64,000 nt of DNA from Macrostomum lignano (GCA_002269645.1 NIVC01001531.1:1-64000), one strand, 5' to 3'; positions 1 through 64,000 are shown, numbered from the stretch's first letter. The notes: generated by a model from the letters alone, not told the origin. A program made the numbers and translations.

Positions 1-180
1 CGACGCAGCGAGGATATTTGGCTTGTAATTCATTTTTGTTCATCGGCCGACATCTGATCAGCACTTTCACTGTCTCATCTGATGGCGGCTTGGCCTGTAT
101 AAAGGAAAAATACAAATTTAATCAAAATTTGGACAAATTATATTAAATAAATAACAATAAGAACTTACCTTAGGAGGCAT
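1..180 (-). CDS. Kinesin motor protein, 5' end only (kinesin-2/KIF3-KIF17-like start of motor domain); partial
   Basis: Exon 180-169 (ATG CCT CCT AAG|gtaagt), intron 168-95, acceptor atacag|, exon 94-1. Product MPPKAKPPSDETVKVLIRCRPMNKNELQAKYPRCV contains the kinesin N-terminal motif V(K/R)VxxRCRP. An upstream acceptor (tttcag|) lies at 217-216. Subfamily is not resolvable from 35 aa. Confidence 0.85.
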
Positions 181-938
181 TTTCCTTGACTGTTTTCTGT
201 TACTATTTCTTAAAGCTGAAATTGGAAAATTGAAAAAATTGAAATTGAAATACTTTTTCATAGATAGCATTCAGTACAAAATATAACTCATAGAAGACAT
301 TAATCAATGTAAACAAGTGGAAAGCATAGTAAGCAAGAAACTATTCTTTTCTAGGTTTTTCTAGCTTTAGCTGATTTTACAGGTCATAGAGACCCTCATC
401 TAGATATTTTCAGTATAACAGCAAAAGGCAGTGGTAGATCCAGGATTTGTTTAGGAAAGGGATCAGCCAATCCCTTGAACCCTTTTGTTTCTGCCATTGA
501 ATTCAAACTCTGACTACATTTGTTCAGGCTGAAATCTATGTTAAAGATAGCAAAAAAATTGCAACAAAATTCATTTTAAATGGCTCTGCCTTAGGGTATA
601 TAAATATACTGCATTATAAAAAATGAGGCCACCATGTATTATGTACTACTATTAAGACCATTATGCTACCCCTCTCCCCCAGTCTTTCTATTAGACTCTC
701 CTAGGCCTAGTCTATTGCACAAAGGGTATAAATATAATGTAATTTATATACAGTATACAAGGTAAAATCTTATATATATAGCTATATTTCCAACTTTGGT
801 GCTTGTGCAATAACACAGTATAAGCCAACCTATAAGATGCATTGAGGTTTATATTCCTATTAACCAATAAAGTTAGGATTGTTATAATTATATATTCCTA
901 ATTCTATATACATGCCCATATATAACAATGTATATATC

Positions 939-1930
939 CAGTGTTTGGCACCCATCTATTTATAAATGTTAATCCATTAATAAGTGTTTATAAGAATTAA
1001 TCTATTAATAAACATTAATAGGCATTAAGATTTTTTATTAACATTAATGGACTGCCATTAATATTTTTTTGCTCTAATGCATTAATGAATTTGCATCATT
1101 AACTTTGTGAGTTAACAATAAATTCATCATTAATGTTAATGACAATGTCAATGACCAATGATACAAAGAAAGAACAAAAATACAAGTCTGACAAGAATTT
1201 ACAACATTGCAAATGTATTTGAATTTACCTAAATGCCTAATTAAATAACAAAATTTGGTGTCGGGTTGCACTTTTGAAGGCACAATTTTGGCACCCCTGT
1301 TGCGTGTCTACGGGTTTTTGAAACTTATTTCAATAGGGTAATTAATCTCTGTTTATGACAATGATCATGCATATATAACAACTTCTTTACTAATAAACTT
1401 TAGTATTGAATAAAAATTATGAACTTTTTTGCTTGCATGTGAGCATCAATCTGATTTACTTCTTTGCCAATCTTTTGCAACTTTCTATTGCAATTGCTAG
1501 TGCTACTGAAACAGCTTTTCTCCACAGCCTCCTTTGGCTATCCCACTGCCTCCATTTGTATTTTATTATTAACTAATTAGCTTTCAAGTAGCAAATAAAT
1601 AAGTTACTCATTTTATCATATGCTTTCTTTTAGTAGTATTTTAGTAGTCTTTTAGATGACTTCTATGTTTTGCTAAAAAGATGGAAAAGCAAAAATAGTG
1701 CATTATGAAGTCTGGGCAAAAACTGTCTAGTTTTGGATAAAAAAGTGCAAGATGTCTATATTTTCTATATTAACTTTAATGGAATAATTATTAATGAATA
1801 TTATTTCATTTTCAGTTAACTTAACCAAATTAGAAATAAACAAGTTTAGATTTTTTCATTTTAATGCTAATGCTTTTGCCATTAATGGAAGTTAAGATTT
1901 TCATTTATGGTGAATTTGTGCCCAACACTG
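939..1930. mobile_element. hAT-type non-autonomous DNA transposon (MITE)
   Basis: TIRs CAGTGTTTGGCAC (939-951) and GTGCCCAACACTG (1918-1930), 1 mismatch. Flanked by a perfect 8-bp TSD TATATATC (931-938, 1931-1938). AT-rich interior with many ATTAA/TTAAT motifs and no transposase ORF. Confidence 0.9.
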
Positions 1931-2187
1931 TATATATCTAATCTATAGACTTATTTATAAGTTTAAAAGATTTGATAAAATAGACAATAATACCTTTTGC
2001 TAATTATGCGACACTTTACCTTTAAAATGCAAAAAATAAAGCTAACAAAAATGTACACAGGCCTGTGCAGCCTTGCCTTTAACTATAATTATAGCTAGAT
2101 TAATTTTTTAAGAACAGTGCATATATTTTTAATACTTAATAGCATAACCTTTAGGCTTTAAAACAAATAAAAACTACTACATATTGG

Positions 2188-2477
2188 GGCAATGGCTAGA
2201 GTTCCGGCACCGGAACCCATTCTCTAACAGCTATGGATCTGGCAGTGCCATTATATTATAGATGGAACATTATATTTTTCTTTCTACAGGTGGCTGATAT
2301 TGAGATTTTGTTCTAGATTAAAATTTAAGACGATATGATAAGATTTGGGACAAGATGCTTCTAATATTCAGACTTCTTAAGATATGTTCTTAGCAGTCTT
2401 TATATGCTTCTATACGGCACTGCCGGATCCCTAGCTGCTAGAAAATGGGTTCCAGTGCCGGAACTCTAGCCATTGCC
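2188..2477. mobile_element. Mutator-like (MULE) MITE
   Basis: About 62-bp imperfect TIRs starting GGCAATGGCTAGAGTTCCGGCAC (2188-2249; 2416-2477). Perfect 9-bp TSD ACATATTGG (2179-2187, 2478-2486). Confidence 0.9.
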
Positions 2478-2774
2478 ACATATTGGACACTGAATGCTCC
2501 ATACACATTAGGCACAGAATTAACCTGTCACTAAAATGAATGTCAACAAAGTGTCAAAAGTGACTGTTAGCAAACTGAAATTTATTGAAGTAGGGCCTAA
2601 CTGAATTCTAATATAGATATAGTAATAATATAGACTAGCAATCTTCGCCCCCCGATGGGGGACATCTGGATAGAACTTCTGTTCTCTACAAGTAACAAAA
2701 AGACAGCCAAATAGAGTCTTCACAAAGACAGCAGAAAAACTGCTCAAATGAAGCGCAATGCAAAAAGAAAACAT

Positions 2775-3010
2775 CCCAAGACAGCAAGCATCCCCCCTCC
2801 CCCCCCCCAGATAGCAAGCACCCCACATAGCAAGCACCCCCAGATAGCAAGCACCCCCAGATAGCAAGCACCCCCAGATAGCAAGCACCCCCAGATAGCA
2901 AGCACCCCAGATAGCAAGCATCCCTTAGATAGCAAGCACCCCAGATAGAAAAAACCACCAGATAGCAAGCATCCAATTGATAGCAAGTATCCTTAAATAG
3001 CAAGCATTCA
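2775..3010. repeat. 17-bp minisatellite CCAGATAGCAAGCACCC inside the Helitron-like element
   Basis: ATAGCAAGC recurs at 2827, 2844, 2861, 2878. A longer array of the same unit lies at about 61340-61975. Confidence 0.95.
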
Positions 3011-3149
3011 CCAGACAAAAAGTATATAGTGCAACATTTCCTTAGCTTTCTAGGGGCTCCTTTATGATTGGCATGACACTTCTTATTACGTTTGAAAATG
3101 TCTCTCCTGTGTTTGAAATGGTGGCTATTTTATTTTTGAATTCGTGGCT

Positions 3150-4910
3150 TTTTAATGTTTGGCATGGTGACTCTTTAATGTTCTACATGGTGGCTCTTTA
3201 ATGTTTGACATCTTGCCAGTTTTATGTCTGTCATGGTGGCTCCTTACTGTTAGAAACGGTGGCTCTTTAATGTTTGACATGGAGTCACATATATGTTTCA
3301 CATGGTGGCTCTTCTATGTCTAACTTGGTAGCTCTTTTATGTTTGACATCGTGGCTCGTTAATGTTCTACATGGTGGCTCTTTAGTGTTTGACATGGTGG
3401 CTCTATAATGTTCTACATTGTGGCTCTTTAATGTTCTACATATTGTGGCTCTTTAACGTTCGACAGGGTGGCTCTTTAATGTTTGACATGGAGTCACGTA
3501 TATATTTGGCATGGAGTCACATATATGTTTGACATGGTGGCTCTTTAGTGTTCGATATGGTGGCTCTTTAATGTTTGACATAGTGGCTCTTAATTTTTGA
3601 CATGGTGGCTCTTTAATGTTTGACATGGAGTCACGTATGTGTTAGACATAATGGCTCTTTAATGTTTGACATGGTGGCTCTTTAATGTTTGACATGGTGG
3701 CTTTTAATTTTTGACATGGTGGCTCTTTAATGTTTGACATGGAGTCACGTATATGTTAGACATAATGGCTCTTTAATGTTTGACATGGTGGCTCTTTAAT
3801 GTTCGACATGGTGGCTCTTTATTGTTCGAAATTGTGGCTCTTTAATGCTCTACATTGTGGCTCTTTAATGTTCTACATGGTAGCTCTTTAATGCCTGACA
3901 TTGTGGCTCTTTAATGTTCTACATATTGTGGCTCTTTAATCTTCAACATGGTGGCTCTTTATTGTTTGACATGATGACTCTTTAATGTTGGATGTGGTGG
4001 CTTTTTAATGTTCTACATTGTGGCTCTTTAATGTTCTACATTGCAGCTCTTTAATGTTCTACATGGTGGCTCTTTAATGCTCTACATTGTGGCTCTTTAA
4101 TGTTTTACATGGTGGCTCTTTAATGCCTGACATTGTGGCTCTTTTATGTTCTACATATTGTGGCTCTTTAATCTTCGACATGGTGGCTCTTTATTGTTTG
4201 ACATGATGACTCTTTAATGTTTGACGTGGTGGCTTGTTAATGTTCTACATTGTGGCTCTTTATTGTTTGACATGATGGCTTTATAATGTTTGACATCATG
4301 GCTCTTTAATGTTCTACATTGTGGCTCTTTAATGCTTGACATTGTGGCTCTTTAATGTTCTACATATTTTGGCTCTTTAATGTTTGACATTGTGGCTCTT
4401 TAATGTTCTACATTGTGGCTCTTTAATGTTCTACATTGTATCTCTTTAATGTTCTACATGGTGGCTCTTTAATGTTCTACATTGTGGCTCTTTATTGTTT
4501 GACATGATGGCTCTTTGATGTTTGACATGGAGTCACGTATGTGTTAGACATGGAGTCATGTATATATTTGGCATGGAGTCACATATATGCTTTACATGGT
4601 GGCTCTTTAATGTTGACATGTTGGCTCTTTAATTTTTGACATGGTGGCTCTTTAATGTTTGACATGGTGGCTCTTTTATGCTTGACATGGAGTCACGTAT
4701 ATGTTTGACATGGTGGCTCTTTAATGTTTGACATGGTGGCTCTTTAATGTTCGACATGGTGGCTCTTTTATGCTTGACATGGTGGCTCTTTTATGCTTGA
4801 CATGGTAACTCTTTTATGTTCGATATGGTGGCTCTTTTATATTTGACATGGTGGTTCTTTAATGTTTGACATGGTGGCTCCTTTAGGTTTGACATGGTGG
4901 CTCTTCTATT
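3150..4910. repeat. 23-bp minisatellite GGTGGCTCTTTAATGTTTGACAT inside the Helitron-like element
   Basis: Dozens of imperfect tandem copies; the same unit occurs at about 62080-63140. Confidence 0.95.
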
Positions 4911-7900
4911 GCGCTTTTTTATGTTTAGCAGTTTTTTTTGTTTTTAAGGTGTTTTAATAAAAAAATTATTTTGCGCTTCTAAGATTCGAACCCAGGTCGC
5001 TACATTAGCATTCTAGTCTGTTCGCATTGGGGCTATCTCTTTTCAATTGGAGAACATGAATTGTGGCCATTATAATTTAATTCTTACAGCAAGTCAATTG
5101 GAGTAGAAAGTTATGACATAATCAATTTCTCAGTCAGCCAGTATCAGTCCTAATTTAAGTTAGCAATATTGTTATGCAATTTAAATCAAGTTTTGTGTGC
5201 ATTTCTTCGGCACTGTTTTCAACTGGTTGTGATGTAATCCTTATCACAATTGGAATTCAGTCAGTCAGTTTTTTCTCTAGCATTCTTACAATGCATTTCA
5301 GGTCGAAAGAGCTGCTTGACCTTTGCAAAAAAGCATGTTTTTCGAATATTTAATCCCTTTAAAATTGAGCAATTTCTTAGCCAAGATGCATGTACCGTCC
5401 CAGGAAAATTTCTGATCAAATGGTGCAAGTTTGAAGAAAATCGGTTGAGCCATTTTTTCTGAAATCTATCGCATACCTACCCACATACATACATACAGAC
5501 AACTCATTTTTAGTATATTGGACTATAGCCTCATAACTTAGGTCGTTAGGACTATACATTTTAGTTAAAGCCAATACTTATCTACTATGGCCATAGACAT
5601 GTCATGGACATGTAAATTTGCGAATGCAAATGCAAACGTGGCATGAGATTCTTTGAGCCTGCCGGAATGGTATGTACTAATAGATAGTACACTACTATTA
5701 ACGGAACTATGAAGGTTTGATTTTACAACATAAAAACTCATTTATAATAAAAACTATATAAGAACATAAATAAAACTAAAAAGAAGAGTTCCACTCTCAA
5801 TAAAATCCCTGAAAACACATTAGTCCTACTCCTACAGACAACAGTATGTGTAAAAATAATCAGTCATTCTTATGAACTCAGCTAGCTTTTACAATAATAA
5901 ACAGAATTCTTGAATTAAAAGAGGAAACAATGCTTTTTTTTACTTTCATTTCTTTTACACAAAGTAATTATAAATACAACTAACAAAGATTTGCGTACAG
6001 AATAAAGATCTTGCTTCTTTTACATTGAAAAGAAACTTCCATGCATAGATTTTATTTTACCGCTTAGAAACCGTAAAATACCGGTACCGCTTAGCTAAAG
6101 TTATAGTTCTACATAGTCCTGTATACAATATATATACAGGATACGATATAGATGTATCATATCGACAATAATTAAAGTGTATAATTATATAAAGACCATA
6201 GTTAGTTTTTCAGAACAAAAATCACTAAAGATTTATATGATCGTTGATTAAGGCACCGACAAAAGAATTACATAAAAACAACGAGTACTCAAGATCTCAT
6301 TTAGTCTAGCTGACTGAAAAACGATCCTTGTTACCATGCTTCTGTTTAAAATTGGATCAATATTTTTTTGGACTTCCGCCTTTTATGATTTAGCCTTGTG
6401 AATTCAACGTTAATTTTTTGACGGACGTAATTAAAATGGTAAAAAAATTCCTAATTTAGGCCTAATTTTGAAGTTCCTGGAAAAATAGTTTTGCAAATTT
6501 ATCCAAGACCAAAGGCATGGCCTCTTCGCAGTTCGCACGCTTAGTATATGAGCTTTGCTGGCCTAATTTGACACGGAAAGTTTAATTCGCTCTTTTGCTT
6601 ACTTGGTTAGATATAGGCCTATAATCTAGCGCAATGACTGCGGGAGAGAATAGGAGAGAATAGATGAGAGAAGAGGAACAGGAAGATGTGTTGGAGAGAA
6701 AAGTAGAGGGTAGTGGATAAATGAAGACTTCAGAGGAAAGCGAAATAAAACAGATAAATGGAGGGAGCTAAGAGGAAAGAGGGGATAAAGCGATAGAGGG
6801 GAGAATTGAGAAAAATAAGGGTAGGGCCGCAGGGCGGGGCCCCCAATCGTTAAGAAGAGACCAACCTGTAATAATCCCAAAAAACCATCAAAGTAGGCCC
6901 TATTTAGGCCCAGTACGGCAGTATGTTGGATCAGGTGGAAAAATGATGGCCATGTATGGCCATGTATCCCCTAGCATAGGCCAGTGCCTATGTCTCTGTG
7001 GAAAGCATAAAATGTTACACACTTTTGAAAACATGCAATATGACATAATTAAAACAATTTTTCTATAGGAGTATAGGCCTATGCAGCCTATTGAATGGCA
7101 GGGGCAAATAGTAGTGTATACTGTATAGGCCTATGCATACTTATTTAAAATTCAACAAGTTGTAATAGCCTAATGCTTTAGCCTTTAGCATTTGCCAAAT
7201 TGGCTGTTACCAAACTGACTTATTGACAATTTTGATTGTTGCCAAATTGGCTTAGTGCCAAATTGACTGGAAGCTGGTCAGTAGCCAGATTGCTTTTATA
7301 GACCCAAGGCCAGAGAGATGCTTTTTACAACTGTTTTTTGGTTTAATGTCTAGTTTAGGCCTACAGTCTAGCTAGCTCGAGTTGCAAGTTGCATCAGCTA
7401 GGCCTATCTTTCACTAGGCCCTATATAGATAGGCTAAAATCAAATCATGATTTCTATGCTTTTTTATACCTATACTTTTTAGTGCTTAGTTGTTAGCATT
7501 TCAATATCCCACCTAGTTTGCTTTTTGGTGCTTAAATTATAAATTTGAATAGGGCCTATGAATTGTTTTTATTTTTTATGATGCTAAGTCATTAATTTAT
7601 AGTTATATTTAGTAAGGCCTTAAAAATCTGAATAATAAATAATATATATTTAACTAACTAAAGCCAAGTCAAGACAAGGTAATATTTATTTTGTTAAAGT
7701 AATTTTTATAGACTTAGTATTTTCTTTGAAATCTAAAATTGTAAGGTAGGGGCAAAGAAAAGAAAGATTTGGAATTGGACAGTCTTGGCCAATTTCATAA
7801 AATTTCAACTTTAAATTGTGTTGCCACTATCTGTAACTTGGCACTCGTAAATCTATAAAGTTTCACAGATTGTTGGGGTCAATTTTCTTTCTAGATACTC

Positions 7901-10005
7901 TATCTGCATCTGCTAGGTACTTAATTCTGGGGGGAGGATAATAGTTACCGCAGTTGAGCAGTCTTTAGTAGGCATAGTCATTTAGAAAGTAGACACCAAG
8001 ATCTTGACACTAAATTTCAATGTTCGCCATTTTGCTTAACTGATTACTTTTAATAGAATAGCATTGCCATCACTGTAATTTTGTATTATAGAACATTGAG
8101 ATCTCAGAGCTCATTCAGAGTTGAGATTAATTTAGTTGTTTTATACCTTGTGGGCAAACAACTCAAGATAAACTATCAGGGGCTTTGATTAATTAGTGCA
8201 AAGAAATAGGTATTAATATTTATTAGTTTTTTAAATGAATAGACTGATTATTATTAATATTTAACAGATGAGATTTCCAGTGGTGCCAAAGTGCTGAATT
8301 AGATATTATTGAAAGGTAACCAAGTAGTTTAAGCTATTGAAAGTAGTATCACATAGGCAAAATTAAAATAAGTAATAAAAAATAAACTAAAACTACAACA
8401 AGTAAACCAAAGCAGGGAGGAAGAGCAAAGGAACAAAAGAGCAAAAGCATGCATATAGTGCAGCCCAATCTGGGTATATAAATAATGGGATAATAAATTA
8501 AACAACATGTAGGGCAACCAATAAGGCAAAGGATAGGGCAACTGTAGGACAGTGTTCCCATTCTGCCACAAATTTGTGCCATGCCCAAAAATGAGGCAAT
8601 ATGGCACAAATATGCAATTAATAAGGTTCGGCATGAATCTAAAAATGTGGAAAATTTGCGCCTAAATTGTAACCCTTTTCTGCATTTTTTTGATGCTCTT
8701 TTTTGTTTGCTTTTCATATTAGGTATTGTTTGTAACAAAACAGACCACTTTTATGTACCAATAGAATAACAAAGCCAACCCTGATGGTGTTGGAAAGAAA
8801 CTATTATGTTTTATAATTGTAGTATTGATTTAGAGAAATTAATAGTCTGATGCCCATGCTGTTATTGCCATTTTTACCAATTTTTTGCCAGGTTGTAGTG
8901 TTTTATCTCATCCAAATTTGGATGATTTATGATTGAGGTCCCTGGATATTTGGTATTTGAGTTTTTTTAATATTCAATGGGAATTACACTGCATTAGAGC
9001 CTTAGAGGTAAAAAGTGATAATGGCGCAAAAAAATCCATGGTGCAAAAATGAAAGGCTTGGCACAAAAAATGAAGGTTGCTAAGTGGTAACACTGCTATA
9101 AAGGCAAGGAATGGGGTGACAGATGGGGCTATAGAAACTTGAACAAAACGAAAAACACAAAAATTAAAGGCCAACCAATGGGGCAAAGGATGGGGCAGCA
9201 GAAGAATGAGGAAAACCACTGGTAGGGCATCATCACTGCATGAGTCATTATCTTAGCCAAATGGTAGATTGCCCTACCACAATTGCACAGTGACTATAAA
9301 TAGCTATTAATAATAATTGTTGGGTATGCAATTTAGGGGCAATCATTTTGTTTTTATCTTAGTTATAGTGATCAATATCAATATCATACAAATCTACATT
9401 TACATGTATATAATATAATTAGGCCTTGTGCATAAGAACAATAAATGCTAATGTTTAGTTTGCACATGTATAGAAATCTCTTAAGTTGTCTTGTCTAACT
9501 AGTATGGGTATTCATTTAATATATTATTTACTTCTGATACAAATGGCAGCAGAATCTATTTGTATATACTTTTAATTTGTTTTTTATTTTAAAACTCTGA
9601 AAATTATCTTGGTGATAGAGCTTTGGCACTGGAGACTGAGTATGTTCTATGCAATTTTTTATGCATTTCAATTACTTTTGTCACTGCAAAGGAATATGTC
9701 TACACTAATTCACTTAGCTGGATATATAGAAAGAAAAGGAAGTCATAGACATCCACATTATTATAGGTTTATCTGTCTATTCTAATATAGGCTTTTGTAT
9801 GATTCCTGGGTCTTTGTTATAAGTTTACTAGTTTTATATGGATACTATAATGAGGAACAACTGCATTGTGTGCCACAGAGAAGTTTGTCCAATGATACAG
9901 TTCCAATATATTGTTGCAAAGGCAAAACATATTATGATTGGTCAATTATTGAATATTGGTCATTGACTTCCTTTTACTTATGAAAAAAGTTATAATGGTT
10001 AAATT

Positions 10006-10378
10006 TTTTAATTTTTTTATGAGAGGCAGGGGGTTGTGTGCACCCTGGCGCACTTTAAGCGACATAGGCACACAACCGGTGAGAGGCATTACTGCCCATT
10101 CTGCCGACTCCCCTGAGCAGGCATACAAGCGCGGGGATACATACGCAGGCACACACTCACACAGGAGTGTACAGTGGCCCTAACTTTATCAATTGTTAGG
10201 CATGTACACTTCACTGCGCCTTGGGGGGGGGGTTGGCTCTCAAGGCTGTTAATTGTACGAGCAGAGCCAAGCCGAAATTCCAATTCAGCCCCAAATTAAT
10301 GTGGCTGCACTTGGAATCGAGCCTGGGTCGCTGGCACACCAGAGCAGCTGCGCTACCGCTGGGCTACGGCCCCCCTTA
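10006..10378 (-). mobile_element. tRNA-derived SINE
   Basis: Minus-strand head GGGGCCGTAGCCCAGCGGTAGCG...GCGACCCAGGCTCGATTCC with A-box-like and B-box-like motifs. A-rich tail at about 10006-10019. 14-bp TSD with 1 mismatch (ATAATGGTTAAATT 9992-10005; ATAATAGTTAAATT 10379-10392). Confidence 0.8.
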
Positions 10379-11931
10379 ATAATAGTTAAATTACAACTAT
10401 ATATCTAAGATTAAATTTACTTTTTGTATAATTATTTCTTGTATTCGAAAAATAGGATATGAGACCTTAGTGCACTTTGCTAGTATTTTATTAAGTATGC
10501 TTTACTAAGTTCAAAAAGGCCTATTTCTTCTAATACTATTAGCAAATAAAAGGCTCTAATTTGGCTAAATTCTGCAGCTTAGGTCTCTTGCAAAAGAGCT
10601 TGGCTGCTTTATTTAGAAATTCTTTGGGAGCATTGTCTCTAGGCCTAATTAGTAGCAATAGTCAACAAAGCTCAAAGCTTTGATCAATGTTGCAATCTTA
10701 TTTGTCTAGCCATTTTTTATTGTTGTGCTTGCATTGAAACATAGAAGAAGCTTTCAACAATAGTTTTTATAAAGTAACAGAATATATTAATTTTTATAAA
10801 TACAATCTAATCTAATAAGCTATAGTAGATAGGTCATTTACTAGTGTTACAATTCTGCAATACAAAGTTGAGCAGGGCATATGTTACAAATGTCCTTGCT
10901 AGCCTACTAATAGACATCAAGGTTGGCATAGAATGACCAGTACAATATTCCTTTGTTGAATATTGCTATTAAAAAACTATCAAAAGTAGTCTGTCAGGTG
11001 CAAGGGCAGGTCTATGGTTGAAAATGGCAATGCAATCTAGATTTATATTAGTGGCCTATTGACAGGGGTTCTGTAGCCTTTGTCTATGTATATATGCAAT
11101 GGACATGATTAATAGTGTCAATGTAGTTTCTAGTGTACCTTAAATTCAAGAAAATCTACATAAGACAGATTGCATCTTTTATAACCTTGCACTCTATGCT
11201 TAATTGAAAAAATATCCACACTTTTCAGCAAGGTGAACTGGCATTCTTTCATCTTGCAATCCCCAATTTTATTTAGTTTCATTTTACAATCCCCATTGAA
11301 AATGAAAAAGGCAATGTACTTTATTCAAAAAAGGTCATATATAGTAATTGTATTTGTATTGTATATTGTATTGTAATATGTAATATATTATGTAATATAA
11401 GGCTTAGTTAATATGTTCAGGTAGCTCAAAACATGCACGCACCCCCTCACTTCATCTTATAAGCTTACAATCACTTAATAGAAATGAAGTTCTATAATGA
11501 GAGTGGTATACACAAGTGAATGCAAAAAGGATAAAGTCAACCTAGGCGGCAGGCCCAATCTAGCTTAGCTAATAAAAAAGCAGTAAGGAAAGAGGTCAAT
11601 GTTAAACATATGCAGGTGAGAAGAAACCTGTTTATTGGTCTGGCTTTATACGAGCTAAAGTAACAGAACGCGCTTTTACAAAAGATATTAGGCTTTTTCC
11701 AGTTTTTCAACCATCTTTAGTTCTTGTAGATTGTAAAGTGCAAAAGTGCAAAAAACGCTAACTTTGCTACTAAATAATGAGTAGATAAGCGCAGCTTTTT
11801 GAGAGTAAAATATTAAATTAAATATTTGTATTTAATTTTGTTCTTTTATTATTAGATCACTCGTCATTGGCTGGCAAGATAGCGATCTAGAAAGAGATTG
11901 ACCCGTTGGACTCTGACCCCTCACTGTTGCA

Positions 11932-11939
11932 TATAAAAG
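11932..11939 (+). promoter_or_regulatory. TATA box upstream of the Bcl-2-family gene
   Basis: TATAAAAG about 90 bp upstream of the first ATG (12027). Function not demonstrated. Confidence 0.5.
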
Positions 11940-12026
11940 GCCCCAAGTATTGCTACGTAATGTTCTACTTTTTCTCTTCGCCTAACTTTGAGTCAAATCT
12001 TTACCTATCTAAGCCGATTTGAAGCT

Positions 12027-13603
12027 ATGACAGTAGTTCTGTCGTCTACCCTGGGTCAGACTGGGTAAGTGGACCAGAAACCCACATAGCTGATAGCAGT
12101 GTACACTGCAGCCTGTTTACCTTGCTCATTTAATGCATAAATCATTATACATTATTTTGATATTAATCTTGCCGGACTCGCTCGCATTGCAGGCCAACTA
12201 ACCGCTTGCAGCCCATGGCTGGTCAGGCTTCCTCTTCTAGTAGCAGCGGCGGCGGCAGCAATGGAGGAGCTTCCAACGATGGAGATCGGGAAATCTTTCG
12301 CGAATTAATGACTGTCTACCTGCAGAAAAGTGCCAGCAGCAATGTTCGATTCCAAGCAGCCTCAAACGGCAGTTATTATCGGCATGCCCAGCAGAAGCAG
12401 CAAAACGGCAAAAGCAGCAACAGTCCCCTGATGCAAGAGTTGTCTTCGGCAGTGATTGGCCTCACAAGCGACTACGAGTTGAGATATCGAGAGAAGCTAA
12501 ACGACCTCAGATCCAATTGGGTTATCGACGCCAATTGTCCCAGAGACAGTTTCAGACAAGTGCTAGACAATGTCTTCGTTGATAATTGCAATTGGGGTCG
12601 GGTTGTTACTATCTTTGTGTTCGGCTCTATGTTCCTCAGCCAGTGCCAACGCCAGGGGATCAGCGGGGTGACGGCTGCTGAAGTCTGCGACTGGTCAGTG
12701 GAGTACGTTGATAAGCGAGTGCTGCAGTGGATCAATCAGAATGGCGGCTGGGTGAGTGGCTTCAATCCTATTGTTTCTTAGATGCACGAAGTGCACAAGT
12801 GGTCTTTCATATCCTTGGAACTTTATATCTCCGTTAGAATTAGGCTTAGGGTTAGGCTTGTCGGAGGTATGACATGTCGGAGATATGGAGTGTCGGAGAT
12901 ATGAAGTGTCGGAGATATGAAGTGTCGGAGATGCGAAGTGTCGGAGATATGAAGTGTCGGAGATATGAAGTGTCGGAGATATGGAGTGTCGGAGATATGA
13001 AGTGTCGGAGATATGAAGTGTCGGAGATATGAAGTGTCGGAGATATGGAGTGTCGGAGATATGAAGTGTCGGAGATATGGAGTGTCGGAGATATGAAGTG
13101 TCGGAGATATGAAGTGTCGGAGATGCGAAGTGTCGGAGATATGGAGTGTCGGAGATATGAAGTGTCGGAGATATGAAGTGTCGGAGATGCGAAGTGTCGG
13201 AGATGCGAAGTGTCGGAGATGCGAAGTGTCGGAGATATGAAGTGTCGGAGATGCGAAGTGTCGGAGATATGAAATGTCGTAGATATGACGTGTCGGAGAT
13301 GCGAAGTGTCGGAGATATGAAATCGCCTCCGAACAAACCCCAAATGAATGTGGGTGCGCATTGAGTGAAACCAGCTTGGGTTCTCTGACAGAAATTACTT
13401 TATTTAGTAAAACAAAATGAGTATAAATATTTTTTATTCTCCTGCAGCTTGGCCTGATCCGCTTCTATAACGACGGCGAATCTGGTGGCCTTGGCAATGG
13501 GCCAAATAATAATAACAACGATAGCGGTGTGCTAACTAGACTACTGACAGTAGCCGGCGCTGGGCTGGCCATTGCATCACTGACATCGTTTCTGCGCGCT
13601 TGA
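12027..13603 (+). CDS. Multi-BH-domain Bcl-2 family apoptosis regulator with C-terminal TM anchor (about 250 aa; 230 aa if started at 12215)
   Basis: Exons 12027-12064, 12193-12751, 13448-13603, all in frame. BH4-like DREIFRELMTVYL, BH1 VFVDNCNWGRVVTIFVFG, BH2 WINQNGGW|LGLIRFY with the family's conserved phase-0 intron after GGW, hydrophobic tail LLTVAGAGLAIASLTSFLRA. Exon 1 is less certain than exons 2-3. Confidence 0.92.
12863..13325. repeat. 16-bp minisatellite GTCGGAGATATGAAGT in Bcl-2 intron 2
   Basis: Roughly 28 tandem copies; source of the spurious ORFs 12695-13361. Confidence 0.95.
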
Positions 13604-14556
13604 AAATTGACAGGCAGACAGACAGACAGAATGGCACTTTTTATCAGTAAAAAATTGTTTTTAAGCAAAAAAATTGCAAAACATCCAATATCAGAACTGC
13701 GAGCATTGGTACTTTTTTCTTTAACTTTGAGTAAAGAGTTCCCAGCGCTCTTGCAATATAAACAATTTACAAGGGTCTAAGGGTTGTTAGTAATTTTTTA
13801 TTAATTGGAGATGTTCCAAGAATTGCCTATAAAAACTATAAATACAAGCGCAACACTCAGCTGTAGTACTAATTAGATGACGAGGCATTTAGCCTATAAA
13901 ATACAGTCATAGTTACTCCTGCCGTTTACCCTAAATTACGTTTCTTCTTTCTTAGGTTAGTCGCATTTTTGGTCAAAAAGCCGGTCGAATGTGTAAAATG
14001 GGGGGGAGGGGTGTTGCGCATGTATGCCATCGAACAAAACACAGATTTCTATCGCTTCTCTTGAGTTCTGTTTTTATCTATAGTATGAAATAATTTTCAA
14101 TTCTCAATGCTGTCATTCTTCTATGCCTGTACAATCTTTGTAGTTAGGAGTAATAGAAGTCTATATATAATGCTTCTTTATATTTTTATTTGGCACAGAT
14201 TACTACCTGTATAAATACTAGTATGTATCGTTTCGTAAGTAGTATAATGTTTTATTGATTGATTCTTTTTTAATGTATTTTATTCCCATTTTTTAAGCTC
14301 CTACTTACATAAGTGCAAGCTCCGGCTGCTTGAACCTGGCAATACTTATTCATTTTATTTCTAATGTATGCTAACTGAAGATTCACGCACTTGGTGGGTT
14401 TATGCGATTTTACTACCGAAACATTGAATCGATTGCTTTCTTGCTTTGCCTCTTCTGTTGCCTGTTTCTCTGAGTCTATAATTTAATCCGTGCACACTTA
14501 ATTAGCAGTTTTATGTTTTGTTTAAATTGCCTATGTTTAATTTTGATAAATTCGCT

Positions 14557-15362
14557 CCTAATCCACCTCAAGAATCGCCCCTAATCTACCCTAAGAATCG
14601 CCCCTAATCCGTCTCAAGAAGCGTCCCTAATCCACCCCAATAATCACCCCTAATCCGTCCCAAGAAGCGTCTCTAATCCAACCCAATAATCACCCCTAAT
14701 CCGTCCCAAGAAGCGTCTCTAATCCACCCCAAGAATCGCCTTCTAATCCAGCCCAAGAATCGCCCCTAGTCCCCCCCAAAAATCGCCCCTAATCCACCTC
14801 AAGAATCGCCCCTAGTCCACCCCAAGAATCGCCCCTAATCCACCTCAAGAATCGCCCCTAGTCCACCCCAAGAATCGCCCCTAGTCCACCCCAAGAATCG
14901 CCCCTAATCCACCCCAATAATCACCCCTAATCCGTCCCAAGAAGCGTCTCTAATCCAACCCAATAATCACCCCTAATACGTCCCAAGAAGCGTCACTAAT
15001 CCACCCCAAGAATCGCCCCTAGTCCACCCCAAGAATCGCCCCTAATCCACCTCAAGAATCGCCCCTAGTCCACCCCAAGAATCGCCCCTAATCCAGCCCA
15101 AGAATCGCCCCAATCCACCTCAAGAATCGCCCCCAATCCAGCCCAAGAATCGCCCCCAATCCACCTCAGGAATCGCCCCAATCCACCTCAAGAATCGCCC
15201 CTAATCCAGCCCAAGAATCGCCCCAATCCACCTCAAGAATCGCCCCCAATCCAGCCCAAGAATCGCCCCCAATCCACCTCAGGAATCGCCCCCAATCCAG
15301 CCCAAGAATCGCCCCTAATCCAGCCCACGAATCGCCTCGAACCCATCTAAAACATCGCCCTG
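14557..15362. repeat. 23-bp minisatellite CCCCTAATCCACCCCAAGAATCG
   Basis: Tandem imperfect copies; same family at 16704-17310 and a degenerate version at about 24005-24190. Confidence 0.95.
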
Positions 15363-16416
15363 AATACATCAAAAGAGAAAACCTGTAATATTGAGTTCAG
15401 ACTTGCAGATCAAATCGTTTCTATTGGCCGTTCTTTTATTTCAAATTCTTTAATCCGTGCAAAAATGAAATAAAATTAACAAACAGTACGGACAGTTTTG
15501 ATTGTTCTCAATTCTCATGAACTGCGTGTACTGTACGGATTTTGTTTTCTTCTTTAAATAAGTCTTCTATGTGCTTTATTTCTTAAAAGTAGACATCTAC
15601 CATAGTAGAACTTATTGATTTATGATCCCGTTATTACCTATCTCTTTTTTGTTTAGTCTGCTTTTGCATAGGCCAGGCAACAAAGCGAGAGAAAAGACTT
15701 ATAGAAAAAAAGACATGCTAGCAATCTGTTCTACCCCTCAGTTTCTTCTATAATCTACAATTCTACATATATCTCTTCGCTCTGCCGAGACTCTCTGTTA
15801 TTGCTTTGCAGCTTGTTAATGCCCGTTTTAATTTGAAATCAAAACGGCAATCTTTGCTTTGGGTGTTGTACATCAAATAGTTATATAAATATATTAATAA
15901 CATAAAGTGGCAAATGCAATGCACCACTCTTTTAAAAGAAGTTTCATTTCAAAATTATAGACTAACTTGTTAATCTGTTTGTTTGTTTTTGTGTTGATAA
16001 GCTTTATGTCTCATTAGCTGTCGTGTATTTTTAGAAATGACCAAATACCACCATAATGTTGGCACAGAGCGCAAGTGTAATTTAAGATTTAAAAAATATT
16101 ATAGTTAGGCCTGGGCCCAGTGCGTTACAGAATTGCTTTTGTGCGTTTTGCTTGTACTTTTAATTTAATGACACAAAACCAGCCTTCAAAAGTTTCTAAG
16201 CAATAAAGTCTCCCATTCCATTATTCACTTTCTGCTAGCTCGTAACACTTATGTTGTATGTTATAAAACTGTTTTACGATACATATCGTTAGTTTAGGCC
16301 GTGGCAATTTTTTTAATGAAAATAATACACACCACTTATTGCGATTTTTTCCCTGCGCGAATGATTGGGCACTACGGCGGATATAATTCAACTGGACTTT
16401 GGATGACATAAACAAG

Positions 16417-19179
16417 ATGGCACTGTTGAAACGAGCATGGATTGGTTACGATCGGTTGCTAAGGACGCATCCTGTTGTTACGCCCGCCCTGACAACCGGA
16501 GTGCTGATGGGCGTCGGAGATGTGGCTGCCCAGAGTCTGGAGGGGTACGGCTATCGGAGAATGAGTTTTCGCAGAACATCCAAGGTTTTCTTGTTGGGTG
16601 CCTGCGCTTATGTGAGTTTGCTTTTGCATGGCTTAGCAATAGATTAAAAGATTGGTTCTTCAACTGTTCTATCACCCAGTATGGGATAATATATCGGTTT
16701 AAGGAATCGTCCCTAATCCGTCCAAAGAATCCTTCCTAATCCACCCAAGAATCGCCCCTAATCCGTCCAAAGAATCCTCCCTAATCCACCCCAATAATCG
16801 CCCCTAATCCGTCCAAAGAATCCTCCCTAATCCACCCCAAGAATCGCCCCTAATCCGTCCAAAGAATCCTCCCTAATCCACCCCAATAATCGCCCCTAAT
16901 CCGTCCAAAGAATCCTCCCTAATCCACCCCAAGAATCGCCCCTAATCCGTCCAAAGAATCCTCCCTAATCCACCCCAAGAATCGCCCCTAATCCGTCCAA
17001 AGAATCCTCCCTAATCCACCCCAATAATCGCCCCTAATCCGTCCAAAGAATCCTCCCTAATCCACCCCAAGAATCGCCCCTAATCCGTCCAAAGAATCCT
17101 CCCTAATCCACCCCAAGAATCGCCCCTAATCCACCCCAAGAATCGCCCCTAATCTACCTCAAGAATCGCCCCTAATCCAGCCCAAGGATCGTCTCTAATC
17201 CACCCGAAGAATCGCCTACAATCCACCTCAAGAATCGCTAATTCACCTCAAGAATCGCCCCTAATCCGCCCCAATAATCGCCCCGAATTACCACTCCGAG
17301 AATCGCTTTTATTGTACAAGTTAGTATGAAAAATTACACAGAGGGCAAGAAGATAAAATTTATGAAATGTTCATACCGTATTTAGATATATCGGTCTCTC
17401 TGTGCTATGCTTACTGAAAAGAAAGTATTTCCGATTAATAAAACGGAAACATTGCCTACTTTTAATTGCTTTTAATAATTTTTAATGGCGCACATTTCCG
17501 TAAACAGTTTTCCTGACTTATCAACAGAAGCTTCTTTTTGAAGGTACATGCGCGCTTTATAGATTTGTTAGTAGTATAGTTAGTTCCAGTGTTGAAAAAT
17601 AAGCAGAAATTTTTTATTTTAATGCGTTAGTAACTTCATGTCTAGTGATAAATTAACATTTTGACCCACAAGTCATGACCCATCTAATGTTCATGACTTA
17701 TCTGATTTCTATGACCCACCTACTGTTCATGACTTATCTTCTGATTTCTATGATCCACAGGTCATGACCCACTATGTGTCTATGACTTGTCTGGTTTCTA
17801 TGTCCCACAGGTCATGACCCACCGTGTGTCTATGACTTATCTGATTTCTATGTCCCACAGGTCATGACCCACCGTGTGTCTATGACTTATCTGATTTCTA
17901 TGATCCACAGGTCATGACCCACTATGTGTCTATGACTTGTCTGGTTTCTATGTCCCACAGGTCATGACCCACCGTGTGTCTATGACTTATCTGATTTCTA
18001 TGTCCCACAGGTCATGACCCACCGTGTGTCTATGACTTATCTGATTTCTATGATCCACAGGTCATGACCCACTATGTGTCTATGACTTGTCTGGTTTCTA
18101 TGTCCCACAGGTCATGACCCACCGTGTGTCTATGACTTATCTGATTTCTATGTCCCACAGGTCATGACCCACCGTGTGTCTATGACTTATCTGATTTCTA
18201 TGACCCACAGGTCATGACCCACCATGTGTCTATGACTTATCTGATTTCTATGACCCACAGGTCATGACCCACCATGTGTCTATGACTTATCTGATTTCTA
18301 TGTCCCACAGGTCATCACCCACCTTGTATTCATGACTTATCTGACTCTATGACCCGTAGGTCATAAGCCACATAATGTTCAGAATAATGATTCCGGATCT
18401 AGATACTAGACCTAAAAGCCTCATTGATGCAAATTCTTTAACATTATTTTTCAATCACTGTTTGAATTCAAGCTTTTTAAACCAATTGCAGGGCCCAATG
18501 CTGAACAAGTGGTATCATTTCCTGTCGCACAGGTTCGCTAATCAAAGTCACCGAGTATTGAAGATGGTTGCCGCCGATCAGCTAATCATGGCCCCCGTGT
18601 CCGTGGCACTGTACGTGTCCGCTGTGTCCGCTCTGAACTCGGGCAGCCTTGCCGGCGTTGCCAGGCAGTTTGACCACTTTCCCGAGATAATGGCCACTAA
18701 TTATAAGGTTGGCGGGGCGGGGGGCTGTCTGTCTGTCTGTCTGTCTGTTTGTATGTCTGTATGTCTGTCTGTCTGTCTATCTGTCTGTCTGTCTGTCTGT
18801 CAGTCAGTCAGTATTTTCTTCCTTTCTCTTTACAAGGTGTTGATTTATCTTTCTTTCAGTTGTGGCCAGCAGTTCAGGTGTTAAACTTCACCTTTGCACC
18901 GAGTCATTTAAGGTAAATTTTTAAAACGATTTTTTTGGCTTTTCACATAAAATGATGCTCAATAAATGCCAGGCTAAATAAATGCATATTAATTACTTGC
19001 CACCTAGGCTGCTTGTGGTGAACTGCGTCACCATAGTGTGGAACACCTACCTGTCCTGGGTGGCTCACCGGCCGCGCTTAGCGGCTAAAAAGAAATTAAT
19101 AAAATCTGTGCCCACAGCCAGTGGAGTCAGCTTGGCCGCCGTTAATCATGACCAGTCGGCTTTGAAGCGTGATAACTAA
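16417..19179 (+). CDS. MPV17: MPV17/PMP22 family membrane protein (MPV17-like)
   Basis: Exons 16417-16611, 18492-18707, 18860-18912, 19008-19179, phases 0/0/2 consistent. Motifs LMGVGDVAAQ, GPMLNKWY, KMVAADQLIMAP, NYKLWPAVQVLNFTFAP and WNTYLSW are typical of MPV17. Confidence 0.92.
16704..17310. repeat. 23-bp minisatellite (same family as 14557-15362) in MPV17 intron 1
   Basis: Alternating CCCTAATCCGTCCAAAGAATCCT and CCCTAATCCACCCCAAGAATCGC units. Confidence 0.95.
17660..18370. repeat. 50-bp minisatellite in MPV17 intron 1
   Basis: GTCATGACCC recurs at 17761, 17811, 17861 and onward. Confidence 0.95.
18725..18810. repeat. (GTCT)n microsatellite in MPV17 intron 2
   Basis: Seen directly; begins about 17 nt after the donor at 18708. 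Confidence 0.95.
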
Positions 19180-19254
19180 ATGGCAAAGTTATTCGTCAAA
19201 TAGGCTATTTATTAATAGATTATCTATCACGGCGTAAATGTTTCTATCAGGGAC

Positions 19255-19810
19255 AACTCGCTCCCCGTCCCCCAGCTAGCTGACTAATGTACACTCTCCC
19301 GTCCCCCCAATTAGCTGACTAATGTACACTCTCTCTCCCGTCCCCCCCAATTAGCTGACTAATTTACACTCTCTCTCCCGTCCCCCCAATTAGCTGACTA
19401 ATTTACACTCTCTCTCCCGTCCCCCCAATTAGCTGACTAATGTACACTCTCTCTCCCGTCCCCCCAATTAGCTGACTAATTTACACTCTCTCTCCCGTCC
19501 CCCCAATTAGCTGACTAATGTACACTCTCTCTCCCGTCCCCCCCAATTAGCTGACTAATGTACACTCTCTCTCCCGTCCCCCCCAATTAGCTGACTAATT
19601 TACACTCTCTCTCCCGTCCCCCCAATTATCTGACTAATTTACACTCTCTCTCCCGTCCCCCCCAATTAGCTGACTAATGTACACTCCCTCCCCGTCCCCC
19701 AGCTAGCCGGCTAATGTTCTCTCCCCCGTCTCCCAACTAGCCGACTAATGTACATTCTCTCCCCCGTCCGCCAGCTAGCCGACTAATGTACATTCTCTCC
19801 CCCGTCCCTC
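19255..19810. repeat. 39-40 bp minisatellite downstream of MPV17
   Basis: Unit approximately AATGTACACTCTCTCTCCCGTCCCCCCAATTAGCTGACT. Confidence 0.93.
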
Positions 19811-20509
19811 GCTTTTCACCCGCCAGAATGTACAATTCGTATATATTCGCATTAAACTCTTAACAACTATTAGAAAAAAACTTAAAATAGTTTTATTGTT
19901 TTATTTTATTATAGAAATAAATTCCTGCTAATAAAATTAACCGGTTGCTTTGCTTGATTTATGGTTTATGAGATTTTCCTTCTAGCGCAGCTGCTTTATA
20001 TTTTATACTTTAAATACTTAAGGAAAAACAATATTTCACACCAAAAAGAATTAATAGGCCGGAACCCCGAACACTTGACTAAATATCTATGATACTCAGG
20101 AAATTAAATAAATTTGTGGTTTATGTTATTTTTCTCACTTTCAGCTTTCTGCCGCGATATTTATTGACTATCCTATCCCATTATAACGGCAGTTTTTCTG
20201 TCATTTTTTGGTATAAAAGTACGTTTCGAGGCGGTGTTTTATGCGCTGAATGCAACTCAGTAAACAAAGTTCTTGCAGCTGTTGGTGTCTAAAATTCTGT
20301 GACTAAGTTAATTAATTTAATTAATTTTATTAATTGTTTTAAGCCACTGGCAAACACCGATATTAATAAAAATGTTTATTGTACGCTCTGGTGAATTGCT
20401 ATTTACAAGAAAATTAGCAAGTAACAATATTTTTTGTTTTTACTCATATCGCCTTTATCGTGTTTAGAGATTCTGATTAAGAAACGAAAATTTACGACAA
20501 CTGAAGCCT

Positions 20510-20760
20510 AATGCAGACTCCTCAACCCTGACCCCCTAACCATTCACTCCCCAACCCTTACCCCCTGCCCCAATGCACACTTCTTAACCCTTTACCCCAA
20601 TGTACGCTCCCCAACCCTTTACCCCAATGTACACTCCCCAACCCTTTACCCCAATGTACACTCCCCAACCCTTTACCCCAATGTACACTCCCCAACCCTT
20701 TACCCCAATGTACACTCCCCAACCCTTTACCCCAATGTACACTCCCAAACCTTACCTACT
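20510..20760. repeat. 27-bp minisatellite CCCCAACCCTTTACCCCAATGTACACT
   Basis: Tandem copies; yields the spurious (MYTPQPFTP)n ORF. Confidence 0.93.
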
Positions 20761-21160
20761 AATTCCAGCTTTGAGTAACAATTACACATAATTCTTGCCT
20801 TATTATGTTACTTCAAGCCATGCCAAAAATGTTTGCCAGAATTTTCAGACCTTAGTAGTAAAACTTTCAAGCTGATTCTCGAACTGTTTTGCGCATATTT
20901 TTTTAAAAAACAGAAGTCTTACTTGTACGCTCGTATTTCAATTTTGCCGTTTTAAAGTGCCCGCAACGCTTACTGACGATGTTTAAACTATTTTTGTTTT
21001 TTTTGAAAAGAACGAGTTCTTAGACGTGCTTTTTGAGCAGTGTTGTGAAACTCAATTTTAAATAGTGAAATACACTGTGCCAGTATTGGTGGCTCCGTTA
21101 GATTATATTTTGTTACCCTGTTCATTAATGCCTGTTCTTGTGCTGTTCTATTTCTAAATT

Positions 21161-22495
21161 CTCAGTAGAGATCTCTTATCTATCTCAGTAGAGATCTCTT
21201 ATCTATCTCAGTAGAGATCTCTCATCTATCTCAGTAGAGATCCCTCATCTATCTCAATTGAGATCTCTCATCTACCTCAATTGAGATCTCTCATCTATCT
21301 CAGTAGAGATCCCTCATCTATCTCAGTAGAGATCTCTCATCTATCTCAGTAGAGATCTCTCATCTATATCAGTAGAGATCTCTCATCTATCTCAATTGAG
21401 ATCTCTCATCTATCTCAGTAGAGATCTCTCATCTATCTCAATTGAGATCTCTCATCTATATCAGTAGAGATCTCTCATCTATCTCAATTGAGATCTCTCA
21501 TCTATCTCAGTAGAGATCTCTCATCTATCTCAGTAGAGATCTCTCATCTCTCTCAGTAGAGATCTCTCATCTATCTCAGTAGAGATCCCTCATCTATCTC
21601 AATTGAGATCTCTCATCTATCTCAGTAGAGATCTCTCATCTACCTCAATTGAGATCTCTCATCTATCTCAGTAGAGATCCCTCATCTATCTCAGTAGAGA
21701 TCTCTCATCTATCTCAGTAGAGATCTCTCATCTATCTCAATTGAGATCTCTCATCTATCTCAGTAGAGATCTCTCATCTATCTCAATTAAGATCTCTCAT
21801 CTATATCAGTAGAGATCTCTCATCTATCTCAATTGAGATCTCTCATCTATCTCAGTAGAGATCTCTCATCTATCTCAATTGAGATCTCTCATCTATCTCA
21901 GTAGAGATCTCTCATCTACCTCAATTGAGATCTCTCATCTATCTCAATTGAGATCTCTCATCTATCTCAGTAGAGATCCCTCATCTATCTCAGTAGAGAT
22001 CTCTCATCTATCTCAGTAGAGATCCCTCATCTATATCAGTAGAGATCTCTAATCTATCTCAATTGAGATCTCTCATCTATCTCAGTAGAGATCTCTCATC
22101 TATCTCAATTGAGATCTCTCATCTATATCAGTAGAGATCTCTCATCTATCTCAGTAGAGATCTCTCATCTATCTCAATTGAGATCTTTCATCTATCTCAG
22201 TAGAGATCTCTCATCTATCTCAGTAGAGATCTCTCATCTCTCTCAGTAGAGATCTCTCATCTATCTCAGTAGAGATCCCTCATCTATCTCAATTGAGATC
22301 TCTCATCTATCTCAGTAGAGATCTCTCATCTACCTCAATTGAGATCTCTCATCTATCTCAGTAGAGATCCCTCATCTATCTCAGTAGAGATCTCTCATCT
22401 ATCTCAATTGAGATCTCTCATCTATCTCAGTAGAGATCTCTTATCTATCTCAGTTGAGATCTCTCATCTTTCTCTGTTGAGAACTCTTATCTATC
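21161..22495. repeat. 23-bp minisatellite CTCAGTAGAGATCTCTCATCTAT with CTCAATTGAG variant
   Basis: About 1.3 kb tandem array immediately upstream of smORF-A. Confidence 0.97.
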
Positions 22496-22587
22496 TCATT
22501 GCAAAAATATAGTTGAAAGTTTTATAAAATATTTGCGTGGAAACATTTCTGCGTATAAATTAAAGATAGCGCACCACAAAGCATTAA

Positions 22588-22818
22588 ATGAAAGCAGCAT
22601 ACTTTGGATCCGTTGCAGTGCTTGGTGGCATATCTTTGGCATTTTATTCCTGGTACCTGTTGCAGCACAACGACAAAATAGTGCATCCGACTTCCAAGCA
22701 ACGGATTGAAGAATTTGACCGTTCGTTGACGAAGCGATTTGAATTATTCGCGGGAAATTCGAGCAATAGCAGCAGCAGCAAAAGTAGCACAGTTGCTGAA
22801 ACGCCTAAGCGTGATTAG
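22588..22818 (+). CDS. Small single-pass membrane protein, 76 aa (smORF-A), uncharacterised
   Basis: ATG to TAG in a non-repetitive island between two minisatellites. N-terminal hydrophobic segment (AAYFGSVAVLGGISLAFYSWYLL) followed by a charged helix-like stretch. No family confidently recognised. Confidence 0.7.
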   Translation: MKAAYFGSVAVLGGISLAFYSWYLLQHNDKIVHPTSKQRIEEFDRSLTKRFELFAGNSSNSSSSKSSTVAETPKRD

Positions 22819-22844
22819 GTTAGTTGCGTGAGCTTGTGACGACC

Positions 22845-23510
22845 CCTAGATAATCAGGGGTGGTTGGCGGGCCCTAGATAATCAGGGGTGGTTGGCGGGC
22901 CCTGGATAATCAGGGGTGGTTTGCGAGCCTTGGATAATCAGGGGTGGTTGGTGAGCCCTAGATAATCTGGGGTGGTTGGCGAGCCCTAGATAATCAGGGG
23001 TTGGCGAGCCCTGGATAATTAGGGGTGGTTGGCGAGCCCTGGATAATTAGGGGTGGTTGGCGAGCCCTGGATAATCAGGAGTGGTTGGTGAGCCCTGGAT
23101 AATCAGGAGTGGTTGGTGAGCCTTGGATAATCAGGGGTGGTTGGTGAGCCTTGGATAATCAGGGGTGGTTGGCGAGCCCTGGATAATCAGGGGTGGTTGG
23201 CGAGCCCTGAATAATCAGGGGTGGTGGTGGGCCCTGGATAATCAAGGGTGGTGGTGGGCCCTGGATAATCAGGGGTGGTTGTTTGCGGGCCCTGGATAAT
23301 CAGGGGTGGTGGTGGGCCCTGGATAATCCGGGGTGGTTGTTTGCGGGCCCTGGATAATCAGGAGTAGTGGTGGGCCCTGGATAATCCGGGGTGGTTGTTT
23401 GCGGGCCCTGGATAATCAGGGTTGGTTTTTGCGCACCCTATATAATTAGGGGTGATTGTCGGGCCGTGGATTAGTAGGTGGTTGTGTAAATGGACCCTGG
23501 ATAATTGGGG
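22845..23510. repeat. 28-bp G-rich minisatellite GGATAATCAGGGGTGGTTGGCGAGCCCT
   Basis: TGGTTGGC recurs at 22861 and 22889; fills the gap between smORF-A and smORF-B. Confidence 0.95.
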
Positions 23511-23639
23511 TGAATGACTGACCGTAAACACTGGATCGGGGCAGCCAACGTGAAATGATTTTAATCCCTAATTAATTATTAAACTGCCTTACTAATTACA
23601 GGTATTCCTTCGTGCAAATCCTGAGGTTCCCCGGTTACT

Positions 23640-23921
23640 ATGCTACTATTTTTACGTCGATGTTTCTGGGAGGCGCGCGTGTTCACAGTTCAGCACCCGT
23701 TTCTGTCGCTCGCCACAATGCTTGGTTTAAGTGGGTCGGCCATCTACCTGTCAGAGGACCGTTATCGATTTTTAACCGCCCAATCTAGAGCCGAATTGCA
23801 AAGAATGGAGTCGCTAAGTTGGAGAGAAAGATGGTTTATTAATTTCAAAGATAAACAGCGACTGATTCTGCCGGAGTCTGTGTACCGCCGGCTGTTTGAT
23901 GAGGATGACAAGTCTGAGTGA
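23640..23921 (+). CDS. Small single-pass membrane protein (smORF-B), 93 aa unspliced or about 100 aa if spliced at 23918 into 24824
   Basis: ATG 38 nt after an acceptor CTAATTACAG| (ends 23601). Arg-containing N-terminus, hydrophobic segment PFLSLATMLGLSGSAIYL, charged C-terminus. A donor GA|GTGAGC overlaps the last codon and the stop. Confidence 0.72.
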   Translation: MLLFLRRCFWEARVFTVQHPFLSLATMLGLSGSAIYLSEDRYRFLTAQSRAELQRMESLSWRERWFINFKDKQRLILPESVYRRLFDEDDKSE

Positions 23922-24004
23922 GCTCCCGGTCCCACTGCTACCCAGACAGTTGTGTGCTGCGCTTTTGGGGATGTGTTTGGTTGGTTGAAGACACAGAAAT
24001 TAAG

Positions 24005-24765
24005 TATCGCCCCTCAAAAATCCTCTCAAGAATCGCCTCTCAAGAATCGCCCAAAAGTCCCAACTTTGAGACCGAAAGATCCCAAATTCGAAAATCGTGC
24101 TTAAAATCCCAAAATCGGAAATCGCTTCAAAAATCCCAAATTCGAAAATCGCCCCAGAAATCCCAAATTTTAGAATCGTCACAATAATCCCAAATCAAGT
24201 CGTCATGATACGGTTAGTTAAAGTTCATTGTTTTTTAGTTAAAATAATCTTAGTTTTGAATTACTTACTTTTAGTAGCCTGTGTAAAATCATTTATGCTG
24301 AAAATTGAAAAGTACAGTACGAGCATAAGTATGTTGATCTTACCATTTTGTAGAAAGCGAAACTAACTCAAGTAAAAACTCGTTGAATTTCCTAATTTCA
24401 TGCTAAATGCACATTATGCTTTTTTATTTCATAATTTTTATACAGTTGATATAGAGATGAGGTTAGGCTATAGGTGAAATGAGTATATAGAGATGAGATT
24501 AGCCTACATATGAGATTGTAAGCACAGACATGAGACTAAGCTACAGGAGAGTTTGTGAGCACAGTCATGAGACTAAGCTACAGGTGAGATTGTAAACACA
24601 GACATGAGATTAAACTACAGGTGAGATTGTTAGCACAGACATGAGATTGAGCTAAAGGTGAGATTATGAGCACAGACATGAGATTAAGCTACAGGTGGGA
24701 GTGTGAGCTCAGACATGATATTAAACTACTGGTGAGATTGTGAGCACCGACATGAGATTATGAGC
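24005..24765. repeat. Degenerate 23-bp-family repeat (24005-24190) and 37-bp minisatellite (24455-24765)
   Basis: AAGAATCGCC/AAAATCCCAAAT units; CTACAGG recurs at 24541 and 24578. Confidence 0.85.
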
Positions 24766-24828
24766 CATTGCATCACAAATACAATGCAATAGCCTTAAGT
24801 CTATGTTCCCAATTGCTGTTCAGCAGCA

Positions 24829-25434
24829 ATGCCAACCCTACTTACTAGCAGTAGTATGATGAGTACTATGCAGCGTATTAGACCGCTACTACAGCTGAGA
24901 CACCTGAGCAGCGAACGGTACAGCTATTGGCGCGGATTTCTCGATCGCCTAGCAACAGAGGCCAATGCCTTGACAACAGAGCCTTCAGCTAGTGGTAAAC
25001 AGGCCACCACAGCTGACTCATACCTGCTGCCTGAGTCGAGAGATCTCGCTAGGAAAGCCCGGCCGATGCAGAACGGCGGCCTGCTGCCGCGGCTAAAGGA
25101 TCCCAGACACGAGGCGCCGGTGGTGATGCCGCCGTATCAGCCTATTGATGACTGGCACCCGAAGCAGGCTCTGTTTGGTCAGAACGACTACATTGACATA
25201 CTGGGCGAGGGCGAGGTCACGCCGAAAGATCTCTACGTCGGGCCCAATTACACTCGGCTGAGTCGGGGCAGCGAGTTTCTGAGAAATTTCCGGCGCCTAT
25301 CGGTGCAAGACGAGTATATGAAGGAGTTTATGCCCACTAGGCGGTCCATTATTCAGCTGAATAATTACAATTCGCTCAAGTATAGAAATAAGAGAAGGAA
25401 TAATGTGTTCCCTAAGTATAGGGAAGAGCCTTGA
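24829..25434 (+). CDS. MRPL51: Mitochondrial ribosomal protein mL51
   Basis: Single exon, 201 aa. Basic, Ser/Arg-rich N-terminus, then W-x-x-K-x-ALFGQNDYIDILG, GPNYTRLSRGSEF and a basic C-terminus, matching metazoan mL51 as I recall it. Alternative starts at ATG 24856/24859/24868. Confidence 0.85.
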   Translation: MPTLLTSSSMMSTMQRIRPLLQLRHLSSERYSYWRGFLDRLATEANALTTEPSASGKQATTADSYLLPESRDLARKARPMQNGGLLPRLKDPRHEAPVVMPPYQPIDDWHPKQALFGQNDYIDILGEGEVTPKDLYVGPNYTRLSRGSEFLRNFRRLSVQDEYMKEFMPTRRSIIQLNNYNSLKYRNKRRNNVFPKYREEP

Positions 25435-25565
25435 GGTTAAGCAGAATTTGCCTTGGTTAGTTCCTGACAATTATTCAATGACTGAAATTTGCTTCGTTGT
25501 ATTTGAATATTGTTCTATGCTAGTGTTGTTTTGATTGGCATTTTTTAGCTTGTTGTCTTGTTAGG

Positions 25566-26090
25566 CTTTCCATCTTCCTTTACCCTCTTCTTTCCTCTCT
25601 CTACCCTCTCCTCACCCCTCTTTACCCTCTCCTCGCCCCTCTCTACCCTCTTCTCTCCCCTCTTTACCCTCTCCTCGCCCCTCTTTACCCTCTCCTCGCC
25701 CCTCTCTACCCTCTTCTCTCCCCTCTCTACCCTCTTCTCTCCCCTCTCTACCCTCTTGTCTCCCCTCTTTACCCTCTCCTCGCCCCTCTCTAACCTCTTC
25801 TCTCCCCTCTTTACCCTCTCCTCGCCCGTCTTTACCCTCTCCTCGCCCCTCTTTACCCTCTCCTCGCCCCTCTCTACCCTCTTCTCTCCCCTCTCTACCC
25901 TCTTCTCTCCCCTCTTTACCCTCTCCTCGCCCCTCTCTAACCTCTTCTCTCCCCTCTTTACCCTCTCCTCGCCCCTCTTTACCCTCTCCTCGCCCCTCTC
26001 TACCCTCTTCTCTCCCCTCTTTACCCTCTCTTCTCTCCTTCTCCCCTCCGCTCTCTTTACCATATTTCACCCTCTTTACCCTCTCTCTAT
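25566..26090. repeat. Polypyrimidine 21-bp repeat CTCTTTACCCTCTCCTCGCCC
   Basis: About 520 bp, almost entirely C/T on the plus strand. Confidence 0.95.
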
Positions 26091-26529
26091 CTCCCTTCCA
26101 TCATTTCCTTTTCATTCTCTTTCATTGCTAAGCTACAACACAAGAAATTCGAACTCACTTCAGCCTATTTTATGATCTGTAAAAACAAAAAATACACCCT
26201 AGAGAAAAAAAACATTTTTTCAGCGAAAAAATAAAAATTGATGTATAATCTAATGAAAAGCAATTTAAAACACCTCTGAACGTTGAAAATTGTTAATTTT
26301 TGTACGTCAAAAACTTATTTTCAGTAGAGACTAAAACTAATTTATAATTGATTAATTTGCTTCTATCTGACTTGATCATTTTATTAAATTGAATGGGTGC
26401 CTGGCGAACTCAAGTGATTGATATGATAAAATTGTAAATGATTTTGCAAATTATCATACTCGTTTCCGAAATTAAATCAAATTATTTTGTATAGAAAAAC
26501 ACTGGTAAAATGTGTTGGCGATTCACTTT

Positions 26530-27005
26530 AATGTACACTCGCTCCCTTCTGAGCCCCATTCCAACCCCACCCAATGTACACTCGCTCCCGACTGAGCCCC
26601 ATTCCAACCCCACCCAATGTACACTCGCTCCCGACTGAGCCCCATTCCAACCCCACCCCAATGTACACTCGCTCCCGACTGAGCCCCATTCCAACCCCAC
26701 CCCAATGTACACTCGCTCCCGACTGAGCCCCATTCCAACCCCACCCCAATGTACACTCGCTCCCGACTAAGCCCCATTCCAACCCCACCCAATGTACACT
26801 CGCTCCCGACTAAGCCCCATTCCAACCCCACCCCAATGTACACTCGCTCCCGACTAAGCCCCATTCCAACCCCACCCAATGTACACTCGCTGCCGACTGA
26901 GCCCCATTCCAACCCCACCCCAATGTACACTCGCTCCCGACTAAGCCCCATTCCAATCTACCCCAATGTACACTCGCTGCCGACTGAGCCCCATTCCAAT
27001 CCACC
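26530..27005. repeat. 43-44 bp minisatellite (CAATGTACACTCGCTCCCGACTGAGCCCCATTCCAACCCCACC)
   Basis: CTCGCTC recurs at 26581 and 26624. Confidence 0.95.
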
Positions 27006-27098
27006 CCTATTTATACATTGCGGTGCTTCAGACTTTGTGTCACAAGTTTGTAAAGCTTCATAGAAAAAAATTTCTGAATCAAAACAAAAAAGCAAACC

Positions 27099-30000
27099 AT
27101 GACAGGATCTGCTACTACCCGACAGGTACCTGTCAATCAAAGCTCATCATCAGGTTTCATTGGACGAGCAATTCTTGTGTTGATAATTAGTTTCATTGTC
27201 TACAGCTTGTTGTCGGCCTACTTTCCTGCAAGTACTGACAGTATCGCACCTGATGAATCAGGAAGCTTAAAAGAAGACCAAGTATCATTAGTTACCAGCG
27301 CTGTAGCATTCGAAAATGATCGACTTAAAGTCTATCGGACTGTATCTTCGAACAGTGGAAAAATAAAGAAAAAATCTGAGCTTATTGGCGAATTCAGTCT
27401 GGCATGGAGTGGAGAGAAATTGTCCGTTCAATCCAAGGTTTGTTTTGTTATATTACTTGATTTTCTTGGAATTCTAAGAAATTTTGCTACGATTCTTGGA
27501 AAGTGTCGGCTCATTCTTAGTATACTTATGCAAGTACATGTAGTATTATTCGTAGCTAATTTTCAAGTGTACATTATCTCTGTTTCTTGGAATCAATTTA
27601 CATGTAACTGCATGTAAGTGTAAAACTATTTCTTGGAATGTGACGCTCTATGTTAGCATTTGAAGTTTTATTTCTTAGAATATGAAGCTCGATCTGCTTC
27701 CCAGAATGTGAAAGCATATTTCTTATAATGTGGAGCTGCATTTCTTAGAATGTAAAGCTTTATTTTTAAAACGTGGAGCTGTATTTCTTAGAATGTGGAG
27801 CTGTATTTCTTGGAATGTGGAGCTGCATTTCCTGGAATGTGGAGCTGTATTTCTTGGAATGTGGAGCTGCATTTCTTGGAATGTGGAGCTGTATTTCTTA
27901 GAATTTGGAGCTTTATTTCTGAATATTTTGGTAATAGAAGCTATATTTCCTAAGATGTAGAGCTCTGTTTCTTGAAAAGCGAAGCTCTCTTTTTTAGAAA
28001 GTTGATCCGCTTCCAAAATAGATCATATTGACTCTAAGGATTTTTGATATAAATTCTTTGGGTGTGTCTCTATATGATTCTTAGAATGTGTCACTCTGAT
28101 TCTTAGAATTTATCTCTCTGATTCTTAGAATTTGTCTCTCTGATTCTTAGAATTTGTCTCTCTGATTCTTAGAATTTGTCTCTCTGATTCTTAGAATTTG
28201 TCACTCTGATTCTTAAAATTTGTCACTGATTATTAAAATTTGTCACTCTGATTCTTAGAATTTGTCTCTCTGACTCTTAGAATGTGTCCCTCTGCTTCGT
28301 AAAATGTTTCACTCTGATTTTTGAAGTGTCTAGCACTGATTCTTAGAAAATACCATTTAAATTATTTGCAAATCAACAAAAATTACTGTCACATTCCAGT
28401 CCGACCAGCAACCCAGCAGTTCTCGTCCTACAGATGCACGTGACCTGTCAATCACCTGGAGCAACGGAGGCAGCAGTCTTACTGTCACCACGCTACCCCA
28501 GTCGTTTATTAATTCTCGATTCTTGAGCTGCCACCGCGCCGTCCTGACAACGGCAGCAAAAGAGTCTGCCAGTCTCTGCCTCGAGCTGCCGGCAGCCTCA
28601 GTCTACGGCGGCGGGGCCGCGTTCGACCAGCGCTGGCCAATCAACAGCCAGTCGATGCCAAGTCAAGCCTACGTCAGCAACGATTTCGCGGAACTCACCG
28701 GTGCTAAACGATCCGATCTCTGGGGCGGATTCGTTGAACGACTCTGGCTAACGTCTCGGGGCCTGCTGGTGCATGTGGACGATGCCACACCGCTGTCGGT
28801 TGGTCAAGAAGCCGATCGTAGGCTATGCTTGACTGCCACACCCGATGACGAGGCTTATCTTTGGCGATCGAATCCTAGGGATTATTTGAATGTCACAATC
28901 TGTGCGGCTGACAGCGCCAAGGAGGCTTACTTGGCTGCGCACAGCTGGTGAGAGCTCTCTGGCTTTTACACGTATCTATGGGCGATACTAACTCTTACCT
29001 AATGCCCACTTGTAAGTCAGGGCGACTGTACACCCCCTGTGCCGGTGTCTGTCCGCTCTGGGATCAGGGATCGGGCATGACTGCTTGCCTGTCTGCAAAA
29101 ACTTATAGGCTTTCATTCCGTGTCCTCCACTAGCCCTCAGTGTCCTCCACTAGCCTTCAGTGTCCTCCACTAGCCTTCAGTGTCCTCCACTAGCCTTCAG
29201 TGTCCTCCACTAGCCTTCAGTGTCCTCCACTAGCCTTCAGTGTCCTCCACTAGCCTTCAGTGTCCTCCACTAGCCTTCAGTGTCCTCCACTAGCCTTCAG
29301 TGTCCTCCACTAACCTTCAGTGTCCTCCACTAGCCTTCAGTGTCCTCCACTAGCCTTCAGTGTCCTCCACTAGCCTTCAGTGTCCTCCACTAGCCTTCAG
29401 TGTCCTCCAATAGCCTTCAGTGTCCTCCACTAGCCTTCAGTGTCCTCCACTAGCCTTCAGTGTCCTCCACTAGCCTTCAGTGTCCTCCACTAGCCTTCAG
29501 TGTCCTCCACTAGCCTTCAGTGTCCTCCACTAGCCTTCAGTGTCCTCCACTAGCCTTCAATGTCCTCCACTAGCCTTCAGTGTCCTCCACTAGCCTTCAG
29601 TGTCCTCCAATAGCCTTCAGTGTCCTCCACTAGCCTTCAGTGTCCTCCACTAGCCTTCAGTGTCCTCCACTAGCCTTCAGTGTCCTCCACTAGCCTTCAG
29701 TGTCCTCCACTAGCCTTCAGTGTCCTCCACTAGCCTTCAGTGTCCTCCACTAGCCTTCAGTGTCCTCCACTAGCCTTCAGTGTCCTCCACTAGCCTTCAG
29801 TGTCCTCCACTAGCCTTCAGTGTCCTCCACTAGCCTTCAGTGTCCTCCACTAGCCTTCAGTGTCCTCCACTAGCCTTCAGTGTCCTCCACTAGCCTTCAG
29901 TGTCCTCCACTAGCCTTCAGTGTCCTCCACTAGCCTTCAGTGTCCTCCACTAGCCTTCAGTGTCCTCCACTAGCCTTCAGTGTCCTCCAATAGCCTTCAG

Positions 30001-32167
30001 TGTCCTCCACTAGCCTTCAGTGTCCTCCACTAGCCTTCAGTGTCCTCCACTAGCCTTCAGTGTCCTCCACTAGCCTTCAGTGTCCTCCACTAGCCTTCAG
30101 TGTCCTCCACTAGCCTTCAGTGTCCTCCACTAGCCTTCAGTGTCCTCCAATAGCCTTCAGTGTCCTCCACTAGCCTTCAGTGTCCTCCACTAGCCTTCAG
30201 TGTCCTCCACTAGCCTTCAGTGTCCTCCACTAGCCTTCAGTGTCCTCCACTAGCCTTCAGTGTCCTCCACTAGCCTTCAGTGTCCTCCACTAGCCTTCAG
30301 TGTGTCCTCCACTAACTTTCAGTGTCCTACAGTAATCTTCAGTGTCCTACAATAACCTTCAGTGTCCTCCACTAGCCTTCAGTGTCCTCCACTAGCCTTC
30401 AGTGTCCTCCACTAGCCTTCAGTGTGTCCTCCACTAACTTTCAGTGTCCTACAGTAATCTTCAGTGTCCTACAATAACCTTCAGTGTCCTACTGTAATCT
30501 TCAGTGTCCTCCACTAACCTTCACTATCCTACACTAACCTTCATTGTCCTACAGTAATCTTCAGTGTCCTCCACTAACCTTCAGTGTCCTCCACTAACCT
30601 TCACTATCCTACACTAACCTTCATTGTCCTACAGTAATCTTCAGTGTCCTCCACTAACCTTCAGTGTCCTCCACTAACCTTCACTATCCTACACTAACCT
30701 TCATTGTCCTACAGTAATCTTCAGTGTCCTCCACTAACCTTCAGTGTCCTACACTAACCTTCACTATCCTACACTAACCTTCATTGTCCTACAGTAATCT
30801 TCAGTGTCCTCCACTAACCTTCAGTGTCCTCCACTAACCTTCACTATCCTACACTAACCTTCATTGTCCTACAGTAATCTTCAGTGTCCTCCACTAACCT
30901 TCACTATCCTACACTAACCTTCATTGTCCTACAGTAATCTTCAGTGTCCTCCACTAACCTTCAGTGTCCTCCACTAACCTTCACTATCCTACACTAACCT
31001 TCATTGTCCTACAGTAATCTTCAGTGTCCTCCACTAACCTTCAGTGTCCTACAATAACCTTCAGTGTCATACAGTAATCTTCAGTGTCCTCCACTAACCT
31101 TCAATGTCCTCAAATGCCCTTCAATGCTCTACTAACGTTCAATGTCCTCAAATGACCTTCAATGCTCTCCACTAACCTTCAATATCGTCCAATGACCTTC
31201 TGGTGTCCTCCACTGGTCTTTAATGTTCTCTACTATTAGCTTCGTCACTACAACGTTTAATGTTATTCACTAATTTTAAATGTCGACTAACCTTGAATGT
31301 CCTCCAATGGCCCCAATGTATTCCACTATCCTTCCATGCGACACATGCAATGCGAAGCAATCAAACAATCTTTCCTCGCAACAGGCTGTACACTCGTCCA
31401 ACATCGTCTCCCGACCGTCGCATCCTTCGCGAACCAATCTGGTGCACGTGGGCCAGGCACAAGACGGCGGTGGCTCAATCTGATGTGGAATCTCTGGCTA
31501 ATGACGTCACTAGGCTTGGCTTTCCCGCCAGTCAGATTGAAATTGACGATCGGTACACGATTAACTACGGCGATTTGGCATGGGATCCGATTAAGTTTCC
31601 TAATCCTGCCGAGATGACGGCCAAACTAAAGTACATCGGGCACCGGGTCACGACTTGGATTGTGCCATTTTTTAATAAGAACACTTCGGCCTATGATGAA
31701 GCTGCGGCTGCTGGATATCTTTTGATTGAAAGCGTTAACGACAACAACAACAGATCAGCCGATATTCTCTGGTGGCAGGGAGTCGGAGGTCAGCTGGACC
31801 CGACCAACCCCAGCGCCGTCAGCTGGTTCGCGAACCGGCTGGCCAGATTTCGTCAGCAATTTGGCATCGAATCGTTTAAATTCGACGCTGGCGAGGTGTA
31901 CTATCTGAGGGGGGCTCGAACTCAGGCCCCGCTGGAGGCGCCGATGCAGTTCACGACGGCCTACGTTCAGCAGGTGGCGGCAAAGTTCGGCGGAGCTGTC
32001 GAAGTTCGAGCCGGCTATCGAACTCAGTCAGTACCGGTTGCGACGCGGATGTTTGACAAGGACAGCCACTGGGGCGGGAGGAACGGACTGCGATCCATTG
32101 TGCCCAATGCGCTGATGCTGTCCATGGCGGGGTACCACTTTGTGATGCCCGACATGATTGGCGGTGA

Positions 32168-32251
<84 letters not shown>

Positions 32252-32254
32252 TAC

Positions 32255-32339
<85 letters not shown>

Positions 32340-32866
32340 TTCTGGGGCTCCAGAGTCAACAACATTGCATCCAATTTCCAGGAAACGCGTACTCCGAGGA
32401 CTCCATGGAAGGCGCCAGGCCGGAACGTGAGCTGTACATCCGCTGGATGCAGCTCAGCAGTTTTCTACCAATCGTGCAGTTTTCAATCGCACCCTGGGAC
32501 TATGACCAAGAAGTGACGGACATTGCTCTGAAGACGCTGAAGCTCAGAGCGGAAGTGTACATCCCCGCGTTGGAAGCGGCTTTGACCCAGTTGTTCAGCA
32601 CGGGAGAGCCTGTCACCAGACCGCTGTGGTGGGCTTCGGACGGTACAGTCGATGACGTCAGACTTTGGACAGTGGACGATCAGTTCCTTGTTGGCGACTC
32701 GCTGCTAGTGGCTCCGGTAATTCGACAAAGCACAGTTGCTAGGGACATCTTGCTGCCGTCGGGGCGATGGAAGGACGGCTACAGCGGCCGACTGGTTGAT
32801 GGACCGCTGGTGCTGAAGGACCACCCGGCCAAACTGGATATGGTGCCGCATTTTATCAGAGTGTAG
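27099..32866 (+). CDS. MYORG: GH31 glycosidase, MYORG/KIAA1161-like type II membrane protein (716 aa)
   Basis: Exons 27099-27437, 28400-28947, 31385-32163, 32382-32866; phases 0/2/1 consistent; 2151 nt. N-terminal TM ([19 protein letters not shown]), [16 protein letters not shown], nucleophile motif [25 protein letters not shown]|[26 protein letters not shown]. Confidence 0.93.
27620..28350. repeat. Two related 22-bp repeats in MYORG intron 1
   Basis: TTCTTGGAATGTGGAGCTGCAT (about 27620-27980) and TTCTTAGAATTTGTCTCTCTGA (about 28060-28350). Confidence 0.9.
29125..31250. repeat. 20-bp minisatellite CCACTAGCCTTCAGTGTCCT in MYORG intron 2
   Basis: Near-perfect to about 30300, then variant 20-mers in higher-order blocks, decaying toward the acceptor. 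Confidence 0.97.
32168..32340. repeat. (GTCT)n microsatellite filling MYORG intron 3
   Basis: Starts within the donor GTGAGTCTGTCTG at 32164. Confidence 0.97.
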
Positions 32867-33239
32867 CTAATCATGACTAGCGTTCGATGCTGCTAACTAT
32901 TTTATTACATCTGCTTGATCATAAAAATTACTAGCTACAACTAAAAGGAGTACATGTATCTTCTTTGCAAGTAAACAAAAAACGGTAAAACACAATTTCC
33001 AGCCAATTCGGGACAAAAATATAACAAAAAATACTATATATTTTGGTTTCTAAACGAACCGAACTAACAAAAAAGTAGAATATCATCTTTATTGATGCTT
33101 TTTTTAATAATGAAATTTGATAGACTGCGAAATATTTTTTGTTTTCTTCTAAGCAGTAAAAATATTATTTTCGAGTTTAGAAACGGTCAAATTTCAACAG
33201 CTAATCAGCGAGAAAGTAAGGACATGAGAAATATTTGAG

Positions 33240-33570
33240 AAAAAAAACTGATCGAGTCTTTTTAGCCAATCAGAGAGCGAGCTGAAGTGGAGAGTGAAAG
33301 ATGGATGGAATGGTGAACTCTCTGTAGCCGATGAACGAGCAAGAAGGGGTAGAGAGTACGCGATGGAATGGTGAACTCTCTTTAGCCAATGAACTAGCGA
33401 GAAAGGGTAGAGAGTACGCGATGGAATGGTGAACTCTCTGTAGCCAATGAACGAGCGAGAAGGAGTAGAGAGTACGCGATGGAATAGTGAACTCTCTGTA
33501 GCCAATGAACGAGCGAGAAGGGGTAGAGAGTACGCGATGGAATGGTGAACTCTCTGTAGCCAATGAAGGA
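33240..33570. repeat. 58-bp minisatellite in the convergent MYORG/CTNS intergenic region
   Basis: ATGGAAT recurs at 33363 and 33421. Confidence 0.9.
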
Positions 33571-33757
33571 TTGAATGGAGTCGAGGATGCTAGCGGTTAA
33601 GGTTTGTGAAAACTAGTCATTTCTTTTCTTCTATACTATTTCTATTACTATACGGCCTTTTACTACGGGTTTATTGCTCTCTCAATAACAGTATAAAAAT
33701 GCTCCAAAAGATGACGGGGAAACAAAGTTAGAAACTAGTCGGTCTGCTATTTTTCCC

Positions 33758-35095
33758 TCACAGCAGTCTTGTCTTCTCGTCGGTGGATTTTTCCATTTGG
33801 TAGGCGTTGCTGTTGCTGTTGACACGGGCATCCGAGTGGGTCACGCTGCCGCCATCGATGACTATAATGCCTCCAGTGCTTGGCCCATAAAAGCAGTAGT
33901 GCTGCATGAAGAACAGAATGTTATAGAAAATGGAGACAATGCCGAGACCGAGTTTGGTTGGGTCGCCTAGCAGCGAGTCCCAGTCATTATAGTTATATGC
34001 CAGCAAAAGCATCTGGGCAATGCTGAGAAAGCCGCCAGAAAAATCCAGGTAAACCTGGCCAATGGACCAACCCCAGGTGGACTTTCGACTGTAGTTCATA
34101 TAAGCCTGCGGCACGTATTTAACCAGTGTAATCAAGAGTTTTAGGTAGGACGCAAAATAGATAAACTGTAGCCAGGTGAGACCGCAGGTAGCTCCACAGG
34201 CGGCGGTTAGTATCAGACAGATTAATAGGAATGACGCCATACCGCCTAGTAACAGACTGCCAATTATGGAGAGTTTCTGTCCGCCGCGTTCATAAATAAA
34301 GCATTGAATGCCCTGGAATATGGTGATGCCGAAGCAGTGCAAGGCGAAGATGCAGTCAGCCAGCTGCACTGGGATGACGCCTCGGGGATGCTGCTGGTGA
34401 TACATCACCTGCAATGGCGGCACCCAGTACAGGCCGACATTGAAGATGCTGTAGACAATAAAGCCCATGATGTTGAAGCCGACAAAGTCGAAATTTAAAC
34501 CGACCACAGACTTTCTGGTGTAGTTCAGCCAAGTCTGCGGGTAGTAGGACGCCGACCAGCAGAAGACGTACAACAGACCGACAGTGAAGTTTATAACGTT
34601 GATCCATCGACTGCGAATAACTTGGATTCGAACGAATCGGTCGGGACGATTCTCGAACTCGGGATTGGTGCAGTTCAGACCGATGATCAGGTGACCTGGC
34701 GTCAGACCGACTATCACGAATGGCATGGCGTGATAGGTTTCGTTGGTCGATGGAAGCCAGACGCGAGCCAGATCGCCAATCACTGGCACTCGCTGCTTGC
34801 TGGTGATCGCGTCGCCGGCCTCCATCTGATAGGTGAAGTACAGATAGTCGTCCTTGGTTGAGTTGCTGAATTGGCCAGATAATTGGAAGAATAGATGGGC
34901 CTGTTCTCCAACTTCGATAGCTACGTCAGTCTGCGAGAATGTCACCGTGATCGGTTCTGTCTCGTCGATTGTCTGGAACAGCTCCTCTTCGACTGTAGTA
35001 CCACCCGTAGTTGTTGTTGACGTGACCATCATACTTTGAGCCGCTAGAATAACGAGGAAAAAGGTAATTATAATGCCTGATTTAGACGCAAGCAT
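33758..35095 (-). CDS. CTNS: Cystinosin, lysosomal PQ-loop cystine transporter (445 aa, intronless)
   Basis: Signal-like N-terminus, luminal domain with N-glycosylation sequons, multiple TM segments. Motifs WSASYYPQ, NYTRKSVVGLNFDF, KYVPQAYMNYSRKSTWGWSIG, GDPTKLGLG, FFMQHYCFY. Confidence 0.96.
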   Translation of the reverse strand: MLASKSGIIITFFLVILAAQSMMVTSTTTTGGTTVEEELFQTIDETEPITVTFSQTDVAIEVGEQAHLFFQLSGQFSNSTKDDYLYFTYQMEAGDAITSKQRVPVIGDLARVWLPSTNETYHAMPFVIVGLTPGHLIIGLNCTNPEFENRPDRFVRIQVIRSRWINVINFTVGLLYVFCWSASYYPQTWLNYTRKSVVGLNFDFVGFNIMGFIVYSIFNVGLYWVPPLQVMYHQQHPRGVIPVQLADCIFALHCFGITIFQGIQCFIYERGGQKLSIIGSLLLGGMASFLLICLILTAACGATCGLTWLQFIYFASYLKLLITLVKYVPQAYMNYSRKSTWGWSIGQVYLDFSGGFLSIAQMLLLAYNYNDWDSLLGDPTKLGLGIVSIFYNILFFMQHYCFYGPSTGGIIVIDGGSVTHSDARVNSNSNAYQMEKSTDEKTRLL

Positions 35096-35296
35096 GACGT
35101 ACTACGGTGTTGGTAAAATTACATTCACCGTTAATTAATGTTTAGAGCTGTATAGTCAAAGACCCTCGCGGTGCACTTTGTTTATATAGTGCGCGTGCTG
35201 CGAGAGTCCACCGTACAGTTATTAAGATTGAAACCGGTTATCTCTAGTTGATGCGGTGTACATTTAATTGACTGCGAGAGAGCTGTTACGCTAAGT

Positions 35297-35455
<159 letters not shown>

Positions 35456-37719
35456 AAAAACCGGTTGGTACTAGAGTGGCTATAAAGCTATATAGTAAGT
35501 GCCCTATAGGTCACGCGATTGAATTTTTTATAAGCAGTTTTCTAGCCCTTAAACAACGCCGTACTAACACGTAAGTATATAAGAAAAGACGTGCCAATAC
35601 GATATGATAAGCGCACTGTAATTGCAATTGCAGTGGGTGAGCATGACATCGTGACGTGTGTAATTTGTGAGTTATCGGAAAAATTCCAAGTGGAAATTTT
35701 TCTTGAATGCGTCTTTATTGAGTGTTCGCACTATATAAATTCGTTCATTCAATTCTGCCTACTCGTACTAATTAAAGGGGTTAAAAAACATTCTAGGTCA
35801 AACCTTGATCTCTGCTTTTTAGTGGATCTATAATCATATATGTGTTGCCCTGTTGTGGCTACAATTGGGTGGTACGGTAAATGTATAGTTGGTATATGTA
35901 ACATATACTGTACATTGTACATATGCGATGCTGTGTAGTAGCGTTAAAATGTACCCTACAAGTGTGTACTATGAACTCTGCACCCGCATTAACATTTGCA
36001 TGCACATACTACACATGAATACATGCATGTATTGTATGATATTCGATCAGGTACAAAATTTAATATTGAAAACACGAATAGGGGCCCGGCCCTTGGATTG
36101 GGTAGTTCTGCGTGTCTACTTTATTTTCTTTAAGTCGGTATGCATACAACAATAGCTACTACGGTCGCGAACCGAGATGAACCTTAGGCTATGGATCAAA
36201 TACACTATACTAATTGATGGTTCACTCAACAATTTTAGCAAAACTGCGCGTGTAAGACGAGCAAGGAGCAAATTAAAGGACCAAAGCAAATTCAACGTTA
36301 AAAACCTGGATTTATCTCAAAACTTTTATGCCTTTTCCTTTGGCGAAATTACGCCACGATTTTGCTACCAATTAAGAGTAGAGAGAGGAAAAGTAGAGGG
36401 GAGAAAGGAAAGGGTAGACGGAGAACGTCAGCTTGGAGCGGTTCAGCCTGCATGGGTGAGGACACTCCCTACATGTACGTGCTCGAGCCGAGCCAAAGCG
36501 TTCGAGACCCATGGAAACTCAGCGCAGAATCTGCCGAATGCGCAGAAGCTCAGTTTGGGGCTTTAGTCTTTTTTAAAAGCAGAGTTGAATTTGGTATGCA
36601 GAAGTGCATAACCAGCCCAAGTAAAAAATAGGGGGGGGGGGTAACTAACATGCATGTATATATTCTCAATTGCTCATTAACTTGCGATGTACATGCACTG
36701 TAACATGCATCCTGCCGATGCGTTTGCTCAAATTCCTTTACGACATTCAGGCGTCTGACCTTTCGATAAAATCGCCGTAGAATCCCCCTGCAGAGCATCA
36801 AGAAGAGTACTGGTTTGCTATAACGGTTGCTATAATGGTTGCTATAATGACATTTTCAGAGTTGATGACATTTGAGTTGATGAGTTGATGAATTTGAGAG
36901 TATTTGAGTGTATGTATTTGAGTTGATGAGAGTTGATGACAGTTGATGACATTTGCGGATTACAGAAATAATTTTGTACCATACAATTATGTTTGTTGCT
37001 TTTTACGCATTTTATACTAGTTATTTTAGGTATTTTACACACATTTTCCATTTCGCTATGTCTGTTACCAAAGTAAGTGTTTCGCTTCGCCAGCTCATTT
37101 TTCACAGGGTACATTCTGCAATAGTTACACATACAAAGAGAATACAAGAAGATTAAATTTAAGTCTTACTGTATATGCTCTTTTTACTAAATTTAAACTA
37201 GAGTTCGTCTCAGCTTAGAAAGTAAGTATGTGACCAAGGCTTTTTAAGCATTCTATATTTAATTTGTTTGAATGCTTGCAAGTAAAAAAGTAAGTATTCG
37301 AGTTAATTACTTTCAAAGAAAAAAATAGGACGTCATGTTCTTTTTTGTTTACGCTTTAACGAAGCATTCGCAATCCGGAGCAGTTTAACCTGTTGTTTGT
37401 GTTAGAGAGTTTTTATTACAATCAATGACCATTATTAGGCCCTATAAAACGTTTTGTTCATTGCAATTAATATGACACTATTATATTGCAATATAATACA
37501 ACAATACATAACATTGGTTGGCAATATTACAATATATTTAAATAGCAACAGTTGTGCACAGAGACAGACAGAGAGGATGACTGATGAGTGAGTCATCATG
37601 CTAAATAACACCATTTGCTTAGTTTGCCTTGTTTTCGTTGGTGGACACTGTCTTTAGAGATTCCTTATTATCAGTAATACCACATTCAGCATTCTGCTTG
37701 TCCAGTATGTAGTCACCCT

Positions 37720-38586
37720 CAGTGTTGGGCAAGTTACTCAAAAAAAGTAACTTGCGTTACTGTAACTTAAGTTACCAATTTTTAAAAAGTAACTTACGTT
37801 AGCCTAGTAACTTTAGACAAAAACCCGGTAACTTTTAAGTTACTGTCCGTTACTCACTTCCGTTACCCATGTTATTAACAAAATTTTCTGCTTTTTTCAC
37901 ATTGCATTTTTTTACATTGTTGTTACCGAAATTTGCCATTGGGCATTGGGATTAACCGATTAACAGACAGAGACAGCAATTGGCGACACGATGTGAGGCA
38001 AGTAGAAGGACCGATGGGCAATGGCAATCAATAATTAAAATTATAAATGATAAAATAAACGAATATCAATAATTCAATAGAGTAAAATAAATAGAACTGT
38101 ATAAAATAGTGTAGTGTACTGCAGTGCCAGTGGAGGGACTTGTGGAGGCTACAGACGAATTTCTTTCTTTGGTTGTTTGTTTGAATCAAACTTGAAAATT
38201 TTTAGTAAATTGAAAATGAGAAATAAAAATTGAAAAATAAAATGAAAGGCGAAAATATTTTACTGAAATTATAACTAAGCAAAACATGTTTTAAGTATTT
38301 CTTCATTAATTAAAGCGCAATACCAAATGATACTATTCACTTAATTTTGAATTAGGAATGAAAAATGCAAAAAAATGTGACAACCGGCGTAATAGCTAAG
38401 CATTTCAGTTTTAAATTTAAATATTGCGATTGTTGCAAAGTAACTGTAACGGACTTCTGAAATTTGAGTAACTTACCGTTACTCCGTTACTAAAATAAAA
38501 AAGTAACTTGCGTAAGGAACGCTTTACGAAAAAGTAACTTGCGTTACCATTTGCAAGTTACTCGGTAACGGAAGTGCCCAACACTG
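37720..38586. mobile_element. hAT-type MITE, second family
   Basis: TIRs CAGTGTTGGGCA (37720-37731) and TGCCCAACACTG (38575-38586); many GTAAC/GTTAC subterminal motifs at both ends. Flanking 8-mers (GTCACCCT, ATATTTAC) do not match, so no TSD is retained. Confidence 0.8.
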
Positions 38587-40901
38587 ATATTTACAATTAA
38601 ATACTAGGCTAGAAAAATAAAGCACAATGGTATAAAGCTAAATTTAAAATTAAATTAAAAAGTTTCAAATAATATAACTTTACTATATTATAGTATAGGT
38701 CCTATATTCTTTGATTTTAGCCTTATAAATTATAATAGATTAGGCCTAGCCCTAAGGCTAAGGCCGTAGGCGGCAGGCCTACTTATTACTAAGACAAATT
38801 GCAATTTAACCAATAATATAGTAGACATAGATACAATAGCAATAACAGTACTTCCTCTAGAGCCTACCCCACAACCTGGCCTGGTAGTAATATAATTAAT
38901 GAATAGCTAATATATCTAGGCTTAATAAAAATGATTAAAATTGACATTGTTATTATTGCAGCCACTTCAATTTTATTATTATCAATTATAGAGTTACTAC
39001 ATAGATTCAAGTAGGCCCTACTAGGTTTAGTATTGGATAAAGGACTAAATTTATGATAAAATTATACAAAATATTATATCCATAGTTAAAAACTATGAAT
39101 AAAAAATATTCATAGTTTAACGATCTGCATTTGCATTACTTGCCACATGTTTTGTTTTGTATCCTGACCAGTATATTAAGACTTCGTATATTTTATATTC
39201 TATAGGCCTTTTGAATTATATACTTGCATCTTAATACTAAAACTGGTGCGATGTTTGTACTGTCTAATTCTGCTGTTTTTTTAAAAAAAAGCTACGATGT
39301 ATATGCTTGGCGCGATGATGACGACGCGATAATTCTCGGTGTAGACCTGTGCTGTTTTTAAACTTACGAAACAATATTCACTATAACAAAAGGTGACAAA
39401 ACTCATAAACGAAAGACACCATTAGTTTAGGAATATTTTAGTTCAAATAAGCATTGAACTCAAAAACACAGCAAAATCATCATACAAAAAATCTTCAAAT
39501 TGAAACTCAAGAGTACAATAAAAATCAACAACACCCCGACTGTTCGTATGTATTTTAACTACGAGCTCGTACATGTATATTTATGTACGATCGATCGATC
39601 GACTGGACGATTGATTACACAGGCCGCAGTCTCAGGGAGTCAGGGTGTCCGCGCCATGTATTTAGTTTCGATTTCCAGGTTTTCAAGAATTTTTTTCGTG
39701 TTGCGTCTAGACTATTTTCAGGTTAGATTAACAGTTTTCAGTTATATATATAATTTCTCATTTTCATATAAAAAACTAACAATTGGACTTCGTGACGATC
39801 AGCACATGTTAAAAAACACTCTTGTTTAACGCTTTTAAAATAGTTAAAAGTTTTGTGTAGTTGTAAGAGCACGAAAAGTAAGATCAGCTCAGCTAAGCTT
39901 AGTTCAGCTTGCTCTGTTCATTTTTTCCGAGACTATTTGCGCAGCTCCCGGACAGGAATTAATTATGAAGCTTCAGTCTCCGCCAAAAGTGCTCGTATTG
40001 TTGCTTCCATCTTCTGTTCGATGCGTGAAATCTCTTCAGTTGCTCTTTTTTCAGCTTCACTATTATTAGTTATTCTGCTATTCGTTCTTCTTGTCGTCTA
40101 GGGCACGGCGGCAACGCTCGAATAGGGTGGCTTGGAAAGAGCAATATTCATCGGACCCCCAGCAGCTCTATAAATTGCGTCCTGAACTAGGCGCATGGAC
40201 ACCAAGGAACAGGGATCTGCAGAAGATTAGGCACCAGCAAAAAACCTCGGCCTGTGGGAATCATTCAAGGCATTGCTCCTACAATTAGATATCGATCAAC
40301 GTTCTAGATAGCTACTGTGCAGTTATTCAAATCAGACCTGTATTTTTGCTATAGCTACTAATTAAAGGAATAGATCAACAAAAACAACCCGAAATGTTTG
40401 ATATTAGTAAAACTAGTAGTAAAACTGAACACCAACTACACCGTGCATAGCGGGTGCTGATTATTAAATAGATTTTATGCTCTTATGCACACGATATATT
40501 TATCGCAGAGAAAGAAAGGAAATATGGTGGCAATATTAGCTTATTGTACGTACATCTAATTCAGCTTGAGTGCTCTAGAGTAAAAAGCATTTAGTACAAG
40601 TATATACGGAATAGCAACAGTAAAAAGCTACAGCTAATCAAGATTCTTTATAGCGCATGAAAAATGTATCATGACTGGTGGTGTACGCGAGGACAGATAA
40701 TCAACATCAAAGACCAAGAAAATCTATATAAGCCTTTTAATCCTGATTTGTTTTTTTTAGTTTAAGATGAAAACACAATTAGTTCAACTAATATACACAC
40801 TACACAGGATAATATAATAAGAGAAAATTTACAAAGCTATCATTATTATTCTTAATAATCGTAAATAGTAAGTAGTACGGAAAGGCGCCAATTGTAACGG
40901 A

Positions 40902-41167
40902 TCAGTCAGTCAGTCAGTCAGTCAGTCAGTCAGTCAGTCAGTCAGTCAGTCAGTCAGTCAGTCAGTCAGTCAGTCAGTCAGTCAGTCAGTCAGTCAGTCA
41001 GTCAGTCAGTCAGTCAGTCAGTCAGTCAGTCAGTCAGTCAGTCAGTCAGTCAGTCAGTCAGTCAGTCAGTCAGTCAGTCAGTCAGTCAGTCAGTCAGTCA
41101 GTCAGTCAGTCAGTCAGTCAGTCAGTCAGTCAGTCAGTCAGTCAGTCAGTCAGTCAGTCAGTCAGTC
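40902..41167. repeat. (GTCA)n microsatellite, about 265 bp and essentially perfect
   Basis: Seen directly. Confidence 0.98.
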
Positions 41168-42044
41168 GGACAGACATTTTTAAACCACATATAACACACA
41201 GACTCAGCTTAGCTGGTAACAGACAGAAGAGGAATAAAACTGGGTCATAAAAATTACAGATACAAAAAATTGAAAATCACAAAAATACTTAGCTCAATTA
41301 GAGAATTCAAACAAGTCGATAGCTCCTATAGCTGACAGGCAGATCTGGATATTATGATTACACGAAAGAGGGTGCTCTGTACATCTTCTGGGATTGCATA
41401 TGAAAAGTGTGCAATAAAAAATGGAAAATACATTTAAACAACACTGATTATAACAAATGTTTAGTAGGCCACAATCAAAGTAAAGACACACACACACACA
41501 CACGATTATCCATGAGAAGTGGTCAAGATAGTCAAAAAACATCAAATGGTTGGCTAAGAAACTATTCATAATGATAATATCATCAATAGCAACTATAATA
41601 AGCTCGTACAGCGGCTGCTAAGTGATGGGATAGTTATAGAGAGGCCTACCCTGGTTACAGCTGTATCTAAATGTAGCAAATTGTGGCCTACTAAACCGTA
41701 GGGGCCGTAGAGTCGTATCCGAGGCGTGCTGGAGTCATTGTAGAGTCACTGAGTTGCATCTGCGTCACTTAATGAATTCAGAATCGCATTTCGCATTAAC
41801 AGTTCAGTAAGAACTCTTTTTAGTCTACTTCAGTTAGTAACCGATTACACCTGCTCCAATTGGGCCAGATGTGCAACCGACAGCTCAGCCGCAGCTATTG
41901 CGCGGCGCATCTGAAGGCTGCGTACGGCTGTTCAGTCCATGGACTGGGGGGGGGGGGGGCGCCACACACCCTCAACTACCCCAGCTAACGCTGGCACCCA
42001 TTTTAAGTTTTAAGTGTCTTTCTTAAAGACAAAAATTTTTCCGG

Positions 42045-42117
42045 TGGTGATATCGGGAATCGAACCCCCGACCTTCAAGTTGTGAGTCCGAAGCTCTAAG
42101 CACTAGGCTACATTATT
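42045..42117 (-). pseudogene. tRNA-like sequence (tRNA pseudogene or SINE head; CAC in the anticodon position)
   Basis: Minus strand TAGCCTAGTGCTTAGAGC-TTCGGA-CTCACAA-CTTGAAGGTC-GGGGGTTCGATTCCCGATATCACCA. A and B boxes are present, but acceptor, anticodon and T stems pair poorly. Confidence 0.65.
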
Positions 42118-42330
42118 ATACGTCATGATTACTTGAGTTAGTTGGAAGTTAAGCGTCAACACGACTTCTGGATGAAAGATTTTACAACTGACGTGACTCA
42201 ACAGTCGCCTCAGAGCCACTATCCCAACAATCAGCCCTTGTACAAGCTATTATAAAATACAATCAAAAGAGGCAGTCAACAAGAGTCAAAAAATCGATAT
42301 CAGACACTTACAAAAGCCAACTCAATCAAT

Positions 42331-45300
42331 CTACATTTTAATCTGATTGCCAGAGAAATCTTCAACTTTTTTCACGGCCGCCTTACAGAAGAAGCATTCT
42401 CGTTTGTTGCTAAGCTGCAACGCGATGCAGGAGCCGCAGGAGCGGTGGCCGCACGGTTTGAACACTACGCTGAGCTTGTGCGCGTAGCAGATTGGACACA
42501 GATCGTCCTCTGAGCAGCCGGTCAACTCTGAGTCTTCAACTAGGCTGTCCAGATCTTCGCCGAGTTGTTTGACAAATTCCAGCTCCGCTGAGGTGACCAG
42601 ACCTTCTTCGTCACCCTTAGTAGCATAGGCGGCTAAAACTTCGTACACTTTAGTCAGTGTGCGCGAATTTAAACACGCTTCGCTTTTTAAACTGCTCAAT
42701 ACAGTCTGTCGGCGGGTTGCCGCTGATGAGGCTGACCCTGAACCGGCCGTGAGCTCGCGGAGAAGGCCGCAGACGCCCGCTAGCAGGGGGAACAGGCCAG
42801 TGGCGCCACAGATGCTTGGCAATCGGAGCATGATCTGGCCAGCAACCTGCGGTTGTGTAGGGGGGATTTCCATTGCTTAGTTGTGTGCGAATGAATGAGA
42901 CTTGCCAAATCAAGTAAACTCTTATTTATTTGCCGCATTATCTAGCAGCCGATTTCTTTCTAAAAGCCTAGCAACAGATCCCATTCTCACACCATAGCAA
43001 CAGACCCCAATCACCTAATTTTACCTTGGGACTTGAAAACTTAGTAATAGACTAAATTTCTAATCTCCCATAGCAACAGATCCCATCTCCTGTTCCCGTA
43101 GCAACAAGATTTCATCTACCATAAAAACAGATTCCATCCCCCGTTCCCATAGCAACACAAATCCCATCTCCCGTTCCTACAGCAACACAGATCCCATCTT
43201 CCATTACCATAGCAACACAGTTCCCATCTCCCATAGCAACAGAGATTCCATCCCCCATTCCCGTAGCAACACAGATCCCATCTCCCGTTCCCATAGCAAC
43301 ACAGCCCATCTCCCGTTCCCATAGCAACACAGCCCATCTCCCGTTCCCATAGCAACACATATCCCATATTCCGTTTCCATGGCAACACAGATCCCATCTC
43401 CCATGGCAACACAGATCCCATCTCCCATGGCAACACAGATCCCATCTCCCATAGCAGCACAGATCCCATCTCCCATGGCAACACAGATCCCATCTCCCAT
43501 AACAACACGAATTCCATCTTCTGTTCCCACAGAAACACAGATCCCATCTCCCATAGCAGCACAGATTGCACCTTCCATAGCAACATAGCGAAAGCTTCCA
43601 GTAAGCTACCTGGCTCAGCCGGCTCAAAAACAAGCTAGAAGTTGGTTGCACAAAGAACTCAGGCGTTAAATGCGCCACCATCTCGAGCGCCCGGACCAGC
43701 ACGACTGTCATGTCGAGGAAGCCAGACAGCACTTTGGCTCGCCGACTGCTGATGGCGGCTCCGGCGGCTGAGGCGGCATTCCGGCTGTCCTGCGACACAG
43801 ACAGGTAGTCTGAGAAGCTCAGATTGAGCTTGTTAAGCAGGAAATCGACAATTTGACGTTGCAATGCCGGGTCGGAGACCAGGAGGGCGCGGATTTGGCG
43901 CTGATAAAATGCCGAAGGATACGGGTCTGCAATGGGAGAAACGACTCAACCTAATAACTTGGAGGTGGAAAGAAAAATTAGCAAACCTAAAGATCTTAGA
44001 ATGGTGAAGGGATTTAAACATAGGATCAGTTCGGGAATCTGGGAATAGGATCAGTTAGGGGATCTGGGAATAGGATCATATTAGGGATCTGGGAATAGGA
44101 TCAAATTGGGGTCTGGGAATAGGATCAGTTTGGGTAACTGGGAATAGGATCATATTAGGGATCTAGGAATAGGATCAGTTCGAGAATCTGGGAATAGGAT
44201 CAGATTTGGGATGTGGGAATAAGATCAGTCTAGGGATCTGGGAATAGGATGAGTCCTAGGGAATCTAGGAATAGGATCAGTTTGAGGATCTGGGAATAGG
44301 ATCAGTTTGAGGATCTGGGAATAGGATCAGTTTGGGGATCTGGGAATAGGATCAGTCTACTGGGAATCTGGGAATAGGATCAGTTTGGGGATCTGGGAAT
44401 AGGATCAGTCTACTGGGAATCTGGGAATAGGATCAGTAGGAATCTAGGAATAGGATGAGTCTCGGGAGTTTAGAAGACTAGTTAGAGGGTCAGACAATGA
44501 GAAGAATTTAGGACCAGTTTGAAGATCACGGAATGGGAATAAATGGGAGCAAGCTGAAGATCTGGGAATGGGAAGAATTGGGACCAGTTTGAGCATCTAG
44601 AAAATAAATGAAGGATCCCTGGGCTCCCACTAGAAACCAAAAACTCACCCAAATCAAAGCTCTTCGGAGTCGGAGTCGTATTAAACAACCGATTGGCAGC
44701 CAGCTGCTTCATCAGGTCGCCACCACCGCCGCTGCCGCCGGCGCTGCCAGCCTCGCCGGAAGCGTCAGCCAAGTCGTCTGGCTCTTCGGCGTACCGAAAC
44801 GCGAACCCGTCGCCTTTCCAGAATCGAACCAGGACTCGATTAGTGAGAAACCAGCGCCTGCTATAGCCGGAATCTGACGAAGCCGGTAGCAACAAAGACT
44901 TTACTAGGGAAGCCGCTTCATCCTGGCTGAATCTTTGTAGCGCCTCGATGAAGTCAGGCTCGCAGGTGAGCACAACCAGATTAGACAGGAACAGTTCGCG
45001 AGTCTCCGAGCTCACTATACGAGGATCGTCGAAATAGGCTGTGATGAAGCGGGCGAAGCTGAGCAGGATTTCTGCGCTATCTGTAGGCGGTTGAGATAGA
45101 TAACTTTTATTCCTTAGTTAGATAAGATGATAATTTAGCTGTAGGATTACATAAATTACACTTATAGTCATCGTAAACAAGTTCTACTTCTCGTTTCAGA
45201 GATGGATGGATCCACAGACAGACAGACACAGACAGACAGATAGACAGACAGACAGAGAGAAGGACAGACAGACAGACGAACAGACAGACAGACACAGACA

Positions 45301-48300
45301 GACAGACAGACAGACAGACAGAGAGACAGACAGACAGACAGTGACAGACAGATAGATAGACAGACAGACAGACAGAAAGACTCACCCTCAGCGGTCTGGA
45401 ACGGCACCAGCAGGCCGCACACATCCTTCAGAGTGTAGAACGCATTAGCCGCAGTGGAAACAAAATACTCGGGCAAGAATCGGAACAAATTATTATTGTC
45501 CGCCTCTCCGCCAGCTCCAGCCGCTTTAGCAAAGGTCGCGGATAACACCGAGCACAGCCAACGAACAGAGGCGCGCATTTCGGGCGACAATGGTCCGGCT
45601 AGCAGATGCGCCAGCGCCGCCTCTCGACCAATCAGATGATCGCGCAGCACCCGTTCGGCGGCTTCAATCCGCTGCCCGATGTCGGCCAGCCGATCCGGCG
45701 GACAGCGGGCCAGATTAGCTCTAGTCTGGTCCAGCGCGTCGCAATAAGACGCATAGTCTAGCAGCCGCTTGCTAGCCAGCACTAGCTGGCGGTAGACGCT
45801 CAGATAGAATAAAGCTATAGTGCAGTCCAATAGACGGATTAGGGGCAGAATTAGACTATGCTGCAATTGCTGCTGCTGCTGCTGCTGTTTGCGACTATGC
45901 CGACGGTGGTGCTGACTGCTGAGCGAGTGCATCTGCAACAGCAGCTGCTGTCGCTCGTCTAGGAATGTGGCAGTTGGCGACGAGCCAGCTGAAGTGCCGG
46001 CAGGACTGGAGGAGGGTGGCAGCAGGTGGCGGCAACCAAACTCGGCCAGCATTGCTGGTCCAAGCGGCTGCTGCGGATGGGCCGGCGTCGATGGCGAAGG
46101 CGGAGTTGCCGAGGCCTACAGCGGTTTCAGTTTGATTGGGATAGGGATCTGGGAGGCTGGATCAGGAACTGGGGATCTGGGAGGCTGGCCCAGCAACTGA
46201 GGATCTGGGAGGCTGGCCCAGCAACTGAGGATCTGGGAGGCTGGTCCAGCAACTGACACTCTGGGAGGCTGGTCCAGCAACTGAGGATCTGAGAGGCTGG
46301 CCCAGCAACTGACACTCTGGGAGGCTGGTCCAGCAACTGAGGATCTGGGAGGCTGGTCCAGCAACTGACACTCTGGGAGGCTGGTCCAGCAACTGAGGAT
46401 CTGAGAGGCTGGCCCAGCAACTGACACTCTGGGAGGCTGGTCCAGCAACTGAGGATTTGGAAGGCTGGCCCAGCAACTGAGGATTTGGAAGGCTGGCCCA
46501 GCAACTGACACTCTGGGAGGCTGGTCCAGCAACTGACACTCTGGGAGGCTGGCCCAGCAACTGACACTCTGGGAGGCTGGTCCAGCAACTGACACTCTGG
46601 GAGGCTGGTCCAGCAACTGAGGATCTGAGAGGCTGGCCCAGCAACTGACACTCTGGGAGGCTGGTCCAGCAACTGAGGATCTGAGAGGCTGGTCCAGCAA
46701 CTGACACTCTGGGAGGCTGGTCCAGCAACTGAGGATCTGAGAGGCTGGCCCAGCAACTGACACTCTGGGAGGCTGGTCCAGCAACTGAGGATCTGAGAGG
46801 CTGGCCCAGCAACTGACACTCTGGGAGGCTGGTCCAGCAACTGAGGATCTGGGAGGCTGGTCCAGCAACTGAGGATCTGAGAGGCTGGCCCAGCAACTGA
46901 CACTCTGGGAGGCTGGTCCAGCAACTGAGGATTTGGAAGGCTGGCCCAGCAACTGAGGATTTGGAAGGCTGGCCCAGCAACTGAGGATTTGGAAGACTGG
47001 CCCAGCAACTGACACTCTGGGAGGCTGGCCCAGCAACTGGGGGTCTGAGAGGCTGGCCCAGAAACTAAGAATCTGGGAGGCTGGTGGGCCAGCATTAGAC
47101 GATCTGGGGAGCTGGCCCAGCAACTGTTGATCCGGAAAGGTGCGGCAAGTCTCCTAGAGGATAAAAAACGATTAGACGCAAGTCACCTGTTGCTGCTCAG
47201 CCGTGGGCGAGCTACCCTCTTTATGGCCGCCGCCGCTTCCGCCCCGGCCAGTGAAGGTCAGCAGGGCGCCCAGACCTCCAACAAAGCGCCGTTTCCCGCT
47301 GCTAGCAGCCGAGTCCCCCAGCGAGCTCAGGCCGGCGCCGAAGCCGCCCCGCTGCCGATACTGCTCAGCCAGGGTGGCCGAAGAGCGCAGCACGGCAGAC
47401 ACTTCGTCTTTGTAAGTTTTGGCCAGGTAGGCTTGCAAACCGCCTAGCCGTTGGGCATCGTACGAGTCCAACTCTTCTAGGCAGAAATATTCGGCTGGTA
47501 TGTAGGGCTGCTGCTCGAATGGCTGCGATTAGAGAGAAGGTTCGAATCTCGGTAAAGAACAGTGGTTCGAAGTTCGAATGTTTAGTAATTTAAGATGAGG
47601 GTCTCGCAGGGTCTACTAAGTTCATGGGATCGAATCACTATGGTCTTCAGGGGTTCGAATGTAATCTCTATACAGGTCTGGGGTTCGAATCTCTATGAAG
47701 GTCTGGGGTTCGTATCTCTATGAATGTCAGGAGTTCGAATCTCTAAGAAGGTCAGGGGTTCGGATCTCTAAGAAGGTCAGGGGTTTGAATCTCTATGAAG
47801 GTCAGGGGTTCAAATCTCTATGAATGTCAGGGTTCAAATCTTTATGAAGGTCAGGGGTTCGAATCTCTTTGAAGGTCAGGGGTTTGAATCTCTATGAAGG
47901 TTGGGGTTTGAATCTCTATTAAGGTTGGGGTTTGAATCTCTATGAAGGTTGGGGTTTGAATCTCTATGAAGGTTGGAGTTTGAATCTTTATGAAGGTTGG
48001 GGTTTGAATCTCGATGAAGGTCTGGGGTTTGAATCTCTATGAAGGTTGGGGTTCGAATCTCTATGAAGGTCTGGGGTTCGAATCTGTATGAAGGTCTGGG
48101 GTTCGAATCTCTATGAAGGTCTGGGGTTTGAATCTCTATGAAGGTTGGGGTTCGAATCTCTATGAAGGTCTGGGGTTCGAATCTGTATGAAGGTCTGGGG
48201 TTCGAATCTCTATGAAGGTCTGGGGTTCGAATCTCGATGAAGGTCGGGGTTTGAATCTCTATGAAGGTCTGGGGTTCGAATCTTGTTTTGTGGAAAATAA

Positions 48301-51300
48301 GATTTGGACCTATAGTAGATGTCAGTTAGAAATCAATATCTAAAACCATCAAAATGGATATACAAAAGCAATATTTAATAATACTACTAACAGCCATCTC
48401 TGGTGTGCCATTCCATTTAGACTGAATAGTTCGCACCAAAGCGTGAAAAAAGGCCGGCATAGCGTGTTGCGGACAGCAGTCGCGCAGTACAGCAGGCTGC
48501 ATACTGACAGTATCCGGTGACATGTTGTCGCGTACAAACTCGTGCAGTCTATCAGCAAATATAGACAATGTACCGTCTGTGTGATTCATTAAAGTGCGCA
48601 GCATCTCTTGAATAAGATCGTCGACTTTGCTAATGCTGGCCTGATAGTCTGCTAGGCGAGATTGGGCTGAGGGGCCGAGGCGCCAGGCTATGCTGGGGGT
48701 GGCGTGCGGACTGTTGCTGTACTTCTCGCGTTTCGAGTCCTCCTGCGCGGCAATAGGGGTATATGGGGTGTTTTGCTGTGATAGAGAGTGGGGTAATTAA
48801 CAGAGTATGGTAAACTGTGGTAGAGTAAGGTAGGGTGTGGTAGAGTGGCATATAGTGTGATACAGTGGGTTAGGGTGTAGTAGAGTGGGGTAGGTGTGGT
48901 AAGATGTTAGACTCGGGTAGAGCATGGTAAGTGGTAGAGACCTAGGTATACATGCGCAACATTGGGAATCACCCGGCCGTTTCTATTGGCAACACATGTA
49001 AGTCGCTATTGGCTGAGAGCAGTCACGTGACTACTATTCAGTCCAGTAGCGACCTACGTGTCTGTGTTTCCAATAGAAACGGCCGGGTGAATCCCTAGGT
49101 TGCTCCCAAGCATGGACCTAGGGTAGAGCATGGTAGAGTGAGGTCGCGTGTGATAGAGTGGGGTAATGTGTTGTACAGTTGGGTAGACTATGGTAGGGTG
49201 TGATAGAGTAGACAAAATATGACAGAGTAGAGTAGGAAAGTGTGGTAGAGCGCATCAGTTTATGGGAGCACCCCAACTGCCAGCCGGAAAACTGCCAGCC
49301 GACAACTGCCAGTCGACAATTGCCAGCCGAGAAATCTGCCAGCCGACAAGTTCTAGCTAATTGAATCTAATGTAGCCTACTTATTAGCTAAGTAAAAAGC
49401 ACGAAACTGTTTGGCTAGCAAAAGGCTTGTGGGGTAGCCTTAAATGTCGCCCTTCCCTTTCCTAATTTTTTCAGATTTCCATTAGAAGTATATATGTGAA
49501 GGAGAAGGCATTCTGTAATGCCTATTGTAAATATTTCTGTATTGAAAGTTTATTTACTTTATTATTTAATTTGCGATTGCTTTATGACGCAATCCTAGAT
49601 AAGTGCCAAGAAATAAAGCTTTCAAAGAAAGAGCAAAGGCTACCTAAAATACGAAATTTGAATGCCTTCTCCTTCACATATATACTTCTAATGGAAATCT
49701 GAAAAAATTAGGGAAGGGAAGGGCGACATTTAAGGCTACCCCACAAGCCTTTTGCTAGCCAAACAGTTTCGTGCTTTTTACTTAGCTAATAAGTAGGCTA
49801 CAGTAGATTCAATTAGCTAGAACTTGTCGGCTGGCAGTTGTTGGCTGGCAGATTTCTCGGCTGGCCTTTTTTCGGCTGGCAGTTTTCTCGGCTGGCAGTT
49901 TTCCGGCTGGCAGTTTTCTCGGCTGGCAATTGTCGGCTGGCAGTTGTCGGCTGGCAGTTTTCCGGCTGGCAGTTGGGGTGGACCCTCAGTTTATAGAGGC
50001 GAATAGACTGAAGTGGGATGGATAGGAGAGGAAGTTAACCAATACACTTACAAAAATGTGCGGCTCCTTAGTGAACAGTAACTCCGGCAATTGATTAACA
50101 AAGCAGAACACTGGCAATTCCACGGTATCAAACAGTACAGAGGAGACTAAATAACGCCTAGCGCAATCGTGTCTGAGCATAGCCAATAGGATGGTCAGGC
50201 AGGTGCGCTGATGAGCGTAATCTCGGCTGGGATGGCTGTGACAGGTGGCGAATAGGGCCGACACGATGGAGGCTAAGGCGCGTTGGCAGGAGTCCCGCTG
50301 GAAATAAACAGCATATGAGTATATAATACTAGTTAATATTGCCCGTTGTGAATAAAGGGAGTCAGGTATCAGATATACCCAATATAATGAAAGTAAAGGC
50401 GAATCTCATAGTGGCTAGAGGGCGAATCTCATAGTGGCTAGAGGACGAATCTCATAGTGGCTAGAGGACGAATCTCATAGTGGCTAGAGGACGAATCTTA
50501 TAGTGGCTAGAGGACGAATCTCATAGTGGCTAGAGGACGAATCTCATAGTGGCTAGAGGACGAATCTCATAGTGGCTAGAGGACGAATCTCATAGTGGCT
50601 AGAGGACGAATCTCATAGTGGCTAGAGGACGAATCTCATAGTGGCTAGAGGACGAATCTCATAGTGGCTAGAGGACGAATCTTATAGTGGCTAGAGGACG
50701 AATCTCATAGTGGCTAGAGGACGAATCTCATAGTGGCTAGAGGACGAATCTCATAGTGGCTAGAGGACGAATCTCATAGTGGCTAGAGGACGAATCTCAT
50801 AGTGGCTAGAGGACGAATCTCATAGTGGCTAGAGGACGAATCTTATAGTGGCTAGAGGACGAATCTCATAGTGGCTAGAGGACGAATCTCATAGTGGCTA
50901 GAGGACGAATCTCATAGTGGCTAGAGGACGAATCTCATAGTGGCTAGAGGACGAATCTCATAGTGGCTAGAGGACGAATCTCATAGTGGCTAGAGGACGA
51001 TCTCATAGTAGCTAGAAAAACGGATCTCATAGTAGCTAAAGGACGAATCTCATAGTAGCTAAGAGACGAATCTCATAGTAGCTAAGAGACGAATCTCATA
51101 GTAGATAGTGGCTAGAGGACGAATCTCAAAGTAGTTAACTAAGGGACGAATCTCATAGTTAATGGAAGAAGGAAAAATATCATAGTAGCCAGTGCCTTTT
51201 TTGCTTACGTTAAAAACGAAAGCTTACCTGTAGAAAAGTACAAATGTACTGCACAATAACCTCCAAATGGCATTGCCTAGCCTGCGGCAAGCAATCGATA

Positions 51301-54300
51301 TCGCTAAATTTGGCCATCAACGGTAGAATGTATTTGGCAACTGTGTAGTCGCAGGTCTGCAATTATAAAAGGACACGGTGTACTTTTCTAATTAAATCTT
51401 AAACAGATATTAGTGAATGAATAAACATGTGCATAAACATATTCAGAGATAATTGCTTGATATCAACAGCTAATCCGAATAAACAAAGAGACAATTAATA
51501 TCTCTACGAATATTTGAAAAAGCTTCAAACGAACGAGACAATTCTCATCATGTAGGCTTTATGAATCGGATTCATAGGGGTTCATTAGGGTCGGATTAGT
51601 GGTTCTCCCAGGAGCAGATTAGTAGGGCGAGATTCTCTCATGAGCGGATTAATAGGGCGAGATTCTCTCAGTGGCGGATTAGTAGGGCGAGACTCTCTCA
51701 GGGGCGGATTAGTAGGGCGAGACTCTCTCATGAGCGGATTAGTGGGCCGAGACTCTCTCATGAGCGGATTAGTAGGGCGAGATTCTCTCAGGGGCGGATT
51801 AGTAGGGCGAGACTCTCTCAGGGGCGGATTAGTGGGCCGAGACTCTCTCAGGGGCGGATTAGTAGGGCGAGATTCTCTCATGAGCGGATTAGTAGGGCGA
51901 AACTCTCTCAGTGGCGGATTAGTAGGGCGAGATTCTCTCATGAGCGGATTAGTCGGGCGAGATTCTCTCATGAGCGGATTAATAGGGCGAGACTCTCTCA
52001 GTGGCGGATTAGTAGGGCGAGATTCTCTCATGAACGGATTAGTAGGGCGAGATTCTCTCATGAGTGGATTAGTAGGGCGAGATTCTCTCAGGGGCGGATT
52101 AATAGGGCGAGATTCTCTCAGGGGCGGATTAGTAGGGCGAGATTCTCTCATGAGCGGATTAATAGGGCGAGATTCTCTCATGAGCGGATTAATAGGGCGA
52201 GATTCTCTCATGAGCGGATTAGTAGGGCGAGATTCTCTCAGGGGCGGATTAGTAGGGCGAGACTCTCTCAGTGGCGGATTGGTTAAAAGACTAGAGGCTT
52301 TATCTAGATCTCATAGCTTTATCTAGAAGCTTTACAAAAAGAGAAAATATTGGTACTAATTCTTACCAATCCCTGTTCGATAAGTGGCACCAAATGCGAA
52401 GCAATCAACCAGCAAGTTGAATCTCTACTTCTAGTAGTAGCTGATGACGAGGCGGTGGTAGCAACAGACGAAACACCAGCTGACGCGACATTTGATGCGG
52501 AACCAGTATTGCCGCTGTGCATTGGCGCAGCTGGTTGAACAGGTTCTTGTAAACTGGCTCCAGTAACCTTAGTAGCAGCCGAGGCATCGTTGCGTGTGTC
52601 TGCGGCTAACGGTATCAGCCGCTCTAAATGCGACAGCACAGGCACTAGGCGAGTTTCTAAACGTAGCGGCGGCGCTTGCAACGGTTGATAATCCTCCGGA
52701 ATCGGGTAGCTGCAGTAGACAAAAATAGTAAAGTTTTTATAGAGTTAAAACTCTATGCTAACCTACTGTTAGTAGCAGGATGATAAATTGCTGGTGATTA
52801 AATACCCGATACTCAAACTACTGTTAGTAGTAAGAAGATTAGATTGCTGGTGATTAAATACCCGATACTCAAACTACTGTTAGTAGTAAGAAGATTAGAT
52901 TGCTGGTAATTAAATACCCGATACTCAAACTACTGTTAGTAGTAAGAAGATTAGATTGCTGGTGATTAAATACCCGATACTCAAACTACTGTTAGTAGTA
53001 AGAAGATTAGATTGCTGGTGATTAAATACCCGATAACTCAATCTACTGTTAGTAGTAAGATGATTAGATTGCTGGTAATTAAATACCCGATACTCAAACT
53101 ACTGTTAGTAGTAAGAAGATTAGATTTCTGGTGATTAAATACCCGATAACTCAATCTACTGTTAGTAGTAAGAAGATTAGATTGCTGGTAATTAAATACC
53201 CGATACTTAATCTACTGTTAGTAGTAAGATGATTAGATCGCTGGTAATTAAATACCCGATACTCAACCTATAATATTCATAGTAGCCGATAATAGTAGCA
53301 AGATGATACGTAGATTTCTGTTAGTTTAACACCCTAAAACTGAACCTCGATAAAACCTACTAACAGTAGAACCAGATCTAAGACATTTTGCAACAAGAAA
53401 CTTACGCAAAAGGCACGTCGCCAAAATTCAGAAACGCTGCCTGGCCTCGAGCTACGCTCAAAGCTGGAAAGTACGCGACGCCGGGACCCAGACGAACATT
53501 ATCGAAAGCAACGCCCAGGCTGCGTCCGTTGCGATAGAACGACACGACGCCTTCGTCGCAGTCGATGCAGCAAGTGATGACGTCGTGAGGTAGCCAGGGC
53601 TGTTTAGATGTGAAAAAAATGATAAACAAAAACTGTGATCAGTTAAACAGTTTATGAAGTGCTCTATTTTTGGATTAATGGATTAGAGATATCTTAACAA
53701 CAAATCAATTCCAAATCAGAGTATACGCTTTGATATCAATAGCCATTCCAAGACGTTAGCAAAATTTAATAAATAAAAATCAAATTTTGCACTGTATTGG
53801 ACAGCGTTCAAACGAACGAGACAATTCTCATCATGTTTGTCTGTGCATGTTTTTTTCTATTATTTGAACTCATGTTTCCAAGACAAAAGTTTAACAAACT
53901 GACAGTTTATTGCGACTAAACACCAGTCCCTCTTCTCGAAATCCCATTTTATCGAAATCTTAATTTGTCTTCCACAAATCCGATTTCCTCTTTCCCAAAT
54001 CCCACAATCACTTTGCCAAATCCCAGTCCCTCATCCTCTCTTCCCACTCCCTCTTCCCTTAATCCAACTCCATCTTCCCCGAATCCCAGTCGCTCTTCCT
54101 TAACTCCCAGTCCCTCTTCTCCAATCCCAGTCCCTCTTCCTCCAAATCCCACTCCCTCTTCTCCAATCCCAGTCCCTCTTCCTCCAAATCCCACTCCCTC
54201 TTCCCTGAATCCCAGTCCCTCTTCCTCCAAATCCCACTCCCTCTTCCCCGAATCCCAGTCCCTCTTCCTCCAAATCCCACTCCCTCTTCCCCGAATCCCA

Positions 54301-57300
54301 GTCCCTCTTCCTCCAAATCCCACTCCCTCTTCCTCCAAATCCCAGTCCCTATTCCCCGAATCCCAGTCCCTCTTCCTCCAAATCCCAGTCCCTATTCCCC
54401 GAATCCCAGTCCCTCTTCCTCCAAATCCCAGTCCCTCTTCCCCGAATCCCAGTCCCTCTTCCCTGTCTTCCACAAATCCGATTTCCTCTTTCCCAAATCC
54501 CACTCCCTCTTCCCCAAATCCAACTCAATCTTCCCCGAATCCCACTCCCTCTTCCCCGAATCCCACTCCCTCTTCCCCGAATCCCACTCCCTCTTCCCCG
54601 AATCCCACTCCCTCTTCCCCGAATCCCAGTCCCTCTTCCTCCAAATCCCACTCCCTCTTCCCCGAATCCCAGTCCCTCTTCCTCCAAATCCCACTCCCTC
54701 TTCCCCGAATCCCAGTCCCTCTTCCTCCAAATCCCACTCCCTCTTCCTCCAAATCCCACTCCCTCTTCCTCCAAATCCCAGTCCCTATTCCCCGAATCCC
54801 AGTCCCTCTTCCTCCAAATCCCAGTCCCTATTTCCCGAATCCCAGTCCCTCTTCCTCCAAATCCCAGTCCCTCTTCCCCGAATCCCAGTCCCTCTTCCCT
54901 GTCTTCCACAAATCCGATTTCCTCTTTCCCAAATCCCACTCCCTCTTCCCCAAATCCAACTCAATCTTCCCCGAATCCCACTCCCTCTTCCCCGAATCCC
55001 ACTCCCTCTTCCCCGAATCCCACTCCCTCTTCCTCCAAATCCCAGTCCCTATTCCCCGAATCCCACTCCCTCTTCCCCGAATCCCACTCCCTCTTCCCCG
55101 AATCCCACTCCCTCTTCCTCCAAATCACAGTCCCTATTCCCCGAATCCCAGTCCCTCTTCCTCCAAATCCCAGTTCCTCTTCCCCGAATCCCAGTCCCTC
55201 TTCCTCCAAATCCCAGTTCCTCTTCCCCGAATCCCACTCCCTCTACCTCTAAATCCCACCCCTCTTCCCCAAATCCAACTCAATCTTCCCCGAATCCTAC
55301 TCCCTCTACCTCCAAATCCCACCCACTCTTCCCCAAATCCAACTCAATCTTCCCTATATTCTACTCCCTCTTCTCCGAATCCCAGTACCTCTGCCTTAAA
55401 TCCCACTGTCTCTTTTCCCTGAATCCCACTGTCTTTCACTCTTTCTTCTCCAAATTCCCAGACCCTCCGTCCAAAATCCTACTCCCTCCTCCCGAAACCC
55501 CAGTCTCTTTTCCCAAATCCCACTGTTTCTTCCAAAATCCCACTCCCTCTTCGCTAATCCCCACTCCTAGGACCGGTACAAACCTCTCCGTAAGTTCCAA
55601 ATTTGGCGTTCCATTTCCGCACCCTGGAGCCGTCATAGGAAAACGAATTTGGCGTGTCACCGACGCCGTTCTGAAAATAAAAAGTAAAATTGCAATTAGC
55701 TCGTATTGCTTAAATAACAATAATAATAAAGCCTATTGCAAGACAGATTTAAATATAAATTAGGACCGATTGTACTACTGTAGATAAGAAACAAATCTCT
55801 TCAGATATCAAACAAATCTCATGGAAGCTAAGAAACGAATCTCATCAGATAAGAAACGAATCTCATGCAAGGTAGCAAACAAATCTCATGGAAGATAAGA
55901 AACTAATCTCATGGAAGCTGAAAAACGAATCTGATCAGATAAGAAACGAATCTCATGGACGCTACGAAACGAATCTAATGAAAGCTAAGAAACGAATCTG
56001 ATGGAAGCTAAGAGACGAATCTGATGGAAGCTAAGAGACGAATCTCATGGAAGCTAAGAAACGAATCTGATGGAAGCTAAGAGACGAATCTGATGGAAGC
56101 TAAGAGACGAATCTCATGGAAGCTAAGAAACGAATCTGATGGAAGCTAAGAGACGAATCTGATGGAAGCTAAGAGACGAATCTAATGGACGCTACGAAAC
56201 GAATCTGATGGAAGCTAAGAGACGAATCTCATGGAAGCTAAGAAACGAATCTGATGGAAGCTAAGAGACGAATCTGATGGAAGCTAAGAGACGAATCTCA
56301 TGGAAGCTAAGAAACGAATCTGATGGAAGCTAAGAGACGAATCTGATGGAAGCTAAGAGACGAATCTGATGGAAGCTAAGAGACGAATCTGATGGAAGCT
56401 AAGAGACGAATCTGATGGAAGCTAAGAGACGAATCTAATGGAAGCTAAGAGACGAATCTCATGGAAGCTAAGAAACGAATCTGATGGAAGCTAAGAGACG
56501 AATCTGATGGAAGCTAAGAGACGAATCTGATGGAAGCTAAGAGACGAATCTAATGGAAGCTAAGAAACGAATCTGATGGAAGCTAAGAGACGAATCTGAT
56601 GGAAGCTAAGAGACGAATCTAATGGAAGCTAAGAGACGAATCTCATGGAAGCTAAGAAACGAATCTGATGGAAGCTAACTTCTAAGAGACGAATCTCATG
56701 GAAGCTAGAAGACGAATCTAATGGAAGCTAAGAAACGAATCTGATGGAAGCTAAGAGACGAATCTCATGGAAGCTAAGAGACGAATCTGATGGAAGCTAA
56801 GAGACGAATCTGATGGAAGCTAAGAGACGAATCTCATGGAAGACAAGAACGAATCTGATGGAAGCTAAGAGACGAATCTAATGGAAGCTAAGAGACGAAT
56901 CTCATGGAAGCTAAGAAACGAATCTGATGGAAGCTAACTTCTAAGAGACGAATCTCATGGAAGCTAAGAGACGAATCTGATGGAAGCTAAGAGACGAATC
57001 TAATGGAAGCTAAGAGACGAATCTCATGGAAGCTAAGAAACGAATCTGATGGAAGCTAAGAGACGAATCTGATGGAAGCTAAGAGACGAATCTGATGGAA
57101 GCTAAGAGACGAATCTAATGGAAGCTAAGAAACGAATCTGATGGAAGCTAAGAGACGAATCTGATGGAAGCTAAGAGACGAATCTAATGGAAGCTAAGAG
57201 ACGAATCTCATGGAAGCTAAGAAACGAATCTGATGGAAGCTAACTTCTAAGAGACGAATCTCATGGAAGCTAGAAGACGAATCTGATGGAAGCTAAGAGA

Positions 57301-59868
57301 CGAATCTGATGGAAGCTAAGAGACGAATCTAATGGAAGCTAAGAAACGAATCTGATGGAAGCTAAGAGACGAATCTGATGGAAGCTAAGAGACGAATCTA
57401 ATGGAAGCTAAGAGACGAATCTCATGGAAGCTAAGAAACGAATCTGATGGAAGCTAACTTCTAAGAGACGAATCTCATGGAAGCTAGAAGACGAATCTAA
57501 TGGAAGCTAAGAAACGAATCTGATGGAAGCTAAGAGACGAATCTCATGGAAGCTAAGAGACGAATCTGATGGAAGCTAAGAGACGAATCTGATGGAAGCT
57601 AAGAGACGAATCTCATGGAAGACAAGAACGAATCTGATGGAAGCTAAGAGACGAATCTAATGGAAGCTAAGAGACGAATCTCATGGAAGCTAAGAAACGA
57701 ATCTGATGGAAGCTAACTTCTAAGAGACGAATCTCATGGAAGCTAGAAGACGAATCTAATGGAAGCTAAGAAACGAATCTGATGGAAGCTAAGAGACGAA
57801 TCTCATGGAAGCTAAGAAACGAATCTGATGGAAGCTAAGAGACGAATCTGATGGAAGCTAAGAGACGAATCTAATGGACGCTACGAAACGAATCTGATGG
57901 AAGCTAAGAGACGAATCTCATGGAAGCTAAGAAACGAATCTGATGGAAGCTAAGAGACGAATCTGATGGAAGCTAAGAGACGAATCTGATGGAAGCTAAG
58001 AGACGAATCTAATGGAAGCTAAGAGACGAATCTCATGGAAGCTAAGAAACGAATCTGATGGAAGCTAAGAGACGAATCTGATGGAAGCTAAGAGACGAAT
58101 CTGATGGAAGCTAAGAGACGAATCTAATGGAAGCTAAGAAACGAATCTGATGGAAGCTAAGAGACGAATCTGATGGAAGCTAAGAGACGAATCTAATGGA
58201 AGCTAAGAGACGAATCTCATGGAAGCTAAGAAACGAATCTGATGGAAGCTAACTTCTAAGAGACGAATCTCATGGAAGCTAGAAGACGAATCTAATGGAA
58301 GCTAAGAAACGAATCTGATGGAAGCTAAGAGACGAATCTCATGGAAGCTAAGAGACGAATCTGATGGAAGCTAAGAGACGAATCTGATGGAAGCTAAGAG
58401 ACGAATCTCATGGAAGACAAGAACGAATCTGATGGAAGCTAAGAGACGAATCTAATGGAAGCTAAGAGACGAATCTCATGGAAGCTAAGAGACGAATCTG
58501 ATGGAAGCTAAGAGACGAATCTGATGGAAGCTAAGAGACGAATCTCATGGAAGACAAGAACGAATCTGATGGAAGCTAAGAGACGAATCTAATGGAAGCT
58601 AAGAGACGAATCTCATGGAAGCTAAGAAACGAATCTGATGGAAGCTAACTTCTAAGAGACGAATCTCATGGAAGCTAGAAGACGAATCTAATGGAAGCTA
58701 AGAAACGAATCTGATGGAAGCTAAGAGACGAATCTCATGGAAGCTAAGAGACGAATCTCATGGAAGACAAGAACGAATCTGATGGAAGCTAATATGATAA
58801 AAAATGTGCGCCATAAAGATAATTATGGCCCAAATAGTGAACCAATTACCTCTCTGGAAAAGGTACACTTCAAGGTGCACCAGCCAATCTGCATCAGCCC
58901 GCCTGTACACAATCGCGTCTCGTAGCACCATTTGCCGCTATAGACGCAACAATTAGCTCGAGCTGTGCTAAACGAACTGTGCCCAACAACTAATTGGCGG
59001 CGCTGATCCAATAGCACCTGGCCGCCGATGTTGGTCTCGGAGTCTAATTGTACTTTTGTTGGACCTAAACGGCCGCTATTGAAAGCTTTGAGGGCAGCTG
59101 GAATGTAGAGGATTTAGGTAAATTTGATCTTAGATCAGAATTACAACGGTTTTAATCTATGGGAATATGGATTATTAGGTGTGGGATTTGGGATTATTAG
59201 CTGTGGGATTTGAGATTATTGGCCTGTAGGACTTGGGACTATTAGCTGTGGGATTTAGGATTATTAGCTGTGGGATTTAGGATTATTAGCTGTGCGATTT
59301 GGGATTATTAGCTGTGGGATTTGGCATTATTAGCTGTGGGATTTGGGATTATTAGCTGTGGGATTTGGCATTATTAGCTGTGGGATTTGGGATTATTAGC
59401 TGTGGGATTTGGGATTATTAGCATAGGATTTGAGGGTTTGCTTGCAATCTTGCAGACACAGGGATAGAGAATATCAAGAAAGACAGCTAAGAAAAAGAAA
59501 TTAACAGGACTAAACCTAAAAGCAGTACTCACAGTTAATTTTTGCCTCATCAATAGAATCTGAAATAGTTTGCTTTATATATTCGCTCAAATTAGTCAGG
59601 GACCATTCTGATGACCTGGAATGATAGTTTCATTTTAAAATCCAATAGTGCACTGAGGAAAGTGCTAGTTAATATTGTTTTAATTATTTTTCAGACATAC
59701 ATTTTAAAAAAACTCACTTAGAATTGCTGAGCAACTCAGGAAAGACATGATTGAGTAGTGCATCATGGTCAGCTTGAGTAAACATGGATGAATCTAAAAC
59801 ATATAAACAATGCTGATTTTAGATCTTGCTTATGGATAAAATTTGATATTGAAAAACTTACCTGTCAT
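42331..59868 (-). CDS. RNF123: E3 ubiquitin ligase RNF123/KPC1 (SPRY plus C-terminal RING), 1364 aa, 15 coding exons
   Basis: Exons 59868-59862, 59793-59718, 59615-59533, 59097-58850, 55670-55584, 53599-53406, 52709-52367, 51356-51228, 50297-50052, 48742-48392, 47522-47187, 46115-45386, 45080-44649, 43926-43610, 42846-42331. Total 4095 nt, all GT-AG, phases consistent. SPRY motifs ([37 protein letters not shown]), [44 protein letters not shown]. Confidence 0.95.
43040..43590. repeat. 24/30-bp minisatellite ATRGCAACACAGATCCCATCTCCC (RNF123 intron 14)
   Basis: Tandem imperfect copies. Confidence 0.93.
44030..44600. repeat. 25-bp minisatellite GGGAATAGGATCAGTTTGAGGATCT (intron 13)
   Basis: TTTGAGG recurs at 44281 and 44306. 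Confidence 0.93.
45205..45380. repeat. (CAGA)n microsatellite, i.e. (TCTG)n on the sense strand (intron 12)
   Basis: Directly follows the donor GTGAGT at 45385 on the minus strand. Confidence 0.95.
46135..47125. repeat. 28-bp minisatellite GGGAGGCTGGTCCAGCAACTGACACTCT (intron 11)
   Basis: Fills nearly the whole intron; source of ORFs 46116-47123. Confidence 0.96.
47600..48285. repeat. 24-25 bp minisatellite GGGGTTCGAATCTCTATGAAGGTCT (intron 10)
   Basis: Tandem imperfect copies. Confidence 0.94.
48964..49095. mobile_element. Small palindromic (hairpin) element or MITE in intron 9
   Basis: GGGAATCACCCGGCCGTTTCTATTGG ... CCAATAGAAACGGCCGGGTGAATCCC; imperfect arms with GTCACGTGAC (49022-49031) near the centre. 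Exact ends and TSD unclear. Confidence 0.7.
49264..49985. mobile_element. Foldback, Mutator-like element with long modular TIRs (intron 9)
   Basis: Arms 49264-49513 and 49660-49985, nearly identical in their inner part; outer parts built of GCCAGCCG-type subrepeats (more copies on the right). Perfect 9-bp TSD TCAGTTTAT (49255-49263, 49986-49994). Confidence 0.92.
50395..51160. repeat. 23-bp minisatellite GAATCTCATAGTGGCTAGAGGAC (intron 8)
   Basis: Near-perfect to about 51000. Confidence 0.97.
51575..52280. repeat. 30-bp minisatellite GGGCGAGATTCTCTCATGAGCGGATTAGTA (intron 7)
   Basis: Exact 30-bp register; source of ORFs 51585-52326. Confidence 0.97.
52765..53270. repeat. 56-bp minisatellite (intron 6)
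   Basis: CCCGAT recurs at 52805 and 52861. Confidence 0.95.
53925..55565. repeat. C-rich 21-24 bp repeat (CCCGAATCCCACTCCCTCTTC and variants; intron 5)
   Basis: 1.6 kb; source of the 485-aa Pro/Ser ORF. Confidence 0.95.
55780..58795. repeat. 23-bp minisatellite GAATCTGATGGAAGCTAAGAGAC (intron 4), 3 kb
   Basis: Tandem copies with variant units arranged in higher-order blocks. Confidence 0.98.
59160..59430. repeat. 22-bp minisatellite GGGATTATTAGCTGTGGGATTT (intron 3)
   Basis: ATTAGC recurs at 59351 and 59373. Confidence 0.93.
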
Positions 59869-61216
59869 TTTTGCATAGATTAAAAAGAAAATGAAAGAAC
59901 CTGATTTAGGGCTGAAAAAAAGTAATTAACTTCAGAACTTTATAAAACATAATGACTATATCTTATAAATAAAAGATATACAATCAATAAAAAAATCTAA
60001 ACCTTTTGCTTTTTACAAAGACACTTTTTGTGACATTATGATACTTTTTGTAAAAAACTTGTTTTAAATAATAAAAATGCAATAAATCATTTCTTTATCT
60101 AAGTCTATATTCTTAATGTCATCCTGTCTTCCCGTGGGTTTATTGAATGCCAGTTCTCTGTTGAATTTGATAATTCTAATATATATCTTAAGAATGTTTC
60201 ACAAGGCTTTTCTTTAAAAAAAGTAATACCATTATAACATCTATTAAATGTCAAAAATCTTATCTGCCTTTATAAGACACATTATTTTTTCTTCCAATAT
60301 CTCTTGAAATTATGTGTTTAAAATTTCTGTAAAATATTTTGTTTATTTTGAAGAATAAACACAACTAAAGTAACTGTTTCTTATGAATTTATCTAAAAGA
60401 CAAATATATATTTTAGTAAACTGGGTGGCCATGGGATAGTTTATAAATGTATAGTTAAATGAAACTAATTCTCTTTATTGCAGACATTAGATACATTAGC
60501 TATGGCATAGAAATATTAAAATAATTATGAATCAAGCAAATTTTGAGTAGGCCCTATTAATAAAAATTCTAAGGTTCTAATGGTTTTATTACTTGGTAAT
60601 ATATATGTGTAAAAAACAAGTTTTAATAAAAAAAAGTTTTTTTATAAATCAATAAATATGTAACATTGCAATGCAAATAATATTATAACAGAACTGTTAC
60701 ATTTTTTATAAAAAAACTTTAAAGAAAACTTGACACTTAAAAATAGATTATTTTGTATCTTAAAAATGAAAAAATGTAAGTTCTACCATGAAGTCATAAA
60801 AAATTCAATATAATCAGTGATACAACCAGGAGTGACAGACCAAAGTAGCCATAGACCAATGTGGCCACAAGGCAAACCTATTTCTTATTGCTTTGAAGGG
60901 AAGGCTAAGAATAAGGTGAGGTATAGAAATGGAAACTTTTTCTCATCAATTCTTATCTTAACCTCTATAAGTCCATATCTTATTTGCCAAACTATCTAGT
61001 TTTAGATAGACCTAGCTTTTGAATAACCAATAGTAAATACTATATTATTGATAATTAGGTATGTATTTATTAATTGGGTCTATAGTCAAAGTTATACAAT
61101 CACAATCAATCACACAATACAATCACATTGGTCCTTTAACTTCTCTCTATATCCTAGTAGCTAGAATAGCCAATAATAATTTAGAGGTTAAAATTTGTTT
61201 CTCTTTAGGCCTATAT

Positions 61217-63767
61217 ACTAGCAATCTTTGCCCCCCGATAGGGGACATCTGGATAGAATCCTTGTTCTTTACAAATAACAAATAGACAGCAAAATAAAGC
61301 CTTCATAAAAAAACAACAGACATTCCCTCTTAAAAACAAAACATCCCAAGACAGCAAGCATCCTCAGACAGCATTCAAGCATTGATCCCCAAATAGCAAG
61401 CATCCCCCAGACTGCAAGCATCCCCCAGATAGCAAGCATCCCCCCAATAGAAAGCAACCCAAGATAGCAAGCATCCCCCAGATCGCAAGCATCCCCGAGA
61501 TAGCAAGCATCCCCAGATAACAAGCATTCCCCCAGACCCCAGATAGTAAGTGTCCCCCAGATAGCAAGCATCCCCCAGATAACAAGCATCCCCCAGATAG
61601 CAAGCATCCCCTCCCAGATAGCAAGCATCCCCTAGATAGCAAGCATCCCCCAGATCGCAAGCATCCCCTAGATAGCAAGCATCCCCAGATAGCAAGCATT
61701 CTCCCAGACCCCAGATAGTAAGCATCCCGCAGATAGCAAGCATCCCCCAGATAGCAAGCATCCCGCAGATAGCAAGCATCCCCCAGATAGCAAGCATCCC
61801 CCTAGATCGCAAGCATCCCCCAGACAGCAAGCAACCCCTGATAGCAAGCATAACCTGGATACAAATAGACCTTATAGATATCTTGCAACCCCCTCTCAGA
61901 TAGCAAGTACTCTCCACCCCCAAGAGCAAGCATCCCCCTGATAGCAAGTATCCATCCTTAAATAGCAAGCATCCACCAGAGAACAAGTAGCTAGTGCAAC
62001 AATTTCCTTAGCTTTATAATGGTTCCATTTTGTTTGGCATGCACTTCTTTTTATGTTTGAAATGGTGTCTCTTTTTGTTTAAAAATGTGGCTCTTTAATG
62101 TTTGACATGGTAGCTCTTCTATGTTTGACATAGTAGCTCTTTTGTGTTTGACATGATAGCTCTTTAATGTTTGACGTGGTGGCTCTTTTGTGTTTGACAT
62201 GATAGCTCTTTAATGTTTAACATTGTGGCTCTTCTATGTTTGGCATGGTAGCTCTTTAATGTTGACATGGTGGCTCTTCTATGTTTGACATGGTAGCTCT
62301 TTAATGTTTCACATGGTGGCTCTTTAATGTTTAACATGGTGGCTCTTTAATGTTCTTCATGATGTAGCTCTTTTATGTTACACATGGTGGCACTTTAATG
62401 TTCGACATGGTGGCTCTTTAATGTTTGACATTAAGTCATATATATGTTTGACATGGTGGCTCTTAAATGTTTGACATGGTGGCTCTTAAATGTTTGACAT
62501 GGTGGCTCTTTAATGTTCAACATTGTGGCTCTTTTATGTTTGACATGGTGGCTCTTAAATGTTTGACATGGTGGCTCTTAAATGTTTGACATGGTGGCTC
62601 TTAAATGTTTGACATGGTGGCTCTTTAATATTCTACATGGTGGCTCTTTTATGTTTGACATGGTGGCTCTTTAATGTTCTTCATGGTATAGCTCTTTTAT
62701 GGTAGACATGGTGGCTCTTTAATGTTCAACATAGTGGCTCTTTAATGTTCAAAATGGTGGCTCTTTAATATTTGACATAAAGTCACATATATGTTTGACA
62801 TGGTAGCTCCTAAATGTTTGACATGGTGGCTCTTTATGTTTGACATGGTGAATCTTTTTTGTTCTATATGGTAACTCTTTTATGTTTTATATGGTGGCTT
62901 TTTAATGTTTGACATGGTGGCTCTTTAATGTTTGAAATGGTGGCTCTTTTATATTTGACATGGTGGCTCTTTAATGTTTGACATGGTGGCTCCTAATTGT
63001 TTGACATGGTGGCTCTTCAATGTTCAAAATGGTGGCTCTTTAATGTTCGAAATGGTGGCTCTTTTATGTTTGACATTGTGGCTCTTAAATGTTTGACATG
63101 GTGGGTCTTTTATGTTTGACATGGTGGCTCTTCTATGTTTGACATTGCGCTTCTTTGATGTTTAGCAGTTTTATTGTGTTTTTAAGGTGTTTTAATAAAA
63201 AAATCTTTTTTGCACTACTAAGATTTGAACCCAGGTCGCTATATTGGCATTCCAGTCTGTTCGCATCAGGGCTATCTCTTTTCAATTGGAGAACATGAAT
63301 TGTGGCCCTTATAATTCAATTCTTACAGCAAGTCAATTGGAGAAAAAAGTTATGACATAATCAATTTCCCAGTTAGCCAGTATCAGTCTTACTTCAAGTT
63401 AGCAATATGGTTACGCAATTTAAATCATGTCGTGTGAGCATTTCTTCGGCACTGTTTTCAACTTGTTCGGAATCTTTATCGGAGTTGAAATTCAGTCAGT
63501 CAGTTTTTTCTCTAGCATTCTTACAATGCATTTCAGGTCGAAAGAGCTTCTTGACCTTTGCAGAAAAGCATGTTTTTCGAATATTTAATCCCTTTAACAT
63601 TGAGCAATTTCTTAGCCAAGATGCATGTACCGTCCCAGGAAAATTTCTGATCGAATGGTGCAAGTTTGAAGAAAATCGGTTGAGCCGTTTTTTCTGAAAT
63701 CTATTGCATAGCTACATACATACATACATACATACATACATACAAACAACTCATTTTTAGGATATAG
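61217..63767 (+). mobile_element. Non-autonomous Helitron/Helentron-like element, copy 2
   Basis: Same orientation, termini and internal order as 2634-5520, with different array lengths and scattered substitutions. Confidence 0.65.
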
Positions 63768-64000
63768 GAAGCTGATTTAGAACAATGCCTAGATACTATA
63801 GCTACTTTGGTATATGGCCACCTTAGACATGCGTATAACTGGGGCCTGGGGTATAGATAGGGACAATTGGCCTCACACTCTTGAATAGACTAGAAAAAAT
63901 CAAAGGCAACCAAGCAAATTGTTGTCAAAATATAGAGCTGCACTCCTTTTACTCTTTTGGGTTTTTATCTTTCAGAATCTACCCTCTCTCAACAAACTTT

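What the first reader, a model, noticed from the sequence alone, without database searches (positions are those of the whole stretch)
22588..27437. Candidate spliced polycistronic unit: splice donors sit at the stop codons of consecutive ORFs (smORF-A, smORF-B, MRPL51, possibly MYORG)
Seen: smORF-A ends GAT TAG|GTTAGT, a donor at 22819 with the same hexamer as RNF123 intron 10. The next acceptor CTAATTACAG| (23601) lies 38 nt before smORF-B's ATG, whose frame is closed upstream by TGA at 23622, so A and B cannot fuse. smORF-B ends TCT GA|GTGAGC (donor 23918). Splicing to the tandem acceptor CAG|CAG| (24823/24826) adds DSNANPTY* (or DNANPTY*), stopping at 24848 in a different frame from MRPL51, overlapping its first ATG (24829) and 7 nt before its ATG 24856. 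MRPL51 ends TGA G|GTTAAG (weak donor, 25436) and an acceptor GTGCTTCAG| (27031) precedes the MYORG ATG. All three spacers are filled with minisatellites, like the true introns in this window. I saw no AATAAA in the A-B or B-MRPL51 spacers. The other complete genes here lack a donor at the stop. Inference: one pre-mRNA is either cis-spliced into a di/tri-cistronic mRNA or resolved by SL trans-splicing at the same acceptors. Established: SL-resolved operons occur in nematodes, tunicates and flatworms, and bicistronic mRNAs encoding mitochondrial microproteins occur in vertebrates.
Basis: partly seen in the sequence, partly recalled or inferred. Interest (0 to 1): 0.8.

Follow-up and report, generated by a model that had tools for sequence, protein, structure and literature searches.

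The report
Flatworm gene cluster, not tricistronic mRNA
This is an ordinary co-oriented gene cluster of the flatworm Macrostomum lignano, a species known for spliced-leader operons with repeat-filled spacers. Only the first of the three proposed "stop-codon splice donors" looks better than chance.

Summary
The window is Macrostomum lignano contig NIVC01001531.1. [quoted passage not shown]

Three of its supporting arguments fail:
- Minisatellites cover 36% of the window, including intergenic DNA.
- ATTAAA occurs in both "AATAAA-free" spacers, and the terminal gene MYORG also lacks AATAAA.
- A control single-exon gene (PQ-loop) carries a better "donor" at its stop (G-TGA-G = GTGAG) than smORF-B or MRPL51.

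The deposited annotation keeps smORF-B unspliced at 93 aa. It gives MRPL51 and MYORG different transcriptional-unit names.

Only smORF-A's TAG|GTTAGT is of real-intron strength (chance about 0.6%). That exon also has no ATG other than its first, and it follows TATAAA boxes. So 22819-23601 is probably a real intron that makes exon A the 5' exon of the smORF-B mRNA.

The B-MRPL51 and MRPL51-MYORG spacers are most likely 3'UTR plus outron or promoter. They would be resolved by polyadenylation and SL trans-splicing, or the genes are transcribed separately. No RNA evidence could be reached with these tools.

smORF-A and smORF-B have no detectable homologues.

The parts
22523..22559 (+). Two TATAAA motifs (22523-22528 and 22554-22559), 65 and 34 nt upstream of smORF-A's ATG. 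Candidate promoter of the first exon.
   Evidence: Motif only; no TSS data.
22588..22818 (+). smORF-A, 76 codons, not annotated in GenBank. Predicted N-terminal long helix, a second helix and a Ser-rich tail. TAA lies immediately upstream of the ATG. There is no other ATG in any frame.
   Evidence: absent from the collection. (codon-usage frame score 0.113, 5th of 68). (helices 3-32 and 36-54). (0 ATG; P = 0.013). (one synonymous change among three copies).
22819..23601 (+). Probable cis intron: tag|GTTAGT ... CTAATTACAG|. It contains a 28-nt minisatellite at 22840-23471 and ATTAAA at 23578-23583. Alternatively it is smORF-A's 3'UTR plus the outron of B.
   Evidence: (donor score 7.02, within the 5.5-9.35 range of three verified introns). 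(TTACAG matches the published trans-acceptor motif YTNCAG).
23640..23921 (+). smORF-B, 93 aa, annotated as a hypothetical protein on all three paralogous contigs. Orphan.
   Evidence: (exhaustive phmmer finds only itself plus two repetitive hits). (0 changes in 282 nt among the copies). (score 0.195, 2nd of 68).
23918..23923 (+). Donor-like GTGAGC formed by G + TGA stop + G. Judged incidental.
   Evidence: the PQ-loop control scores higher. (spliced products absent from the collection).
23922..24823 (+). B-MRPL51 spacer: arrays at 24002-24051, 24075-24195 and 24489-24760; PAS-like hexamers AGTAAA 24371, ATTAAA 24609 and 24720, AATACA 24778; tandem acceptor GTTCAG|CAG| ending at 24823 and 24826.
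   Evidence: (459 nt after subtracting repeats).
24829..25434 (+). MRPL51 (mitochondrial ribosomal protein L51), single exon. GenBank CDS is 5'-partial from 24820. A second in-frame ATG is at 24856.
   Evidence: PF10244, E = 1.3e-18. (204-aa product in the collection; the paralog is PAA52562.1, Mlig028470g2, partial). (4 synonymous and 1 non-synonymous change among copies).
25435..27031 (+). MRPL51-MYORG spacer: weak donor-like GTTAAG at 25436; arrays at 25578-26039 and 26530-27007; AATAAA at 26230; acceptor GTGCTTCAG| ending at 27031.
   Evidence: donor score 2.68. (657 nt after subtracting repeats).
27099..32866 (+). GH31 / MYORG-like gene. Exons 27099(27078)-27437, 28400-28947, 31385-32163 and 32382-32866. 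All introns are GT..AG and each holds a minisatellite.
   Evidence: PF01055, PF21365. (reconstructed 723-aa product found by exact look-up: PAA66791.1, Mlig006082g1, partial).

Best explanation
The stretch is a run of co-oriented genes on a Macrostomum lignano contig. It is built the way this species' published gene clusters and operons are built: short unique spacers inflated by minisatellites, with SL-type acceptors just upstream of the downstream start codons.

**A-to-B (inferred).** The first proposed junction is probably a genuine cis intron. A TATA-type promoter near 22523-22559 would drive an exon that contains smORF-A. The donor tag|GTTAGT at 22819 would splice to TTACAG| at 23601. Exon A would then be the AUG-poor 5' exon of the smORF-B mRNA, either as a first cistron or as a leader. 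The same acceptor may alternatively take the spliced leader.

**B-to-MRPL51 and MRPL51-to-MYORG (inferred).** These are not introns of a polycistronic mRNA. They are 3'UTR plus outron or promoter. Each downstream gene matures as its own mRNA by polyadenylation of the upstream message and SL trans-splicing at or near the CAG acceptors, or possibly from its own start site.

**Donor-like motifs.** The motifs at the B and MRPL51 stops are by-products of stop-codon sequence.

**Shown versus inferred.**
- Shown: the sequence features, the species, the annotation state, and the chance levels.
- Inferred: every RNA-processing step.
For: **Species and its known biology.**
- L004 equals window 13640-33921 on NIVC01001531.1. 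NIVC is the M. lignano Mlig_3_7 assembly.
- Published for this species: 30% of genes SL trans-spliced; 15% in operons; operon spacers inflated by repeats, with a repeat-adjusted mode near 100 bp and a 1-kb threshold; trans-acceptor motif YTNCAG; 18% of operons start with a non-trans-spliced gene.

**Cluster architecture.**
- Repeat-adjusted spacers are 189, 464 and 724 nt.
- Acceptors TTACAG| and CTTCAG| match YTNCAG. GTTCAG|CAG| is a near match.
- No uATG lies between any acceptor and its start codon.

**A-to-B intron.**
- The donor scores 7.02, against 5.5-9.35 for the three verified MYORG introns. The chance of such a site at a stop is 0.6%.
- The A ORF has zero further ATG. Shuffles average 4.2 (P = 0.013), and 0 of 54 coding chunks of the same length are ATG-free.
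- TATAAA lies at -65 and -34 from A's ATG.
- smORF-A is not annotated as a gene of its own, which fits it being hidden in B's transcript.
- Sharing of acceptors between cis- and SL trans-splicing is widespread in flatworms (PMC12582326).

**B and MRPL51 donors are incidental.**
- The PQ-loop control has a stronger one.
- The deposited B product is the unspliced 93 aa on all three contigs, and the spliced forms are absent from the collection.
- AATAAA lies in the third spacer, and ATTAAA in the first two.
Against: - No RNA data (SL reads, junction reads, 3' ends, TSS) could be reached, so no processing step is demonstrated.
- The deposited annotation gives MRPL51 and MYORG different transcriptional-unit prefixes.
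- Their 5'-partial CDS starts imply model 5' ends at 24818-24820 and 27076-27078. These are not at the predicted acceptors, which fits separate start sites at least as well as SL trans-splicing.
- YTNCAG occurs about 3 times per kb, so a match within 70 nt of an ATG has a 10-20% chance each.
- ATTAAA 24 nt before acceptor 1 would equally suit polyadenylation of a separate smORF-A mRNA followed by SL addition to B.
- smORF-A's coding status is only suggestive (4 of 67 other ORFs score as high). No homologue was found for A (word-index search only) or for B.
- The donor weight matrix was written from memory of human splice sites.
Confidence: 0.5

Rival explanations
1. Independent genes. smORF-B (with or without exon A), MRPL51 and MYORG each have their own transcription start close to the ATG and their own poly(A) site in the spacer. 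There is no shared precursor, and SL trans-splicing is not needed.
For: - GenBank names put MRPL51 (Mlig028470) and MYORG (Mlig006082) in different transcriptional units.
- The 5'-partial CDS starts at 24820 and 27078 are reproduced in the paralogous copies. They imply model 5' ends that do not follow an AG.
- PAS-like hexamers exist in every spacer.
- 70% of M. lignano genes are not trans-spliced.
Against: - The authors state that transcriptional units split in repeat-rich operon spacers, so separate names are weak evidence.
- Conserved genes are 45% trans-spliced in this species.
- Good CAG acceptors sit 2-67 nt before each ATG.
- No TATA-like element lies within 40 nt of the implied starts.
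Confidence: 0.3
2. One pre-mRNA is cis-spliced at all three stop-codon donors into a di- or tri-cistronic mature mRNA. Downstream cistrons are translated by reinitiation or leaky scanning.
For: - Three consecutive ORFs have a GT within 2 nt of the stop, paired with a CAG acceptor just before the next ATG.
- The naive joint chance is below 1e-4.
- M. lignano tolerates weak donors: the verified MYORG intron 1 uses AAG|GTTTGT.
Against: - The deposited B protein keeps its own TGA, and the 99- and 100-aa spliced forms are absent from the collection.
- The B donor is just G-TGA-G, and the unrelated PQ-loop gene has a stronger one.
- The MRPL51 donor (2.68) scores below every verified intron.
- B contains many internal ATGs, so ribosomes could not scan through to MRPL51.
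- In flatworms, cis-splicing is lowest at operon-resolving acceptors.
Confidence: 0.05
3. smORF-A is not a gene product. The ORF is a chance open frame in a non-coding 5' leader exon, or in untranscribed DNA. The TSS may lie at or after its ATG.
For: - It is not called in either public annotation.
- No Pfam or PDB hit.
- TATAAA at -34 would place a TSS within a few nt of the ATG.
- ATG depletion is typical of 5'UTRs.
Against: - A 76-codon open frame that exactly fills ATG-to-donor has about a 3% chance (inference).
- The in-frame codon score of 0.113 exceeds all 76 shifted-frame controls, and the two other frames score -0.40 and -0.69.
- The only substitution among the three copies is synonymous.
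- The predicted fold is a clean helix-turn-helix (pLDDT 72).
Confidence: 0.3

Closest known systems
SL trans-spliced operons of Macrostomum lignano (Wudarski et al. 2017; Ustyantsev & Berezikov 2021)
   Same: Same species. The genes are co-oriented neighbours, and their spacers are swollen by simple repeats but under 1 kb once repeats are subtracted. YTNCAG-type acceptors lie just before the downstream ATGs. A possible non-trans-spliced first gene has a TATA promoter. The members are conserved housekeeping genes (MRPL51).
   Different: No SL reads or precursor transcript could be checked. The deposited annotation does not join MRPL51 and MYORG in one transcriptional unit, and its 5' ends are not at the predicted acceptors.
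Shared cis/trans acceptors and complex 5'UTR splicing in flatworms (Calvelo et al. 2023/2025, PMC12582326)
   Same: A 5' exon with its own donor (exon A) faces an acceptor that also fits the SL acceptor motif, directly upstream of a coding region.
   Different: That behaviour was described in parasitic flatworms and is not documented at this locus. Here the upstream exon carries a 76-codon ORF ending exactly at the donor.
Spliced bicistronic mRNAs such as SNURF-SNRPN, or uORF-encoded microproteins (own knowledge)
   Same: If exon A is spliced to exon B, two non-overlapping ORFs would lie on one capped, spliced mRNA. The first cistron would be AUG-depleted, which favours leaky scanning.
   Different: No junction or translation evidence. 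Both ORFs are orphans with unknown function.
SL1-type operons of C. elegans and Ciona operons, which have no intercistronic gap (described in PMC12582326)
   Same: ATTAAA lies 24 nt before acceptor 1. A poly(A) site of A could therefore abut the acceptor of B.
   Different: Purely positional. S. mansoni operons mostly do have intercistronic gaps (median 99 bp), and M. lignano 3' ends could not be inspected.

Membership tests
SL trans-spliced operon (M. lignano criteria of PMC8629364) | The organism performs SL trans-splicing and has operons | tested here: met
   The window is identical to NIVC01001531.1 of M. lignano Mlig_3_7. Literature.
SL trans-spliced operon (M. lignano criteria of PMC8629364) | Adjacent genes lie on the same strand, with none on the opposite strand between them | tested here: met
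   A, B, MRPL51 and MYORG are all on the + strand. The first opposite-strand gene (PQ-loop) comes after MYORG.
SL trans-spliced operon (M. lignano criteria of PMC8629364) | Repeat-adjusted intergenic distance under 1 kb | tested here: met
   189, 464 and 724 nt from CDS to CDS after subtracting TRF arrays.
SL trans-spliced operon (M. lignano criteria of PMC8629364) | The downstream gene carries the spliced leader (SL-containing reads at its acceptor) | not testable with these tools
   Motif level only. TTACAG| and CTTCAG| fit YTNCAG, and GTTCAG|CAG| nearly fits. The chance of such a match is 10-20% each.
SL trans-spliced operon (M. lignano criteria of PMC8629364) | One precursor transcript or transcriptional unit spans the genes | tested here: inconclusive
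   GenBank names differ (Mlig028470 against Mlig006082). The authors say units split at repeat-rich spacers. A called 94-aa ORF inside the CT-rich array on paralog L005 suggests + strand transcription of that spacer.
Cis-spliced bi- or polycistronic mRNA | Donor and acceptor of real-intron quality flank each spacer | tested here: inconclusive
   A scores 7.02, within the range of verified introns. B scores 3.95 and MRPL51 2.68, both below all three verified introns and below the PQ-loop control at 4.84.
Cis-spliced bi- or polycistronic mRNA | The mature transcript or product reflects the junction | tested here: not met
   For B to MRPL51, the deposited product is the unspliced 93 aa on three contigs, and the spliced 99- and 100-aa forms are absent. 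For A to B this is not testable, because the stop is retained either way.
Cis-spliced bi- or polycistronic mRNA | Both ORFs are genuine coding sequences | tested here: inconclusive
   Codon-frame scores: A 0.113, B 0.195; coding chunks 0.24 +/- 0.11; other ORFs -0.02 +/- 0.11. No homologues. The paralogs are too similar for dN/dS.
MRPL51 (Pfam PF10244) | Significant match to the family profile over its full length | tested here: met
   E = 1.3e-18; profile positions 1-90 of 93.
GH31 / MYORG-like glycosidase | GH31 TIM-barrel and C-terminal domains; N-terminal membrane anchor | tested here: met
   PF01055 (E = 1.5e-20) and PF21365 (E = 2.7e-16). A hydrophobic stretch, [24 protein letters not shown], lies in exon 1. 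Orthology to MYORG specifically was not tested.

The most novel reading that the evidence does not exclude
smORF-A and smORF-B are two lineage-specific membrane microproteins translated from one TATA-driven, cis-spliced bicistronic mRNA.
- The donor sits exactly at A's stop codon.
- The first cistron is purged of all other AUGs, so B's start is the second AUG.
- A's AUG may lie only a few nt from the cap, which would make scanning leaky.
- Competition between cis-splicing and SL addition at the shared acceptor (23601) would set the A:B expression ratio.
Probability: 0.2. Interest if true: 0.5.

Novelty: new member of a known kind. Interest (0 to 1): 0.22.

Why it matters
If the cluster is an SL-type operon, it is one more instance of something already catalogued genome-wide in M. 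lignano. Its main practical value is for annotation:
- An unannotated 76-codon ORF.
- An intact MRPL51 copy left uncalled on one paralogous contig.
- 5'-partial gene models.

The one point with some wider interest is the A-B pair. It would be a clean, testable candidate for a spliced bicistronic mRNA, or for a cis/trans-splicing switch at a single acceptor. M. lignano is a transgenesis-capable flatworm, so such a switch could be dissected by reporter constructs.

The check also gives a caution for sequence-only scans. G-TGA-G and G-TAA-G stops mimic consensus donors, and in this genome minisatellites do not discriminate introns from intergenic DNA.

Tried and rejected
1. I first read "Mlig028470g2" as "second gene of a transcriptional unit" and inferred a joint unit. 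Reconstructing the 723-aa MYORG product and looking up all three copies showed that g1, g2 and g3 number the paralogous copies in scaffold order. The inference was withdrawn.
2. Homologue searches:
   - smORF-B found only itself. The exhaustive phmmer search added two repetitive hits.
   - smORF-A found nothing.
   - The MYORG exon-1 query missed its own protein, so negative results from that tool are weak.
3. Pfam and PDB sequence searches found nothing for A or B.
4. A remembered resemblance of A to SMIM20 gave no BLASTP alignment and was dropped.
5. The single-sequence AlphaFold model of B is poor (pLDDT 51), so no fold search was run.
6. Rfam found no RNA family anywhere in the window. The SL sequence itself is not in the window.
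7. The supplements of PMC5816591 and PMC5730564 hold no gene-level entry for this locus. No paper mentions Mlig028470.
8. The three paralogous loci are 98.5-100% identical in unique sequence, too close for conservation tests of splice sites.
9. Brute-force enumeration of MYORG exon chains gave thousands of solutions or timed out. Pfam-guided boundaries solved it instead.
10. Explaining the 5'-partial CDS starts as offsets from SL acceptors failed. No consistent offset exists.

Full report
**Identity of the sequence.** An exact-protein look-up of smORF-B returned three contigs of GenBank assembly GCA_002269645.1. Locus L004 from NIVC01001531.1 is base-for-base identical to window 13640-33921. 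The window is therefore positions 1-64000 of that contig. [quoted passage not shown] Two further contigs (L005, L006) carry collinear copies. These are 98.5-100% identical in unique sequence and differ mainly in array lengths, as expected for this neopolyploid line.

**What is known about this genome.**
- About 30% of genes receive a 35-nt spliced leader that ends in AUG.
- About 15% of genes are assigned to operons, and 18% of operons start with a non-trans-spliced gene.
- The trans-acceptor motif is [T/C]TNCAG, and the main cis donor is GT[G/A]AG.
- Simple repeats inflate operon spacers. After subtracting repeats the distance mode is about 100 bp, and 1 kb is used as the threshold.
- The authors also note that assembled transcriptional units tend to break in these repeat-rich spacers (PMC8629364).
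- Almost 7% of assembled transcripts are multi-gene precursors.

**Check of the observation.** MRPL51 is confirmed (PF10244, E = 1.3e-18). The downstream gene is GH31 (PF01055 and PF21365). I reconstructed its CDS as 27078/27099-27437, 28400-28947, 31385-32163 and 32382-32866. Exact look-up found the 723-aa product for all three copies. This yields three verified introns with donors AAG|GTTTGT, CTG|GTGAGA and GCG|GTGAGT.

**Supporting arguments that fail.**
- ATTAAA occurs at 23578 (24 nt before acceptor 1), 24609 and 24720, and AATAAA occurs at 26230. MYORG must end before the convergent PQ-loop gene, yet it has no AATAAA in its 890-nt downstream region. PQ-loop has AATAAA 83 nt after its stop.
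- The single-exon PQ-loop gene ends CTG TGA GGG, which gives gct|GTGAGG. A stop TGA or TAA flanked by G on both sides is automatically GTRAG, and that is all smORF-B's donor is. The same pattern also marks ordinary phase-2 coding exons, such as MYORG exon 2.

**Donor strength.** I scored donors with a human-like weight matrix written from memory.

| Site | Score |
|---|---|
| smORF-A stop | 7.02 |
| PQ-loop stop (control) | 4.84 |
| smORF-B stop | 3.95 |
| MRPL51 stop | 2.68 |
| MYORG stop | 0.37 |
| Three verified MYORG introns | 5.5, 8.7, 9.35 |

The chance of a site at least as strong within six positions of a stop is 0.6% for A, about 3% for B (an underestimate, given the stop's own letters) and about 5% for MRPL51. 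Among 148 ATG-ORFs of at least 40 codons, 5 have GTNAG at the stop. Those 5 include A, B, two MYORG exon frames (27099-27617 and exon 2) and PQ-loop.

**What the deposited annotation says.**
- smORF-B is called as a complete 93-aa protein on all three contigs. The two products expected from splicing at 23918 are absent from the 15-billion-protein collection. The assembled transcripts therefore do not use that donor as the main form.
- smORF-A is not called anywhere.
- MRPL51 is PAA52562.1 "Mlig028470g2, partial" on L006. The MYORG copies are "Mlig006082g1/g2/g3, partial" in scaffold order.
- The g-number therefore counts copies, not position in a unit. The different prefixes mean that MRPL51 and MYORG were not assembled into one transcriptional unit.
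- Both CDSs are 5'-partial, starting at 24820 and 27078. This implies model 5' ends at 24818-24820 and 27076-27078.
- Neither position follows an AG. 27078 lies 45 nt downstream of 27031, and an in-frame TGA at 27075-27077 would have given a complete CDS had the model started at 27032. I could not explain these ends. Candidates are capped start sites, mapping ends of de novo transcripts, or oligo-dT internal priming at the A-rich run 27081-27092.

**The smORFs.**
- Neither has a Pfam or PDB relative.
- An exhaustive phmmer of B against 1.84 billion representatives found only itself and two repetitive proteins.
- A codon-usage frame test was trained on about 2,000 codons of confident CDS from the window. 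A scored 0.113 and B scored 0.195 in frame. Their shifted frames scored -0.24 to -0.69.
- Leave-one-out coding chunks average 0.24 +/- 0.11. Shifted frames average -0.40 +/- 0.18 with a maximum of 0.02.
- Among 67 other ORFs of at least 60 codons, 4 score at least as high as A and 1 as high as B.
- Among the three copies, A has one synonymous change in 231 nt and B has none in 282 nt. MRPL51 has four synonymous changes and one non-synonymous change.
- A is predicted as a long N-terminal helix, a second helix and a disordered Ser-rich tail (pLDDT 72). B models poorly.
- B is therefore probably coding. A is plausibly coding but unproven.

**The A-B junction is different from the other two.**
- Its donor is strong.
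- The 228 nt of smORF-A after its ATG contain no ATG in any frame. Shuffles average 4.2 (P = 0.013), and none of 54 coding chunks of the same length is ATG-free. The 38 nt between acceptor 1 and B's ATG are also ATG-free.
- Two TATAAA motifs lie 65 and 34 nt before A's ATG. There is no YTNCAG within 1.7 kb upstream. Exon A therefore looks promoter-proximal rather than trans-spliced.
- Together these suggest that 22819-23601 is a real intron and that exon A is the leader of the B mRNA. B's AUG would be the second AUG, or the first if transcription starts at or after 22588.
- This also explains why A is not annotated, since a longest-ORF caller would pick B.
- In parasitic flatworms, cis- and SL trans-splicing share acceptors at an average of 66% of SL acceptor sites. 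Sharing is common at 5'UTR acceptors and least common at operon-resolving acceptors (PMC12582326). Alternative SL addition at 23601 would therefore be unsurprising.
- The rival reading is that A is polyadenylated using ATTAAA at 23578 and B is SL trans-spliced right behind it. It cannot be excluded.

**The other two spacers.**
- Acceptor 3 (CTTCAG|) matches YTNCAG, and acceptor 2 (GTTCAG|CAG|) nearly does. The motif occurs about 3 times per kb.
- An SL joined at these sites would put its AUG out of frame, opening a 43-codon, an 11-12-codon and a 53-codon upstream ORF. This is not an argument against them. In S. mansoni the SL AUG is in frame in only 28% of targets (PMC9851317).
- At MRPL51 the SL-AUG ORF would end in a TGA that overlaps the in-frame ATG at 24856 (ATGA).
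- Given the species' statistics, an SL-resolved arrangement is the most natural reading. Independent transcription is a serious rival because of the annotation's separate units and 5' ends.
- Cis-splicing at the B and MRPL51 donors is unlikely. The reasons are weak or incidental donors, an unspliced deposited product, many internal AUGs in B, and AATAAA in the third spacer.

**Comparison with known systems and verdict.**
- The locus works like, and by the sequence-level criteria qualifies as a candidate for, a published M. lignano SL-type operon or gene cluster. The two defining RNA-level features, SL on the downstream genes and one precursor, were not testable or were inconclusive.
- It is not a member of the cis-spliced polycistronic class for B-MRPL51-MYORG. 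It may be one for A-B.
- Novelty is low: a new, partly unannotated member of a known kind.
- Interest is 0.22. The most novel surviving reading is a spliced A-B bicistronic mRNA with a cis/trans switch, at about 0.2 probability.

Noticed in passing
window 24820 and 27078 (also L005 14826; L006 11894 and 14268): The GenBank CDSs of MRPL51 and MYORG are 5'-partial and start 9 and 21 nt upstream of the ATGs. Neither position follows an AG. 27078 directly follows an in-frame TGA and precedes an A-rich run (27081-27092). The origin of these model boundaries is unexplained.
   Followed up: partly
window 12215-12778 (+): A Bcl-2 family ORF (PF00452, E = 4e-21) has two YTNCAG acceptors ending 22 and 3 nt before its ATG. 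An SL joined at the nearer one would put the SL AUG in frame.
   Followed up: partly
window about 16417-16644 (+), possibly further exons to about 19400: A probable Mpv17/PMP22-like first exon (MALLKRAWIGYDRLLRTHP...) is not annotated on this contig. Paralog L006 has an annotated PF04117 gene upstream of smORF-B on the same strand. Pfam did not hit this exon alone.
   Followed up: partly
L005 12798-13412 and 13825-14109: On paralog L005 the MRPL51 ORF is intact, with a protein identical to L006's, but it is not called. Instead a 94-aa ORF inside the CT-rich minisatellite downstream is called as a gene. That implies + strand transcript coverage of this spacer.
   Followed up: partly
window 19256-19808, 20568-20751, 26530-27007: Three different minisatellite arrays share an AATGTACAC(T)C core, which suggests a related repeat family.
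   Followed up: no
window 24489-24760: Most units of the 37-nt array (4 of about 7) carry CTACAG|G, three of them as CTACAG|GTGAG. That is an acceptor-like motif followed by a donor-like motif.
   Followed up: no
window 22613-22618 and 22660-22665: Two strong YTNCAG motifs lie inside smORF-A (GTTGCAG| and GTTGCAG|). An SL joined after 22665 would place its AUG in frame with the last 50 codons of smORF-A, which lack the hydrophobic helix.
   Followed up: no
window 24824-24859: An SL joined at 24823 or 24826 opens MQ(Q)CQPYLLAVV*. Its TGA (24857-24859) overlaps the in-frame MRPL51 ATG at 24856 (ATGA), a stop-start overlap.
   Followed up: no
window 48391 (-): GTTAGT follows a 135-codon open frame on the minus strand in the RNF123-like region. 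MYORG intron 1 (GTTTGT) also has T at +3.
   Followed up: partly
tool behaviour: The word-index homologue search did not return the 723-aa GH31 protein when queried with its own exon 1 (113 aa). Negative results from that tool should therefore be read cautiously.
   Followed up: yes
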